NCBI GenBank assembly: GCA_039028615.1
Contig: JBCCHT010000005.1
Span: forward strand, 96,001 to 160,000
Length of the DNA stretch: 64,000 nucleotides
Reading direction: 5' to 3'
Source of the DNA: Myxococcota bacterium
GTDB lineage: Bacteria > Myxococcota_A > Polyangia > Nannocystales > Nannocystaceae
Program-made: the position numbers and the translations under genes
The notes under the pieces: model-generated
What the model was told of the DNA's origin: nothing
Databases searched by the model: none
What the model saw: the letters and a program-made list of their open reading frames with translations, nothing else
In this document: positions 1 through 64,000 of the stretch, piece after piece
Position numbering within the stretch: position 1 is the stretch's first letter
How the letters are laid out: the number at the start of each line of letters is the position of its first letter

Positions 1-76
1 CTTCTCGTTGTGGGCTCGTGAGCTTCGCGGGCAGCTGTCGCCCCCGAGCGAGGGCGAACCCGACGGCGAGGGCTGA
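1..76 (+). CDS. 3' end of a gene entering the window (partial, ...FSLWARELRGQLSPPSEGEPDGEG*)
   Basis: Frame open from position 2 to TGA at 74-76; converges on the minus-strand gene ending at 98. Confidence 0.4.
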   Translation, partial: FSLWARELRGQLSPPSEGEPDGEG

Positions 77-97
77 GCCGCCGCGCAGGTGCTCGGT

Positions 98-694
98 TCA
101 CCCGGGCAGGGCGGAGGGCCAGTAGCCGAGCCGCCCCAGCATGCGGGCCGTGATCCCCTGGTGGGTGGCATCGTGGATCTCGAACTCGAACGCGTCGGCG
201 AGGCGGTCGATGACGTTGAAGGCGAAGCACACGTACATCGCCTCGTGGATCGCTCGCTCGTCGAGGCCGGCCTCGAGTGCGGCTTCGATGTGTTCGGGTC
301 CGAAACTGTCGGGCTCGGTGGTCAGCCGGTACACGAGCTCGAGGGCGGCCCGCACAGGCTCCTCGATCGGCGCGGTGCGATGGTCCTCGAGCACCGCATC
401 GACGACCGCTTGGTCGATGCCGGACACCGCAACTGCGGCGTGGTGGACGGTTCAGTACTCGCAGCGATTGGCCTTGGAGACGAACGCGGAAAACAGCTCG
501 CACTCCGCGTCTTCCCACCGCTGGGCCTTGCGCATCGATCGTTGCAACACCTTGGCCATGGAGCGACCAAAGAGCGCGGGGCGGTAGCTGAGCGCGAGCA
601 CGGGTCCCGGGATCGGGTCGATGATCCGACGCATCACCCAGAGCATGGCCCGCTGCACGCGGGAGTGTCCGTGGTCGACGACCGACAGCCTCAT
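98..694 (-). CDS. AhpD/carboxymuconolactone-decarboxylase-family peroxidase-like protein, putative selenoprotein (CxxU, Sec at codon 81, 198 aa)
   Basis: ORFs 452-694 and 98-427 share a frame; readthrough of TGA (452-454) gives ELFSAFVSKANRCEY-U-TVHH, matching the AhpD motif E..A..VS..N.CxxC...H; C-half has the CMD-type signature FAFNVIDRLADAF. Confidence 0.85.
424..451 (-). promoter_or_regulatory. Candidate bacterial SECIS element
   Basis: mRNA reads UGA-ACCGUCCACC-ACGCCGC-AGUU-GCGGUGU: 7-bp stem (one G-U pair), 4-nt loop with GU, loop 17 nt after the UGA. Confidence 0.7.
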
Positions 695-1041
695 CGGCGC
701 GCCCTCGCTCGCTTCATGGCCTCGAGGCCTCGCTCGAATTGCCCCAAGCTTGCCCCGACCGCCGCGGCCACGGTGAACTCGTACAGCGCGTCTTCGCTGT
801 AGCCCGCGTCGCGGAGGCGGTCGTAGTCCTCGTCGACGACCTTGTAGGCATTACGGGCGACCTTGTCGACGAGCGTCGTCAGCTCGTCGGGGATGTCACC
901 GGGATCGCGAGGGGCCCCGGTGAACGCGGCGCTGCGATCGGCCACGGCGCGGCGCAGCGCGGGCGATGAATCTCCGTCGGCACCGAGCGCGGTGTCGACG
1001 AGCCGTCGCACGATGTCGGGGAGCGCGGTCGGGTCATCCAT
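691..1041 (-). CDS. Small AhpD/CMD-like protein lacking Cys (partner of the selenoprotein)
   Basis: LVDKVARNAYKVVDEDYDRLRDAGYSEDALYEFTVAAAVG resembles the CMD helical motif; ATGA overlap with the downstream gene. Confidence 0.75.
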   Translation of the reverse strand: MDDPTALPDIVRRLVDTALGADGDSSPALRRAVADRSAAFTGAPRDPGDIPDELTTLVDKVARNAYKVVDEDYDRLRDAGYSEDALYEFTVAAAVGASLGQFERGLEAMKRARARR

Positions 1042-1239
1042 GACCTCACGATACCGCCCCGTCGCGGTGAGAACATCGCCACTGGCTCCTGTTTCGACTC
1101 GGTGAGGATGTCGGCGTATCCCACCGTGTATGGGGTTCTCGCCGACGGTACGACGACACTATCGGGTCCGGGCTCGGGGCGTTGTCGGCGACCCACAAGT
1201 GGTGCCGGGTGAGTGCCGGCGGCCTGCCCGGGGTGGAAC

Positions 1240-3345
1240 TCAGAACGAGAACGCGGTGCCGAAGAGCACGAGCAGCGACTGGGCTCGCGCCTCTTGCGTG
1301 TCGGTCATCGTCTGCTGGGTGCCGTCGGAGACGGTGGTGCCCTGGGTGACCCCGGTGAAGGCTCGCTCGCCGAACACGGGGCGGAACTGCAGCATCAGCG
1401 AGACCCACCGACGAATGCGATAGCGGGTGTCGAGCGAGGGCGTGATGATGAAGTTGATGCGGTCCCCGGTGAGGTCTTCGTTGCTGCGGATGGGGAACGA
1501 AAACCCGAGGCCGAAGCCGGCCCCGACCTCGATGCGGCTGGTGGCGGCGACGACCAGGCCGGGCTCGAAGAACACCCGCGCCCAGCCGAAGGCCCGCAGC
1601 TGCTCGTCGGTGGTGGTCTCGGCGCCCACGTCGGAGGGCTCGACCGGCTCCTCTTCGACGAGGCGACTGCCCCAGCGGCCCAGGGTGCCGCCGACCCGCA
1701 GGTCCCAGCCGACCCGCGCCCACTTGGGGTTGCGGGCGCGGAACTGCAGGGCGAACTGGCCCAGCGCGCTGAAGTACACGGGCGGGACGTCGTCGGGGCC
1801 GAAGGTGTCCGACCAGGCGGGGCCACCCCCCGCGGCGAGGTAGAGCTTGAAGGCGGTTCGCCGGGCGGTGCGCTCGGGTCGGCCGAACTCGATGGTGCCG
1901 TTGCGGACCTCGGCCACCGCCTCGTCGTAGGGCCGGTCACCGCGGGGGCGAAAGCGGATGGGCTCACACGAGGCTCCGGGCACCTTGAGCTGGAGCGTCG
2001 GCACATGGGTGACGCCGTAGCGGTGCACTTCGCCGTCTTCGCCGAAGATCTCGACGTCGGTGACCCGGCTGCCGGGGACCTCCGTGCGCCAGGCATCGAC
2101 GGTGGTGTGCAGGTAGATCTGGTCGGCGGGCACGTAGCGGGTGAGCACCTGGCCGTTGGCGGCGAGGGTGTCCGTCCAGCGCTGGGTGGGGCGGGTCTTG
2201 GCGAAGGTGACCTCGAGCGGCAGGTCGAGGTCGAGGGCCGAGTCGTCCATGGTGCCCGGGCAGCGATAGTCGCAGCCGGTCTCGGTCACGGTGGCGCTAC
2301 AGGTGGTGCCCGTCTCGAGGGTGACGGTGGGACAGGCCTCGGCGGGGTAGATGCACTCGGGTCTTCGCCAGCTGAAGCTGACCTGCTTGAACTGCAGCTC
2401 GAAGGGGCTCGCCGGCCATCGCCCCTCCCAACGCGCCCCGAAGCGCGCCGCCGCCTTTCCGTCGTCGGTGGCGGCCAGGTCGATGTCGAGGGTGCCGACC
2501 CCGAGCGGGGCCTGGGGAATCCAGACTTGCAGCGCCCCCGTGCTGGTCAGCGCGCCGACGCAGTGCTCGACCTTCATCTGTACGCCATGGATGCGCAGCG
2601 AGATGCGGTCGCGGTCGCTGGCCTCGAGCCGGGTGCGCGGCAGGATGACCTCGACGACGTGGCAGCGAGGCGTCAGCGGCAGCAAGATCAGCTTGCGCAC
2701 GGGCTCGCCCTCGTTGGCGATGGTCTCTTCGGCTCCTCGCTCGCTGCGGGGATGCGGCAGGTAGTGGCCGCCGAGGCTACGAGCGGTGACCACGACCTGG
2801 TCGAGGTCGGCCTGGACACCGATGGTGGCGATGCCTCCGGTCAGTCGCACCGAGTCGATGGCGGGCGGCGAGCCCTCGAGGTGCTCGAGCAAGATGAACA
2901 GCGGCCGGGGTTTGCGGGCGGCCTCGGCCGCGGCGAGGCTGTCGGAGGTGCAGGCCACGTGTAGCTCGTCGGCGCGGCCCAGGCCCTCGGGGAGCTCGAC
3001 CCGCGGGCGGCAGTCGCCGATGGGATCGTTGGAGCAGCGCTGACGCGTGGACGAGGCCTCGTCGCCGCCCCACAGCGCGGGGTCGACCTGCCAGGAGCTG
3101 CGGCCCACCGCTTCCATGGCATCGGGGTGAGGGGAGAGCACTTCGCTCAGGGATTTGCGCGTGCGCGGGCTCTGGGCCTCGCTGACGACGCACAGGTGCG
3201 TGGGGACGTCGCCGGCCTCGGGCCGCAGGTCGAGGGTGACGACGCCGTACTCTTCCGCCGCGGCCACACGCGGCCACACCACCATCACCAGGACGACGAC
3301 CAGCGCCGCCCACCAAGGTCCCGAGCAGCGGCTCAGGACTCGCAT
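1240..3345 (-). CDS. Secreted Cys-containing protein with probable C-terminal outer-membrane beta-barrel (701 aa)
   Basis: ATG at 3345; signal peptide (WWAALVVVLVMVVWPRVAAA); amphipathic beta-strands in the last ~180 aa, ending in GTAFSF (terminal Phe); overlaps the kinase stop. Confidence 0.75.
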   Translation of the reverse strand: MRVLSRCSGPWWAALVVVLVMVVWPRVAAAEEYGVVTLDLRPEAGDVPTHLCVVSEAQSPRTRKSLSEVLSPHPDAMEAVGRSSWQVDPALWGGDEASSTRQRCSNDPIGDCRPRVELPEGLGRADELHVACTSDSLAAAEAARKPRPLFILLEHLEGSPPAIDSVRLTGGIATIGVQADLDQVVVTARSLGGHYLPHPRSERGAEETIANEGEPVRKLILLPLTPRCHVVEVILPRTRLEASDRDRISLRIHGVQMKVEHCVGALTSTGALQVWIPQAPLGVGTLDIDLAATDDGKAAARFGARWEGRWPASPFELQFKQVSFSWRRPECIYPAEACPTVTLETGTTCSATVTETGCDYRCPGTMDDSALDLDLPLEVTFAKTRPTQRWTDTLAANGQVLTRYVPADQIYLHTTVDAWRTEVPGSRVTDVEIFGEDGEVHRYGVTHVPTLQLKVPGASCEPIRFRPRGDRPYDEAVAEVRNGTIEFGRPERTARRTAFKLYLAAGGGPAWSDTFGPDDVPPVYFSALGQFALQFRARNPKWARVGWDLRVGGTLGRWGSRLVEEEPVEPSDVGAETTTDEQLRAFGWARVFFEPGLVVAATSRIEVGAGFGLGFSFPIRSNEDLTGDRINFIITPSLDTRYRIRRWVSLMLQFRPVFGERAFTGVTQGTTVSDGTQQTMTDTQEARAQSLLVLFGTAFSF

Positions 3346-4964
3346 TGATCCTCGGTGGTCGATACGCACAGATAGTAGCGCGAGCAGTCCGAGGGGCGGA
3401 GTCCGTCCCCGGGCTGCAGCCCGGCTCGTCGGTACTCGGGCGCTTGCTGGGCGCACTCGTAGCACTGACCCTTCTTGGTCTCGACGAAGCGTTCGTGCCG
3501 ACGCTGGTGATGGAGGAAATTGAAGCGATCCTGCCGGAAGTAGCAGATTTCGGTCTTGCGCTTGCGTTTGGGGGCCTTGGTGCCGACGTCCGGGCTCGCG
3601 GTGGTGCCCTCGTCTTCGCTGGCGACGCCATCGGTTGCACCCGCCGCATCGGGTTCGGGGGCGGCGACGGCATCGGCGGCCGAGGTGGCCTCCGGGGCGG
3701 GCTCGGGCTCGGGCTCCAGCTCGGCGGGGGTCAGCGCTTTCGTGGGGGCGAGCGCGGCCGGGGCGGCGGCGGCGGAGGGATCGGCAGGCGGACGAGACTG
3801 GGCGACCAAGCTGGCCGCGTCGCTGGCCTCGGTGACGGCGGAGTCGTCGTTGCCCGCGATCCACAGCCCCATGCCGCCGAGCGAGAGCAGGGCGAGCGCA
3901 CCCATGGTCATGGCGGTGACCCGGGCCCGTCGACGTCGGCGGCGGGCGACGTTGGGATCGATGAGCGCCTCTTCGAGGCGATCGAGCAGGGGCTCGAGCC
4001 CAGGGTGGCGATCGGCGGGGTCGATGGCCAGTCCCCGCACGACCTCGGCGTGGACCCACGCGCGAACCTTGCTCTCCGACGGTGGATCGAGGACCCGGCC
4101 GTGTCGCACGCTCTTGCGGTACTCGCCGATCGAGTTGCCGGCAAAGGGCGGGTAGCCGTACAGCGCCTCGTAGAGGGCGACACAGAAGCTGAACTGATCG
4201 CTGCGGGCGTTGGCCACGGCCCCGGACTCTTGCTCGGGGGCCATGTACTTGGGCGTGCCCAGCAGGGTGCCGGTCTGGGTGAGCGTGCCCGAGGGGCCTT
4301 GCAGGTCGCCCGTGTCGCGATCGAGCTCCGATTCTTCGGAGGCGCTGTCGAGCGCGGCCGGGCCTCCGGCGAGCCCGAAGTCACCCACACGAACCCGACC
4401 GTCCGCGCCGACGAGTACGTTCTCGGGCTTGAAGTCGCGGTGGATGACGCCGGCCGCATGCGCGGCGGCCAGGCCTCGGCCCGCCTCGACGTAGCGGCGA
4501 AGAATCTCGCGCCAGGCGGGTTTTTCCTCGGTGAGCCAGTGGGCGAGGCTGCGGCCCTCCACGAACTCCATGGCGATGAACACCCCGTCCTCGACCGTGC
4601 CCACGTCGTAGACGTGGATGACGTTGGGGTGGGCCAGCCGAGCCATGGCCCGGGCTTCCCGGACCACGCGGGCCCGCGCGGTGGCCGGGTCCTTGGTGCT
4701 CGTGGTGCTCGGGTGCATGAGCTTGACCGCGACGTCGCGGGCGAGCTCGGGGTCGTGGGCGCGATAGACCACGCCCATGCCGCCGGCTCCGATGCGCCCC
4801 TCCACCCGATAGCGACCCACGCGGACCGGCTGTCGGGGCCCCGAGAACAACCGGCTGGCGATGGCGGCCCGGGCCCGACGCGCCTCGACGTCATCGCCCT
4901 GGGGGGCGGCACGGCGCAGTGGATCCCCCGTAGAGGGGGCTGAGGGCTCGATTGAAGCGCTCAC
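3333..4964 (-). CDS. Membrane Ser/Thr protein kinase (Hanks type)
   Basis: GAGGMG, VAVK, HRDFKPEN, DFG, GTPKYMAPE; TM helix after an Arg run; Ala/Pro/Glu linker; small C-terminal domain with 6 Cys. Confidence 0.95.
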   Translation of the reverse strand: MSASIEPSAPSTGDPLRRAAPQGDDVEARRARAAIASRLFSGPRQPVRVGRYRVEGRIGAGGMGVVYRAHDPELARDVAVKLMHPSTTSTKDPATARARVVREARAMARLAHPNVIHVYDVGTVEDGVFIAMEFVEGRSLAHWLTEEKPAWREILRRYVEAGRGLAAAHAAGVIHRDFKPENVLVGADGRVRVGDFGLAGGPAALDSASEESELDRDTGDLQGPSGTLTQTGTLLGTPKYMAPEQESGAVANARSDQFSFCVALYEALYGYPPFAGNSIGEYRKSVRHGRVLDPPSESKVRAWVHAEVVRGLAIDPADRHPGLEPLLDRLEEALIDPNVARRRRRRARVTAMTMGALALLSLGGMGLWIAGNDDSAVTEASDAASLVAQSRPPADPSAAAAPAALAPTKALTPAELEPEPEPAPEATSAADAVAAPEPDAAGATDGVASEDEGTTASPDVGTKAPKRKRKTEICYFRQDRFNFLHHQRRHERFVETKKGQCYECAQQAPEYRRAGLQPGDGLRPSDCSRYYLCVSTTEDQCES

Positions 4965-5181
4965 GACGAACGTTGTCGGGTCCAGGCCACGTGGGCGAGA
5001 CGTGGAAACGGGCGCCGGGGGCGTCCGCGCACAGGATAGCCTCGCGCTCGGATCACGCCAGGGATGGAGCGCAATGAACTGTTAGTTTTGCCGGCTTTCT
5101 CACAAAGTTTTCGCGATGGCGCCGGGATCCTGTGGGGGGTCCTTCCACCGCGGGCGCCGTCGGGCGTCGGCCGGCTCCGAT

Positions 5182-5619
5182 TCAGGAGCTGCCGCGCACG
5201 GCTCGGTCGAGCGCCTCGATGAACGCATCGTTCGTCTTGTACGAGACCACGTCCGCTTTCAGGATGAGGTTTCCGACCTTGATCCCCATCTGGATGGGCC
5301 ACGACGACGGGTTGGCGAACACGTGCACGGCCACGATGCGGTCGTTGACGTTGCGGAACACGCCGAAGATCGAGTCGCGGACGTTGCTGGTGAAGTGCTC
5401 GAGCTCCGCCGCATGGAAGAAGATGCGGGACGCGCCATCGATGACGTGATGGCGGAGGTCGGTGGAAAACAGGGGCTCGGCCTCGTCGGTGAGCGCGCCG
5501 CACATCTCGACCAACACGGCGTCGTCGGTGATGCGGTGGATGTTCACTTCACCACTCGTGCCGTTCCATCGCTGGTTGGATAGCGAAGAGTCTTGGAACG
5601 TCTCGAGTGATTCGTGCAT
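5182..5619 (-). CDS. STAS/SpoIIAA-like small alpha/beta protein
   Basis: C-terminal 145 aa of the long ORF, from ATG at 5619; alternating strand/helix pattern (VLVEMCG, RIFFHAAEL, VAVHVF) ending in ..EAL.. Confidence 0.55.
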   Translation of the reverse strand: MHESLETFQDSSLSNQRWNGTSGEVNIHRITDDAVLVEMCGALTDEAEPLFSTDLRHHVIDGASRIFFHAAELEHFTSNVRDSIFGVFRNVNDRIVAVHVFANPSSWPIQMGIKVGNLILKADVVSYKTNDAFIEALDRAVRGSS

Positions 5620-5861
5620 CGTCGGCCTCGCGTTTGGGCGACGAACTCCATGCGCGCTCGTGGTGCCCTCCCGAAAATTCACCCTAACCTCCAGCGCCGT
5701 TGTCGGTGCGTCCTGAGATGGAACGAGAATCGGCCCGTTCGCGTCGCCCGTTCGAGCCTCCGCGGGGGCGATACCGCTCGAGGAGGACAGCGCGAAAACG
5801 AACGCGGAGTCGACGTCGGATCGATGCGAGCAGGCGGGGGCTGCCGTCGGGCGACTCGGCG

Positions 5862-6590
5862 TCAGGACGGCGACGGCTCGGCCGACGCGGCGAGGCGCCC
5901 GCGAAATACCGTGCCGAGCAGGGTGAAGAACAGCAGGTACGCGATGCTGAGACCCGCCCCCGAGACGGGGGCCGAGACCCCGTCGGGGAGGACGTTGATG
6001 ATCGCGATGACGATCATCATGCCGAACAACGGGGTGGTGATTCCACTCCAGCGCGGCAGCGAGGTTCGACCCCGAAAGACCATCACCGCGACGTTGAGCC
6101 ACGCCACCGTGAACAGCAGCATCGCGAGCCCCCATCCGACGTAGAACACCATGATGAAGGTGTTGGCCGTCTCGAGCAGCGCAGGATGAGCGGATGGCTC
6201 CGTGTGCTCGACGAGCTTGAGGACCTCGCCCACGAACGCGAGCGTCGAGTGGAGCAGGGGAGACAGCACGACCGCGGCGAACAGGGCGGCGAAGGAGGCC
6301 GTGCGGTACCAGCCTTCGGCCATGCGAAGGGTGCGAGCGGTGAGCCAGACCCCGCAACACAGCAACGGTACGCACGCCGCGATGAGCAGCCGGGCCGCGA
6401 CGAGGGCATCGGTGGGGGCCGAGACCAAGGGCAGGGACAGCTCGGGGGCGAGCTGGTCGGCGTAGACCTCGGTGAACAGGGGATGGGCGGCCGGGTCGAC
6501 GGGGTTGCCGAGGATGAGCACGTCGCCGGCGATCAACATGAGTGCCCCGAGGGCAGCACCCACCACGAGCGGGAGGTTGCGGTTCGGCAC
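5862..6590 (-). CDS. Multi-pass membrane protein (DUF6796/DUF4386-like)
   Basis: GTG start at 6590; about 6 hydrophobic segments; GALMLIAGDVL N-terminus and TSLPRW motif. Confidence 0.7.
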   Translation of the reverse strand: MPNRNLPLVVGAALGALMLIAGDVLILGNPVDPAAHPLFTEVYADQLAPELSLPLVSAPTDALVAARLLIAACVPLLCCGVWLTARTLRMAEGWYRTASFAALFAAVVLSPLLHSTLAFVGEVLKLVEHTEPSAHPALLETANTFIMVFYVGWGLAMLLFTVAWLNVAVMVFRGRTSLPRWSGITTPLFGMMIVIAIINVLPDGVSAPVSGAGLSIAYLLFFTLLGTVFRGRLAASAEPSPS

Positions 6591-6600
6591 GACGCCGACT

Positions 6601-7506
6601 CTACCGTTCGTCGGGGGTCGGGGCGGCAACGCAATGCCGTTGAGGCGGGAGCGCTCGCGCGAGCGACCGCAGTGCATCGAGGGCGGGTTCTTCCCGTCGT
6701 GCATCGAGGCACCCGAGCAACACTCGCAGGGTGTGTCCGACCTCGAGCAGCACCTCCACTTCGCCGCGCGCCCGGGCGTCTTCGGCGGTGTAGTCGTGCA
6801 GCACGCCGACCCCCGCGCCCGCGGCCACGAGTGTTCGGGTGGCGCTCTCTCGATCGACTTCGACGATACGGACCGGTTCGATCGCGTGGCGTTCGAGCAG
6901 AGCCCGCGCGGCCTGGCCACACGACGAGTCGGCGGGGGGGAGGATCCAAGGGGTGGCCGCCATGGTCTCCCACTGGAGCTCGCCGAACCCGGCCGGGGCC
7001 ACCAGGCGGAGCCCGAAGCGCGCGACCTCTTCGCAGTGCATGCGCGCATCCACGTCGGCCTCGGCGTTGAAGAAGCCTGCGTCCAGTCGCCCTGCGAGCA
7101 GCTCCGCGATCACCGTCGACGAGTCGCCTTCGGTCAGCCGCAGCTCGATCGCGGGGTAGCGCTCGCCCAACGCGGAGACCAGTCGCCCCGCGACGGAGGC
7201 GTTGGAGTTGGCACCGAGCCCCAGTCGCAGCACGCCGCTGGGCATCCCCCGGATCCGCGCGGCCGCGGAGAGCACCTCGTGATGGGCGTCGACCGCCCGC
7301 TCGGCCGTGGTGCGCAGTCGTTCTCCCTCGGGCGTGAGCTGCATGCCCCGGGCGGTGCGCTCGAACAGGGCCAGCTCGAGGGTGTCTTCGAGGGCTTTGA
7401 CCTGCGCGCTGACGGCAGGCTGGCTGAGGCGCAACTCGGCCGCCGCGCGGGTGATGCTGCCGGCTCGCGCGACCGCGAGGAAGGTCCTGAGCTGCTGGAT
7501 CTCCAC
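6601..7506 (-). CDS. LysR family transcriptional regulator
   Basis: QLRTFLAVARAGSITRAAAELRLSQPAVSAQVKALEDTLELALFER HTH, followed by substrate-binding domain. Confidence 0.95.
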   Translation of the reverse strand: MEIQQLRTFLAVARAGSITRAAAELRLSQPAVSAQVKALEDTLELALFERTARGMQLTPEGERLRTTAERAVDAHHEVLSAAARIRGMPSGVLRLGLGANSNASVAGRLVSALGERYPAIELRLTEGDSSTVIAELLAGRLDAGFFNAEADVDARMHCEEVARFGLRLVAPAGFGELQWETMAATPWILPPADSSCGQAARALLERHAIEPVRIVEVDRESATRTLVAAGAGVGVLHDYTAEDARARGEVEVLLEVGHTLRVLLGCLDARREEPALDALRSLARALPPQRHCVAAPTPDER

Positions 7507-7569
7507 CGTCGTCGCCAACCGTAGCATCGGGCCTGTCGCGTGACCCGAGGTTGGAACGGCACCGACCGA

Positions 7570-8406
7570 TCAGGGCCCTCGCTCGCCCCGGACGATCGCC
7601 ACGCGGCACGGCAACGTGACGCGGCCGTCGTGCTCGTGCTCCTGCAGGGCTCGGGTCAGGGCCGCGTGTGCCCGCTCGTGGGCGGCGGCCCCGGCTCGCG
7701 CCAGCAGCTCGGCCAACGTCGAGTACGCCGCGAGGCAGAACTCGGCCGACGCAGCGGCATCGAGCCCGCCGCCCACGGCCAAGCGTCCCGACCACGCCTC
7801 GGTCGAGACCCCGGCGAAGCCGACCTCGCGCAGCAACCGCTCCAGCGCTCCGTCCTCGCCGTAGCGGAATGGACCCGGGGCATCGGGGGTGGCCGCGGGC
7901 AGGTCGACGATGCGGCCGATGACGTCGCGCACCACGGTGACCCACGGGTTGTCTCGAGCCGCGCCCCAGACCGCGAACGCGAAGCGGCCACCCGGGTTCA
8001 GCCAGTGTCGCAGGTTCGCGAAGGCGGCGTGTGGATCGGCGAAGAACATGACCCCGAAGCGCGAGGCCAAGCGATCGTAGCGACGCTCGGGACGGAACTG
8101 CTCCGCGTCGGCCACCTGAAACTCGACCTCGAGGTCACCCGCCCGCTCTCGGGCGCTGCGAACCAGGCGGGCGTTGATGTCGTAGCCATGGACGACCGAG
8201 CCCGTCGGGGCGGCGCGGGCGATGCTGCGCGAGGTGTGGCCGCCGCCGCACCCGATGTCCGCCACGCGGCAGCGATCGTCCAGATCCAGGGCCGCCACCA
8301 GCGGCTCGTCGACCACGTGGAGCATCGCCTCCATCGGTTCGAGGTGTTGCTGCCACTTGTCTCCCCGCCAGCCGGGCCAATCGGGGGTCGTGCTGCCAGA
8401 TTGCAT
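7570..8406 (-). CDS. Class I SAM-dependent methyltransferase
   Basis: VADIGCGGG motif I, YD.LASRFGVMFFADP, LNPGGRFAF. Confidence 0.92.
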   Translation of the reverse strand: MQSGSTTPDWPGWRGDKWQQHLEPMEAMLHVVDEPLVAALDLDDRCRVADIGCGGGHTSRSIARAAPTGSVVHGYDINARLVRSARERAGDLEVEFQVADAEQFRPERRYDRLASRFGVMFFADPHAAFANLRHWLNPGGRFAFAVWGAARDNPWVTVVRDVIGRIVDLPAATPDAPGPFRYGEDGALERLLREVGFAGVSTEAWSGRLAVGGGLDAAASAEFCLAAYSTLAELLARAGAAAHERAHAALTRALQEHEHDGRVTLPCRVAIVRGERGP

Positions 8407-8468
8407 GGCGTCACCCTGAACCGTCGCGTCCGCGACGACCAATCGTTTGTGCCGAGGTCTGACCTCGG

Positions 8469-9257
8469 CTACTCCGAGGGCGCCGTCGCGTCCTGGGCCG
8501 CGTCTTCCACCACGGTGGCCACGCGCCACAGACCGAGGCCGACACTCAGCGCCGACAGCAGCCGCACGCCCCACAGCGAACCGGTGGTGAGTCCCGCGAG
8601 GGCCATCCACAAGATGGTGCCCATGATCACCACTTGGCCGAGCGACAGCAGCAGGCACGGGATGAGCAGTCCGGGGCGCCGAACGACCCGACCGAGCCCC
8701 TGCACGGTAGAGCGCACGCTCCACGGCGCTGCACCGTGTTCCACCACCGCGACGCGGGTCGCGTCCTGAGCCACGCCGCACAACATCCAGACCAAGGGAC
8801 CGAGGATCCACAGGACGATGGGCGGCGCGGCCATCACCGAGACGACCACGATCGCCATCAGCAGCGCGCGCAGCAGCAGGTGCCACACCGACTGCACCAG
8901 CACGGGGAGCAGGCCGGACAGCGCCCGCCCGCCCAGCTCCGACCACGGCCGCGGCCCGGCGAGGCGCACGATGAGCAGCGGGGACAGCAGCGTCCAGGTG
9001 ATCGCGCCGAGGACCAGGCTGGCGATGGCCGAGGTGGCCAACCCGGCGCCGACGGCCGGGTGATCGCGGAGCACGTCGACGACCCCGAAGAGCATCCGTG
9101 AGGTGTCCAGCGCGTCGAAGGACTTGAGCGCGGCCACGGTGAGCATCTGGATCTGCCAGCCGATGAGGCCGGCCACCGCCGCCATCCACAGCCAACCGCC
9201 GAGCCACCAGCCGGGGGCGCCCAGCGTTCGCCTCAAGCCGCCGATGAGCCGACTCAT
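8469..9257 (-). CDS. Multi-pass membrane protein coupled to the M1 peptidase
   Basis: ATG at 9257 overlaps the peptidase stop (ATGA); about 6 TM segments. Confidence 0.75.
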   Translation of the reverse strand: MSRLIGGLRRTLGAPGWWLGGWLWMAAVAGLIGWQIQMLTVAALKSFDALDTSRMLFGVVDVLRDHPAVGAGLATSAIASLVLGAITWTLLSPLLIVRLAGPRPWSELGGRALSGLLPVLVQSVWHLLLRALLMAIVVVSVMAAPPIVLWILGPLVWMLCGVAQDATRVAVVEHGAAPWSVRSTVQGLGRVVRRPGLLIPCLLLSLGQVVIMGTILWMALAGLTTGSLWGVRLLSALSVGLGLWRVATVVEDAAQDATAPSE

Positions 9258-11371
9258 GGTCCCAGCCCTCCCATCAGGGCCAGCGAAGAGGCTTCGCTGA
9301 GGGTGCCCAGGGTCTGCGAGACCGTCTGCTCGGGGTGGCGCTCGTGGGCGAAGCGGGTGTTGTTCCAGCGTCGGCCCTCGAGCACCAGGCGGCCTTCGGG
9401 ATCGATGGACGCGGAGCGAACTCGCCGTCCCGGCCATCGCAGGACGCGGTAGCGGCCGCGGCCGTCCCACAGCACGCGCGCGGTGCTGCCGTCGTCGAAT
9501 TCGACCTCGACCTCGACCGGGATGATCATCTCGCCCGCTCGGTGCACGACCACCACGGCCTCGAGCTGCTCGTCGGAGCGCGAGTCTTCCTCGGTACGCT
9601 CGGGCGGGTCGCCGCCGACCAAGGCTCCGTGCTCGTCGCGGTGCCAGCCCGCATCGCCCTGCGCGGGCCGGTTGGTGACCTTGTGGACCCGGAAGTCCAC
9701 CGTCTTGGTGCTGCGCAGGGCTTGCTCGAAGTACTCGGGGATCGAAAGCGTGATCGGCTGGTCGTCGTCGGTACGCCCGAGCACCACGTGCTCGCCCAGC
9801 TCTCGTACGAAGGTGCCCTCGAGGTCGGCCCCCCGAGGGTGGCGGAAGCGAAACTCGTCGGCGTAGCGCCGCATGGTGTGGTCGAAGGCCTCGGCCCCCA
9901 GCACCCGTCGCAGGGTCAGCATGATGGCCGCCGTCTTGCGGTAGGTCAGCGAGCCGTACTGCCCCACGAGAGGGGTGAAGCGATTGGCGGGCTGATCGAC
10001 GGGCTGCAGCGGCCCGCCCGGCTTCATGTCCAGGCGCAGGCCGTCGTATAGCCCCAGCTCGTGGCCCGCGAACCGAGCCAGCCAGGGCCCGTGGGCGTCG
10101 TCGGGGCCGTGCCAGTCCACGTAGACCAGCATGTTCGAGAAGGTATTGAGGCCTTCGTCGAGCCAAGGCTGGCTGAACTCGTCGGAGGCGAGCAGGCCCT
10201 GGAAGTACTGATGCCCGAACTCGTGGATGGTGGTGAACTCGCCCCCGACGCGGTGGTCGAAGCCCAGCGCGCGCAGGGTGGGCGGCAGGTGGTACGGGGC
10301 GCTGGTCGTATAGAAGGTGGGGTACTCCATGCCCCCGGCCCCGCCCGCGCCCTCGGGGGGGTCGATGAGGGTGATGGTCGACCAGGGGTAGGGCCCGAAT
10401 CGCGCCTCCATGCTCTCGAGCGCGGCACGCTGGGCGGCGAGGTGGGCCGAGGCATCGGCGGCGCGCTCTTCGGGGACCAGGGCGCGGATGCGGATGCCCT
10501 CGTAGTCGTCCCACGCCTCGAACAGGTCGGGCCCGGCCGTCCACGCGAAGTCGTGCACCATCTCGGCGCGGTAGTGCAGCAGCTGGCGGCTGCCCTCGGT
10601 GGTGCTCGAGACCAGGATGCCGCTGGCGCCCGCCACCAGATCGGCGGGCAGGTCCAGGTGCACCTCGTAGTGGCCGAAGTCGGCGTAGAACTCGCTGTAG
10701 AGCGTGAAGGGGTGAGCCCGCCAGCTGCCGTCGGCATGCAGTACGCCCGGCTTGGGGAACCACTGGCCGGCCATCACGAAGCGCCCGGAAAAGCCGGTCC
10801 GGGCGAAAACCTCCGGGAACTGGGTGACGAACGCGATCTCGAACTCGACCGCTTGCCCCGGGTCCACGGGGGTATCGAGGCTCACCGTCATCAGCGAGGG
10901 CTCGTCCGCTTCGCGGTGGGTGAGGGGCGTGCGGGCCGGGTTGCCGTCGCTGCCGATGCCTTGCAGTCGCTCCACCGTCTCGATGTCGATGTAGCCCCAG
11001 GGGTTGTCTTCGCTCTGACCGTGCGCCCGGTGGCTGCCTCGACCCTGACGCATCCAGGCCGTGTCCTCGGCTCGGAATCCGTTCATGTACAGGTGGAACG
11101 GAATCTCGTGGACGGGGGCGGGACCGTTGTTGCGCCAGGTGATGTGGGCGCGGCCTTCGACGCGGTGCTCTTCTTCGTCGTAGCGGGCGTCGATCTCGTA
11201 GTCGACGACGCGCGCGGACGCGGGGACCTTGCCCGACGCCGCGGCCGGTCGCAGCGCCTCGGTCGGCTCGGGCACGGGCTCGCTGGGCGGCGGGGCCTCG
11301 GCCGGGCAGGCGGCGCTGGCCAGCGTCGCCGCGGCCGCCAAGACTCGTGCACCCCGTCGGATGCGCCCCAC
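9254..11371 (-). CDS. M1 family zinc aminopeptidase, probable lipoprotein
   Basis: GGMEYP, HEFGH...WLDEG; GTG start with GGGAG RBS; LASAAC lipobox-like. Confidence 0.92.
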   Translation of the reverse strand: MGRIRRGARVLAAAATLASAACPAEAPPPSEPVPEPTEALRPAAASGKVPASARVVDYEIDARYDEEEHRVEGRAHITWRNNGPAPVHEIPFHLYMNGFRAEDTAWMRQGRGSHRAHGQSEDNPWGYIDIETVERLQGIGSDGNPARTPLTHREADEPSLMTVSLDTPVDPGQAVEFEIAFVTQFPEVFARTGFSGRFVMAGQWFPKPGVLHADGSWRAHPFTLYSEFYADFGHYEVHLDLPADLVAGASGILVSSTTEGSRQLLHYRAEMVHDFAWTAGPDLFEAWDDYEGIRIRALVPEERAADASAHLAAQRAALESMEARFGPYPWSTITLIDPPEGAGGAGGMEYPTFYTTSAPYHLPPTLRALGFDHRVGGEFTTIHEFGHQYFQGLLASDEFSQPWLDEGLNTFSNMLVYVDWHGPDDAHGPWLARFAGHELGLYDGLRLDMKPGGPLQPVDQPANRFTPLVGQYGSLTYRKTAAIMLTLRRVLGAEAFDHTMRRYADEFRFRHPRGADLEGTFVRELGEHVVLGRTDDDQPITLSIPEYFEQALRSTKTVDFRVHKVTNRPAQGDAGWHRDEHGALVGGDPPERTEEDSRSDEQLEAVVVVHRAGEMIIPVEVEVEFDDGSTARVLWDGRGRYRVLRWPGRRVRSASIDPEGRLVLEGRRWNNTRFAHERHPEQTVSQTLGTLSEASSLALMGGLGP

Positions 11372-11485
11372 GGTCTCCCGGAGGGATCGGTCCTGATGGA
11401 TCGCCCGCAGTCTCACGTGCTCGATGCGTACACCGTGGCCGTCCAACGAGCAACGGATCGCGATGCAGGCTACGCTGCGGCGTCC

Positions 11486-12007
11486 ATGGAGCGGGTCGGT
11501 CTGCACGGTCTCGACGAACGAGGGGTGGCCACCGCCGCCGTCGCGCTGGGAGCGGTGCTGCAGCCCGGTGACGTGCTGTTGCTGGAGGGTCCGATGGGGG
11601 CGGGCAAGACCACGTTCACGCGGGCGCTGGCCGAAGGTCTTGCTGTACGTCGGCCCGAACGAGTGCGAAGTCCCACGTACAACCTGTGCCTGATCCACGA
11701 CGGGCCGCGGCCGCTCGTGCACGTGGATCTCTTTCGTCTCGCGCAGACCGACGAGGGCTCTGCGCCGGTCGGCGAGGCGGCCTTCGAGTCGCTCGGGCTC
11801 GATGCGCTGGGCGAAGGGCTGGGCGGCCCCGAGCCGGTGTTGGTCGTCGAGTGGGCAGACCTGTGGGCGGCCCCACCGGCCGATCACCTACGGATTCGAC
11901 TGCAGCCCGAGCCCGACGATCATCAGCGCAGAACATTGATCGTGAACGCTCACGGGTCGCGAGCCGCCGAGCGACTCGCGGCTTGGCAACCCGCCGCGCC
12001 GGCCTGA
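11486..12007 (+). CDS. tsaE: tRNA threonylcarbamoyladenosine biosynthesis ATPase TsaE
   Basis: LEGPMGAGKTTF, SPTY, HVDLFRL, VEWAD motifs. Confidence 0.93.
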   Translation: MERVGLHGLDERGVATAAVALGAVLQPGDVLLLEGPMGAGKTTFTRALAEGLAVRRPERVRSPTYNLCLIHDGPRPLVHVDLFRLAQTDEGSAPVGEAAFESLGLDALGEGLGGPEPVLVVEWADLWAAPPADHLRIRLQPEPDDHQRRTLIVNAHGSRAAERLAAWQPAAPA

Positions 12008-12393
12008 TTCGGTTCGGGTGGGCGCCCTCGAGGCGTGGTGTCGGGCGGGCGCCCGGGGCCCCGACGATGGCGGAATGCCCCGATCTCGGCGCTCGGTCCC
12101 GCCCTGGGCAATCCCTGCACACGGCGTGGGCCGGGCCACGCAGCGTCAGGATCCCGCCGCTAGATCTCCGGTTCGACAGGCCCGTTTGGGGCGCGAATTT
12201 CGGGGACGCTGGACGATTTTCGCTTTTCAAGCCCGTCTGGGCGGGTTTATCGTCCGGGCGAGCCGAGCGCTCCGCGGCCCCCGCGGAGCACGCAACCGCG
12301 CTCCCCATCCCAAGAATCACCGCCAGGGTTCCTCCCGGACCCCGGCATCCAAAACACCACGATTAGCGTCAACTCGCTCAGGATCAACAGACC

Positions 12394-12588
12394 ATGGCCA
12401 AAGCGTCCAAGCCCAAGGAAATCGTCGTCGTCGGCTCGAAGGTAAAGGAAGTCATCAAGGAAGCTGGCCTCCGCAGCGACGGCGAGCTCGTCCAAGCCGT
12501 TTCCGACAAGGTTCACGAGCTTCTCGAGGCCGCCATCGAGCGCTGCCAGAGCAACAACCGCAGCACCGTGCGTCCGCACGACCTCTAG
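12394..12588 (+). CDS. Bacterial histone (histone-fold singlet, 64 aa)
   Basis: VVVGSKVKEVIKEAG alpha1, long alpha2, C-terminal RSTVRPHDL (RxTxxxxD); AGGA RBS; 3' hairpin. Confidence 0.88.
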   Translation: MAKASKPKEIVVVGSKVKEVIKEAGLRSDGELVQAVSDKVHELLEAAIERCQSNNRSTVRPHDL

Positions 12589-12601
12589 GCGACACGCCAA
12601 C

Positions 12602-12633
12602 GCCGAGCGAGGACGAGCCGTCCTCCGCTCGGC
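12602..12633 (+). terminator. GC-rich hairpin downstream of the histone gene
   Basis: GCCGAGCG-AGGACG/agc/CGTCCT-c-CGCTCGGC; no U tract. Confidence 0.5.
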
Positions 12634-12783
12634 ACCCGAGCCAGGCCGTCACGCGAACTTCCGCGTGGCGGCCTCGTTCGTTCCCGGGCGTTGTCCGTGC
12701 AGGCCCGGTCGCACCCCGGACGCACGCCACAATCGCGGTTTGCGGTGTATCTGGGAGGTGTCCAGGGCGTATCCTTGGCAGCG

Positions 12784-13500
12784 ATGAACCTCCGGGACGC
12801 CGTGCTGAAAGCCGCCAGCAACTACCTCCGTACTCATCCCGAAGAGCTGTCGCGGATCCTCCGCAACGCGATGGGCCTGCGGTTTGGTGTTCCGATCGCC
12901 GGGTTGCGCTGGCTGGCCGCCAACGGCGGAGACGGTGGTCCCGAAGACGTCGAGATCGACCCCTGTCCGCCGGGCATCCGCATCGGCGCCACGGTCGAGC
13001 TGATGGGCACCAACGTCCGCGCCGTCACCATCCTCTACATCGAGCGCATTCGGATGTCGGCCGAGGAGCTTCGGCTCGAGGTTCGCCTGGAAGACACGAA
13101 GATGACGGTGCTCGGCGATGCCGAGTCCCCGGTGGCGGCGCTCATCAAGTCGGGCGCGCTCGACCTCACCAAAAGCGGCAATCTCGCGGCGCACCTGCCC
13201 GGGCTGTCCCGGCTGCTGGGCGAGTCCACGGGCAACCGGCTGGTCATCGATCTCATGAAGCACCCCGTCCTGGGCAAGAACCGGGTGGCCCGTCGGGTGC
13301 TCGGCTTGGTCTCCTCGTTCGTCACCGTGCACGGGGTCGAGTCCGACGAGGGGCACCTGGACGTCTTGATGCGGGCCTTCCCCCGCGGCATGGGCGGAGC
13401 AGCCCGGGCCGTGCGGGACCACGTGTTCACCGATGGCCCTCCGTGGATTCGGGGGATGCTTCCGGGCCGGAGCAACGGCGAGCCCCGTCGCGGGTACTGA
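12784..13500 (+). CDS. Hypothetical protein (238 aa)
   Basis: ATG at 12784; strong GC3 bias, globular composition; no recognised motif. Confidence 0.75.
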   Translation: MNLRDAVLKAASNYLRTHPEELSRILRNAMGLRFGVPIAGLRWLAANGGDGGPEDVEIDPCPPGIRIGATVELMGTNVRAVTILYIERIRMSAEELRLEVRLEDTKMTVLGDAESPVAALIKSGALDLTKSGNLAAHLPGLSRLLGESTGNRLVIDLMKHPVLGKNRVARRVLGLVSSFVTVHGVESDEGHLDVLMRAFPRGMGGAARAVRDHVFTDGPPWIRGMLPGRSNGEPRRGY

Positions 13501-13691
13501 CCCGTCCGGTGCGATCTCGGCCGGGGCGCAGCGGGCCTCGGGCGGCCGAAACGGCAGCTCGGGACGGCTTCCGCGACCGTCGCCGTTTGCCCGCAATTCA
13601 TCGCTCAGAGCCACTCTTTGGCCCGATTGCGGGCTCCTCGGCGGCCACCTTGACGCGGCTCGTCGGGCCCTGCTAAGAGGCCGCTCCCCAT

Positions 13692-13766
<75 letters not shown>

Positions 13767-13777
13767 AGGACTCTCCC

Positions 13778-13816
13778 CCGCGGTGACCGACAAAGTTCCC
13801 GACACGGTCACCGCGG
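13778..13816. terminator. Inverted repeat between the tRNA and the convergent kinase
   Basis: Perfect 12-bp IR CCGCGGTGACCG/CGGTCACCGCGG. Confidence 0.55.
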
Positions 13817-13956
13817 AACGGAGAAACCCATTCACACGCGGCCGACGACGGTCGAGCTTCGGGCGCTGAGCGCCACGGCTCGCACGCTGCCTCCGCTGCG
13901 TCGTGGCGCGGACGAGGCTGGGCAGCGCCAGCGCCAATTCCACGGGCGGCTGCGGC

Positions 13957-15156
13957 TCAGATGACGACGGCGAGTCGGGTCTGACCCACGGAGAACTCGT
14001 CTTCACCGCCGAGTTCGACGGGCGCCTCGATGACCGCATCGTTGACCCGCACGGTGCCGTCGCCGGTCAGCGGTCGCAGGTGCGGGCGGTTGGGCACGCC
14101 GCTCCACTCGAGCACGGCGTGGACGCGGGGCACGGCGTCGTCGCGCAGCTTGATCTCGCAGCGTCGGCCGCTGCCGATGCGGTAGCTGCCGGGTAGGAAC
14201 AGCTGCTCCACGACCTCGTCGTCGGGCGTGAGCATGCGGAGCTTGGCGGCGACCGGGATGTCCATGTCGCGGTGCAGCACCAGGCCCAGGACGTTGGCGA
14301 AGGCCCCCGCGTTGGGCGGCCGGGCCTCGGGGTCCTTGTCGAGCGCCCGGGCGATGCCGCTGACCAGCGAGTCGGGCAGATCCTTGCAACCCTCGCACTG
14401 CCGGATCGGCGTCGGAGGCGTCTGCGCGTGGGCTTTGAGCCACTCGGTGGGGTTGTGGCGCAGCTGCTCCTTGAGCTCCAGCAAGGGGATGCCGGGGAAG
14501 AAGGGGCTGCGACCGGACAGCAGCTCGAACAGGATGGTGGCCAGGCTGTAGACGTCGCTGGCCGGGGTGAGCACGCGGGTGCGCAGCTGCTCGGGCTGCG
14601 AGTAGTGCGGCGTGCCCACGACCATGTGGTTCTCGGTGGCGTTGACCCCGACCACCGGGCTGCCGTCCCACGATCGCGCGAGACCAAAATCGAGCATTTT
14701 GATCTTGCCGTCGCGCTCGATGAAGATGTTCTCGGGTTTGACGTCGCGATGCACCACGCCCATGGCGTGGGCCTCGGCCAGACCGAGGCACGCCTGGTGG
14801 ATGATCGTGACCGCCTGCGCAGGGTGAAGCGGTTTGCCGAAGTCGTGCCAGTCGTCGAGCGAGCAACCGCTGAGCAGGTCCATCAACAAGTAGATGTGAC
14901 CGTCGGGTCGCAGGCCGCAATCGAAGGTGCGGACGACGTGGGGGTTGGTCAGCGAGCGGAGGATCGTGATCTCGCGGAGGGCTCGCTGCGCTTCTTCGCC
15001 CGAGTGCACGGGCTCGCGAGTGAGCTTGAGGGCGAGGCGCTGGGGGTAGCCGGGCGATTCGACTTCATAGACGCGAGCGAACGAGCCGACGCCCAAGACA
15101 CCATGGATCTTGATGTTGCCCGCGTAGACGTCCCCGGGCTGGAGATCGAGCGGCAT
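13957..15156 (-). CDS. Cytoplasmic Ser/Thr kinase with C-terminal FHA-like domain
   Basis: GVGSFA, ALK, HRDVKPEN, DFG, GTPHY..PE; tail YRIGSG..CEIKL.D..V.RVHA..L..EDEFSVG. Confidence 0.93.
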   Translation of the reverse strand: MPLDLQPGDVYAGNIKIHGVLGVGSFARVYEVESPGYPQRLALKLTREPVHSGEEAQRALREITILRSLTNPHVVRTFDCGLRPDGHIYLLMDLLSGCSLDDWHDFGKPLHPAQAVTIIHQACLGLAEAHAMGVVHRDVKPENIFIERDGKIKMLDFGLARSWDGSPVVGVNATENHMVVGTPHYSQPEQLRTRVLTPASDVYSLATILFELLSGRSPFFPGIPLLELKEQLRHNPTEWLKAHAQTPPTPIRQCEGCKDLPDSLVSGIARALDKDPEARPPNAGAFANVLGLVLHRDMDIPVAAKLRMLTPDDEVVEQLFLPGSYRIGSGRRCEIKLRDDAVPRVHAVLEWSGVPNRPHLRPLTGDGTVRVNDAVIEAPVELGGEDEFSVGQTRLAVVI

Positions 15157-15221
15157 GTGCAGTACCAGTGGCTCCCGGCCGCGAACTTACCATCGTTTTT
15201 GCGCGTCGGCCTTTTGTCGCC

Positions 15222-16001
15222 ATGTCTGATCCCTCGGTCCTCGTTCCTCTGTCTAGCCTGGCCCCCACGGAGCGAAACGCCCGGCTGGCTCCGATCCGCA
15301 TGGTCGCCACCGACGTGGACGGAACCCTGACCCGGGGTCGTGCCCTCGATCCGGCCGTCGTTCGCGTCATCGCCGCGCTGACGGAGGCGGGCGTTCGGGT
15401 CCTGCCCATCAGCGGTCGGCCGACCGGGGAGGTGCTCGGATTGTGTCGCTATCTGCCGGGAGTCGACCATGCAATCTCGGAAAATGGGCTGTTCGAGGTC
15501 GTGCCCGATGTCGCCCCGCGGTGGCTGTTGCCCCCGACCGATCGGCAGGCACTGATGGCGGTCGGCGACCGACTCAACGAGGAACACGGCGCGGGCTTGG
15601 TGCTCACCGCCGACCATCCCTTCCGACTCGGCGACGTCGCCTACGAACGTGAAGGTCGCGACCCCCAGGTGCTCACGGAGTTGCGCACCAAGGCGGCCGA
15701 CCTCGGGGTGTGCCTGGTGTGGTCGAGCGTGCACATCCACCTGACCCCGCGGCCGCCCGACAAAGGCGAGGGCTTGCTTCGTTTTGCGGCGGACCATGGT
15801 CTAGACCCCGCGACGATTCTCACGATTGGCGACGCGCCCAACGACGAAGGGTTGTTCGTCGGCGGTCGCTTCGGAGTGACGGTGGGCACAGCCGACGTAC
15901 CGTCGCAGCGCGACGCCTTCGAGTCCCTACCGACTTATGTCACTGACGAACGAGAGGCCGATGGCTTTCTTCAGGTAGCGGCCGCGCTCCTCGACCGGTA
16001 G
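15222..16001 (+). CDS. HAD superfamily hydrolase (subfamily IIB/Cof-like)
   Basis: DVDGTL, SGR, ENG, DKG, GDAPND motifs. Confidence 0.9.
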   Translation: MSDPSVLVPLSSLAPTERNARLAPIRMVATDVDGTLTRGRALDPAVVRVIAALTEAGVRVLPISGRPTGEVLGLCRYLPGVDHAISENGLFEVVPDVAPRWLLPPTDRQALMAVGDRLNEEHGAGLVLTADHPFRLGDVAYEREGRDPQVLTELRTKAADLGVCLVWSSVHIHLTPRPPDKGEGLLRFAADHGLDPATILTIGDAPNDEGLFVGGRFGVTVGTADVPSQRDAFESLPTYVTDEREADGFLQVAAALLDR

Positions 16002-16046
16002 GCTGCCGAGCGACGCAAATGGTGCGTCGTAGGAGTCGTTTTCGAC

Positions 16047-17156
16047 ATGCAGATTGGCGTCCCTAAAGAGACCAAGACCCACGAGTACCGCGTGGGAATC
16101 AACCCCGAAGGGGTCCGACGATTGGTGGCTGCGGGTCATCAGGTGAAGGTGGAGACCGGGGCGGGCGTAAGCTCCGGTTTCTCCGACGAGACCTTCACCA
16201 AAGTCGGGGCCACGATTGCCAAAGGCGCGGCCGATGCCTGGTCGGCCGACATGGTCATCAAGGTCAAGGAGCCCTTGCCCTCGGAGTTCCAGTACTTCCG
16301 TGAAGGCCTGCTGCTCTACACGTATCTGCACCTCGCGGCCTTCCCCGAGCTGACCAAGGAGCTGCTCGACAAGAAGGTCAGCGGGGTGGCCTACGAGACC
16401 ATCACCGACAAGGCGGGGGCGCTGCCCTTGCTGCGCCCGATGAGCGAGATCGCCGGGCGCATGGCGTCGCAGGTCGGTGCCGCGTGTCTCGAGCGAGAGA
16501 AGGGTGGCAAGGGCCTGTTGCTCGGCGGCATGCCTGGCACCCGTCGCGGTCGCGTCGTGATCCTCGGTGGCGGCATCGTCGGCACCGCGGCCGCCCGCAT
16601 CGCCATTGGCCTCGGGGCCAAGGTGACGGTGATGGACGTCAACGCCGACCGCATGCACTACCTCGAGGACGTGTTCGGCAACAGCATCGAGACCCTGTAC
16701 TCGACGACCGGCGCGATCGAAGAAGAGGTGGCGCGAGCCGACCTCGTGATCGGGGCCGTGCTGCTGCCCGGCGCTGCCGCGCCGAAGCTCGTCGACCGCA
16801 ACCACCTCAAGACCATGGAGGACGGCTCCGTGGTGGTCGACGTCGCCGTCGACCAAGGCGGCTGCATCGCCACCTGTCGGCCCACCACGCACGACAAGCC
16901 GACCTTCGTGGAAGAGGGGGTGGTGCACTACTGCGTGGCCAACATGCCGGGCGCGGTGCCGCAGACCTCCACCACCGCGCTGACCAACGCGACGCTGCCG
17001 TGGGCGGTCGAGCTGGCCAACAAGGGCGTCGTCGAAGCAGCGCGAAGCTCGGTGCACCTGGCGCGAGGACTGAACACCCATCGGGGAGCGTGTGTGTGCG
17101 CACCCGTGGCCGAGGCCCATGGCCTCGAGTCCGTCGCCCTCGAAACGTTGCTCTGA
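16047..17156 (+). CDS. ald: Alanine dehydrogenase
   Basis: IGVPKE..HEYRVG, KVKEP, TYLHLA, MSEIAGR, VDVAVDQGGC, HYCVANMPGAVP. Confidence 0.97.
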   Translation: MQIGVPKETKTHEYRVGINPEGVRRLVAAGHQVKVETGAGVSSGFSDETFTKVGATIAKGAADAWSADMVIKVKEPLPSEFQYFREGLLLYTYLHLAAFPELTKELLDKKVSGVAYETITDKAGALPLLRPMSEIAGRMASQVGAACLEREKGGKGLLLGGMPGTRRGRVVILGGGIVGTAAARIAIGLGAKVTVMDVNADRMHYLEDVFGNSIETLYSTTGAIEEEVARADLVIGAVLLPGAAAPKLVDRNHLKTMEDGSVVVDVAVDQGGCIATCRPTTHDKPTFVEEGVVHYCVANMPGAVPQTSTTALTNATLPWAVELANKGVVEAARSSVHLARGLNTHRGACVCAPVAEAHGLESVALETLL

Positions 17157-17161
17157 GTCGG

Positions 17162-17206
17162 CGATGCTCTTGCGCCCTCGAATTCGTTCGAGGGCGCAAC
17201 GCATCG
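17162..17206 (+). terminator. Strong hairpin after ald (UUCG loop)
   Basis: 13-bp perfect stem TTGCGCCCTCGAA/TTCGAGGGCGCAA, TTCG loop, outer CGATGC/GCATCG pairing. Confidence 0.6.
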
Positions 17207-17315
17207 GGTGACACCGCCGGGCGCTGGGCTGGGTCCAACGAACGCGTGCATGGGCCGGGGCCTATGGCGCATTCTGCGGCTCGTGCTAAGGGAGCCTCGA
17301 GCACCGGTGTTGCCC

Positions 17316-18524
17316 ATGACCTCTGACCCAACCCGTTATCGCCGTAGTTCGGCTCTGCTGGGTTTCCTGCTGCTGTTGGCTGCACCTGCGTGTGGGCCGA
17401 TGGGGCGGGCCGACGCCTCCGATCGTGGTTCTGAAAAGAGCGACGATGAAGAGGAGATCCCGACGCCCATCGTCTCGGCCCGGGTGTTCCGCGGAGAGAT
17501 AAGCGCGGCGATCAAGGCCACGAGCACCATCGAGGCCGAACAACAGGTCACGGTGCACGCCGAGTCGACCGGTCGCATCACCAAGCTGGGCTCCGAAGAG
17601 GGCGACCAAGTCAAAAAGGGACAGCAGCTCGCGCGCATCAAGCAGGACCTCCAGCGCAACGCGCTCGGTCGGGCCTCCACCTCGCTGGCGCAGACGCAGC
17701 GCGACCTCGACAAGGTCCGGGCCTTGGTCGAGCGCGGCGTGGCCTCGCAAGACGAGCTCATCACCGCCGAGCGGGCCTTCGAGATGGCCCAGCTCGACGT
17801 TCGCGACCGCAAGCGGGACGTCAGCAACACCAAGGTGCTCGCGCCCTTCGCCGGCACGGTGACCGAGCGCTTCGTCTCCGAGGGCGCCTTCGTCTCCGCG
17901 GGCGCGCAAATCCTCTCCATCGTCGACTTCGACACGCTGGTCGCTCGGGTCTATGTCCCCGAAAAAGAGCTCGACCGGCTCGAGGTCGGCCAAGACGCGG
18001 CCATCGTGGGCAAGGCAGCCCGCGGCCGCAAAGGCATCGGCGAGCTCCGGCGCATCGCTCCCATCGTCGATGCCACCACGGGCACGGTGAAGCTGACCAT
18101 CGGCTTGCCCTCCGAGCTGGTGGGTGGCGATTCGGGCTTTTTGCCCGGCATGTACGCCGAAGTCACGCTCACCACCGAGGTGCGGGCGGATGCCGTATTG
18201 GTGCCGAAGCAAGCCCTCGTCTACGACGAGGAACAACCCTTCGTGTTCGTCGTCGACGGTGAGCGAGTCGAGCGGGTCTCGGTCACCCTCGGTCTGACCG
18301 ACGCCGACCGAGCCGAGGTCGTCGAAGGCGTCTCGGTCGGTGACGAGATCGTCTTGACCGGGCACGCGGGCCTCAAGGGTGGTGGACTCATCACCCGGGT
18401 CGACACCAACGGAGAGCCCGTCGAAGGACCCGACGCCGCGCCCAAGGCCACCGATGCGCCGGCCGACGGCAAGACCCAACCCGAGGCCGACTCGAAGCAG
18501 TCGCCGAACGAAGAGGGCGCATGA
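17316..18524 (+). CDS. RND efflux periplasmic adaptor (MFP) lipoprotein
   Basis: LLLAAPAC signal; EEGDQVKKGQQLA, APFAGTV, PGMYAEV, VPKQAL motifs. Confidence 0.93.
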   Translation: MTSDPTRYRRSSALLGFLLLLAAPACGPMGRADASDRGSEKSDDEEEIPTPIVSARVFRGEISAAIKATSTIEAEQQVTVHAESTGRITKLGSEEGDQVKKGQQLARIKQDLQRNALGRASTSLAQTQRDLDKVRALVERGVASQDELITAERAFEMAQLDVRDRKRDVSNTKVLAPFAGTVTERFVSEGAFVSAGAQILSIVDFDTLVARVYVPEKELDRLEVGQDAAIVGKAARGRKGIGELRRIAPIVDATTGTVKLTIGLPSELVGGDSGFLPGMYAEVTLTTEVRADAVLVPKQALVYDEEQPFVFVVDGERVERVSVTLGLTDADRAEVVEGVSVGDEIVLTGHAGLKGGGLITRVDTNGEPVEGPDAAPKATDAPADGKTQPEADSKQSPNEEGA

Positions 18525-21500
18525 GTCCCAGCAGTGCCGCCCCTCCGTCGCCCGGTGCGCCGGGCGGCACTCCTCCCGCGCCCCCCAAGACGCAGAGCGA
18601 CCCCGCTCGTCGTACGTGGCTCGGGTTCACCACCACCCGCCCCGTCGCGGTCTTGATGGTGTTCCTGGCGGTGATGGTCTTCGGCGGATTTTCGATCCGC
18701 CTGTTGCCCATCAACCTGATGCCGGACATCAGCTATCCCAAGCTGACCGTTCGCACCGAGTTCCCCGGAGCCGCTCCGGCCGAGGTCGAGAACAACGTCT
18801 CGCGTCCCCTCGAGGAGATGCTGGGCGTGGTCACCGGTCTCACCCGCATCGAGAGCATCTCCCGCGCGGGCTATGGCGACGTGGTGCTCGAGTTCGCCTG
18901 GGGCACCGACATGGACGAGGCCGGGCAGGACGTGCTCGAGAAGCTCGATACCGTCCGGCCCAACCTGCCCGACGGCGTCGAGCAGCCGCTGGTGCTGCGC
19001 TACGACCCCACCCTGGATCCGGTGCTCACCCTGACCCTCGGTGGCGAGGGCGAGCGCTTCGAGGGGGTCGACGGTCTCACGCTGCTGCGGCGCATCGCCG
19101 ATCGTGACGTCCGAAGGCTCGTCGAGCCCGTTCCCGGCGTCGCGGCGGTGAAGATCAAAGGCGGCCTCGAAGAGGAAGTCCATGTCGAGCTCGACGAGGG
19201 CAAGCTGCGGCGAACGGGCATTGGGATCGACGTCGTCACCCGGCGGCTCGAAGCCGAGAACATCAACCTGGCCGGCGGCACCATGCGCGACGGCCGGACC
19301 CGCTACCTGGTCCGCACCGTCAACGAGTTTCGCAGCCTGAAGGACATCGGCGAGATCGTCGTCGTGCGTCGCGAGGGCCGGGACATCCGGCTACAGGACA
19401 TCGCCAGCGTCGAGTCCGGCTACAAGGATCGCGAGGTCATCACCCGGGTCGACGGCCAAGAGGCGGTCGAGATCGAGGTCTACAAGGAAGCCGACGCCAA
19501 CATCGTCGAGATGGCACACGCCGTGCGTGACAAGCTCGACGGCAAGGTCGCGCCGCGCCTCGAACGGCAATACGACGCGACCATCACGGTCGCGTCCGAC
19601 CGGTCTCGCTTCATCGAGTCGAGCATTGCCGAGGTCCGGGGCACGGCCATCGGTGGCGGCCTGCTGGCGGTGCTCGTGCTGTTCTTCTTCCTCCGGGACC
19701 TTCGCAGCACCCTGATCGTCGCCATCTCGATCCCGGTCTCCGTGCTCATCACGTTCGCGCCGCTGTCGATCGCGGGCGTCTCCCTCAACATCATGTCGCT
19801 TGGTGGCTTGGCGATGGGGGTCGGCATGTTGGTCGACAACTCCATCGTCGTGCTCGAGTCGATCCATCGCTGTCGGCAAGAAGGCGACGACGTCATCAGC
19901 GCGACCTTGCGCGGGACCCAAGAGGTCGGCTCGGCGGTCTTCGCCTCCACCCTCACCACCATCGCCGTGTTCTTCCCCATGGTCTTCGTCGAGGGCGTGG
20001 CGGGGCAGATGTTCGGCGATCTCGGCCTGGCGGTGGTGTTCAGCCTGCTCGCTTCGCTGGCGGTCGCGCTGTTCCTCATCCCCATGCTCGCCTCCCGCAC
20101 CGGGTTGGCGGTGGGCGATACCTCGGTGGGGGTCATGCGAGGCCTCGGCCGCACCTGGATCCGCTGGGCCTCGGTCGCCGATCTCGTCGAGTACTTCCGC
20201 GGCATCCGTGAGCGCTTCTGGCGGGTGTTCTGGCTGCCCTACGCGCTGTTTCGGTTCTCGCTCCACCTGACGTTCGAGCTCATCGGCAAGGCCATCGTCA
20301 CCGCCTCGGTGCTCGTGCTGGTGGTGGTCCTCGGCATCGGCTGGGGACTGGGCAAGGTGCTGGGTTTGTTCGTGCGGCCGCCGCTGTGGCTGTTCGGCAA
20401 GCTCGTCGATGCACTCCAGCGGGCGTATCCGCCGCTCATTCGCTGGTGCCTGCGCAACCGGATCGTCGTGTACGTGCTGTTCTTGGGCTCGTTCGGGATC
20501 CTGGGGTGGGGGGCGCAGAACCTCGACACCGAGCTCATCCCCGAGCTCCACCAAGGTGAGTTCAGCGTCGACGTTCGAATGCCCGTCGGCACCCCCCTCG
20601 CCCGAACCGACCGTACCGTCGATCCCATCGAGGAGGAGGTCATCGAAAAGGTGCCGCACCTCGAGTCGTTGACGGTCACCGTGGGCAGTGAGCGCGACGA
20701 GGGCGATAGCGCCGATCGGGGAGAGCACACGGCACGCCTGCGGGTCACGCTCGAGGCCAAGGGCGAGGCCGAGTACCGCCTGCCGACCGGAGCGGCCCGG
20801 GCTGCCGCGCAGCAGAGCGAGGGCGAGGCCCTCGAGGCCATGCGCGAGGTCCTGGCCGGCATTCCCGACGTCTCCATCGCCGTGTCGCGACCGGTGCTCT
20901 TTTCGTTCAAGACTCCCGTGGAGATCGAGGTACGAGGGCACGACCTCGACGAGCTGGCCACCTCGACCGAGCTCATCACCGAGCGGCTGCGGCGTATCGA
21001 GGGGCTCCGCGACATCGAGTCTTCGATTCGCCCCGGCAGCCCCGAGGTCCACATCGTCTACGATCGCGATGCGCTGGCGAGGATGAACCTCGACGTGCGC
21101 ACGGTGGCCCAGCGGATCCGCGACGAGGTCCAGGGGGCCGAGGCCACTCGCTATACCCGGGGCGACCGCAAGATTCCCGTGCGCGTGCGCCTGGCCGACG
21201 CCGAGCAGGCCACCGTGGCCGAGCTGCGTCAGCTGGTGATCAACCCCGGCCTCGGTCGGCCCGTGCCGCTGCACGCGGTGGCCGACATCGAGGTCTCCCG
21301 TGGTCCCAACGAGATCCGCCGCATCGGTCAGCAGCGGGTGGGGGTCATCAGCGCCAACATCGAAGGCGTGGCCCTCGGGGCGGTCGCCGAGCGCATCAGC
21401 GCCGCGCTGGCCGAGCTGTCCCTCCCCGACGGGGTCGGCACCGCGGTCACCGGTCAGAGCGAAGAGTGGGAGACCTCGTCGCGGTCGCTGTTCCTCGCGC

Positions 21501-22234
21501 TCGGCCTGTCCATCTTCCTGGTCTACGTGATCATGGCCTCGCAGTTCGAGAGCCTGATCTACCCGCTGCTCATTCTGTTCACCATTCCCCTGGCCCTCGT
21601 GGGGGTCGTGGGGGTGCTGTGGTGGCTGCAGATGCCGATGTCCGTCGTGGTGTTCCTCGGCGGGATCATGCTGGCGGGCATCGTGGTCAACAACGCCATC
21701 GTTTTGGTGGACTACGCCGGGCAGCTCAAGGCGCGGGGCATGAGTACGGCCGAGGCGCTCGAGATGGCCGGTCGGGTACGGTTGCGCCCCATCCTCATGA
21801 CCACCCTGACCACCATGCTCGGGCTGTTGCCCATGGCCATGGGTACGGGCGACGGCGCCGAGATTCGGGCACCGCTGGCCATCACCGTCATCGCCGGGCT
21901 GGGGCTTTCGACTCTGCTCACCCTGGTCGTCATTCCCACGCTGTACGCGGGGATCGATCGACTCAAGGGGGAGAGCTACGTTGGCCCGGACATGGGGCGT
22001 CAGCTGGAGCAGGAACTCGCGGCGATCCGCCCCGAGCAGCTCGCGCCCGAGCTCGGTGACATCGCGGCGGAGCCTGCCGTGGCGTCGGAGGGCGCAAAGG
22101 GCCAGACCCAGGTCGCGCCCTCAGCCGAAGCTGGGGAGGTCGCGGAGTCGGCCACGGCACGGGGGCAGACGGTCGTGGCACCGCCGCCCGAGCCGAACGC
22201 CGCTTCGAGCGACGACACGGAGGAGCCCCAGTGA
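18521..22234 (+). CDS. RND efflux permease (AcrB/MdtB-like) 1
   Basis: RPVAV, GMLVDNSIVVLE, GIVVNNAIVLVD, RLRPILMTT. Confidence 0.96.
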   Translation: MSPSSAAPPSPGAPGGTPPAPPKTQSDPARRTWLGFTTTRPVAVLMVFLAVMVFGGFSIRLLPINLMPDISYPKLTVRTEFPGAAPAEVENNVSRPLEEMLGVVTGLTRIESISRAGYGDVVLEFAWGTDMDEAGQDVLEKLDTVRPNLPDGVEQPLVLRYDPTLDPVLTLTLGGEGERFEGVDGLTLLRRIADRDVRRLVEPVPGVAAVKIKGGLEEEVHVELDEGKLRRTGIGIDVVTRRLEAENINLAGGTMRDGRTRYLVRTVNEFRSLKDIGEIVVVRREGRDIRLQDIASVESGYKDREVITRVDGQEAVEIEVYKEADANIVEMAHAVRDKLDGKVAPRLERQYDATITVASDRSRFIESSIAEVRGTAIGGGLLAVLVLFFFLRDLRSTLIVAISIPVSVLITFAPLSIAGVSLNIMSLGGLAMGVGMLVDNSIVVLESIHRCRQEGDDVISATLRGTQEVGSAVFASTLTTIAVFFPMVFVEGVAGQMFGDLGLAVVFSLLASLAVALFLIPMLASRTGLAVGDTSVGVMRGLGRTWIRWASVADLVEYFRGIRERFWRVFWLPYALFRFSLHLTFELIGKAIVTASVLVLVVVLGIGWGLGKVLGLFVRPPLWLFGKLVDALQRAYPPLIRWCLRNRIVVYVLFLGSFGILGWGAQNLDTELIPELHQGEFSVDVRMPVGTPLARTDRTVDPIEEEVIEKVPHLESLTVTVGSERDEGDSADRGEHTARLRVTLEAKGEAEYRLPTGAARAAAQQSEGEALEAMREVLAGIPDVSIAVSRPVLFSFKTPVEIEVRGHDLDELATSTELITERLRRIEGLRDIESSIRPGSPEVHIVYDRDALARMNLDVRTVAQRIRDEVQGAEATRYTRGDRKIPVRVRLADAEQATVAELRQLVINPGLGRPVPLHAVADIEVSRGPNEIRRIGQQRVGVISANIEGVALGAVAERISAALAELSLPDGVGTAVTGQSEEWETSSRSLFLALGLSIFLVYVIMASQFESLIYPLLILFTIPLALVGVVGVLWWLQMPMSVVVFLGGIMLAGIVVNNAIVLVDYAGQLKARGMSTAEALEMAGRVRLRPILMTTLTTMLGLLPMAMGTGDGAEIRAPLAITVIAGLGLSTLLTLVVIPTLYAGIDRLKGESYVGPDMGRQLEQELAAIRPEQLAPELGDIAAEPAVASEGAKGQTQVAPSAEAGEVAESATARGQTVVAPPPEPNAASSDDTEEPQ

Positions 22235-25200
22235 CCCCCGGAATCTCCGACTCCGGGATCGTCCGCCTGTCGCTGCGGCGGCCGATCACCATGATGATGG
22301 TGCTGCTGTCGGCCATCGTCTTGGGGTTCGTGGCGCTGGCTCGGATTCCCCTCGAGCTGATCCCGTCGGGCTTTTCTCCGCCTTTCATGAGCATCTCGGT
22401 CCCGTACCCCGACGCGACCGCAAAGGATGTCGAAGAGAAGATCACTCGGCCGCTCGAGACCGCGGTCGCGACGACCCCGGGCATCGACGTCATCTCCAGC
22501 TCGTCGCGGGCGGGTAGCGCCAGCATCACGATGCTCTTCGCGGCCGAGACGGACATGGACGTCGCGTATCGTCAGGTCCGGGACCGGGTCTCTCGGGTGC
22601 GGCCCGACCTGCCCAATGACGTCTCCCGGGTCGACATTCGCAAGGAGTCGGGGGCGGCGTTGCCCGTGGCCTTCTATGCCGTGGTCTGGGACGAGCAGGT
22701 CGCCGATCCGGCCACGATCATCGAGCGACGCATCGCGCGACCTCTCGAGCGCATCGACGGGGTCGGGGTGGTCAACGTCTGGGGCAACGCAAAGCCGGAG
22801 GTCTTCGTCGAGGTCGACCGGGCCCTGGCCGAGGCGGCGGGCATTCAGATCGTCGACCTGGTGCAGCGGCTGGGTCAGGCGAATTTCACCATGGCCAGCG
22901 GCTCGGTCATCGACCGTGACGGCAAGTATCTGCTGCGATCGCTGGCCTCGTTCGACGAAGTCGAGCAGATGTCCGATCTCGTGGTCAACGACGCGGGGAT
23001 GCGCCTGCGCGAGATCGCGACCGTCGAACTGAGGGCGCCCGACAAAGAACGCTTCGATCGATACAACGGCCAGCCTTCGTTGGTGCTGGCCGTGGTCAAG
23101 GAGTCGCAGGCCAATACCGTCGAAGTCAGCGACGCGATCAAGGCCGCGGTCGACGAGGCGGTTCTCCATCCCGATCTCAAGCAGTTCACGGTCGAGAAGA
23201 TCTTCGTCCAGGGAGACACGATCCGGTTCTCGCTCGATCAGGTGATGAGCTCGGGACGCCAGGGCGGGTTGCTGGCCATCTTCGTCCTGCTGTTCTTCCT
23301 GCGACGGCTGCGGCTGACTCTCATCATTTCGCTCGCCATTCCGCTATCGCTGTTCCTGTCGCTCCCGGTGATGTACTTCACCGGTCAGACCATCAACCTG
23401 GTCTCGCTGATCGGCCTGATGATCTGCATCGGCCTGGTGGTCGACAACTCGGTGGTGGTCGCGGAGAACATCGCTCGGTTCCGTCGGCGCGGCCTGGGGC
23501 CCTATGCCGCGGCGCTTCAGGGAACCGGCGAGGTCGCCATGGCCATCACCTTGGCCACGATGACCACCATCGTCGTGTTCCTGCCGGCGGCGCTGCTGTC
23601 CCAGGGCCCGACCCAGTTCTTCATGGTGCGCATGGTGACACCCGTGTGCGTGTCGCTGGTCGCCAGCCTCTTCGTGGCCGTCGTCCTGGTGCCGCTGGCC
23701 ACCGTCACCGGACTGGGTGGCGGGACGGTCAGCATTCGAAGCCGTGATGGCTTCGGCGGCCTCATGCAGCGCGCCGATGTGCTGTGGAAGGCGATTCTCG
23801 AGCGGATCTACGAAGCGACGGTCGGACGGATCAATCGCGGCTACGCCCGCCTACTGCGGCGGGCGCTACGACGCCGCATGGACGTCGTGATCATCGCCCT
23901 CTTTGCGCTGGCCTCGATGACGATCCCCGCCATGCACGTCCGGTGCGTGAACGGGGACGACTTCGGCACGCGCCGGGTGACCGTGCGCTACCAGATGCCC
24001 TCGGACACCACCCTCGAGGAAGCCGAGGAGTTCTTCGACAACATCGAGGCGCTGCTCGCAGAGGAGGCGGACAGCCTCTACATGGCGGGCGAGTACACCG
24101 GGTTCTCCGCCGAGCGGGGGGAGGTGCAGGTGTTCTTCCTCGAGCCCGAGCCGGGCCAGCCCTCGTTCGACGAGATGGCGCGGGCGGTGGTCGATCGCTT
24201 GCCCGAGCGCCCCGGCTGGCGCAAGACCTCGGAGCTCGCCGCCAGCGATGGCGCTCGCGACGACAGCTTCCGGGTGGCGGTCTACGGCAGCGATCACGAT
24301 CGCGTCCAGGACGCGACCGAAGACCTGCAAAACGCCTTGCTACGCGTCGAGGGGGTGTTGGGTGTTCACGACAGCGGCCGAGACGACCGTCGTCGCGACG
24401 AAATCTCCTTGGCGGTCTCGCGCGACATGTCCGAGCGCTTCGGCGTTCCGGCCAACACCGTCGCCAACACCGTCGCATACACGATTCGCGGCGCGCCCCT
24501 GCCTCGCTTTCACACGGACGAGCGCGAGGTCGATGTCCGGCTGCGCTATCGCAAGTCCGATCGCGAGGATGTCCGAGATCTCATGCGTTTCCCGGTCACC
24601 ACGGGGACGGGGGAGTCGGTGCCGCTCCAGGTGCTCGCCGAGCGCCGCGTGACCCGGGGCGAGACCAGCCTCAAACGCTACAACAAGCGGGTCAGCGGGG
24701 TCGTGCGTCTCGATCTCGAGCCCGACGGGCGGCCCGAGACCATCGCTCGGCTGCGCAAGGTCCTTCGGGGCTACCAGCTGCCCGAGGGCCTGAGCTTCGA
24801 CGCCGACACGGACCGACGGCGGCTCGATGAAATGCAGCAGGACCTCGCGGGAGCGCTGGGCTTGGGCACCATCTTCATCCTGCTGCTGATGGGCTTCTTG
24901 TTCGAGTCCTTCGTGCTGCCCCTGTCGGTGCTTCCCTCGATCCCGCTGTCCTTCGTCGGTGTCTACTGGTTCCTGTACGCCACCGACGAGAACATCGACG
25001 CGCTCGCGGGCATCGGCATGGTCCTGCTCATCGGCGTCGTGGTGAACAACGCCATCGTCTTGGTCGACTTCATCAACGGCGCGCGCAAGCAGGGCCTCGA
25101 CCGACTCGAGGCCGTGGTCCAGGCCGGGCGCCTGCGCTTCCGCCCGATCATGATGACCGCGCTGACGACCGTGGGCGGCATGCTGCCGCTCGCGTTCTCC

Positions 25201-25377
25201 GAGCCGACCGGCGAGGGCATACCCTATGGCCCCTTCGGCAAGACGCTCGTGGGCGGCATGATCACCTCCACGGTCTTGACCCTCCTCGTCGTGCCCGTGA
25301 TGTACACGCTGCTCGACGACCTGCGTCAGACCGGCCTGACCTGGTGGTCTCGGCTGCGCCGCATGGGCCGTCGCTGA
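22231..25377 (+). CDS. RND efflux permease (AcrB/MdtC-like) 2
   Basis: GTGA overlap; GLVVDNSVVVAEN, GVVVNNAIVLVD, RFRPIMMTA. Confidence 0.96.
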   Translation: MTPGISDSGIVRLSLRRPITMMMVLLSAIVLGFVALARIPLELIPSGFSPPFMSISVPYPDATAKDVEEKITRPLETAVATTPGIDVISSSSRAGSASITMLFAAETDMDVAYRQVRDRVSRVRPDLPNDVSRVDIRKESGAALPVAFYAVVWDEQVADPATIIERRIARPLERIDGVGVVNVWGNAKPEVFVEVDRALAEAAGIQIVDLVQRLGQANFTMASGSVIDRDGKYLLRSLASFDEVEQMSDLVVNDAGMRLREIATVELRAPDKERFDRYNGQPSLVLAVVKESQANTVEVSDAIKAAVDEAVLHPDLKQFTVEKIFVQGDTIRFSLDQVMSSGRQGGLLAIFVLLFFLRRLRLTLIISLAIPLSLFLSLPVMYFTGQTINLVSLIGLMICIGLVVDNSVVVAENIARFRRRGLGPYAAALQGTGEVAMAITLATMTTIVVFLPAALLSQGPTQFFMVRMVTPVCVSLVASLFVAVVLVPLATVTGLGGGTVSIRSRDGFGGLMQRADVLWKAILERIYEATVGRINRGYARLLRRALRRRMDVVIIALFALASMTIPAMHVRCVNGDDFGTRRVTVRYQMPSDTTLEEAEEFFDNIEALLAEEADSLYMAGEYTGFSAERGEVQVFFLEPEPGQPSFDEMARAVVDRLPERPGWRKTSELAASDGARDDSFRVAVYGSDHDRVQDATEDLQNALLRVEGVLGVHDSGRDDRRRDEISLAVSRDMSERFGVPANTVANTVAYTIRGAPLPRFHTDEREVDVRLRYRKSDREDVRDLMRFPVTTGTGESVPLQVLAERRVTRGETSLKRYNKRVSGVVRLDLEPDGRPETIARLRKVLRGYQLPEGLSFDADTDRRRLDEMQQDLAGALGLGTIFILLLMGFLFESFVLPLSVLPSIPLSFVGVYWFLYATDENIDALAGIGMVLLIGVVVNNAIVLVDFINGARKQGLDRLEAVVQAGRLRFRPIMMTALTTVGGMLPLAFSEPTGEGIPYGPFGKTLVGGMITSTVLTLLVVPVMYTLLDDLRQTGLTWWSRLRRMGRR

Positions 25378-25491
25378 GCTCCGCGCGGCTCCGCCCGCCC
25401 GAGGGGGCGAGGGCTGGGGCCGTGGTTCGATCGCGGCGTGGGCTTCGGCGGTGGTCCCACCGGGGTGCGGTCGAGTGCGGGATGCGGGATA

Positions 25492-26727
<1,236 letters not shown>

Positions 26728-26842
26728 GTTCGCGCCTCGACCCGGCGGAACCGTCGCCAACGGGTCGTACGTGTCCTGGTAACATTCTTCGTCGACACTG
26801 AGCCTCGAGTCGGTGGCGGTTCGGGAGGGCGGAGGGGCATCG

Positions 26843-28018
26843 ATGCAGTTTGCGGACGTTCTCAAGACCATCTTCGAGAAGATCGCCGGGTTCTTCGATG
26901 TCTTCGACTTGTCGTTCTTCGTGGCGGGCAGCATTGCTCTGGCTGCCCTGACCATGGAGGTGCACCTACTCGAGCGGGCCGACTACGCCGAGACCAAGGA
27001 CAAGTACGAGCGCGAGCAGAGACTGCGCCTCTCGGCCTACCACGACGCCGAAGGCAAGAAGACCGCTCTACAGAACGGCATCGCTGCTCTCAAGGTCGAG
27101 CGCGCCGAGCTTCAGAAATCATGGGAGACGCGGGCGGACGCCCTGGTGACGGCCAAGGAGGACGATCGTGCTCGCCTCGAACGTGCGGTCGTTCTCACTC
27201 GAATGGACCTCGAGCGGACTCGAGGGCGAATCCGTGACCACGAAGAGCGTCTCATCGTTGCGACGAGCCTCGCCGCCAGGAAAAAGGCCATCAGTGAGAT
27301 CGAACGCGAGACGCCTGTGCCGATCGTCGAGCGCTTTGTGCTCGACGCGAACCTCTTGCTGCTGGTGGTGGGAGTCTATGTCGCCGGCCTGATTTGTTTC
27401 GCGGTCGGGCGCAGGATTCGTGCGATCCCGGAGCGCTTCGAAAAGACCTGGCTGTTGAAGAGAGCCTACCGAGAACCGAGGGCGCAGCGTCTCGAGAATA
27501 CGCTGAACACCTCCATCGAATCCCATGGCTTGCAGGACGTGAGCGTGTTGGATCCGTACCTCAGAGAGTCGGGCGACGAGGACAAGAACAACGAGGCCGG
27601 AGCACCACGGAAGATCGGGTCTCCGAATCACGCATCGGCGCTCTACGGTCGCCTCTGGGTGCTTCTGCGGGAATCCAAGTCCAAGGAATCCTACGCGTTG
27701 GTCCGACGGTACTGGGTTCTGGCCGCGACCTACGACGGTGTGGCAACCGCATTGTTGTTTTGGTGTGCCGTCCTCGGACTTTGGATCCTGGGCGTCGGTA
27801 CGGGCCGGCCTCCATTCGGCGTCATTCTGGCGTTGGCGGGCGTCATACTCGTGCTCTTCGTCGTCAGTATTCTTTGCTACTCCGAAGCGCAGAAGTTCAA
27901 CGACACGCAGGCCTACGAGCTGATGCACACGCTCGCGCATGTTCGGGAACCGAGCACCACTCCGGCGCCGGCATCCCCCGCTGGACCCGCTGGCGCGACT
28001 CCTTCTCCCCCGTCGTGA
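26843..28018 (+). CDS. Hypothetical membrane protein with coiled coil
   Basis: GGAGG RBS; TM, ~110-aa charged helical region, TM, soluble part, 2 TM; atypical codon usage. Confidence 0.75.
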   Translation: MQFADVLKTIFEKIAGFFDVFDLSFFVAGSIALAALTMEVHLLERADYAETKDKYEREQRLRLSAYHDAEGKKTALQNGIAALKVERAELQKSWETRADALVTAKEDDRARLERAVVLTRMDLERTRGRIRDHEERLIVATSLAARKKAISEIERETPVPIVERFVLDANLLLLVVGVYVAGLICFAVGRRIRAIPERFEKTWLLKRAYREPRAQRLENTLNTSIESHGLQDVSVLDPYLRESGDEDKNNEAGAPRKIGSPNHASALYGRLWVLLRESKSKESYALVRRYWVLAATYDGVATALLFWCAVLGLWILGVGTGRPPFGVILALAGVILVLFVVSILCYSEAQKFNDTQAYELMHTLAHVREPSTTPAPASPAGPAGATPSPPS

Positions 28019-28035
28019 ACGCCTGACCTCCTGCC

Positions 28036-28920
28036 TCAGAAGGTCAGCCCGGTCAGCTTCGTGCACTCACCACTCGAGATCCACTCATCCAGGTGCTTCG
28101 CCCGCATGATCGGAAACGGATGCGTGCGAAAGGCCGTGAGCCACACCTTGTAGACCTTGTTCAGCGTCGAATCATCCGCATCGTCATAGCTACGAATCTG
28201 ACGCATGAACTCGTCCGCATTCATCTCCGAGAACAAGGCCTCGGACCCGCCCGCGAGCTTCATGAAGGTCCGAATGGCGACGTCCTCGTCCTGGGAGCAG
28301 AGCAGGGCGGCCCGGTCGGCGGACAGCTCGGCTTTGCGGTACCAGTCGAGCAAGGGGAGGGCGAGGCCGGTACCGAGCAAGGAGCCGACGCCGAGGGTGG
28401 CGCGGCCGATGATGTCGATGACGACGCGGATGTTCTCGGCGAGCACGGTGTAGAGCACGTGGCCGCACTTGATGTGGCCGAGCTCGTGGCCGATGACGAA
28501 GAGGCGCTCTTGCTCGTCGAGCAGGTCGATGAGACCGGAGGTCAGAACGATGAAGGGACGCGTGTGCCCGTAGGTATAGGCGTTGGGCACCGGATCCATG
28601 TTGACGTACATCTCGGGCTCTTCGACGCCGAGGATCTTGCAGCCCCACTTCAGGTACCGGTACAGGCGGGGGAACATGTTGTCGGTGACCCGCACGTTGT
28701 CGGCGGTGTTCTCGAGGTAGAAGATGCGCTCGAGCCCGTACTCCATGATCTTGCGGGTGGCGAGCTCGAAGCCGGGAACCTTGCCCAGGCCCCGGGTGGC
28801 CTTGAGGTCCCACGGGTGCATGAGCTGATCGGTGTCGAGGTTCGGGAAAGTCCGAAGCTTGCGGCGCCGGGTGGCGTCCTCGGGGGCTCCGTCGTCGGAG
28901 GTGGGGTCGTCGGTGCTCAT
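28036..28920 (-). CDS. M48 family zinc metallopeptidase
   Basis: PNAYTYG, GHELGH, AELSADRA, THPF..R. Confidence 0.93.
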   Translation of the reverse strand: MSTDDPTSDDGAPEDATRRRKLRTFPNLDTDQLMHPWDLKATRGLGKVPGFELATRKIMEYGLERIFYLENTADNVRVTDNMFPRLYRYLKWGCKILGVEEPEMYVNMDPVPNAYTYGHTRPFIVLTSGLIDLLDEQERLFVIGHELGHIKCGHVLYTVLAENIRVVIDIIGRATLGVGSLLGTGLALPLLDWYRKAELSADRAALLCSQDEDVAIRTFMKLAGGSEALFSEMNADEFMRQIRSYDDADDSTLNKVYKVWLTAFRTHPFPIMRAKHLDEWISSGECTKLTGLTF

Positions 28921-29786
28921 TGTGCGGGCTTGCGGCGGTGTTCCTTGGCGATCGCGTCGGTGATGCGATCGTAGAGGTCCTGGCGCATCGGCGGCGTGAT
29001 CATGTGCCCCACGCCGTCGTAGGTATGGAGCGTGACGTCGAAGCCCCGCTCGACGAGAGTGTCGACGGCGAGCTTGGTGGGCTCATAGGCGACGGCGCGG
29101 TCGGTGGTTCCGTGCAAGGCGTGGATGGAGGGATAATCGACGCCGTCGGCCCTTTTTTCGGGGACCAGGGGCGGGGGCAGCCATCCTCCGACGGCGACTG
29201 CTTGGCCGACGAGGTCCGGGTGCTTCACGGCCAAGGTGAAGGTCAGCATGCCGCCCTGAGAGAAGCCGGTGACGACGGGCTTGCCTACGGTCGGCCGCTC
29301 CTTGCGGAGGTCCTCGATGCCGGCGGCGATGCGGTCGGCCGCGGTGGCGATGCCCTCGGACAGCGCCTCGACGTCGGGGTCGCGTGCGCGGATGGGGAAC
29401 CACGACCAGCCGCCGCCTTCGGTGGCATCGAGGCCCCGCGGCAAGATCAGACGCGCGGGCTCGGGGAAGGTGGCCAGCAGGTGCCGGAAGTTGTCAGGGG
29501 TGTCGCCGAGACCGTGGATGGCCACGATCATCGGAAGGGGGTCGTTGGGCTCGGCCGTGCCCAGCAAGACCTCGCGGTAGGCCAGGCCCGCCGCGGTGGA
29601 CCATGGAGGCTCGGTGGGGGCGGCGGGCTCGTTCGCCCCCGCGGGCGGGTTGGCGGCGGGTGATGCCTCGGCCTTGGCGGGGGCGGCGGGGTTCTTGGCC
29701 GGGGCCTTGCCGGCGGGCGGCGTCGAGACTTCGCACGCCAGCACGGCCAGCGCCAACAGGCCCCCTACGATGCGCGACATCGGCAT
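28917..29786 (-). CDS. Phospholipase/carboxylesterase (alpha/beta hydrolase) lipoprotein
   Basis: AVLAC lipobox, IHGLG, GFSQGG, HGTTD, GVGH. Confidence 0.9.
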   Translation of the reverse strand: MPMSRIVGGLLALAVLACEVSTPPAGKAPAKNPAAPAKAEASPAANPPAGANEPAAPTEPPWSTAAGLAYREVLLGTAEPNDPLPMIVAIHGLGDTPDNFRHLLATFPEPARLILPRGLDATEGGGWSWFPIRARDPDVEALSEGIATAADRIAAGIEDLRKERPTVGKPVVTGFSQGGMLTFTLAVKHPDLVGQAVAVGGWLPPPLVPEKRADGVDYPSIHALHGTTDRAVAYEPTKLAVDTLVERGFDVTLHTYDGVGHMITPPMRQDLYDRITDAIAKEHRRKPAQ

Positions 29787-29850
29787 GGGGCGAGGGTGGC
29801 ACGGGGGGCTTGGGGCCTACAAGCACAGGCCGGGGCCGCGCGCCCGCGGC

Positions 29851-31278
29851 CTACAGCGGGATCTGGCTCGAGGAGTCGGAGGCCACCAAGGTGGGCAGCC
29901 CGACCTGAGCCCGGGTCGGCGCGCGCCGACGTCGGATCTTCACCTTCACCCCGTTGCTGGCCCGAATGACGGTGGACAGCCGCGGCTGGGTGACGTGCCC
30001 GATCGACTGCAGCTCGAAGCGCCGGCTCATCATGGCCAAGGCCATGGTGGCTTCCATCATCGAGAGTTCTTGCCCGATGCAGCGGCGCGCCCCGGCACCG
30101 AAGGCCAGCCACGACATGGGGTGACGGCCGGCCACGCGCTCGGGCTCGAAGCGCTCGGGGTCGAAGGTCTCGGGCCGGACCCACAGCGCGGGGTGACGAT
30201 GAATGGTGTACGTGACGGGCGCGACGATGGTGCCGGCCTCGATGGCGTAGCCGCCGATCTCGTCGTCTTCCTGGGCGACGCGAGGCAGCCACCAGGCGGG
30301 CGGGTTGAGGCGAAGGGACTCTTGAATCGCCCATCGGGCGTAGCGCAGCCGACGGAGGTCGTCGAAGCGAGGCTCGCGGCCCCGGAGGACGGAGTCGGCC
30401 TCTTCGCGGAGGCGCTCCCAGTGCTCGGGGTGCGTGGTGAGGTAGTGCAGGGCCCACTGCAAGCCGGTGGCGGTGGTCTCGTAGCCGGCGAGGTAGAGGC
30501 TGGTGACCTCGTCGAGCAGCTGCCGCTCGGTCATGCCGCGGCCGGTGTCTTCGTCGACGGCCTGGACCATGAGGGCGAGTAAGTCGTCGTGCTCGTCGAT
30601 GCCCTGGCTCTGTTGGATGGCCTGGCGACGGCGCTCGATGATGCGGCGGAGGATCTGGTGGAGTCCGTCGACGGCGGCTTGGAAGCGTCGTCGGCCGGGG
30701 ACCGGAACCCACTCCGGCACGGCCTTGACCAGCATGCCGCGGAAGATGTGATCGATGGCGAAGCCGAGCGTCTCCTGGATGGCCGCGGAGTCACGGTGAG
30801 AGGTCTCGCCGCCGAACATGGTGGCGGAGATGACGTTCATCGTCAGGTGCGGCATGCGAGCGCCGATGTCGACGACGCTGAAGTCTCGGCCGACGTCGTC
30901 GAAGCTGAGCGAGCGGTCGAGCGCATCGGTGACCAGGGTCGTCAGGCCCTCGAGACGCCGCCGATGAAACTGCGGCTGCATCATTCGTCGCTGCCGCAAC
31001 CAGAACGCGCCTTCACTGGTGGGCAGGCCGTTGCCCAGCAGGTCCCGAAGGGATGCCCAGTAGGGACCGCCCTTGGGGTAGTTGCGCTGGTTCTTACGCA
31101 GGACGTAGTCGGCGTGCTCGGGGTGGTGAAGGGTCACCGCGTCGAAGAGCCCGAACCCGAGTCGGCAGACGTCGCCGACGGCACTCGCACGTCGTAGGGT
31201 GGCGAGTGGGTCGCGAAGGAGGCCCGGGAGACTGCCGACGAGAGGCAATCCACCGGCGCGGGGAACGGCACGCTGCAT
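29851..31278 (-). CDS. Cytochrome P450
   Basis: AGYETT I-helix, ESLR, PERF, FGAGARRCIG heme ligand; alternative ATG at 31353. Confidence 0.95.
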   Translation of the reverse strand: MQRAVPRAGGLPLVGSLPGLLRDPLATLRRASAVGDVCRLGFGLFDAVTLHHPEHADYVLRKNQRNYPKGGPYWASLRDLLGNGLPTSEGAFWLRQRRMMQPQFHRRRLEGLTTLVTDALDRSLSFDDVGRDFSVVDIGARMPHLTMNVISATMFGGETSHRDSAAIQETLGFAIDHIFRGMLVKAVPEWVPVPGRRRFQAAVDGLHQILRRIIERRRQAIQQSQGIDEHDDLLALMVQAVDEDTGRGMTERQLLDEVTSLYLAGYETTATGLQWALHYLTTHPEHWERLREEADSVLRGREPRFDDLRRLRYARWAIQESLRLNPPAWWLPRVAQEDDEIGGYAIEAGTIVAPVTYTIHRHPALWVRPETFDPERFEPERVAGRHPMSWLAFGAGARRCIGQELSMMEATMALAMMSRRFELQSIGHVTQPRLSTVIRASNGVKVKIRRRRAPTRAQVGLPTLVASDSSSQIPL

Positions 31279-31284
31279 GTATAT

Positions 31285-31301
31285 GTAATGTGAACCATTA
31301 C
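31285..31301. promoter_or_regulatory. Inverted repeat GTAATG-N5-CATTAC just upstream of the P450 start
   Basis: Perfect 6-bp IR in an AT-rich patch 6 nt from the ATG. Confidence 0.4.
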
Positions 31302-31375
31302 GACGTTCATGCACGGAATGGGACCATTTTGGCCCGGGCGAAAGCACCGACATGAGCCGCACTGTGGGCGCTCGA

Positions 31376-31399
31376 AACCGTACGGACGTCCGGTCGGTT
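31376..31399. promoter_or_regulatory. Palindromic operator-like site AACCGTACGGACGTCCGGTCGGTT
   Basis: 24-bp palindrome with 10 of 12 pairs matching, intergenic upstream of the P450. Confidence 0.45.
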
Positions 31400-31426
31400 A
31401 CACGATCGTCAGACGCGATCGAGCGA

Positions 31427-31487
31427 CGCTCGATTGTGCCCAGGTGCTCGCGCGAGGGCGCTCGACAGCGCTCGATTGTGCTCAGGT
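31427..31487 (+). repeat. 19-bp direct repeat CGCTCGATTGTGC(C/T)CAGGT x2
   Basis: Copies at 31427-31445 and 31469-31487, one mismatch; the second overlaps the VWA gene stop. Confidence 0.7.
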
Positions 31488-34310
31488 CAGGACGCGACGA
31501 CGACCGAGTGCAACGCGGCGAAGCAGCAGGTCGAGCACGAGCATCGGCACCAGCAGCACCCACAGCACGTAGGGCCACAGCGGCTTGGCGCGGGTTCGAC
31601 CGTGGGCTTCACCCTCGGTCTTCAGCAGCGAGTCCACGCTTCCTTCGTGCGTGCCGCGGACGGTCTCGGCCAACCACTCTGGGTCGGGTCGAAGCTGCGC
31701 AGGCGACAGCTCGGCCGGGTAGGGCACCGAGACCTGAGCGACGGCCTCGGCCGCGAGGCGACGGGGCTGCTGCGTCTCGTCGTAGAGCTTGGCCTTGACC
31801 AGGCGCTGACCGGTCTCGATTCCGCGCAGCTCGGCTTCGTAGCGCCCGGGCGCAGACAGGGCCAAGGGCACCGTTCGGCTTCGCGCGGGGTCGTCGGTGG
31901 CGAGGTTGGGGTCGACGATCTCGAGCTCGCCCACGAGGTCGTTGGCGAAGCCCTGGGGGGCCTCGACGTCGACGACGGCGCGGTAGGTGCCCGACTGCGT
32001 GCCTTCGGACAGCTTGATGCGAGCGCCGCCCAGCAAGGTCGCGCCTTGCCGCAGGGTGTCGCGGGCGATCTGGCTCCACAGCTTGGCGAAGCCGCTCCAG
32101 GTCAGCCAGCGCGCGGCCCAGCGATTCTTGGCATCGCTGGCGAACGCGGCAGTGCGACCCAGGCCCCGACGACCGCGAACGAGCAAGGGGTCGCCTTCGT
32201 GGGTGCGCAGCAGGATCTCGGCCATGCGCTTGGCCTTGAGCGGCACGATGCCCCGCAGCCCAGGCGCGCGACCGAAGTCGAGGCCGCGCAGGGCCTGGAC
32301 GTTCTTGGCGACCCGGGGCAGCAACGAGCGCTCGGCCACTGCGTTGCGGGTGACTTCGCGGGTCTCTCGGCTGAAGATCCGCGGGACGTCGGTGCCGTCG
32401 TGGCTGTAGTAGAAGCGGCCGCGTCCGCGGGTGGCCACGCGTCGCAGCAGGTCCTTGCCTGCGCCCGCGCCCACGCCCACGCTCGAGACGGTGATGTCCG
32501 CATCGCGCATGTCACCGATGAGCGCATTGATGCCGCCCTCGGGCGACTGGCCATCGGAGAGCAGGATGACGTGCTTGACCAGGGCGTTGCTGCCCGCGAG
32601 CTGCAGGTAGGCCTCGCGCAGGGCGGGCAGGGCGTTGGTGCCTCCACCCGAGGCGAGGCGGCGGATGTCGCTGGCGATGCGGATCCGGTTGGAGGCGGGC
32701 TGCAGTCGCACCAGCACGTGCGGCCGGGAGTCGAAGGCGATGACCCCGATCTCGTCGGTGGGGTCGAGGGTGCGCGCAGTGGCGCGGGCGGCCTCCTTGA
32801 CTAGATCGAGCTTGTCCTCGGCGCTCATCGAGCCGCTCTTGTCGATGACGAGCACGAGGGCGAGCTTGGGTTGCTCGCGCTGACGCTCGCCCTCGAAGCG
32901 CACGGGCAGCAGGCGCTCGATGGTGGTGCCGGCCCAGCCGCCCACGCCGAACGAGTTCTCGCCGCCGATCATGATGAAGCCGGCGCCGTAGTCCTGGACG
33001 TGGCGCTCGAGCGCCTGCCGGGCCCCGACCGCGACGCGACCGGCGGAGACGTCGTGCATCACCACCAGGTCGTAGGGGCGCAGGGCCTCGGGGGTCTCGG
33101 GCAACGACGACGGGTCGACCGCTTCGACCTCGAGATGATCGGAGCGCAGGGCCCGGGCGAGGGGAGAGCCCGCCGAGTCGCCGGCCAGCAGCACGCGGGG
33201 GCGACCGCGGACCTCGGCTGCGACCGCGGCCGCATCGTTGAGGGCGCTGCGGTTGTCGGCGGCGGACAGGGCCGAGGTGTCGAGGCTGGCCTTGAACACG
33301 ACCGGGCCGGCCTTGGTGACGCGGGCCTGCATGGAGACCTGCTGCTGGCCGCCCCGCAGCTTCACCTCGAGCGTGGGCGTCAGCTCGTTGGGCTCACCGT
33401 TCTGCTCGAGCGACAGCGTGAGGTCGTGAGGGGCGGTGGAGACCAGGTCGATGCGGACGTCGAAGGTCTGGCCGACCCGCAGCTCCTCGGGCAGGTGCAC
33501 GGCGGCGACCAGCACGTCCTCGCGTGCGGCGGGCGGGAAGGTGCGGGTGTGGAGACCGAGGCCGCTGGCTTCGAGCTCGCGCGCCACCACGCCGAGGTCC
33601 TCGCGCTCGGCCAGGCTGCCCGTGGCGTCGGAGACCAGCACGATCCGGCCCTCGGTATCGGGGTCGACGAGCGCGGCGGCCAGGCGGAGGGCGGCCGCGT
33701 GATCGCTGGCCAGGCCCTGCCCTTCGGGGCGCGTCATCGCTGCTTCGAGCTGCGCCTCGTCCTCGATCTCGTGCACGTAGGCCCGCTCGGCGTAGGTGAC
33801 CAGGGCCAGCCGGGTGCGGTCTTCTCGCTCGAGGTCGCGCTCGTCCTCGTCGCGGACTTGCTCGAGGCCCTTGGCGATGAGGGCTCGGGCCTCGGCGAGC
33901 TGGCCATCGTCGACGCTGTCGGAGACATCGACGACGAACACGACCGTCTTGCCGCGGATGGGGCTCTCGAGGCTGGGCAGGGTGAGGGCCAAGGCGACCG
34001 CCAGCAGCACCGCGAGGCGGGCGAGAAGCTGCAGGGCGAGCTGGAAGCGCGGCAGGTCGACCAGGGTCTGCCGCAGCGTGACCACCAGCAGCGGCAGCAC
34101 GGCGACGGGCATGAGCCACAGCGCCTCGGGATGGGCCAAGATGGCGTCGCGTTGCCCGGTATCCGACAGCTGCTCGGCCAGCCACTGCGGCAGGGTCACC
34201 ACCCACGAGCCCGGGCGCGGTCCGGCCACGAGCAGCGCGATGGCGGCACCCAGGCCCAGCGCGAGTGCGAGGGCAGCCTGTACGGCGGGGCGGCGAAACA
34301 CGTTGCTCAT
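31482..34310 (-). CDS. Membrane protein with two VWA domains and a GATase1-like domain
   Basis: MIDAS motifs DVSDS and DKSGSM; IGGENSFGVGGW..T.IERLLPV; LLSDG; C-terminal TM. Confidence 0.9.
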   Translation of the reverse strand: MSNVFRRPAVQAALALALGLGAAIALLVAGPRPGSWVVTLPQWLAEQLSDTGQRDAILAHPEALWLMPVAVLPLLVVTLRQTLVDLPRFQLALQLLARLAVLLAVALALTLPSLESPIRGKTVVFVVDVSDSVDDGQLAEARALIAKGLEQVRDEDERDLEREDRTRLALVTYAERAYVHEIEDEAQLEAAMTRPEGQGLASDHAAALRLAAALVDPDTEGRIVLVSDATGSLAEREDLGVVARELEASGLGLHTRTFPPAAREDVLVAAVHLPEELRVGQTFDVRIDLVSTAPHDLTLSLEQNGEPNELTPTLEVKLRGGQQQVSMQARVTKAGPVVFKASLDTSALSAADNRSALNDAAAVAAEVRGRPRVLLAGDSAGSPLARALRSDHLEVEAVDPSSLPETPEALRPYDLVVMHDVSAGRVAVGARQALERHVQDYGAGFIMIGGENSFGVGGWAGTTIERLLPVRFEGERQREQPKLALVLVIDKSGSMSAEDKLDLVKEAARATARTLDPTDEIGVIAFDSRPHVLVRLQPASNRIRIASDIRRLASGGGTNALPALREAYLQLAGSNALVKHVILLSDGQSPEGGINALIGDMRDADITVSSVGVGAGAGKDLLRRVATRGRGRFYYSHDGTDVPRIFSRETREVTRNAVAERSLLPRVAKNVQALRGLDFGRAPGLRGIVPLKAKRMAEILLRTHEGDPLLVRGRRGLGRTAAFASDAKNRWAARWLTWSGFAKLWSQIARDTLRQGATLLGGARIKLSEGTQSGTYRAVVDVEAPQGFANDLVGELEIVDPNLATDDPARSRTVPLALSAPGRYEAELRGIETGQRLVKAKLYDETQQPRRLAAEAVAQVSVPYPAELSPAQLRPDPEWLAETVRGTHEGSVDSLLKTEGEAHGRTRAKPLWPYVLWVLLVPMLVLDLLLRRVALGRRRVLT

Positions 34311-36277
34311 ACCGTGACCCTCCGGTGGTAGCTGGCCCATTCGAAGGCCACGAGCCCGGCGACGACGAGCATGACCAGCGTCCACAGGGGACCTTGGGGC
34401 AGCAGGGGGTCGGGCTCGGGGGCGGCCGGCGGCGGCGTGTCGGCGGCGGTGGGCAGGTCTCGTTCGCCGATCTGATCGTGCAGGTCGGAGGCGTGCAGGC
34501 TCGCCTGGTTCACGGCCAGTTCGACCGAGGCGCCGGCCAGGGGCCCGTCGACGGCCTCGATGGCGTAGAACCCGGGCACGAGGGCGCGCAGGCGGAAGCG
34601 GCCCTTGTCGACCGGAAGGGTGCTGGTGCCCTGCGGCCCGGTGACCTCGACGCGGCGCACCCCTTCGGGGGCGAGGCCGAGGTCGGCCAGGGCGAGCTCA
34701 CGGTGGGCACCCACGGGGACGCTGGCCACGAAACCCGCCTCGCGCTGCTCGAAGTAACGGATGAGGTTGTCGACCAGCATGGGGAAGGCCATGCGCATGG
34801 GCAGGTCGGACTGGCGGGGGTCGAACCCGAAGGCGACGGTGGTGTGTTCGGCCTCGCGGAGCACCCCGATGGGATCGCCGATGCTGCGCACGAGGACTTG
34901 GTCGCCGGGGATGGTCTCGAAGGTGGTGCCGCGGGCGATGTTGACGTCCTTGAACACCACATGGTCGAGCGCGGGATGCTCTTTGCTCTGCTCGGTCAAG
35001 AAGGGGCGAGCGACGTCCGCCTTCTTGGTGATGAGGCTCGGCGAGCTCTCGTGCCGCCAGGGATCGAAGAACACGGTGTGGGCGTCGGGCAGCGTATCGG
35101 GCAGGGTCTCGCCGCCGACGTCGAAGAACACCACGTCGGCCTCGGAAAGCTCGCTTTGGCCCTCGCGAGCGGACTGCGGGTCCATGCCGGTCAGGCGCAC
35201 GTGGTCGTCGAGCACCAGCAGGGCAGCCTCGAGAAACAGGTTGTTGCCATCGGTGACCAGCACGACGTCGAGCGGCGTCAGGGGGGGCACGACCGCGTAG
35301 GCCTCGTCGTCGTGCGGCAGCCCGAAGGCGCGGTCGCTGCCGTCCTCGCGGGTCAGGCGGGCGACGAAGCGGGAGCGGGCGGCATCGAGATCGCTGAGGA
35401 CCTCTCGCTTGCTCTCACCGGGCTCGAGCCGCAGCGTTCGCGGGGCACCCACGGGGGCGTCGTCGGCCTCGACGGTGAGCACGACCTTGGTGGGGGTGTC
35501 GCCCAGGTTGTGGACCTCGGTGAGCACCTCGATCCGGTCGCGGGCGTAGGGATAGCGGCGCGCCGCGAAGGCCGTGATCGCGACGTTGTCGGTGGGCCCG
35601 CTGACCCGCACCATCTCGCAGGGGATGGGCCCGGCGGCGCATTGTTGCAGCGCCTCGATGCCCGCGGGGTCGAGCGCACCGTCGGTGAGCACGAGGATCC
35701 GCGGCCCGGGGCGCTCGCCCACGACGTGGCTGGCCAGCGCCAGCGCCCGGCCGAGGTCCGCTTCGCCGTGATGGGATTTGAGGCGGTGCAGCCCCGGCAC
35801 CAGCCCCGCCGGGTCATTCGACAGCGGGGCGGCCACGGTGACCTCTTCGCTGGCGCCGATGATCACCGCTCGGTCCGCGGGACCCAGCGCCAGGACCTCC
35901 TGCTCGGCTCGACGCCGCGCCAGATCGAGGCGGTCGGTATCCGGCTCGTCGGGGGCGGGGGCGGACATGCTGGCCGAGGTGTCGACCACGATGGCCAGGC
36001 TCACCGGATCGCGCAGCCACACTTCGGGGCGAGGATCGCCGAGCGACACGCAGATGAGCGCGAGCACCAGCAGCTGCAACAGCCACGAAAGCAGGCGCCG
36101 CAGCTTTCGCCACAGGCGTCGGCTCTCGCTCTCGCGGGTGACCCGATCCCACAGCGCGGCGAACGGCACCTCGAGCTGGCGACGCCGCATGCGGAGCAAG
36201 TAGAGCCCCGTGATCGCCACTGCCCCGGCCGCGAACAGCGGCCACATCTGGGCGAGGGTCCACCCCGCGAAGGTCAC
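34307..36277 (-). CDS. BatA N-terminal domain + VWA protein
   Basis: LYLLRMRRRQLEVPFAALW BatA-type N-terminus; DTSASM MIDAS; LTDG; C-terminal TM with EW. Confidence 0.9.
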   Translation of the reverse strand: MTFAGWTLAQMWPLFAAGAVAITGLYLLRMRRRQLEVPFAALWDRVTRESESRRLWRKLRRLLSWLLQLLVLALICVSLGDPRPEVWLRDPVSLAIVVDTSASMSAPAPDEPDTDRLDLARRRAEQEVLALGPADRAVIIGASEEVTVAAPLSNDPAGLVPGLHRLKSHHGEADLGRALALASHVVGERPGPRILVLTDGALDPAGIEALQQCAAGPIPCEMVRVSGPTDNVAITAFAARRYPYARDRIEVLTEVHNLGDTPTKVVLTVEADDAPVGAPRTLRLEPGESKREVLSDLDAARSRFVARLTREDGSDRAFGLPHDDEAYAVVPPLTPLDVVLVTDGNNLFLEAALLVLDDHVRLTGMDPQSAREGQSELSEADVVFFDVGGETLPDTLPDAHTVFFDPWRHESSPSLITKKADVARPFLTEQSKEHPALDHVVFKDVNIARGTTFETIPGDQVLVRSIGDPIGVLREAEHTTVAFGFDPRQSDLPMRMAFPMLVDNLIRYFEQREAGFVASVPVGAHRELALADLGLAPEGVRRVEVTGPQGTSTLPVDKGRFRLRALVPGFYAIEAVDGPLAGASVELAVNQASLHASDLHDQIGERDLPTAADTPPPAAPEPDPLLPQGPLWTLVMLVVAGLVAFEWASYHRRVTV

Positions 36278-37215
36278 CGCAGGATTCCTCCCTGCCGGAA
36301 TAGCCGCAGCACCATGTCGTCGAAGGGCACGTCGACCGGGGCCTGTGCCAGGTAGATGCCGCGCGAGCGACAGCTGGCCTCGAGCTGCTCGCAGAAGCGA
36401 CGGTGGGCGTCGGCGTAGGCCCGCAGCGTGCGAGGCGATAGCGTGACGTCGCGGCCGTTGCCGCCCTCGACGTCGACCAAGCGCAGGTCGCCGCGCAGCC
36501 CGGACTCCACGGGGTCGGCCTCGACGGGATCGATGACCTGCACCGCGACCGGCTCGTGCTTGCGGAAGCGGAGCATGTTGAGGCCTTCGAAGGCGCCCTC
36601 GAGGTCGTAGAAGTCGCTGAGCACCACGGTGAGGCCGGGCTGCCGGCTCTCGGCCGCGACCCGCTTGCACATGGCGCGGATGTCGGTGGGGCCGCCGCGC
36701 TCGGAGCTCTTGAGGAACTCGAAGACGCGGAAGATTCGGCCCTTGCCGCGCACGGCGGGCAGCGTGGCGTGGTGCTTGCCCGAGGCGCAGGTGATGCCCA
36801 CGCGGTCGAGGTTGGCCAGGCCCACGTAGGCCAGCGCGGCGCCGACCTGCATCGCGTAGCGCAGCTTGGCGTTTTGGCGGGTCCGCATGGACTCGCTGAC
36901 GTCGATGATGACGCGGATCGGCAGGTCTTCGTCTTCCTCGAACAGCCGGATCAGCGACTGACGCAGCCGCATGTACACCGTCCAGTCGAGGTAGCGGATG
37001 TCGTCGCCCGGCGAGTACTCGCGGTGGTCGGCGAACTCCTGGCCGCTACCGACCTTGCGGGTCTTTCGCTCGGCGCGCTGGCGACCGCGAAAGAGCCGAC
37101 GAGCCACGACCTGTAGAAGCTCGAGGCGCTCGAGGAACGCCTCGTCGAAGAGGTCGTCCTCGTCCTGCACCGCCGCCGCGGGGCGGCGAGACAATAGCCG
37201 GTCGGCCCAACCCAT
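36274..37215 (-). CDS. DUF58 family protein
   Basis: GSGQEFADHREYSPGDDIRYLDW, DVSESM, LSDF. Confidence 0.95.
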   Translation of the reverse strand: MGWADRLLSRRPAAAVQDEDDLFDEAFLERLELLQVVARRLFRGRQRAERKTRKVGSGQEFADHREYSPGDDIRYLDWTVYMRLRQSLIRLFEEDEDLPIRVIIDVSESMRTRQNAKLRYAMQVGAALAYVGLANLDRVGITCASGKHHATLPAVRGKGRIFRVFEFLKSSERGGPTDIRAMCKRVAAESRQPGLTVVLSDFYDLEGAFEGLNMLRFRKHEPVAVQVIDPVEADPVESGLRGDLRLVDVEGGNGRDVTLSPRTLRAYADAHRRFCEQLEASCRSRGIYLAQAPVDVPFDDMVLRLFRQGGILR

Positions 37216-38228
37216 CAGTCGGTGGGAACGGCGGCGAGGACCTGCTCGAGGCAGTCGTCGATCTTGATGCCCTCGGCCTCGCCCTCGAAGCCCAGGATGA
37301 CGCGATGACGTAGTGCGGAGGGGGCCACCGCGCGGACGTCTTCGATGGAGGGGGACAGGCGGCCCTGCAGGCAGCACCGCACGCGGGCGGCCAGCAGCAT
37401 GGACTGCGCACCACGGGGACTGCCGCCGAAGCGGACGTAGCGCTTGACCAGCTCGGGGGCGTTGGCGTCGTCGGGATGGGTGGCCCGGAGCACGCGCACC
37501 ACGTAGCGGGTGAGGCTGTCGGCGACCGGGATGGCCCGCACCAGCTCACGCATCTCGAGCAGGCGCTCGGCATCCAAGACCGGCTGCACCTTCTGGGTCT
37601 CGGAGCCCGTGGTGCGGTTGAGGATGGCCATGAGGTCCTCCTCGCCGGGGAAGTCGACGTGAATCTTGAACAGGAAGCGGTCGAGCTGCGCCTCGGGCAG
37701 CGGGTAGGTGCCTTCCATCTCCAGCGGGTTTTGGGTGGCCAGCACCAGGAAGGGCACGGGCAGGGGGCGAGTCTGGCCGCCCGCGGTGACCGTGCCTTCG
37801 GCCATGGCCTCGAGCAGCGCGGACTGGGTCTTGGGCGTGGCCCGGTTGACCTCGTCGGCGAGCACGATGTTGGAGAAGATGGGGCCCGGCTGGTACTCGA
37901 GCCGCGACCCCGCGCTCATGCCCTCTTCGCTCTGCACGAGCACCGAGGTGCCCACGATGTCGGCGGGCATGAGGTCGGGGGTGAACTGGATGCGCGCGAA
38001 GTCGAGGTGGACGGCCTCGGCCAGCGTGCGGATGAGCAGGGTCTTGCCCAGCCCGGGGACGCCCTCGAGCAGGCCGTGGCCGCCCGCCAGGAGGCAGGTG
38101 GCGACCCCTTCGATGACGCGGTCCTGGCCCACGATGACGCGTTGGACCTCGGCGACCAGGTTTTGAAGATCGTCCTGCAGGGCCTGCAGAGCGGTTTGAG
38201 TCTCGGCGGTGGTGATCGCGGTAGGCAT
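37215..38228 (-). CDS. moxR: MoxR family AAA+ ATPase
   Basis: GVPGLGKT, RIQFTPDLMPAD, DEVNRATPKTQSALLEAM, ATQNPLEMEGTYPLPEAQLDRF. Confidence 0.96.
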   Translation of the reverse strand: MPTAITTAETQTALQALQDDLQNLVAEVQRVIVGQDRVIEGVATCLLAGGHGLLEGVPGLGKTLLIRTLAEAVHLDFARIQFTPDLMPADIVGTSVLVQSEEGMSAGSRLEYQPGPIFSNIVLADEVNRATPKTQSALLEAMAEGTVTAGGQTRPLPVPFLVLATQNPLEMEGTYPLPEAQLDRFLFKIHVDFPGEEDLMAILNRTTGSETQKVQPVLDAERLLEMRELVRAIPVADSLTRYVVRVLRATHPDDANAPELVKRYVRFGGSPRGAQSMLLAARVRCCLQGRLSPSIEDVRAVAPSALRHRVILGFEGEAEGIKIDDCLEQVLAAVPTD

Positions 38229-38298
38229 GCGAAAGCGAAGCGGCGGTCGAGATGGGAAGGAGGGGGGGAACCTCGCGAGCGGACGGGGAGGGGACCGG

Positions 38299-40308
38299 TC
38301 AGTCTCGGGGTTGGATGAGCTGGTAGTAGCGCTTGATGCGGCGGCGGGCGGCCGCAGGCAGGGACTCGTTGTCGATCGCGCTCTGGGCGAAGCCTCGGTA
38401 GTCCTTGAAGACCTCGCGGTAGGGCTCGGTGGCGAAGCCCTTTTGGCTGGCATCGCGGATGATCTCGGCTCGGCTGACGCCGCGGCCCTGCTTGGCTTTG
38501 ACCCGCAGATTCCGCTTGTTGGTTCGCATGGTCGAATCTTCGCCCAGCGGGTCGAAGGAGCCTTCGCCCGCGCCGTCGGTGGCGCTCTCGCCCATGCCCA
38601 TGCCTTGGGCCTGACCTTGCCCTTGGCCTTGTCCGTCGCCTTGACCCTGGCCGTCGCCCTGGCCCTGTCCGTCGCCCTGGCCTTGGCCCTGGCCTTCGCC
38701 CTCACCCTGGCCCTGGCCTTCGCCGGGCTGGATCATCTGGTTTTGGCCCTGGCCTTGGCCTTCTCCGGGCATCTCCACCATGCCTTGGGCCTGGCCTTCG
38801 CCGACCTTGCCCTCGACCAGGAGCGTGGACTTGCCTTTGCCCTTGCCCTTGCCGTCTTGGCCCTTGCCGTCTTTGCCTCGCTGACCCTTGGCGGCCTTGG
38901 AGAACCGCTTCATCTGCTGGCGACGACGCTGCTGGCCCTCGCCCTGCTGACCGGCGCGACGAACGACGCTCTTGGCCTCGTCGAGGTTGTCGCGGGCCTG
39001 CCCCATGCGCTGCTGTCGCTGGGCGGTGCGGCTGGCGTTTTTCATGCCGCGACCGAGCTTCTCGAGCGAGCGCTTGCGCTTTTGCGGCGAGCTGCCCTGG
39101 CGGGCGGCATCTTTGGCCTGGCGGCGGAGCTTCTCGAGCTGGTCGCGGGCCTTTTGCTCGCGCTTTTGCTGACGGCGAAGCTTCTCGACCTCGTCCTTCA
39201 TGCGCTTGAGCCGACGCTCCTTTTCCTGCTGCTCCTCGGGAGTCTTGGCCTCTTTTTTCTGCTCGCGACGGAGCCGACGCTCGGCCTCGTCGAGCTTCTT
39301 GTCGGTCTCGCTCTTCTTCTTGGCCGCCTTGGACAGCCGACGCTCGGCTTCTTGCAGGGCCTTGTCGAGCTCTTCTTTGGCCTTGGCTTCGTTCTCGGCC
39401 TGCTCGGCTGCGTCGGCGAGCGCCTTTTCGGCTTCTTCGCCGTCCCCGCGGTCGAGCGCGGCGGCGGTCTCTTCGGTGACCTCTTGTTGCTCGAGCGCCC
39501 CAGCCAGCTCGCGCATGGCCTCGGCCAGCATGGCGGGGTCTTCCTCGAGCTCGGCGTTCCAGCGCTCTTCGGCGTCGGCGAGGAGCTGCTCGAGCTCTTC
39601 GAGCCGCTCGAGCGCGGTGGCGCGGTCGATCTCGCCGTCCTCGAGCGCCTCGAGCACGTCGAGAATGGCCTCGGCCAGCTCGGCCGGGGTGTCTTGATTC
39701 GCCGCCGCCAGGTCCCGCAGGTTCTCGCGCAGGGGCTCGGCCAGCGACAGGTCGTGCCGGGGATGCCGAACCTCGCGATCGATCTCGATGACGATGGGCT
39801 CGGGGTCTTCGAAGGGGACGGGCGGATCGGGCGGAGGCACGAACATCGCCCCCACCGCGGCGGCTACGGCCAGCCCATCGCTCCAGCGCGGCGGCGGGAC
39901 CCGCAGCGGGACCACGGGGCGCGGGTCGAGGTCGGCGGCGAGGGTCTGAGCTCGCTGTTGCAGCAGGGCGACGATGCCCGCGGTGCGAGCGTCCTGCTCA
40001 CGGGGCGGCGTGCGCTGCAGCTCGACCGCATTGCCCAGCTGGTCGTCGAGACCGTAGTGCGTGTCGACGCGGCGGGCCGTCTCTCGCCAGGCGTGGCGCC
40101 GCAGGCCGGCCCACAGCAGCACGGCGGGTACGGGCAGGGCGGTCAGCCATAGAAGCTCGGAGGGCGCCTCGAAGCGCCGCACGGCGACGAGGCCCACGGC
40201 CGCGATCCACAGCCCTGCAGGCAGGGCGATCCTGGCCAGCGCCCACGCGGCATCCGCCACCCGACGGCGGCGCTCGACCGAGGCCAATAGCCGCTGCACT
40301 GCGCTCAA
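38299..40308 (-). CDS. Membrane-anchored coiled-coil protein with Gly/Gln-rich tail
   Basis: TTG start overlaps the upstream stop; 3 TM; acidic then basic helical region; GQGQG repeats; C-terminal ESLP...R..IKRYY. Confidence 0.85.
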   Translation of the reverse strand: MSAVQRLLASVERRRRVADAAWALARIALPAGLWIAAVGLVAVRRFEAPSELLWLTALPVPAVLLWAGLRRHAWRETARRVDTHYGLDDQLGNAVELQRTPPREQDARTAGIVALLQQRAQTLAADLDPRPVVPLRVPPPRWSDGLAVAAAVGAMFVPPPDPPVPFEDPEPIVIEIDREVRHPRHDLSLAEPLRENLRDLAAANQDTPAELAEAILDVLEALEDGEIDRATALERLEELEQLLADAEERWNAELEEDPAMLAEAMRELAGALEQQEVTEETAAALDRGDGEEAEKALADAAEQAENEAKAKEELDKALQEAERRLSKAAKKKSETDKKLDEAERRLRREQKKEAKTPEEQQEKERRLKRMKDEVEKLRRQQKREQKARDQLEKLRRQAKDAARQGSSPQKRKRSLEKLGRGMKNASRTAQRQQRMGQARDNLDEAKSVVRRAGQQGEGQQRRRQQMKRFSKAAKGQRGKDGKGQDGKGKGKGKSTLLVEGKVGEGQAQGMVEMPGEGQGQGQNQMIQPGEGQGQGEGEGQGQGQGDGQGQGDGQGQGDGQGQGQGQAQGMGMGESATDGAGEGSFDPLGEDSTMRTNKRNLRVKAKQGRGVSRAEIIRDASQKGFATEPYREVFKDYRGFAQSAIDNESLPAAARRRIKRYYQLIQPRD
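38600..38880 (-). repeat. Coding low-complexity (GQ/GE/GD/GK)n tandem repeats
   Basis: GEGQGQGEGEGQGQGQGDGQGQGDGQGQGDGQGQGQG and GKDGKGQDGKGKGKGK. Confidence 0.8.
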
Positions 40309-41798
40309 TTGCGACCCCTTCGTCGGCGACGGCGGTTTTGCGTGTGCACGCCCTTCCACGCGGTGGACACGAGCGTGGACGCGTCGAGCTCGGGCGGGAT
40401 TCCCGTGGCGAACAAAACTTCATCGCCCCGCCGGTCGATGGCGTGGTCGGGGACCTCTTCTTCCAGGTACGCGCGGAAGACCTCCTCGAACTCCTGCGCG
40501 TCACGGTCGCTGTCCCACACGATGACGCCCACGACCAGAGGAACGTCCCAGGCCTCGTCCCCCTGACGGTTGACGGCCACATAATGATCGCCGCCCCATC
40601 CCGCGGCCGCTCGCCGGGCGACGGTGGAGGGCTCGGCCTGGGCCAGCATGCTCAGCAGCTCGGCCTCGCCGAGGTTGTCGTGCCACAGCAGCTTGGCGCC
40701 GGGGACGATGCGCTCGAGCACACCTACATCCATCTTGGTGGCGATGGGCGCCTCGCGGGCCAGCAGCTTGTCGATGTGCAACATCTGTTCGGTGGACTCG
40801 GGCAAGCGCTCGTATAGGGCATCGACCGCGCTCCAGCCCTTGTCGCGCACCAGCCGGGCCACGGTGGCGGTGCCGTCGGCGTAGGGAAGCTGGAGTGAAC
40901 GGACCAGCACCGGGTAGGGAGAGACCATGTCGGCCATGTCGAGGACCTGGTTGCCCATGGCGTCGAGCACCGCGTCGTCGATGGCCTCCAGCCCCATGGT
41001 GCCGCTGACCCACGCCAAATACGTGGCCTGCGCCCCGCCCTCGATGAGGAAGCGGCGGGCGCTCTCCTCGTCGTTGCGGTGCAACAACGGCTCTTGGTGC
41101 TTGTTGAGGTCGAAATGCATGTCTTGGAGCCCATGGGCGATCTCGTGGCCCACGACCATGCTGAGGGTGACCTTGTCAACGAAGTCACCGATGAAGAGGG
41201 TCTTTTCCTTCGGGTCGTAAAACCCGGCGACCCCATCTTCGAGCATGTCCAAGATGATCTGTTCGGGGTCGGCGTCGCGGGGAATCACGCCCATGCTGGC
41301 TTGGACCCGCCCCAGCATCTGAAGGTGTTCGGGCGTGGTGTGGTCGTACATCGAGTCCTTCGCGAACTCGCGAATGCCCTGCTTGCTGACCACATCCACA
41401 TTCACGGATCCGGTGACCGCCAGGTTCCGGGCCTGCGCCACCTCGTCGAGGATGCGCTTGGCTTCGGCCTGGGCCGTCTCGGAGTCGAGCCAGCTCTCCT
41501 CTTCGTCGCCGGTCTCCGTCGACGGGGGCTCGGACGGGGTTTTGGCGACAGGCCCCGGAGATGTCGGCTCCGCGGGCGTTGCGCTGGTCGGAGGCGTGGT
41601 GGCCGGCGGTGGCGTGGCCGCGGGACAGCCCGCGAGCATGCCCGCCGTGCACAGACCGATCAGGCCGCGACCGAGGATCGGGCGATGGACGGTCTCCCTC
41701 GGTGCGCCGAGCGGGGTGGCTGCACGGGAAGCGAGGGCGGACTCGGGACGGTGGGCGGGGTCGATCACGGGCGAGAGGTGTCGTGGAGGGTCGACCAC
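40305..41798 (-). CDS. Putative zinc metallopeptidase lipoprotein (start uncertain)
   Basis: MLAGC lipobox; AGFYDP, HEIAHGLQD, LIEGGA, PY.DG, P.STEQ.LH. Confidence 0.8.
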   Translation of the reverse strand: MVDPPRHLSPVIDPAHRPESALASRAATPLGAPRETVHRPILGRGLIGLCTAGMLAGCPAATPPPATTPPTSATPAEPTSPGPVAKTPSEPPSTETGDEEESWLDSETAQAEAKRILDEVAQARNLAVTGSVNVDVVSKQGIREFAKDSMYDHTTPEHLQMLGRVQASMGVIPRDADPEQIILDMLEDGVAGFYDPKEKTLFIGDFVDKVTLSMVVGHEIAHGLQDMHFDLNKHQEPLLHRNDEESARRFLIEGGAQATYLAWVSGTMGLEAIDDAVLDAMGNQVLDMADMVSPYPVLVRSLQLPYADGTATVARLVRDKGWSAVDALYERLPESTEQMLHIDKLLAREAPIATKMDVGVLERIVPGAKLLWHDNLGEAELLSMLAQAEPSTVARRAAAGWGGDHYVAVNRQGDEAWDVPLVVGVIVWDSDRDAQEFEEVFRAYLEEEVPDHAIDRRGDEVLFATGIPPELDASTLVSTAWKGVHTQNRRRRRRGRN

Positions 41799-41955
41799 GC
41801 ATGGCTAGCGTAGCTGCGCGTTGGTGACGCGGCTACACGGGCGCAGACCCCTGGCTTCAAGTCCCAGACATCATGTCGCTTTTGCCCAATTGAAGAACGC
41901 GGCGACCCCCGTGCTGAGGGCCGCCGCGCCGCGACTCGTTGCCGTCCTGGCTCTA

Positions 41956-42705
41956 CTAGTGCGGATCTGCGAAGTACGGAAAGTTCTTCGAGAAGGCGAG
42001 GTCGTTCGCCGGGGGGTTGAGCGGCAGGTTCGCCAGTGTGAACCCGTCCTGACCCGGGGTCGCCAGGTCGAGGAGGATGACGGCCAGCGTCACGTCCATG
42101 ACCGGGTCGGCGGGGAGGCGCCCATTGGGGAAGCCCGGATCGCCGGCCAGGTTGATCTTGAGCGTATCCGGGATGACCAGCGGCCCGGCTTGAGCGACGC
42201 ACTCCATGACCCCGCAGGGGACCAGCGGCACCATGCCCAGGTCGTCATCCAGCGCCCCGTGCAGGAACTCGAGGCTGGCCACGATCTCCGGGACGAAGGT
42301 GCCCGCGACATCGTCGGCAGGCGAGGACTGGTTGTACATGTCCTTCGAGGAGATGACCGCGCTGTTGATGGCAGGCATGCCCACGCGGTCGACCTGCGTG
42401 AAGTCCTCGGGGGGCGCCGGGTTGAAGGCGTACTCGTCTTCGCCCTCGGTGTCGCCTTCGGTCTCACCGTCCGTCTCGCCCTCGGTGTCACCCGGGCCTT
42501 CGGTGGTGCCGCCCGAGGAGTCGGCCGAGGTCGTCGGATCCTCGCCGGTCTCGGTGGCGGGGGTCGGCGTGTCGGTGGTGCCGTCGGTGGTACCGGACTC
42601 GTCGTTGCCCGTGTCGTCCACGGCCGAGTCGTCGCCGGGGCAGCCGGCCATGGTGAGGCCGAGGCCCACGAGGATGAGCGAGAGGGTCTTGGGGGCGAGT
42701 TTCAT
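41956..42705 (-). CDS. DUF4331 family lipoprotein (C-terminal-half type)
   Basis: TMAGC lipobox; acidic Thr/Gly linker; QVDRVGMPAIN, GFPNGR..DPVMD, ND..F..NFPY.A.PH. Confidence 0.85.
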   Translation of the reverse strand: MKLAPKTLSLILVGLGLTMAGCPGDDSAVDDTGNDESGTTDGTTDTPTPATETGEDPTTSADSSGGTTEGPGDTEGETDGETEGDTEGEDEYAFNPAPPEDFTQVDRVGMPAINSAVISSKDMYNQSSPADDVAGTFVPEIVASLEFLHGALDDDLGMVPLVPCGVMECVAQAGPLVIPDTLKINLAGDPGFPNGRLPADPVMDVTLAVILLDLATPGQDGFTLANLPLNPPANDLAFSKNFPYFADPH

Positions 42706-43334
42706 CGCTCTTCCTCCAGTCGGGCGCTGGTGGCCCAGATCTGAATGTCCTCGGCACCGCCGGCCGCCGCGTCGAGGTCCATCTCGACGATGAGCATGGT
42801 GACGTTGGTGCCCGCGAACGAGTCGTTGGTGCTGTCGAAGGAGAGGTCGCCGGTGGCGAGCGTGGCCTGGAAGCCGTCGAAGTCGAAGAAGAACGGGTCG
42901 TCGCGGACCCCGGCGAACGCCTGCAGGTCGCCGCCCGCGTCGAGCACGGTGTTCACCGGTCCGATGACCTCATCGTCGGCGCCGGGCAGACCCTCGATGA
43001 GCACGCCCCACGACTCGTCCGGGGCCTGGCCGAAGCGGGCCCAGATCGTCTGGTCGGCGACGTTGTCGAGGTCGGTGTCGATGTGGATGCCGTAGAGGGC
43101 GGCGCGGTCGTAGATGCCCTCGCCGCCCGGCATGTCGAGGCCGGCGAAGCCGACGGCGGCCACGATGCGGTCGTCGCCCTGCCGCCACGCGTAGAAGTCG
43201 GTGATGTCGGCGGCGTTGTCAGCCATCGCCAACGGGGCGTCGATGTGGTCGGCTGCCTGAGCGTCCGGCCCCGACATCGACGCCATCACACCCAGGGCCA
43301 GCACGGCCACTGCAGTCTTGATGTGCACGTTCAT
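42702..43334 (-). CDS. DUF4331 family secreted protein (N-terminal-half type)
   Basis: Signal peptide then ADHIDAP, DITDFYAW, FAGVRDDPFFFD, DSFAGTNV; AGGAG RBS favours ATG at 43334. Confidence 0.88.
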   Translation of the reverse strand: MNVHIKTAVAVLALGVMASMSGPDAQAADHIDAPLAMADNAADITDFYAWRQGDDRIVAAVGFAGLDMPGGEGIYDRAALYGIHIDTDLDNVADQTIWARFGQAPDESWGVLIEGLPGADDEVIGPVNTVLDAGGDLQAFAGVRDDPFFFDFDGFQATLATGDLSFDSTNDSFAGTNVTMLIVEMDLDAAAGGAEDIQIWATSARLEEER

Positions 43335-43395
43335 GGTCATCTCCTGATTCGCCGGCGGCCCTTTGGAAGGGGGAATGCCGTCCGGTCGGCGTGCA

Positions 43396-43420
43396 TACGG
43401 AGCGCAGGTCGGTCTGGATC
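43396..43420 (-). promoter_or_regulatory. Candidate ECF sigma promoter GATCC-N16-CGTA for the DUF4331 operon
   Basis: Minus strand reads GATCC-agaccgacctgcgctc-CGTA about 60 nt upstream of the start. Confidence 0.5.
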
Positions 43421-43570
43421 GGCCTGAGTTTGCGCTTTTCGATGGAGGGCCGCGTCGTGCGCGCTACCGAACCTCAGTCTTGATATAGTGGCCCGTGCGG
43501 GGCCGGGTTTCGGGCGGGGTGGCTTCGCGGGTTGTCTGCGCTCGCCCGAAATCGACGACACACCCTGCCC

Positions 43571-45856
43571 ATGACGAAGCTCGCGGAGCGCCTCGCCACT
43601 TTTGACTCGCCCGCCGATGAGACCTCCGCCTGGAGGCCCCGGCTGTTCCGTCTCTCCGACCCGCAGGATGCGGCTCAGCTCGAGGCGCTCGTCGACAGCG
43701 GTCGCGTTCGCTCCGTGCACGACACCATCGTCGCGCAGCTGGAGGACCTCGCCCGCATCCGCAACCCGTGGCTGAAGAAGGGCCCGCGCATCGTCGAGCT
43801 GGGTCGCGAGCTATTGGGTGGGGTCCCCGCGGCCGAGTACGGCAATTGGGTCTACTACGCGTGGAGCGGCTGCCTCGTACACGTCATGCCCGCGGACGAG
43901 TTCCGCGAGCTCCGGGCCGACCGCAACCGCAACAAGATCACGCGCACGGAGCAGGACCGGCTTGAGTCGCTGCATGTGGGCGTGGTGGGCCTTTCGGTGG
44001 GGCAGGCGACCGCGCTGACGTTGGCCATGGAAGGGGTCGGCGGGACCTTCCGCATCGCCGACTTCGATCACCTCGATCTGTCGAACCTCAACCGGCTTCG
44101 CGCGGGCGTGCACGAGATCGGCGTGCCCAAGGTCTACATCACGGCGCGGGAAATCTTCGAGATCAACCCCTACGCCAAGGTCGAGATCTATCCCGAGGGC
44201 ATCAACGGGGACAACGTCGACGCGTTCCTCACCCAGCCCGTGCCCTTGGACTTCGTGGCCGAGGAGTGTGACGACCTGCTGGTCAAGCTGCTGCTGCGCG
44301 AGCGTGCTCGGGCGCACCGCGTGCCCGTGATCATGGAGACCAGCGACCGGGGCATGGTGGACATCGAGCGCTTCGACCTCGAGCCGGATCGACCGCTGCT
44401 CCACGGCCTGGTGGGCGACGTCAAAGCGGAGGACCTACGGGGGCTGAGCACCTTCGACAAGGTCCCCATTGTGCTGCGGCTCATCGGCGCGCAGACCATC
44501 TCCAAGCGCCTGGCCGCGTCCATGCTCGACGTGGAATCCAGCCTCGCCTCGTGGCCGCAGCTCGCCTCGTCGGTGGCGTTGGGCGGAGCGGCGGTCACCG
44601 ACGTCGCGCGCCGCATGTGCCTGGGGCAGCTGCAGACCTCCGGGCGCTACTACGTGGACCTCGACGAGATCATCCACGACGGCGCCCAGAGCCGGGAGCA
44701 GGCGGGACTCTCGTACGACATCGAGCAGACGGAGGTCCTGCCCGAGGTCGCCCCCGCGCTGGCTCCCGCCGAGGGAGCCCAGCTCGACGACGCCCAGGTC
44801 CGGGCCCTGGTCGCGCACGGCCTGCTCGCGCCGTCGGGCGGCAACTGCCAGCCGTGGCGCTTCGTGTACTCCGAGGGCACGCTGCGCTGCATCCACGATG
44901 TCGAGCGCTCGCGCTCGTTGCTCGACTATGCCCACACCGCCTCGTACCTGTCGTTTGGCGCGGTCGTGGAGAACATCGAGCTGGCCGCGGCGGGCATGGG
45001 CCTCGAGGTGAGCCTCGAGCTGTTCCCGCGGCCGGAAGACCCCACCGAGGTCTGCTGGCTTCGCTTTGCACCCGCCAAGGGACTCGAGGTCTCCGACCTC
45101 GCCGCGCTGGTCGACAAGCGCACGACCAACCGCCGACGCGACGGACGTCGACCGCTTCCCGACGGGGCGGCCAAGGCCTTGATGCAATCGGCGGCCGATG
45201 TGGGCGGGCGATTGCAGCTGCGTACCGAGGACGCAGACCTCGATGCGCTCGGGATCATCCTCGGTCGCGGCGAGAAGGTCCGGCTGCTGTCCGCGACCAT
45301 GCATCGCGAGATGATGGACGAGATTCGGTGGTCGGCGCGGGAGACCGAGCAGACCCGCGACGGGGTGGATGTCGCCACGCTCGAGATGAACCGGGCGGAC
45401 TTCGCCGGCTTGCGCCTCATCTCCAACTGGCCGCTGATGGAAGTGGTCGAGAAGCTCGAGGGAGGCACGGGCCTTTTGCGGCCGTCGATCAAGGCGGTCG
45501 AGGCCGCCTCCGCGGTGGGCTTGGTGACCGTGCCCGGCACGACCCCCGCCGACTACTTCGCGGCCGGTCGCGCCATGCAGCGGGTGTGGCTCACCGCGAC
45601 CAAGCTCGGCATCGCATTCCAGCCCATGAGCGCGCTGGCGTACCTGTTTGCGCGGGTGCTCCGCGGGGGAGGAGAGGGCCTGCGGCCGTCCGAGGTGGAG
45701 GAGCTGCAGCGTCTGCACCAGGACTTCGGCGAGGTCTTCGAGTGCGTCGATGGCCACGCCTACGGCATGATCTTCCGCCTCGCGGTGGTCGATGCCCCGC
45801 CCACCGTGCGCTCGCTTCGGCGCGAGCTGGACGATGTCCTCACCATCACCCGCTGA
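43571..45856 (+). CDS. Rv1355c/MoeY-like ThiF (E1) adenylation + nitroreductase-like fusion protein
   Basis: WVYYAWS, DRNRNKIT..EQ, GVVGLSVG, ADFD.LDLSNLNR, DIERFDLEP; APSGGNCQPW, RTTNR, GRAMQRVWL.AT. Confidence 0.9.
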   Translation: MTKLAERLATFDSPADETSAWRPRLFRLSDPQDAAQLEALVDSGRVRSVHDTIVAQLEDLARIRNPWLKKGPRIVELGRELLGGVPAAEYGNWVYYAWSGCLVHVMPADEFRELRADRNRNKITRTEQDRLESLHVGVVGLSVGQATALTLAMEGVGGTFRIADFDHLDLSNLNRLRAGVHEIGVPKVYITAREIFEINPYAKVEIYPEGINGDNVDAFLTQPVPLDFVAEECDDLLVKLLLRERARAHRVPVIMETSDRGMVDIERFDLEPDRPLLHGLVGDVKAEDLRGLSTFDKVPIVLRLIGAQTISKRLAASMLDVESSLASWPQLASSVALGGAAVTDVARRMCLGQLQTSGRYYVDLDEIIHDGAQSREQAGLSYDIEQTEVLPEVAPALAPAEGAQLDDAQVRALVAHGLLAPSGGNCQPWRFVYSEGTLRCIHDVERSRSLLDYAHTASYLSFGAVVENIELAAAGMGLEVSLELFPRPEDPTEVCWLRFAPAKGLEVSDLAALVDKRTTNRRRDGRRPLPDGAAKALMQSAADVGGRLQLRTEDADLDALGIILGRGEKVRLLSATMHREMMDEIRWSARETEQTRDGVDVATLEMNRADFAGLRLISNWPLMEVVEKLEGGTGLLRPSIKAVEAASAVGLVTVPGTTPADYFAAGRAMQRVWLTATKLGIAFQPMSALAYLFARVLRGGGEGLRPSEVEELQRLHQDFGEVFECVDGHAYGMIFRLAVVDAPPTVRSLRRELDDVLTITR

Positions 45857-45870
45857 GGCACGGGTCACCA

Positions 45871-45915
45871 CGAAAAAACTCGCTCGGCCCGCGATGGGGA
45901 CGGCGAGTTTTTTCG
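45871..45915. terminator. Bidirectional intrinsic terminator
   Basis: CGAAAAAACTCGC...GCGAGTTTTTTCG 13-bp IR with A6/T6 tracts between convergent genes. Confidence 0.75.
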
Positions 45916-45934
45916 TTTCGGGCTGCCCGAGCGA

Positions 45935-46921
45935 TCAGCGGAACGGGTAGCCGGGCACGTCCAGCTGCAGGCGGAGCACGCTCGGGTTGCCGTTGCTGGT
46001 GGGATAGATCGGGAACGAAGCGTTGGTCACGTACAGGCTGTGGCGATCCCACCAGCGACCGAAGGCCGCCGACGAGGGCCCGTCGAGATCACCACCCTCG
46101 AGCACGACCTCCGTCTCGCCATCGGGGTACACGGCGAGGATGGAGTTGACCGGGTTGGTCGCGCAGTACAGCGTGCCGTACAGGTCGAACGCGAAGTCGT
46201 CGCAGGGGGTGGCCAGGGTGGCGTGGACTCGGGGCACGCCCGCGGTCTCTCCCACCTCGATCGGGAACGCGACGATCTGCCCGGTGATCGAGTTGGAGAC
46301 GTACATCTCGTTGCCGTAAAACTGCAGCCCGTTGGCCCCGATGGGCGTGAAGGGATTCGGCACCGGGTCGAGCAGGGGGTCCTCGACCCAGATTTCGGCG
46401 TCACCACCAAAGGCCGAGGCCTGCCAGATGCGACCGTTGAACGAGTCGGAGATGTACAGCGTGCCGTAGCGATGGGCGATGCCATTGGCGAAGGTGTCGG
46501 TGGGCAGGCTGGTGACCTTGGCCGAGTTGCCCGACCAGGGGTTGACCCACCAGACGCCGCGGTCGTCTTCGTTGCAGGAGTTGACGTTGACGTACAAACC
46601 CCAGGGCGTGAAGGTCAGCGCTCCGAGGCCGCCGATGAAATCGAAACAGGGGGCCAGGGGCTCGCCGATGGGCAGCCACGCGAGGGTCTCGACGTTGCCG
46701 TGCACGTCGATGCGGCTGATCTCGCCAGTCAATGCCTGGGCAACGTAGAGGTTGCCCCAGTAGTCGGTCGCCACACTCTCGGGCGTATCGAGGACCGTAG
46801 TGTCGAACGAAGCCACGGTCTCGACGGTGAGAGGTCCGTCGCAGGCCTGGGCCGGAGTGGAGTAGTGAGCGGTGCAGATGAGGGCAGTGATGCTGGCGGA
46901 GAGCAGGGTGTTGGGGCGCAT
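45935..46921 (-). CDS. Secreted SMP-30/gluconolactonase-like beta-propeller
   Basis: Signal peptide; PESVA, FANGIA, GANGL, DDFAFD, GPSSAAFG repeats. Confidence 0.85.
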   Translation of the reverse strand: MRPNTLLSASITALICTAHYSTPAQACDGPLTVETVASFDTTVLDTPESVATDYWGNLYVAQALTGEISRIDVHGNVETLAWLPIGEPLAPCFDFIGGLGALTFTPWGLYVNVNSCNEDDRGVWWVNPWSGNSAKVTSLPTDTFANGIAHRYGTLYISDSFNGRIWQASAFGGDAEIWVEDPLLDPVPNPFTPIGANGLQFYGNEMYVSNSITGQIVAFPIEVGETAGVPRVHATLATPCDDFAFDLYGTLYCATNPVNSILAVYPDGETEVVLEGGDLDGPSSAAFGRWWDRHSLYVTNASFPIYPTSNGNPSVLRLQLDVPGYPFR

Positions 46922-47678
46922 GCGGGGTGGTCTCTTCCTGAGGGGGAAAAGCCAGACCGAGCGGCTCAATACGACACGACACCCTCCATCGATCGAGGGG
47001 GATCGGGTGGAGTGTTCGGACGGGAAACGAGCATGGTGAGCACACTCGTGACCCGACTCGAACACTCGACGACGGAGAAGGCGGGGGACTCCTCGTCGCC
47101 TGGGCCCCGGATGGAGAAACGGGCCACCGCGACTCTTCCGGGCTAGACGTGTTTTCCGCGGCCTCATTGGCCACGACCAACACTATGTGTCCATCGAATC
47201 CTTCGGTCTGACGCGACGCCATCCGTGGCGTCAAATTGAAGGTAGCGCTTGAACTGCCAGACTCAAGCTGGATTACGGATGAATCACCGGGCAATTAAGG
47301 CCCAATCTCGACCTCTCGAACGGGCCGCTTGCCCGTTTTGACCCGAGGGCCTGCGTCTTCGGCAGTGAATTGGTGCAAGGGCGCCCGACCCGTGACGAAC
47401 GCGACGGTGTTTACTCGGCGCCGTGATCTCGTCGTGATTGGCGATCAAATTGGGGGTGCATGGCGGGGCACGTAGGTCGCCGCCGCACGTTCCCCGCTCT
47501 CGGCACCCGTCGCGCACATCGTCTCCCTCGACGGCAATGCATGACCGGTGCGTGGTCGGATCGAGTTGAGCCGCGAGGCAGCACGAACGCGTGGTGATGC
47601 GTGAGATGTTTCATGTCGAGTCGGGGGTTGTCGGTATCGGTGCGCTGCTAGGGTGCTGCCCCGTTCGCACGCGTTGTC

Positions 47679-50600
47679 ATGGCGCTTCACTCCGCTCGAG
47701 ATGCGGCCACCGAGGTCGCCGCTGCGCTGACCCAGGGTCGAGCGATGCGGGTCCTCGGGGCACAGGGAGCCCTGCGGGGATTGCTGCTCGCCACCGCGGC
47801 ACGCGAGCCCGGATCGCCGGTCGTCTATGTCGCGCCCGATGACGCGACGGCTCGAGCGGTCGCCTCGGATACGGCCTTTTTCCTCGGGCGAGAGACGGAG
47901 GCCGGTGCGGTCACGCCCGATGACCCGATCGTGGTCGTGCCCGAGATCGACGTGTCGCCTTACGCCGACCTGTCACCCGATCCACGGGCCGTCGGCTCGC
48001 GTCTGGCTGCCTTGCGGCGCTTGAGCGCAGACCCCTCGGGTGGCGCCGTCACGGCCCCGCGCGTAGTCATCGTCAGCGTCCGAGCTCTCGTGCGCAAGAC
48101 GATGGCGCCCGCGGTGTTCGAGGGGCTGTGTCGGCGCTTCGAGACCGGTCAGGAGCTGTCGCGCGAGCTCGCGGTGGAAGCCCTGGTGGCGGCCGGCTAC
48201 GTGCACGCGGAGGTGGTCGACGACCCGGGGACCTTCGCCGTGCGCGGTGGGGTGATGGACGTGTTCGTGCCGCTTCTGCGCTTCCCCGTGCGCATGGAGT
48301 GGTTCGGCGACGAGATCGAGCGCATGCGGCTATTCGATCCGGACTCGCAGCGAAGCCTGCGGACGATCGACGCGTGCGAGGTACACCCCGTTCGCGAGAC
48401 GATTCGAACGACCAGCGACTCGCTGCGCACCCGGGTCCTGGCGCTGGCCGACGCGGGCAACGTGCCGACCTCCCGCAGTCGCCAGGTGCTCGACAACCTC
48501 AATCAGGGCCTCGACTTTTTCGGCATCGATGCCCTGGCGCCCATCTTTCACGACCAGATGGTGCCGCTATGGGAGCACCTGCCCGACGACGCGCGGTGGC
48601 TCATCGAAGATCCGGCTCCCTTGGCTCAGCTGGCGGAGCGGCTCGACGAAGAGCTCGTCGAAGAGCACGGACGCGCCGTGGCCTCGCTGCGGTTGGTCGC
48701 CAAGCCCGAGGACTTCTCGGTCGACGGCAGCGTGCTCGCCTCCCGGCTCGATGCGTGCCCGGTGGTGATGTCGCGGCTCTACGATCCGGCCGAGGCCGAT
48801 GATCGACCGGTGGTGCGACTGGAGGTGGATGCCAACCTCGAGCTTCGAGCCGCGCTGCAGACTGCCCGGGCGCGCAAGGGCGGCGAGCTCTTGCGGCCCC
48901 TGGTCGATCACGTGCGCCGCCTGGGTCGGGATGAAGACGGCGAGCTACAGACCCCGTGGTCGGTGGTCGTGGCTGCGCCCAACCTGACGCACGCCGAGCG
49001 CCTCACCAGCTTGCTGCGCGGCTACGGTTTGCGCCTCGACCCACCGCGGCGCGCGGGCGAGGCCCAGCTTCCCGAGCATGGCCCCGACCGCGGGCCGACC
49101 CGAGTCCACGTCGTGGCGGGCGGGCTCTCCGAGGGCTTTTCCTCCCCCAGCGACCGCCTGCTGGTGCTCAGCGAGGCCGACCTGTTCGGCACGATCACCC
49201 GCAAGGCGCGAAAACGACGGCGCAAGGCGGGCGTGGGCAACCTGGCCCAGCTCAGCGAGGGCGACTTCGTCGTGCACGTCTCGCACGGGGTGGGGCGCTA
49301 CGAAGGTCTGGTGAAGCTGTCGCTCGGGGGCGTGCCCGGGGACTTCGTGCTGGTGCACTACGCGGGCACCGACAAGCTGTACCTGCCCGTGTACCGGCTC
49401 GGCGAGATCGAGCGCTACGTCTCGGCCGATGCCAAGCCGCCTCGTCTCGACAAGATGGGCGGCACCACCTTCGAGACGAAGAAGAACAAGGTCAAGGCGG
49501 AGGTCCGCCAGATGGCCGAGGAGCTGCTCCAGATCTACGCTCAGCGCGAGGCCCTGGACGGCCATGCTCACCCCGCGCCCGACGAGACCTTCACCGCCTT
49601 CGAGTCCACCTTTCCCTTCGAGGAGACGGCCGATCAACAAGAGGCCATCGACGCGGTGCAGCAAGACATGGGGCGGCCGCAGCCGATGGATCGCTTGGTG
49701 TGCGGCGACGTGGGCTTCGGGAAGACCGAGGTCGCGCTGCGGGCCGCGTGCCGAGCCGCGCTGGGCGGCAAGCAAGTGGCCGTGCTCGCGCCCACCACCG
49801 TGCTCGTGCAGCAGCACTTCCACACCTTCCGCGGGCGCATGGAGAGCTTCGGCATCGTCGTCGAGCACCTCAACCGCTTCGTCAGCGCGGCCGAGCGCAA
49901 GCGGGTGGTGGCGGGCATCCGCGAGGGCACCGTCGACGTGGTGGTGGGGACCCATCGCTTGTTGTCCCGCGACGTCCGCTTCCGCGACCTCGGCTTGCTC
50001 GTCATCGACGAGGAGCAGCGCTTCGGCGTGGCCCAGAAGGAACGCTTCAAGAAGCTCAAGACCAAGGTCGACGTGCTCGCGCTGTCGGCCACGCCGATCC
50101 CTCGCACCCTGCACATGTCGCTGCTGGGGATCCGCGAGATCAGCCTCATCATGACGCCGCCGGTCGACCGCCTCGCGGTGCGCACCTTCCTGACGCGGCA
50201 GGGCGACGCGGTCATCGAGGAGGGCATCCGCAAGGAACTCGCGCGGGGCGGGCAGGTCTTTTACGTCGTGCCCAAGATCATGGGCATCGAGGAGCACGCG
50301 GTGCGCATTCGGACCTTGGTCCCCGAAGCGCGGGTGCTGGTGGCCCACGGCAAGATCCCGGCCGAGATGCTCGAGAAGACCATGGTGGACTTCGTCGAGC
50401 ACCGCGCCGACGTGCTGGTCTCCACCACCATCATCGAGAGCGGGCTGGACATCCCGCGGGCCAACACCATGTTCATCGCGCGGGCCGACATGTTCGGGCT
50501 CTCGCAGCTGTATCAGCTGCGGGGGCGGATCGGGCGGTCGAAGCTGCGGGCCTACTGCTACCTGATGGTCGGCGCGCTCGAGAAGCTCTCGCCCGACTCG

Positions 50601-51257
50601 AAGCGGCGGCTCGAAGCGATTCAGAAGTACGCCGAGCTGGGCTCGGGCTTCCATGTCGCCAGCCAGGACCTCGAGATTCGCGGCGCGGGCGAGATCCTCG
50701 GGGGGCGCCAGAGCGGGCAGATCCAAGCCATCGGCTTCGATGCCTACTCGCGGATCCTGTCCGAGGCGGTGGCGGAGCTTCGCGGGCAGCCCATCGTGCA
50801 CGAGGCCGACCCGGAGATGGTCTTCGACGTGCCCGCGTTCCTGCCCGACTCGTACGTCGAGGACACCGGGCAGCGACTCGACCTGTACCGGCGACTGTCG
50901 GCCGCGCCCGACATCGACGCCGTGCAGGCGGTGATCGAGGAGATTCGCGATCGCTTCGGCGAGCCGCCCATGGAGGCGGTGCACCTGGGCTTCGTGATGG
51001 CGTGCAAGACCTACGGCCGCACCCTGCGGGCGCAGGCGCTGGAGCTTCGACGCGACCGGTTCACCATCCGCCTCGGTCCAGACACGCCGCTTTCCGCCGA
51101 GGTCGCCGCGGGCCTGCGCTCGTCCACGGGCGGTCGCTTGGCGCTGGTGGGCGCCGATCGCATCGCGGTGCAGGTGCCCGAGGCGACGGGCCGGCGCCGC
51201 GAGCCGCAGCTGCGCGTGTGCCAGAACGCGCTGGCCGAGCTGGCCAGCTTCGTCTGA
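47679..51257 (+). CDS. mfd: Transcription-repair coupling factor Mfd
   Basis: FAVRGGVMDVF, CarD-like VVH..HGVGRY, CGDVGFGKTEVA, DEEQRFG, SATPIPRT, QLRGRIGR, DLEIRGAG, TRCF domain. Confidence 0.98.
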   Translation: MALHSARDAATEVAAALTQGRAMRVLGAQGALRGLLLATAAREPGSPVVYVAPDDATARAVASDTAFFLGRETEAGAVTPDDPIVVVPEIDVSPYADLSPDPRAVGSRLAALRRLSADPSGGAVTAPRVVIVSVRALVRKTMAPAVFEGLCRRFETGQELSRELAVEALVAAGYVHAEVVDDPGTFAVRGGVMDVFVPLLRFPVRMEWFGDEIERMRLFDPDSQRSLRTIDACEVHPVRETIRTTSDSLRTRVLALADAGNVPTSRSRQVLDNLNQGLDFFGIDALAPIFHDQMVPLWEHLPDDARWLIEDPAPLAQLAERLDEELVEEHGRAVASLRLVAKPEDFSVDGSVLASRLDACPVVMSRLYDPAEADDRPVVRLEVDANLELRAALQTARARKGGELLRPLVDHVRRLGRDEDGELQTPWSVVVAAPNLTHAERLTSLLRGYGLRLDPPRRAGEAQLPEHGPDRGPTRVHVVAGGLSEGFSSPSDRLLVLSEADLFGTITRKARKRRRKAGVGNLAQLSEGDFVVHVSHGVGRYEGLVKLSLGGVPGDFVLVHYAGTDKLYLPVYRLGEIERYVSADAKPPRLDKMGGTTFETKKNKVKAEVRQMAEELLQIYAQREALDGHAHPAPDETFTAFESTFPFEETADQQEAIDAVQQDMGRPQPMDRLVCGDVGFGKTEVALRAACRAALGGKQVAVLAPTTVLVQQHFHTFRGRMESFGIVVEHLNRFVSAAERKRVVAGIREGTVDVVVGTHRLLSRDVRFRDLGLLVIDEEQRFGVAQKERFKKLKTKVDVLALSATPIPRTLHMSLLGIREISLIMTPPVDRLAVRTFLTRQGDAVIEEGIRKELARGGQVFYVVPKIMGIEEHAVRIRTLVPEARVLVAHGKIPAEMLEKTMVDFVEHRADVLVSTTIIESGLDIPRANTMFIARADMFGLSQLYQLRGRIGRSKLRAYCYLMVGALEKLSPDSKRRLEAIQKYAELGSGFHVASQDLEIRGAGEILGGRQSGQIQAIGFDAYSRILSEAVAELRGQPIVHEADPEMVFDVPAFLPDSYVEDTGQRLDLYRRLSAAPDIDAVQAVIEEIRDRFGEPPMEAVHLGFVMACKTYGRTLRAQALELRRDRFTIRLGPDTPLSAEVAAGLRSSTGGRLALVGADRIAVQVPEATGRRREPQLRVCQNALAELASFV

Positions 51258-51266
51258 GCCCGAGAA

Positions 51267-51318
51267 CGACGAAGGCGCCGGGGGAGTGACCCACCGACGC
51301 CTCGTCGCTTTCCGTTTT
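51267..51318 (+). terminator. Intrinsic terminator after mfd
   Basis: Imperfect long GC stem followed by CTTTCCGTTTT. Confidence 0.6.
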
Positions 51319-51333
51319 GAGTGAGAGCCGGGC

Positions 51334-52443
51334 TCAGCCTGCGGCCTTCTTGGGAATCTCCACCTGCGACCACAGCAGGTAGTGGTCGCTGACATCACGC
51401 TTGGCGCCGTCGTCGACGGGAATCTCGACCCACGGGGTGGAGTCGGGGTCGGTGTCGCCGCGCTTGATTTGGCCCTGGCCCGCGACCTCGGCGGACTCGA
51501 GCTTCAGGCCGCAGACGATGACGCGATCGAGGGCCTCGCCGCCGCTCACCGTCACGCCACGGGCCGAGCTCTCGCTGGCCGAGTCGGTGCAGCCCTTGCT
51601 GGTGAGGATGCCGGGGGCGCTGTCCTTGTAGTCGTCGGCGTCGGGAGTGATGGGGCTGCCCAAGGTGCCGGCGATGATCACCGGGTTCTTGCGCTGCTCC
51701 TTCTTGACGAAGCGCTTGATCGACTTGGCCTCGCTGCGGCGACGGTCGACCGAGCCCTTGAACTTGCCCTCCTTGAACTGCACGGCGATGACGGTGACCC
51801 ACTGCTCGCCGGGCAGCTCGATGTCGGCCGCCACGTGCTTGGTGACGCTGGTGTCCTCGTAGCGCCGCTCGTTCTCGATGGGGTAGCGGGAGATGATGCC
51901 CACGTCCTGCCCGGTGAACTTGTCGGAGCTTTCGACCCACGCGTAGCTGTAGTCGTAGCCGTCTTTGACCGTGATCTCGGTGACGATGTCACTGAGTTCG
52001 CGCTCGCCACCCAGCTCGGTCAGCACCACGACGTCGAGGCGCTCGGCCACCAACACCTCGACGATGCGGTCGCGCTTCCACTCCCACTCCTCGTCGGTCT
52101 TGGGGACGTTGGGCTGCGCCTTCTTGGGGCGCTTGTCTTCGATGGCATCAAAGGCCCACTCGAGGTTGAACGTGCCGACGGCAAAGGACCCCTCGGGGAC
52201 CTTGGCCGCGGGGGCAGCGGGCTCGGCCGCGGGCTCTTCGGCGGGTGCTTCTTCGGCCTTGGGCTCCTCGGCGGGCGCTTCTTCGGCCTTGGGCTCCTCG
52301 GCCGCGGGCGTAGCCGCGACGGCGGGCTCGGGCGTCTCCGTGGCGGGCTTTTCTTTGGGCCCACAAGCACTCAGCGTGAGCAGGGCTCCGGCGCCGATGA
52401 AGGCCGCGGTCGAACGAACGATGAACTTGTCCTGAACTCGCAT
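51334..52443 (-). CDS. Endonuclease/exonuclease/phosphatase-fold lipoprotein, active site degenerate
   Basis: TLSAC lipobox; PAEEPKAEEA tandem repeats; VGTFNLEW, DVVVLTE, ISRYPI, LDRV, SDH. Confidence 0.8.
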   Translation of the reverse strand: MRVQDKFIVRSTAAFIGAGALLTLSACGPKEKPATETPEPAVAATPAAEEPKAEEAPAEEPKAEEAPAEEPAAEPAAPAAKVPEGSFAVGTFNLEWAFDAIEDKRPKKAQPNVPKTDEEWEWKRDRIVEVLVAERLDVVVLTELGGERELSDIVTEITVKDGYDYSYAWVESSDKFTGQDVGIISRYPIENERRYEDTSVTKHVAADIELPGEQWVTVIAVQFKEGKFKGSVDRRRSEAKSIKRFVKKEQRKNPVIIAGTLGSPITPDADDYKDSAPGILTSKGCTDSASESSARGVTVSGGEALDRVIVCGLKLESAEVAGQGQIKRGDTDPDSTPWVEIPVDDGAKRDVSDHYLLWSQVEIPKKAAG

Positions 52444-52618
52444 TGCGAAGCCGGGAGGGTAACACGCGTATTCGGCAATACGTGTCGCGTGGACTCACGA
52501 CTGACTGTGGTCGAATGTGCCCCGAGGGGCGTAGTCGCGCGTCGATCGACGCGGCGCCCTCGAGGCTCGGTGTGGGTCGCAGCGAGTGTTCGTGTGTGCG
52601 TGTCGGATGCCTTCGCGC

Positions 52619-53344
52619 TCAGCCCCCCGTTTTGTAGTTGGGCGGCCGCCGAACCACGATGGTGGGGTCGTCACTGTCCGAGAATCCGATGAACCACTGC
52701 GACTCGTTGGACGACATTTCGATCGGCGTCGTCGCCGTCGTTCCCGGGTCGATCTCGACCGATCCAGTCTGGCCGTTGCGCCACACGTAGGCCGTGTAGC
52801 TGGTGCGATTGGTGAACGTCAGCGGGTAGTTCGGCGGGGTGCTGTTGTCCGGGGCGACCGCGATGGCCACTTCGGACTGAGGGGTGCCCTCGTAGTCCCA
52901 GATGTTGACCGAGTTGGTCTGCACGAGGGGAACCGCCGGGAGCTGCACGCTCACCGTGGCCGTCGGCGTCGATGGCTCGCTTTCGTTGTGCGTGTCCCAG
53001 GCGTAGATGGACACGGTGACGGTCGCGGGCGGGTTCGACACGCCATCCGAGTCCATCACGATGAACGTCCCCGTATTCGACTGGTCGTTGGCATGGTTGC
53101 CGAGCTGCGAGAAGTGGGTGTTGCTATCGACGTCGTACTTCAACGCGATGCTGGTCTTCCCCGAACCGGTCACGGCGTTCGTACAGTTGATGATCCCGTT
53201 GTCGGGAATGTACGCGCCGCCGGACATCGGCAAGTTGGGGTCGGTGTTCCGGGTGAACACGTAGCTGCTGCCGCTCTTGGTGATCGTGCCGATGTTGGTG
53301 CCGAGGGTGCTGGGCGGGGTCACCCAATTGGGGTTGTTGCTCAT
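52619..53344 (-). CDS. Hypothetical Asn/Thr/Ser-rich beta-strand protein (241 aa)
   Basis: ATG at 53344; good GC3; no signal peptide; ends DDPTIVVRRPPNYKTGG. Confidence 0.7.
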   Translation of the reverse strand: MSNNPNWVTPPSTLGTNIGTITKSGSSYVFTRNTDPNLPMSGGAYIPDNGIINCTNAVTGSGKTSIALKYDVDSNTHFSQLGNHANDQSNTGTFIVMDSDGVSNPPATVTVSIYAWDTHNESEPSTPTATVSVQLPAVPLVQTNSVNIWDYEGTPQSEVAIAVAPDNSTPPNYPLTFTNRTSYTAYVWRNGQTGSVEIDPGTTATTPIEMSSNESQWFIGFSDSDDPTIVVRRPPNYKTGG

Positions 53345-53633
53345 GATTCCGATTCCGATGGTTGGGGTGGGCGTCGCGGGGGCCGAGGCTCCGCTGGCCG
53401 GAGCGTTGTCCAGACCGTCGGAGCCCAGGGGAACTCGATCACATTTTGTCACGGCGATGCCGATCAACGCGGCTTTTCGCGCGTGTCGGCCGATGCATCA
53501 CGACGTAAGGGCAACCCTGGAGCCCTTGTTTCGCCCGCACCCGAAGCGCCTCGAAATCGCCAATGATCCCGAGCGCTAGGCCGAATCGCGGCCGGGCGAA
53601 ACGGCAGGTGTTTCACCGACCGCGGTTAATGCC

Positions 53634-54356
53634 ATGGTTCCCGTGCCCATGGACCTCAACGCTGTCGAGGCGATCGTCGCCGAGTACGGAGCCGAGCACG
53701 TCATCGGAGCTTTGGGGTCGTATCTGACCGAGGCTCGACGGGCGCGGATCGAGGCCGTGCTGGATCGCCGTTTTGCGTCGGTGGAGGTCGCGGTGGAAAA
53801 CCCCACCGATCCTCACAACGCGGCCGCGATCGTGCGCACCTGCGAGGCTCTCGGGGCGCTCGGCGTGCACGTGATCTCCGCGGTGGACCGTGCACTGCAC
53901 GCTCCGCGCACCACCACCGGGTCCTACCGATGGGTGCAAACCCACCACCACGACGACCTGGAGGGCTTTTTGGCCCATGTTCGCGGTCGGGGCCTGAAGG
54001 TGGCGGGGGCGGCCATGGATGGATCCATCCCCGTCGAGCGTCTACCGGTCGATGAGCCCCTGTGCATGCTGCTCGGCAACGAACAACGCGGTTTGTCGGC
54101 CGCAGCCCGGCAGGCCTGCGACTTCACCTTCCACGTTCCCATGGTCGGCATGAGCGAGAGCCTCAACCTTTCGGTGACCGCTGCCATCTCGCTTTACGAG
54201 GTGCTCGGGCGCAAGCGCGGACCCGAGGTGACCGGCGACTTGGAAGGCGCGCGACGACTCCACCTCCGCGCCAGCTACTACGCGATGAGCGTCGACCGTC
54301 GCATGCTGAGCGCGATGTTCGGCCTGCCCCTCGAGGAGCCCACGCATGTCCGCTGA
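53634..54356 (+). CDS. TrmH/SpoU family RNA methyltransferase
   Basis: ENPTDPHNAAAIVRT, LGNEQRGLS, PMVGMSESLNLSV. Confidence 0.92.
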   Translation: MVPVPMDLNAVEAIVAEYGAEHVIGALGSYLTEARRARIEAVLDRRFASVEVAVENPTDPHNAAAIVRTCEALGALGVHVISAVDRALHAPRTTTGSYRWVQTHHHDDLEGFLAHVRGRGLKVAGAAMDGSIPVERLPVDEPLCMLLGNEQRGLSAAARQACDFTFHVPMVGMSESLNLSVTAAISLYEVLGRKRGPEVTGDLEGARRLHLRASYYAMSVDRRMLSAMFGLPLEEPTHVR

Positions 54357-56958
54357 AGCCACTGCTCGTCGCGGCCCCTCGCGGGCGGTCAAGATCACGC
54401 TGATCTCGCTATCCGTGCTGTTCGTGCTCGGCGTGCTCGGAGCGGTGGGCTCCGTGGTCGGCATCTTCTGGTACTACGGCCGCGACCTCGAGGCGATCGA
54501 CGACGAGGCGCTGCGCAACCATCGACCGCCGCAGATCACCCGCATCGTGTCGCGCGACGGGGAGCTCATCGGCGAGGTCTTCTCCCAGCGCCGTACCTTC
54601 ATCGAGTACGAGGACATTCCCAGCCACGTCGAGAACGCGTTCTTGGCCGCCGAGGATGCCGACTTCTATCGGCACGAGGGCATGGACTACATGGGCATGG
54701 TCCGGGCGCTGGTCGCCAACGTGCGGGCGGGCAAGGTCAAGCAGGGCGCATCGACCATCACCCAGCAGGTGGTGAAGAACTTCCTGCTCAGCTCCGAGCG
54801 CAGCTTCGAGCGCAAGGTCCAGGAACTCATCTTGGCGCGGCGCCTCGAGCAGGCGCTGACCAAGCAGGAAATCCTCCAGCTTTATCTCAACGAGATTTAC
54901 CTCGGGCACGGCCGCTACGGCATCGAGGAGGCCAGCCGCTACTACTACGGCAAGAGCGTGCGCGAGATCGACGTGGGGCAGGCGGCCATGCTCGCCACCT
55001 TGCCCAAGGCGCCCGGTCGCGACTCGCCCTACAAAAACCCCGAGCGAGCCAAGCGTCGCCAGATCTACGTGCTCGAGCAGATGGTCAAGCACGGGTTCTT
55101 GGCCAGCAACGACGCGAAGCGTTTCATCGACATGCCGGTCGAGCAGGTGGTGCTCGCCGAGCCCCGCGAGGCGGCCAAGGTCGAGCGCGGGGCCGAGGAG
55201 TTCGTCGATGTCGTCAAGCGCAAGCTCGTCGAGCACTACGGCAAGGACGAGCTCGACCGCATGGGCGGCACGGTGCGCACCACCGTCGACCTGGCGATGC
55301 AGCGGGAGACGAGGGCCGGGCTGCGCAAGGCACTGGTCGAGCTCGATACCCGGCAGCACCATGGTCGCGACCTGACGGTTGCCTCCGACAAGCGGCGCGC
55401 CAAGGCCAGCAAGCGAAAAGAGCCTCCCAAGGTCGGCGGCCGCTACCCCATGATCATCGGGGAGCGCCCCGCCGACGTCGAGCTCCCCGAGGACGCCATC
55501 GTCGGTCGGGTCGGCAAGACGGACGTGTTCATCCGGGTGTCCGAGACCTCGCGCTTCCGCGAGCCCGACAAGACCCTCGCCGAGCAGTTCCCCGCCGGGG
55601 CCATCGTGCAGGTCTTCATCACCCGCACGAAGGGGGAGGGCATCCCCGAGGGCTTCATGGCGGCCGAGATCCGTGGCCCCGAAGCCGCGGTGGTCGTGGC
55701 CGATGCCGAGTCCGGCGAGGTCCTGGCGATGATCGGGGGCTATGGCGGCGGCCTGTCTCAGCTCAACCGGGCCATGCAGTCCAAGCGGCAGCCGGGCTCC
55801 TCGTTCAAGCCCTTCGTCTACGGGGCCGCGCTGGCCAGCCGCGACCTGACGGCGGCGTCGCTCATCTCGGATTCGCCCGAGATCTACGACAAGTGGAAGC
55901 CGACCAACTACGAGCGTGACGTCTATCGCGGAGACATCCGCATGCGCTTGGCGCTGACCAAGTCGGTCAACACCGTGGCCATCAAGCTGCTCGATCGTAC
56001 CGGCTTCGATGCGGTGCACGCCTTTGCCCATGCGGCGGGCATCGAGTCCGAGCTGCCGCGGCACCTGTCGCTCGCGCTCGGCACCACCGAGGTCGCGCCC
56101 TACGAGCTGATGCGCGCCTACATGACGCTGGCGCGCGGCGGCAGCCGCATCGAGCCCCGGCTCATCATCGAGGTCGAGCTCGACGGGACGATCGACTGGG
56201 CGCCCGTACACGAGGCCGAGCAGACCCTGGAGGAGGACGTCGTCTTCATCCTCAGCAGCATGATGACCAGCGTCGTGCAGGCGGGGACGGGCACGCGCGC
56301 CAAGGCCCTCGGTCGCCCCGTGGCGGGCAAGACGGGGACCTCGGCCAGCGCTCAGGATGCCTGGTTCGCCGGCTTCACCCCGCAGCGCGTCGCGGTGGCG
56401 TGGGTCGGCTTCGATACCCCGCGGCCGCTCGGGCGAGGGGAGACGGGCGCACGCTCGGCCATCCCCGTCTGGCTCGCCGCCATGGAGGCCACCAAGCCCC
56501 AGGGCATGCGCAGCTTCGTCCCGCCGCCCAGCGTCAGCGTGCGCCGGATCGACGCGCAGTCGGGGCTGCTGGCGCCCACGGTGGTGGCGATCGATCCGGA
56601 GACCGGCGACCCGCTGCCCGCGGGGCCCACCCTCGACGAGTATTTCCTGGCCGGCACCGAGCCCGTCGACGAGGCCACCCCGGCTGCGCTTCCGCCCGGC
56701 GATGTCCTGCTCGATCTGTACGGCGAGGAGGAGGCCGACGACACCCCGGTGGCGGACGTCGAGGCCGACGGCGGGACCGAGATTCCCTCGGTGCCCGCGG
56801 GCGAGGTGGACCCGATGGATGCGTTGCTCGACGACGAAGAAGACGAGCCCACGCCCACGCCGTCGTCGGGGAAGCGGGTGCCGTCGGTGCGCACCGACGA
56901 CAACCCGTTCTCGAACCTGCCCTCGCTCGACGAGGACGAAGAGCTACGCGGGCCCTGA
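54346..56958 (+). CDS. mrcA: Class A penicillin-binding protein (PBP1A family)
   Basis: EDADFYRHEG, GASTITQQ, RKVQE, YLNEIY; SSFK, SVN, KTG; N-terminal TM; acidic tail. Confidence 0.94.
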   Translation: MSAEATARRGPSRAVKITLISLSVLFVLGVLGAVGSVVGIFWYYGRDLEAIDDEALRNHRPPQITRIVSRDGELIGEVFSQRRTFIEYEDIPSHVENAFLAAEDADFYRHEGMDYMGMVRALVANVRAGKVKQGASTITQQVVKNFLLSSERSFERKVQELILARRLEQALTKQEILQLYLNEIYLGHGRYGIEEASRYYYGKSVREIDVGQAAMLATLPKAPGRDSPYKNPERAKRRQIYVLEQMVKHGFLASNDAKRFIDMPVEQVVLAEPREAAKVERGAEEFVDVVKRKLVEHYGKDELDRMGGTVRTTVDLAMQRETRAGLRKALVELDTRQHHGRDLTVASDKRRAKASKRKEPPKVGGRYPMIIGERPADVELPEDAIVGRVGKTDVFIRVSETSRFREPDKTLAEQFPAGAIVQVFITRTKGEGIPEGFMAAEIRGPEAAVVVADAESGEVLAMIGGYGGGLSQLNRAMQSKRQPGSSFKPFVYGAALASRDLTAASLISDSPEIYDKWKPTNYERDVYRGDIRMRLALTKSVNTVAIKLLDRTGFDAVHAFAHAAGIESELPRHLSLALGTTEVAPYELMRAYMTLARGGSRIEPRLIIEVELDGTIDWAPVHEAEQTLEEDVVFILSSMMTSVVQAGTGTRAKALGRPVAGKTGTSASAQDAWFAGFTPQRVAVAWVGFDTPRPLGRGETGARSAIPVWLAAMEATKPQGMRSFVPPPSVSVRRIDAQSGLLAPTVVAIDPETGDPLPAGPTLDEYFLAGTEPVDEATPAALPPGDVLLDLYGEEEADDTPVADVEADGGTEIPSVPAGEVDPMDALLDDEEDEPTPTPSSGKRVPSVRTDDNPFSNLPSLDEDEELRGP

Positions 56959-56988
56959 ACCCGGGCCCACGGACGCGACCCGAACCGC

Positions 56989-57786
56989 TCAGTCGTCGAT
57001 GGTGACGACGGTGCCCGGCGACACCTTGGTCTGCTCTTCGAGCAGCCCGGGAAGCCGACCTTGCAGGAACGCGGGATCGAAGTTCTCGAAGTCGACCTCG
57101 TCGAAGAACCGGTCGTAGGTCTTCGAGATGGTCAGCTCCTTGGGGAAGTCCTCGCGGTGCGCCACGTTGAGCGGGCGGCCGGGGCCTTCGAGGTCGCTCA
57201 GGTCGAGGTCGACCACCACCGTCGAGGGAGAGGCGACCTCGAAGTTCACCGAGTCGCCGCCGCCCGGCGGCCGAGCGCCGCCCCGCAAGTACACGGTGGT
57301 GCCGTCGACGTTGTCGTTCGCGGGCGTCTCGTGCCGGGTGTCGCTCTCTTCGTCGATGACCGGCGTCTGGTAGGCGGCGTACTCCACCCGGAGCGTGCAG
57401 TAGTTGTCGTCGCCGACGCGGTTGCCCGCGACGGTCAGCGGCGCCAGGTCTTCGTCGCGCAGGTCCTCGGGGCAGGGCCCCCAGAACATGTTCATCGGGT
57501 ACTCGGCTCCGCCACACGAGATCAGCGACACGGAGCTGATGGTGACGTAGGCCTCGAGCAAGGTGACCTGCCAGCCCTCTTCGTTCTCGAAGGTGCGGGG
57601 CATGTCGTCGTCGCCCTTGAACGGAATCACTCCGTCTTCTGGCGTCGCGTGGTGGGTCGCGAAGATGAACACGGTCGCGCCACCGTCCTCGAGCTGCTCC
57701 TCGAGCAAGCCACACCCAGACGCGAACACACCCATGCTCAGTGCGGCGGCCCCCAACCCCCGGATAGTCGAACGTTTAGCTGCCAA
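56989..57786 (-). CDS. Acidic hypothetical lipoprotein
   Basis: FASGC lipobox; beta-rich; HH motif; 3 further Cys. Confidence 0.75.
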   Translation of the reverse strand: MAAKRSTIRGLGAAALSMGVFASGCGLLEEQLEDGGATVFIFATHHATPEDGVIPFKGDDDMPRTFENEEGWQVTLLEAYVTISSVSLISCGGAEYPMNMFWGPCPEDLRDEDLAPLTVAGNRVGDDNYCTLRVEYAAYQTPVIDEESDTRHETPANDNVDGTTVYLRGGARPPGGGDSVNFEVASPSTVVVDLDLSDLEGPGRPLNVAHREDFPKELTISKTYDRFFDEVDFENFDPAFLQGRLPGLLEEQTKVSPGTVVTIDD

Positions 57787-58194
57787 GACCCGAGGACGTT
57801 ACCAAAAAGCCCCGCACACGCTCAAACCAACTCGACGTCGCGCGAGGTCGCAACGAGTGGGGGTGGAGTCACGCAGGGGATGTCGATAGAGCCCTGCGGC
57901 CGGTGATGGTCGACACGGAGTTTTCCCCGACGCGCTGCTTCGACGTTGCCGTGCGGTGATGCAAAACGACGATCGTCGGAAGGGATGCTGCCGAGCCGAG
58001 GCGTTGATCCCGCTGAGACGAACGAGCCGCGACCCGAGCTGCACCGAGGGAGGCATGTCGCTTCGCACCCGCGAGTGTCGGCGTAGGTCGGACCTCGGGG
58101 CACCGCCAGTGCCCGGAATTCGGCTCCAGCGCACGCTCCGCCAAAGGGGGATTTTCTTGGCGCTGGGCTCGGTTGTCGATGCTAGCTTATGGAT

Positions 58195-58824
58195 ATGGCG
58201 CGGATCCCCGTGGCCCAGCTCCAGGTTCAAAGCCAGGGCCCAGGCCTCGTTCGAGCGAATCCCACGGCGGCTGCGCGCAATCAGGCGCAGCCGAGCCAGG
58301 GGGGTGACCTCCGGCAGTGGGTGGGGCGGGCTCCGATCTCTTCCGGCGCATTGATGACCGGTGGCCTCGGGCTCGCCGCCATCGGTGCGGTGGGGGCTCT
58401 GGTCATCACCACCGGCTTCATCGGCACCACGATCCTGGGAGGCATGATGACGCTGGGGGGTGGGCTGGCGTTCCTGGGGGCGCTCAAGCGCAAGGACCGC
58501 AGAGCCGCCGAGCAGGCTCCCAAGGCACTTCCCCCGTCGTCGCCGGCGACGGTCATCGCCGAACGGGCCAGTCGGGTCCGTGCCGTGCTCGACCGCGGGG
58601 GCGACTACACATTCGAACGTCTCGGCGCCGAGCTGCGGTGGACCGAAAATGCGTTGCTAGAGACATTGGTGGCGATGAAAGAGGCCGGTCAGATCGTCGA
58701 AGATCTCAACCTCGACACCGGTGAGTGGGTCTACCGCTCGCAGGTGCACGAGTTCGGGACCCACGGCGCCATGACCTTGGCCGATCGGCAGGCCCGACAG
58801 ATTCGCCCGGAGGCACATTCATGA
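58195..58824 (+). CDS. 2-TM protein with C-terminal winged-helix-like domain
   Basis: Gly-rich hairpin TM; TFERLGAELRWTENALLETLVAMKEAGQIVEDLNLDTGEWVY. Confidence 0.7.
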   Translation: MARIPVAQLQVQSQGPGLVRANPTAAARNQAQPSQGGDLRQWVGRAPISSGALMTGGLGLAAIGAVGALVITTGFIGTTILGGMMTLGGGLAFLGALKRKDRRAAEQAPKALPPSSPATVIAERASRVRAVLDRGGDYTFERLGAELRWTENALLETLVAMKEAGQIVEDLNLDTGEWVYRSQVHEFGTHGAMTLADRQARQIRPEAHS

Positions 58825-59300
58825 AGGACAAGAACGTCGCGGCCATCCTCGCCCTGCTCATGGGCTCCATCGGTGTCCACAAGTTCTACTTGGGTCGCAT
58901 CGGGGCGGGTGTTCTCTACCTCGTGTTCTGGTGGACCTTCATCCCGGCCTTGCTGGGCCTGGTCGACTTCTTCGTGCTCGCGCTGATGGACAGCGACGAG
59001 TTCAACCGCCGCTACAACGGCAGCAACATGCTGCAGGCGCCCGTGGTGGTGAACATGCTCCCGCCGCAGCAGCCGGGGTACGGGGCCTATCCGCCTCCGC
59101 AGGCTTACCCGCCGCCGCAGGGCTACGGGGCGCCGCAGCCCATGGTGCCGCCCACGGGCCCCAACGCTGCCGTGCCGCCCGCCGGGCGCAACGTCGATCA
59201 GCTCAAGGCCGAGCTCGAGAAGCTCAACGAGCTGCGCATCTCCGGTCTGCTCACCGAAGAAGAGTTCGCGCAGCAAAAAGCCCGCCTGCTGGGCCAATAG
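58821..59300 (+). CDS. TM2 (NINE) domain + SHOCT domain protein
   Basis: KNVAAILALLMGSIGVHKFYLG; Pro-rich linker; ELEKLNELRISGLLTEEEFAQQKARLL. Confidence 0.9.
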   Translation: MKDKNVAAILALLMGSIGVHKFYLGRIGAGVLYLVFWWTFIPALLGLVDFFVLALMDSDEFNRRYNGSNMLQAPVVVNMLPPQQPGYGAYPPPQAYPPPQGYGAPQPMVPPTGPNAAVPPAGRNVDQLKAELEKLNELRISGLLTEEEFAQQKARLLGQ

Positions 59301-59309
59301 GCGGAGCGC

Positions 59310-60344
59310 ATGCTCTTCCATCGCCAGGGTCCCGGCCGTGGCTACGAGCGCCTGATCGTCCTCCAGCGCGAGGACCTCGGGCTCCGGGCCATCATCGCGA
59401 TTCACTCCACGCGCCGCGGCCCCGGCTTCGGCGGCATCCGACGGATGCGGTACGACACCGAGGGGGCGGCCCTCGACGATGCGCTCGAGCTGGCCGAGGC
59501 CATGAGCTACAAGTGCGCGCTGGCGGGGCTTTCGGCCGGCGGCGCCAAGACGGTCATGCTGCGGCCGGACGACGCTGCGTCGTTTCGGTCCGAGGCGGCC
59601 TACGAAGCCTTGGGCGAGGCGATTGCGGCGCTGCATGGGGCGTATGTCTGCGGCCCCGATCTCGGCACGGGCGTCGAGCAGCTCGCCGCGGTGCGGCGGC
59701 GCTGCTCCCACGTGAACCCGGAGGGCAACGACGCGGGGATTTCCACCGCTGCCGGAGTGCACGCCGGTTTGCGGGCGGTCTGGGCGGCGCTCGGGTGTTC
59801 GTCGGCCGATCCACGCACGGTCGCAATCCAGGGCCTCGGCTCGGTCGGCCACGCCCTGGCGCGAGCGCTGGTGGCCGAGGGGATCCAGGTGGTGGGGGCC
59901 GACCCCGATGACGCCGCCTGCCGGGAGGCGGCGGCGCTGGGCGTTCGCATCGTCGATCCCGATGCGCTGCTGCAGGAGCCCTGCGACGTGGTGAGCCCTT
60001 GCGCGACCGGGCACGGGCTCACCGAGGCCACCATCGCGGGCCTTCGTTGCCGGGCGGTGTGTGGCTCGGCCAACAATCAACTCGCGACCCCGGCCGATGC
60101 CGATCGCTTGCACGCGCGCGGCATCGTGCACGCCCCCGACATCGTGGTGAGCGCGGGGGCGGTGATCGAGGGCGTGGTGACCGTGCAGGGGGGCACGAGC
60201 GCGGCGGTACGCCAGCAGGTCGACGACGCGATCGCGGGCATCGAGGGCACCGTGGGCGAGGTCTTGCGCGAGGCCGGGCGCCGCGGCGTGCCGCCGATCG
60301 CGGCGGCGCGGGACCTGGCCCGGCAGCGACTCGACGCGAGCTGA
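59310..60344 (+). CDS. Glu/Leu/Phe/Val dehydrogenase (leucine dehydrogenase-like)
   Basis: IIAIHST..GPGFGGIR, MSYKCA, GGAK, QGLGSVG, GSANNQL. Confidence 0.9.
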   Translation: MLFHRQGPGRGYERLIVLQREDLGLRAIIAIHSTRRGPGFGGIRRMRYDTEGAALDDALELAEAMSYKCALAGLSAGGAKTVMLRPDDAASFRSEAAYEALGEAIAALHGAYVCGPDLGTGVEQLAAVRRRCSHVNPEGNDAGISTAAGVHAGLRAVWAALGCSSADPRTVAIQGLGSVGHALARALVAEGIQVVGADPDDAACREAAALGVRIVDPDALLQEPCDVVSPCATGHGLTEATIAGLRCRAVCGSANNQLATPADADRLHARGIVHAPDIVVSAGAVIEGVVTVQGGTSAAVRQQVDDAIAGIEGTVGEVLREAGRRGVPPIAAARDLARQRLDAS

Positions 60345-60401
60345 TCGGGTGCGTCGCGGCCGTCGCTTGACCGGGGTAGGGCCCTTCGAGACGCTCCCCC
60401 C

Positions 60402-61700
60402 GTGCGACGTCGCGAGCTGCTGTTCGGAGCGGGGACTTGGGCTGCCTGGGGAACGATGGCGGGGTGTCGCCCGCAGCCGACGATGGGGCCGGACGCCGCG
60501 GTGCCTCCGCCGTGTGACGAGCGCCTGCCCGAGGTCGACGCGCGCTGGTCCGCGCTGGCGGGGTTCTGCGATGGCATCGCGGCCCCCGACGACGCGGAGC
60601 GTCGCTCCCATCGCACCCGCATGACCGAGGCGCTCGCCGCCGCGGGTCAGCGCGCGCTGGTGGTCGAGCCGGGCCCCACCATGCAGTTTCTCGCCGGAGT
60701 ACGTTGGGGTCGAAGCGAGCGTCCGTTCTTGCTCGTGCTTCCGCGGGAAGGCGAGGCGTTTTGGGTGGTGCCTGCGTTCGAGGAGCTTCGCGCCCGCGAG
60801 CAGCTCGGAGACGCCGACGTCAGCGCGTGGCAAGAGCACGAGAGCCCGTACGAAATCGTGGCCAAGCGCTTGGGCGGAGCGAGTGACCCGGTCGCGGTCG
60901 AGCCCCAGATGCGAGGCTTCATCGTCGAGGGCCTGCGGCAAGCGATGGGCGCGACCGCGGTCGTCGATGGCGCGGCGGTGGTGCACGGGGTTCGCATGCG
61001 CAAGCAACCGGCCGAGCTCGCACGCCTGCGTCGGGCCAACGAGGCCACCAAGGCCGCGCTGCGCCTGGTGGCGAGCGAAGTGGGCGGAGGCATTCGACAG
61101 TCCGAGCTGGCGGAGCTGATCCGCGCCGCCCAGAACGAGGCCGGTCTCGGCGACGTGTGGGTGCTGGCGCTGATCGGGCCCAATGCGGCCTTCCCCCACG
61201 GCACGGCCGAAGATCGGGCGCTCACCGAAGGCGACGTCGTGCTGGTCGACACGGGTGGCTCGCTGCACGGCTACCGCTCCGACATCACGCGGACCTGGGT
61301 CTACGGTACGCCCTCCGACGAGGTCCGCACCGCATGGGCGACGGTGGCCGAGGCCCAGCGTCGCGCGCTCGAGAAGATCGGGCCCGGGGTGCAGTGCGGT
61401 GAGGTCGACGCTCAGGCGCGTGCGGTCATCGAGGCGGCGGGGTTCGGCACGGGCTACGAGCGCTTCACCCATCGGCTCGGGCACGGCATCGGGCTCGAGG
61501 TTCACGAGCCGCCGTACTTGGTCCAGGCCTCGACCCAAGTGCTGGAGCCGGGCATGACGATGTCGAACGAGCCGGGCATCTACGTACCCGGCCAGTTCGG
61601 CATTCGAATCGAGGACATCGTGGCGGTGACCGAGACCGGAGCCGAGGTGTTCGGCCCCATGGTCGAGAGCATCGACCAGCCCTTTGGCGCGCAGCCCTGA
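60402..61700 (+). CDS. M24 Xaa-Pro peptidase with Tat lipoprotein signal
   Basis: RRRELL...MAGC; PHG, DTG..GYRSDITRT, HRLGHGIGLEVHE, EPGIY, GIRIED. Confidence 0.93.
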   Translation: MRRRELLFGAGTWAAWGTMAGCRPQPTMGPDAAVPPPCDERLPEVDARWSALAGFCDGIAAPDDAERRSHRTRMTEALAAAGQRALVVEPGPTMQFLAGVRWGRSERPFLLVLPREGEAFWVVPAFEELRAREQLGDADVSAWQEHESPYEIVAKRLGGASDPVAVEPQMRGFIVEGLRQAMGATAVVDGAAVVHGVRMRKQPAELARLRRANEATKAALRLVASEVGGGIRQSELAELIRAAQNEAGLGDVWVLALIGPNAAFPHGTAEDRALTEGDVVLVDTGGSLHGYRSDITRTWVYGTPSDEVRTAWATVAEAQRRALEKIGPGVQCGEVDAQARAVIEAAGFGTGYERFTHRLGHGIGLEVHEPPYLVQASTQVLEPGMTMSNEPGIYVPGQFGIRIEDIVAVTETGAEVFGPMVESIDQPFGAQP

Positions 61701-61703
61701 GCT

Positions 61704-62978
61704 CTAGGGCCCCATCGGGCCCATGCAGCCGCCGCACGCGTTGGTGGCCTGGTCCACGCAGGGTCCGTCCCACTCGTTCTCGCAGCAGAACGCGTCCATG
61801 CCGCACACGCAGCTTTGGATCTCGGGCACGTTGCAGCCCACCCCGGGGTGCTCGGAGCAGCAGTCCTCGGTACCCGGGTCGTAGCAGCTGTAGCCGCACT
61901 CGACCTGCGCCGCTTCCACGCAGCCGGGGCCCCAGCCCATGCCGCAGCAGCCCGGGTTGGTCATGCACACGCAGGTCTCGAGCTCTTCGTTGCCGCAGCC
62001 GGGGCCCGGGTTCGGGCTGCAGCAGGGGTCGGGCGGCACCCAGTCCGGGCACTCGGCCCCGCACTCCGCGACGCCGATGCCGATGCAGTCGTCGTCCCAG
62101 GGGAACAGGCAGCAGAAGTTGTTCTCGTCGCAGACGCAGTCGTTGATCTCGGGGATGTCGCAGCCGGGAGCGTCGTGCTCGGCACAGCAGTCTCCGCCTG
62201 GCGGAGGCAGGCCGCAGTCGTTGCCGCACTCGTACTGGGCCTCGGCCGCACAGATGCCGTCCCACTCGTCGGTGCAGCAGTAGGCATCGACGGCGCACAC
62301 GCAGTCCTGCACGGTCATGTCATCGCAGCCGGGCGAGCCGTTGCCCGCACAGCAGTCCCCGCCCGTCGGCGGCGGCGGCCCATCGTCGCCTCCGCCTTCG
62401 CAGGTCAGGCCGCACTCCGCCACCGCCACGCCGATGCACTTTTCGTCCCACGAGGTTTCGCAGCAAAAGTCGTCGGCCTTGCACACGCAGGCCTCGAGCC
62501 GCGGATCGTCGGCGCAGCCCGGGGTCCGCGAGGCCTCGCAGCAGGCGGAGTCCTCACCGCCGGTCGTACCGGGATCGGTGGGATCGTCGGTCGTGGTGGC
62601 GGTACATCCACCGCAGCCTTCCGCGAGGTCGGCACAGGTCTGGTCCCATTCGAAGGCGCAGCAGAACGCCTCTTGATCACAAACACACGACGCGGTGTCC
62701 GGATCGTCGCAGCCGGCCCCGGGATGCGGGCTGCAGCAGTCGGCTCCGCTGCCCGTGTCGCCACCGGTCGCCGAGGTCTCGTCCGCCACGCCCGTGCCGG
62801 GAGCGGAGCTGTTCGATCCGCCGAGCGTGTCCGCTCCGACCCCCGTCGTCGTCGTGCCGGCCCCCGTGGAGCCGGTCTCGGTGACCTGGGTCGGGGTGTC
62901 GGCCGGGCATGCCGCCAGCGCAGGCGGAAGAAGTAGAAGTGTCAGTCGTGAATCGAAACGCCGGCGTGGCCTTGGCAT
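61704..62978 (-). CDS. Cys-rich repeat lipoprotein (six 10-Cys modules)
   Basis: ALAAC lipobox; Thr/Gly linker; repeats CCx6GCx7-8CVCx5CCx3Wx3Cx6-7CGx1-2C. Confidence 0.85.
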   Translation of the reverse strand: MPRPRRRFDSRLTLLLLPPALAACPADTPTQVTETGSTGAGTTTTGVGADTLGGSNSSAPGTGVADETSATGGDTGSGADCCSPHPGAGCDDPDTASCVCDQEAFCCAFEWDQTCADLAEGCGGCTATTTDDPTDPGTTGGEDSACCEASRTPGCADDPRLEACVCKADDFCCETSWDEKCIGVAVAECGLTCEGGGDDGPPPPTGGDCCAGNGSPGCDDMTVQDCVCAVDAYCCTDEWDGICAAEAQYECGNDCGLPPPGGDCCAEHDAPGCDIPEINDCVCDENNFCCLFPWDDDCIGIGVAECGAECPDWVPPDPCCSPNPGPGCGNEELETCVCMTNPGCCGMGWGPGCVEAAQVECGYSCYDPGTEDCCSEHPGVGCNVPEIQSCVCGMDAFCCENEWDGPCVDQATNACGGCMGPMGP

Positions 62979-63096
62979 GGTGGTGCATCCAAACCGCGCC
63001 CGTACGCCACCCACGTTCCCCCGCGCATGGACGGCCGCGTAGGCCAAGAATAAGCCACGCAGCCGGTTTTCGGGGTGGGGGTCTGACCCTTTTGCA

Positions 63097-63246
63097 CTAC
63101 GCGCGGCTCTGGGCGCGGCGTGGCTTGAGAATCATCCACGCGACCAGCCCACAGACGGCGAACAACGCTGTCGCAGCCGCGGCCACCACCGCGAGGGTCA
63201 CGACCCCTCGGGGGAAGACGGCGAGTCGCTGCAGTGCGGCGTTCAT
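63097..63246 (-). CDS. Small single-TM protein (49 aa, below the ORF-track cutoff)
   Basis: MNAALQRLAVFPRGVVTLAVVAAAATALFAVCGLVAWMILKPRRAQSRA; 40 of 48 post-start codons end in G/C; alternative ATG at 63255. Confidence 0.5.
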   Translation of the reverse strand: MNAALQRLAVFPRGVVTLAVVAAAATALFAVCGLVAWMILKPRRAQSRA

Positions 63247-63312
63247 CGTCCCCATAGACGAGGCGCCGACGGGTTTGTTGCAGGGGAAGGTCGGGAAAAA
63301 GCGGCCGAAGAC

Positions 63313-64000
63313 CTACAGCCAAACGCGGAGTCCGAAGGTGGGGCCTCCCAGCCCCACTTTGCCGACCTGCATGTGCTCGTAGCCGCCGAAAATCTCGAGG
63401 CGAGACACCATCACCCCCAGCGTGGCGCGGCCGCGACCGACCCATGCCTTGTACAAGCGCCCCGCATCCACGCGACCCGACAACACGATCGGCCAGGCGG
63501 GGAACAGATCGAGGCTGCCGGTCACATTCCAGCCCAAGGCGTACTCGCGGGGGCCTTCCCCCGGGACGCGGCCGTCGATCATCGTGTTCACGCCGCCGCC
63601 CAAGCGGAGGATCGCTCGCTTGGTCTTGACGGGGATGAGGCTCAGGTTGGCGGTGCCGAGGTAGAGCGCATCGTCGGCGGGCAGCTCGACGTAGTACGAG
63701 AGATCTCCATCGAGGCTGATGCGTCGGCCGTCGTAGCGCAGGCCGCCCGCACCTCGCCACAGGTCTTTGCCCTGCACGGCACCCTCGGCCCACACCATGC
63801 CGGACCGGGGCCGGGTGGGCTCTTCGAGCTCGTCGGCCTCGTCTTCGTCGATGGGCTCGCTGAGGTAGGTGCGCGCGCCGTGGGCGTAGGGGTATTGGCG
63901 ATACTCGAGCTCGGCCCAGCCACCTCCGCTGGCGCCGAAGGCCACGCCGCCTCCGCCCCCTCCACCAAAGCTGTAGCCGTCGTCGTCGCTGCTCCAGTCG
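63313..64000 (-). CDS. Probable outer-membrane beta-barrel protein (5' partial)
   Basis: Frame open to the window edge; about 8 amphipathic strands, ending GPTFGLRVWL. Confidence 0.7.
   Translation of the reverse strand, partial: DWSSDDDGYSFGGGGGGGVAFGASGGGWAELEYRQYPYAHGARTYLSEPIDEDEADELEEPTRPRSGMVWAEGAVQGKDLWRGAGGLRYDGRRISLDGDLSYYVELPADDALYLGTANLSLIPVKTKRAILRLGGGVNTMIDGRVPGEGPREYALGWNVTGSLDLFPAWPIVLSGRVDAGRLYKAWVGRGRATLGVMVSRLEIFGGYEHMQVGKVGLGGPTFGLRVWL

Follow-up and report, generated by a model that had tools for sequence, protein, structure and literature searches.

A Face-to-Face Histone of the Nannocystaceae, Probably a DNA-Wrapping Tetramer, and Its Second Paralogue

Within the window, i.e., the whole 64,000-nucleotide stretch of Myxococcota DNA that was analyzed here, a small gene encodes a protein of 64 amino acids whose sequence and predicted structure support its assignment to the face-to-face (FtF) alpha3 histones and not to the Bd0055-type dimers. 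Very probably, the protein is a homotetramer-competent FtF histone that wraps ~60 bp of DNA irrespective of its sequence and, alongside three HU/IHF proteins, compacts the nucleoid. The preliminary description of this DNA had called it a stand-alone histone, which is true of the locus, where the gene lies alone, but not of the genome, which contains a second FtF gene.

The Histone Gene and Its Locus

12394..12588, plus strand: FtF alpha3 histone gene, 'type A' (64 aa; P0001), from sequence, conservation and models
11429..12007, plus strand: upstream neighbor tsaE (PF02367; Pfam E 1.2e-24), start codon uncertain

The open reading frame (ATG to TAG) is a real gene and not a chance occurrence, as 245 of 246 candidate homologues match at E<=0.001 and the comparison with eight close orthologues yields a pN (0.02-0.07) far below the pS (0.22-0.48). 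An overlapping minus-strand reading frame of 117 aa was treated as the shadow of a GC3-rich gene since conservation follows the plus frame. The tsaE-like gene ends at 12007, leaving a gap of 386 bp, in agreement with the upstream region of its own of ~390 bp that had been described. The adjacency to tsaE is probably synteny only. In three genomes tsaE occurs without the histone, and a functional link was rejected: the histone is served by a promoter of its own, and where it is missing, tsaE is followed by a gene of the RlmL or UvrD type.

Downstream, a gene of 238 aa (12784-13500, plus strand) shares 84-89% identity with its counterparts in close relatives and follows the histone only in these. 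It matched no Pfam, NCBIfam or named Atlas family, its Atlas neighbors being unnamed clusters with Myxococcota as the commonest phylum. A tRNA-Pro(CGG) (13692-13766, plus strand) comes next and then, 1.4 kb downstream of the histone, a Ser/Thr kinase that carries an FHA domain at its C-terminus (13957-15156, minus strand); as the kinase adjoins the histone only in a few close relatives, no link between the two is claimed. Rfam gave no match at E<=1 on 11900-12900, NCBIfam gave no informative match for either histone paralogue, and the search for a mobile origin of the histone returned no phage match and only four distant matches on haloarchaeal plasmids.

Histone Fold and Assignment to the Face-to-Face Class

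12541..12585, plus strand: codons R50-L64, with the tetramer residues R50, S53, N54, R56, H62 and L64 and the R56-D63 clamp, from the HLp alignment and predicted contacts
12394..12417, plus strand: N-terminal tail of eight residues with three Lys, predicted to be disordered (pLDDT 54 for residues 1-10) and variable among orthologues (tail survey)

The best match in the PDB was HLp of Leptospira perolatii (9QT0, E 1.8e-10), aligned without gaps, while HBb (1.2e-4) and HTkC (0.004) matched more weakly. The AF2 model, built on an alignment of the query with 78 of 120 listed matches that were picked for a length up to 78 aa and for spread (79 sequences in all), features helices at residues 13-23, 29-53 and 61-63 with a mean pLDDT of 81. 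This is the three-helix fold of an alpha3 histone, with alpha3 cut to three residues and a short alpha2 of HLp spacing. The truncated alpha3 and the chain end one residue after the RxTxxxxD motif, both read from the sequence earlier, are borne out by the model and by the C-terminus (RSTVRPHDL, i.e., R56xT58xxxxD63 followed by L64 and the stop). The HMM and Foldseek searches that had been proposed as a check were less clear-cut: HLp, HTkC and HBb filled the top rows of Foldseek, but none at E<=0.001, and both CBFD_NFYB_HMF (20.0 vs 21.4) and DUF1931 (17.2 vs 21.8; E 0.006) scored under the Pfam cut-off. VIA-align did not separate histones, its best Z of 4.2 being tied with unrelated helical chains, and a search of the genome with PF00808 recovered only the type A gene, below cut-off, and missed the type B paralogue.

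According to the accessible part of the current histone classification (PMC11390915), FtF histones are marked by an Arg and an Asn late in alpha2 (R48 and N52 of the HMM), an RxTxxxxD motif in which no conserved Lys follows the Arg, and conserved lysines in alpha1. All of these are found in the window histone, namely R50 and N54, R56-S57-T58...D63-L64-stop, and the alpha1 lysines. R50, N54, R56, T58, and D63 are invariant in 79/79 aligned homologues and in 80/80 loci typed by genomic context. In the same 80 loci, K16 is present throughout, K18 in 78 (Arg in two), and Lys or Arg at position 22 in all; likewise, the DNA-contact residues K16, S28, G30, T58, and R60 are kept in 80/80 and S15, like K18, in 78/80. 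The chain stops right after the clamp, as required for the bridge from Arg to the C-terminal carboxylate that the accessible part of the HTkC preprint (10.64898/2025.12.06.692711) describes. A four-copy model scored 0.89 against 0.02 for the best control, with runs agreeing in at least 87% of contacts and a partner pLDDT of at least 89; 20 of 30 solved pairs and 1 of 23 single chains attained the mark set for this score. Beyond the handshake, contacts with the partner chain across the dimer-dimer boundary are predicted at residues 49-50, 53-54, 56, 60, and 62-63, one ring interface being seen, and these equal the HLp interface (R49/S52/N53/R55/T61/F63) shifted by one. As the structures of HLp and HTkC are solved, the pass shows likeness rather than binding, and such likeness can likewise explain why the proposed AlphaFold check succeeded. 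The earlier assignment to the face-to-face tetramer type is upheld by the invariant residues, the PDB match and the four-copy model together.

The likeness to HLp (PDB 9QT0/9QT1/9QT2; PMC12701072, accessible part) extends to a length within one residue (63 aa in HLp), the equivalence of R49/N53/R55 with R50/N54/R56, the RD clamp and a terminal hydrophobic residue. Likewise, its top five DNA-binding residues R59, K21, K15, S14, and K17 correspond to R60, K22, K16, S15, and K18. Nevertheless, identity amounts to ~41%, and the DNA-binding K54 of HLp is an Asn in the window histone. With the archaeal HTkC of Thermococcus kodakarensis (PDB 9F2C) the protein shares the class of ring-shaped tetramers, predicted in the present case, and the late-alpha2 Arg, the loss of which turns HTkC into a dimer-like bender; yet identity is ~34%, the clamp Asp is replaced by His in HTkC, and HTkC reaches a hypercompact state not seen for HLp (10.64898/2025.12.06.692711, accessible part). 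HBb/Bd0055 of Bdellovibrio bacteriovorus (PDB 8CMP, 8FVX) belongs to the same alpha3 superfamily, with short alpha2 and alpha3, the S-K motif and the RD clamp, but the accessible sources describe it as lacking the tetramer Arg and Asn, having RKT and working as a dimer. The comparison with Bd0055 suggested by the preliminary description accordingly places the window histone with the FtF and not with the dimer type.

Several other identities were set aside. The presence of R50 and N54 and of RST instead of RKT does not fit the bacterial-dimer class. Nor is there room for the N-terminal ZZ zinc finger of a ZZ histone, with only eight residues ahead of the core and the frame closed by a stop nine codons upstream (open frame of 73 aa). 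A pseudodimeric DUF1931 histone, a doublet fold that lacks DNA-binding residues, does not fit either, because the protein is a singlet, scores below the family cut-off and keeps the DNA residues. A redox role of Cys51 (53/57 type A loci) was set aside as the position sits in the dimer interface and is occupied by Thr or Ala in type B as well as in HLp, HTkC, and HBb.

[quoted passage not shown] It probably adds a little DNA affinity.

Expression Signals

12225..12230, plus strand: putative -35 box TTTCAA, from a pattern common to 40/57 orthologous loci
12248..12253, plus strand: putative -10 box TATCGT with a 17-bp spacer, from the same conserved pattern
12270..12288, plus strand: GC-rich hairpin close to the predicted mRNA's 5' end (z -3.9 for the 12258-12396 fold)
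12380..12383, plus strand: Shine-Dalgarno-like AGGA, 10 nt before the ATG, from sequence
12602..12633, plus strand: first 3' hairpin, without U-run (z -4.8; 0/200 shuffles fold as well)
12644..12673, plus strand: second 3' hairpin, without U-run, followed by a pyrimidine-rich stretch (z -5.3; 0/200 shuffles fold as well)

Stock scans for sigma-70 promoters and for terminators returned 0 sites each. The type A promoter pattern TT[G/T/C]C[A/C]N-N17-18-TA[T/G]NNT occurs in 40/57 distinct upstream regions, compared to a mean of 0.34 and a maximum of 2 in 100 shuffles, a count that overstates the support since the pattern was drawn by eye from these same related loci. A ribosome-binding site had been described and is present in the form of AGGA, though short and rather distant from the start codon; a Shine-Dalgarno-like 4-mer is found in 39/57 orthologous loci. 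Instead of the single 3' hairpin reported before, there are two, and the second is likely to form the 3' boundary of the transcript.

Of 11 listed metatranscriptome runs, each containing less than 0.2 of the words, four were compared with the locus, and their contigs, which stem from relatives, cover 12270-12589. The closest RNA contig (304 nt, 11 differences) starts at 12270, 17 nt past the -10 box, and two contigs of relatives stop 35 and 52 nt past the stop codon. This weakly hints at a short, single-gene histone mRNA in relatives and says nothing of its level; RNA depth and uncovered flanks cannot rank genes here, as the contigs stem from relatives and were picked with this region. Among 10,691 segments of 64 codons, the histone ranks in the 99th percentile by how closely its codon use resembles that of 23 ORFs from the ribosomal-protein cluster; the signal is small (mean log ratio 0.07) and was obtained with a crude ORF set.

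Apart from these elements, A/T-rich tracts recur every ~10-11 bp 5' of the -35 box (12184-12219) as well as upstream of type B genes. The recurrence is seen with either type of promoter, in 40 A and 17 B loci, and the tracts may serve as an UP-like element or for autoregulation, or may represent bent DNA. Genome-wide, the AA/TT periodicity has a broad peak at 10.7 bp (10.4-11.1), which, in the absence of a control genome, is neutral with respect to wrapping.

Host Distribution and Previous Reports

The named relatives of the histone belong to the Nannocystaceae, the closest being that of Paraliomyxa miuraensis with 97% identity and the same neighbors, which bears out the earlier description of the host as myxobacterium-like. 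A histone match was found in 24/24 other genomes of the family, 7/16 other genomes of the class and 47/201 of a sample of the phylum. The view that such chromatin is little explored was overrated: FtF histones in Myxococcota were already reported (PMC11390915, accessible part), and the Schwab data file, in its accessible part, classes A6GF99 of Plesiocystis pacifica as 'Face-to-face'. The adjoining entry of that file, A6GJS9, is FtF as well and may be a second Plesiocystis gene. Moreover, Fig. 1A of the HBb paper shows an alignment with A6GF99, WP_052547863.1 (Enhygromyxa salina), and WP_096326703.1 (Nannocystis exedens), all from the same family as the window histone; no characterization of any of the three was found in the literature searched, as far as its accessible text goes. 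Given these reports and the commonness of tails, class, host family and tail were already known, and the window gene extends a known class, its value being that of an entry point. The histone literature covered also includes PMC10627809, the HBb preprint 10.1101/2023.02.26.530074, and PMC11789641. In the accessible sources, only one bacterial FtF histone is characterized; it comes from Leptospira, which lacks HU and has this one histone.

A Second Paralogue and the Distribution of Types A and B

Exactly two histone matches at E<=1 were detected in the host genome. The second gene, type B (G000:C4:255564-255770; L002:1501-1710), encodes 69 aa with a Lys-rich tail of 13 residues; its core is 82% identical to that of type A, none of the 10 differences falling on an invariant interface residue, and its net charge is +8, compared to +1 in the nearly neutral type A protein (pI 7.9). 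The gene is divergent from ftsQ-ftsA and convergent with ftsZ, so that the usual gene order ftsQ-ftsA-ftsZ is rearranged.

Typing by neighbor alone divided 89 distinct loci into 57 after tsaE (A), 23 by ftsQ/ftsZ (B) and 9 with neither in the flank. The types defined in this way differ in tail (medians of 8 vs 13 residues with 3 vs 7 basic ones) and at position 57 (Ser in 57/57 A, Gly in 22/23 B), position 55 (Lys in 0/57 A and 22/23 B), and position 51 (Cys in 53/57 A, Ala in 20/23 B). A type B promoter pattern, drawn by eye as well, occurs in 17/23 B and 0/57 A loci, and the type A pattern in 0/23 B loci. A tree of 168 columns has a moderately supported branch (90/86, not starred) that sets off all 57 A rows along with two unplaced ones; the B rows are not recovered as one group.

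Among 25 genomes of the family, 15 hold both types, six only A and four only B, each holding at least one histone; five genes in four of these genomes were typed by sequence and not by neighbor. The ftsQ locus of A-only genomes was free of a histone in 5/5 cases checked, as was the tsaE locus of B-only genomes in 3/3 where tsaE was found. Since three of the B-only genomes are 71-85% complete, a true loss of type A is likely only for some. Cultured strains with A and B include Paraliomyxa miuraensis, Enhygromyxa salina, and Plesiocystis pacifica, and those with A alone Nannocystis punicea (complete genome) and N. exedens. The occurrence of either type, often both and never neither suggests an overlapping function, and the fact that tail, charge and promoter have stayed different points to partial specialization, as argued for archaeal histone variants (PMC7776873, accessible part). 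There, in the Methanobacteriales, old duplicates are likewise separate in phylogeny and gene order and are predicted to differ in affinity; unlike those nucleosomal histones, the A/B pair is FtF and bacterial, and its members diverge chiefly in their tails, charge and promoters. The existence of single-type genomes led to the rejection of an obligate A/B heterotetramer.

A further-reaching interpretation, which we regard as possible but doubtful, is that the Nannocystaceae possess a histone-variant system of two old paralogues at fixed loci, separate since before the radiation of the family and differing in promoter, tail and charge, which would form A4, mixed and B4 rings of graded affinity with a mix that shifts with growth or development. 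If so, the window gene would be the weak-binding variant. In the literature searched, which covered few subscription journals, no case of bacterial histone variants was found, and neither was a discussion of the A/B types of the Nannocystaceae, PMC11390915 being accessible in part. The cultured strains with A and B or with A alone allow a direct test of whether histone variants are combined into chromatin by bacteria.

Three side observations concern this gene family. At L089/L112 (G011:C485), the histone of the ftsQ/ftsZ locus combines a long B-type tail with an A-like C-terminal motif, which could reflect gene conversion between the paralogues. A distant, long-tailed FtF-like gene occurs in two A-only genomes (L127 and L128; G006 and G022), and Cys-rich ZZ-like fusions occur in six genomes of the family (L129-L134); neither was among the matches at E<=1 in the host genome.

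Proposed Mechanism and Alternative Explanations

The gene would encode an abundant, sequence-independent nucleoid protein and be transcribed into a short mRNA from a promoter of its own. Two chains would join in a histone handshake dimer, and two dimers would close to a ring via the alpha2 ends, loop 2 and the alpha3 stub (R50, N54, R56, and the free C-terminus of L64). The rim residues S15, K16, K18, K22, S28, G30, S57, T58, and R60 would then grip the DNA backbone, with ~60 bp of DNA running round the tetramer. Tetramer formation in solution, wrapping and abundance are expected here by analogy with HLp and HTkC. From a comparison of the two sequences, type A may bind DNA more weakly than type B, and mixed tetramers are plausible. 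Either type appears to suffice alone. The histone would act beside HU/IHF and not replace them: the genome contains three HU/IHF-family genes (G000:C29:62098-62370, C31:7262-7531, and C37:118556-118858) with codon-use percentiles of 95, 22, and 71, compared to 99 and 98.5 for the histones. Unlike Leptospira, which according to the accessible sources has one histone with its gene by smc and no HU, the host has two FtF and three HU/IHF genes and the histone gene follows tsaE, so the histone need not be the main packager. The cultured strains make it testable as well how a wrapping histone shares a 12-Mb chromosome of 68% GC with HU/IHF.

Points that count against this mechanism include the weak results of the structure and Pfam searches, the absence of type A from its locus in three genomes that keep type B, the near-neutral net charge and the missing K54 contact of HLp. 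The last two agree with a low-affinity modulator that acts mainly in mixed complexes with type B and binds DNA poorly alone, a role to which the charge difference between the paralogues, Asn instead of Lys at position 55, the closely similar cores with their shared interface and the joint presence in 15/25 genomes would also be suited. Such a role is unlikely, however, as six of the 25 genomes hold A without B, with a histone-less ftsQ locus in all five checked, as the complete genome of Nannocystis punicea has a single match of type A, and as all main DNA contacts of HLp are kept. The idea that the protein works as a dimer that bends or coats DNA without wrapping, like HBb/Bd0055, draws on the shared truncated alpha3 and S-K motif and on HBb as a PDB match; it is very improbable, given that R50 and N54 are invariant here and absent from the bacterial-dimer class (PMC11390915, accessible part), that RST replaces RKT and that dimer-dimer contacts are predicted with confidence.

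The preliminary description had also raised the possibility of a modifiable tail. A regulatory code of modifications on the N-terminal lysines, to be read by some partner, would fit a basic tail of predicted disorder and the ZZ-like histone fusions of some relatives (weak third matches with Cys-rich N-termini, labeled by likeness to the description in the accessible part of PMC11390915, as Pfam gave no match). Still, the 57 orthologous loci contain 27 different tails of 6-12 residues with 1-4 basic ones, some thus having a single basic residue, which argues against a code that is read; no ZZ-like histone was found in the host genome, with its two matches at E<=1, and PMC11390915 itself, in its accessible part, doubts that ZZ domains read such tails. 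A tail code is accordingly quite unlikely and the suggestion of a modifiable tail was not supported. A histone-fold protein with a role away from DNA, comparable to DUF1931 proteins, would be in line with the weak DUF1931 match, the near-neutral charge and the export signals that derivatives in other bacteria carry by a crude signal-peptide test, but the protein is a singlet without signal peptide that keeps its DNA-contact residues, making such a role scarcely credible. The wrapping homotetramer consequently remains the preferred explanation.

Derivatives in Other Bacteria

As judged from sequence comparisons, the FtF family appears to be the donor of putatively exported nucleic-acid-binding proteins and of patchwork pieces in other bacteria. 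A search for longer homologues yielded 81 proteins. Signal peptides were judged by a crude test (a basic start, then a hydrophobic stretch and small-x-small; no trained predictor), which 68 of the proteins passed. None of the signal-peptide, RRM or patchwork derivatives occurs in the genome of the window. Signal-peptide or RRM histones and patchwork ORFs were not found in the literature searched, which included the text and data file of the classification (PMC11390915) in part and few subscription journals. If the signal-peptide derivatives are truly exported, they would represent a histone category missing from the searchable text and data file of that classification.

A family combining signal peptide, RRM and FtF histone was observed in metagenomes of varied GC (P0142-P0192, alignment A2; loci L157-L163). 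All 39 aligned RRM-bearing proteins of 156-163 aa contain PF00076, with a fold that matches RRMs, followed by the histone, which is 68-84% identical to the core of the window histone and keeps nearly all FtF and DNA residues. Mean identity within these fusions is 77% in the histone, 48% in the RRM and 33% in the signal part. The six complete fusion loci range from 46 to 70% GC, and their histone part follows the codon use of the host (GC3 0.32-0.95); the conservation of the histone together with this host-like codon use and GC range fits long-term selection in varied hosts. No shared neighbors were seen among these six loci, and no relatives of the RRM-fusion alignment were present in 36 candidate stretches of viral contigs. 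Taxon names are attached to only two derivatives of the RRM type, one from a gammaproteobacterial MAG and the other from a deltaproteobacterial one. In the RRM tree, A-type and B-type C-terminal motifs alternate at least four times (few columns), which could reflect repeated replacement from free histone genes or simple toggling.

Signal-peptide doublets and singlets from the same family were also observed (P0123-P0136, P0061, P0075, P0082, P0084, and P0232), the leaders of three signal-bearing singlets presumably being twin-arginine-like. In addition, patchwork ORFs exist on single contigs (P0196, P0200, and the C-terminus of the RHS protein P0199). They are either an artifact or, if real, a sign of capture from abundant transcripts, the histone among them. 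With 70-94% identity, their in-frame pieces of 12-45 residues match the A/B histones of the window's genome, EF-Tu, GroES, RRM proteins, and proteins of the TIGR04563 and VgrG-like kinds.
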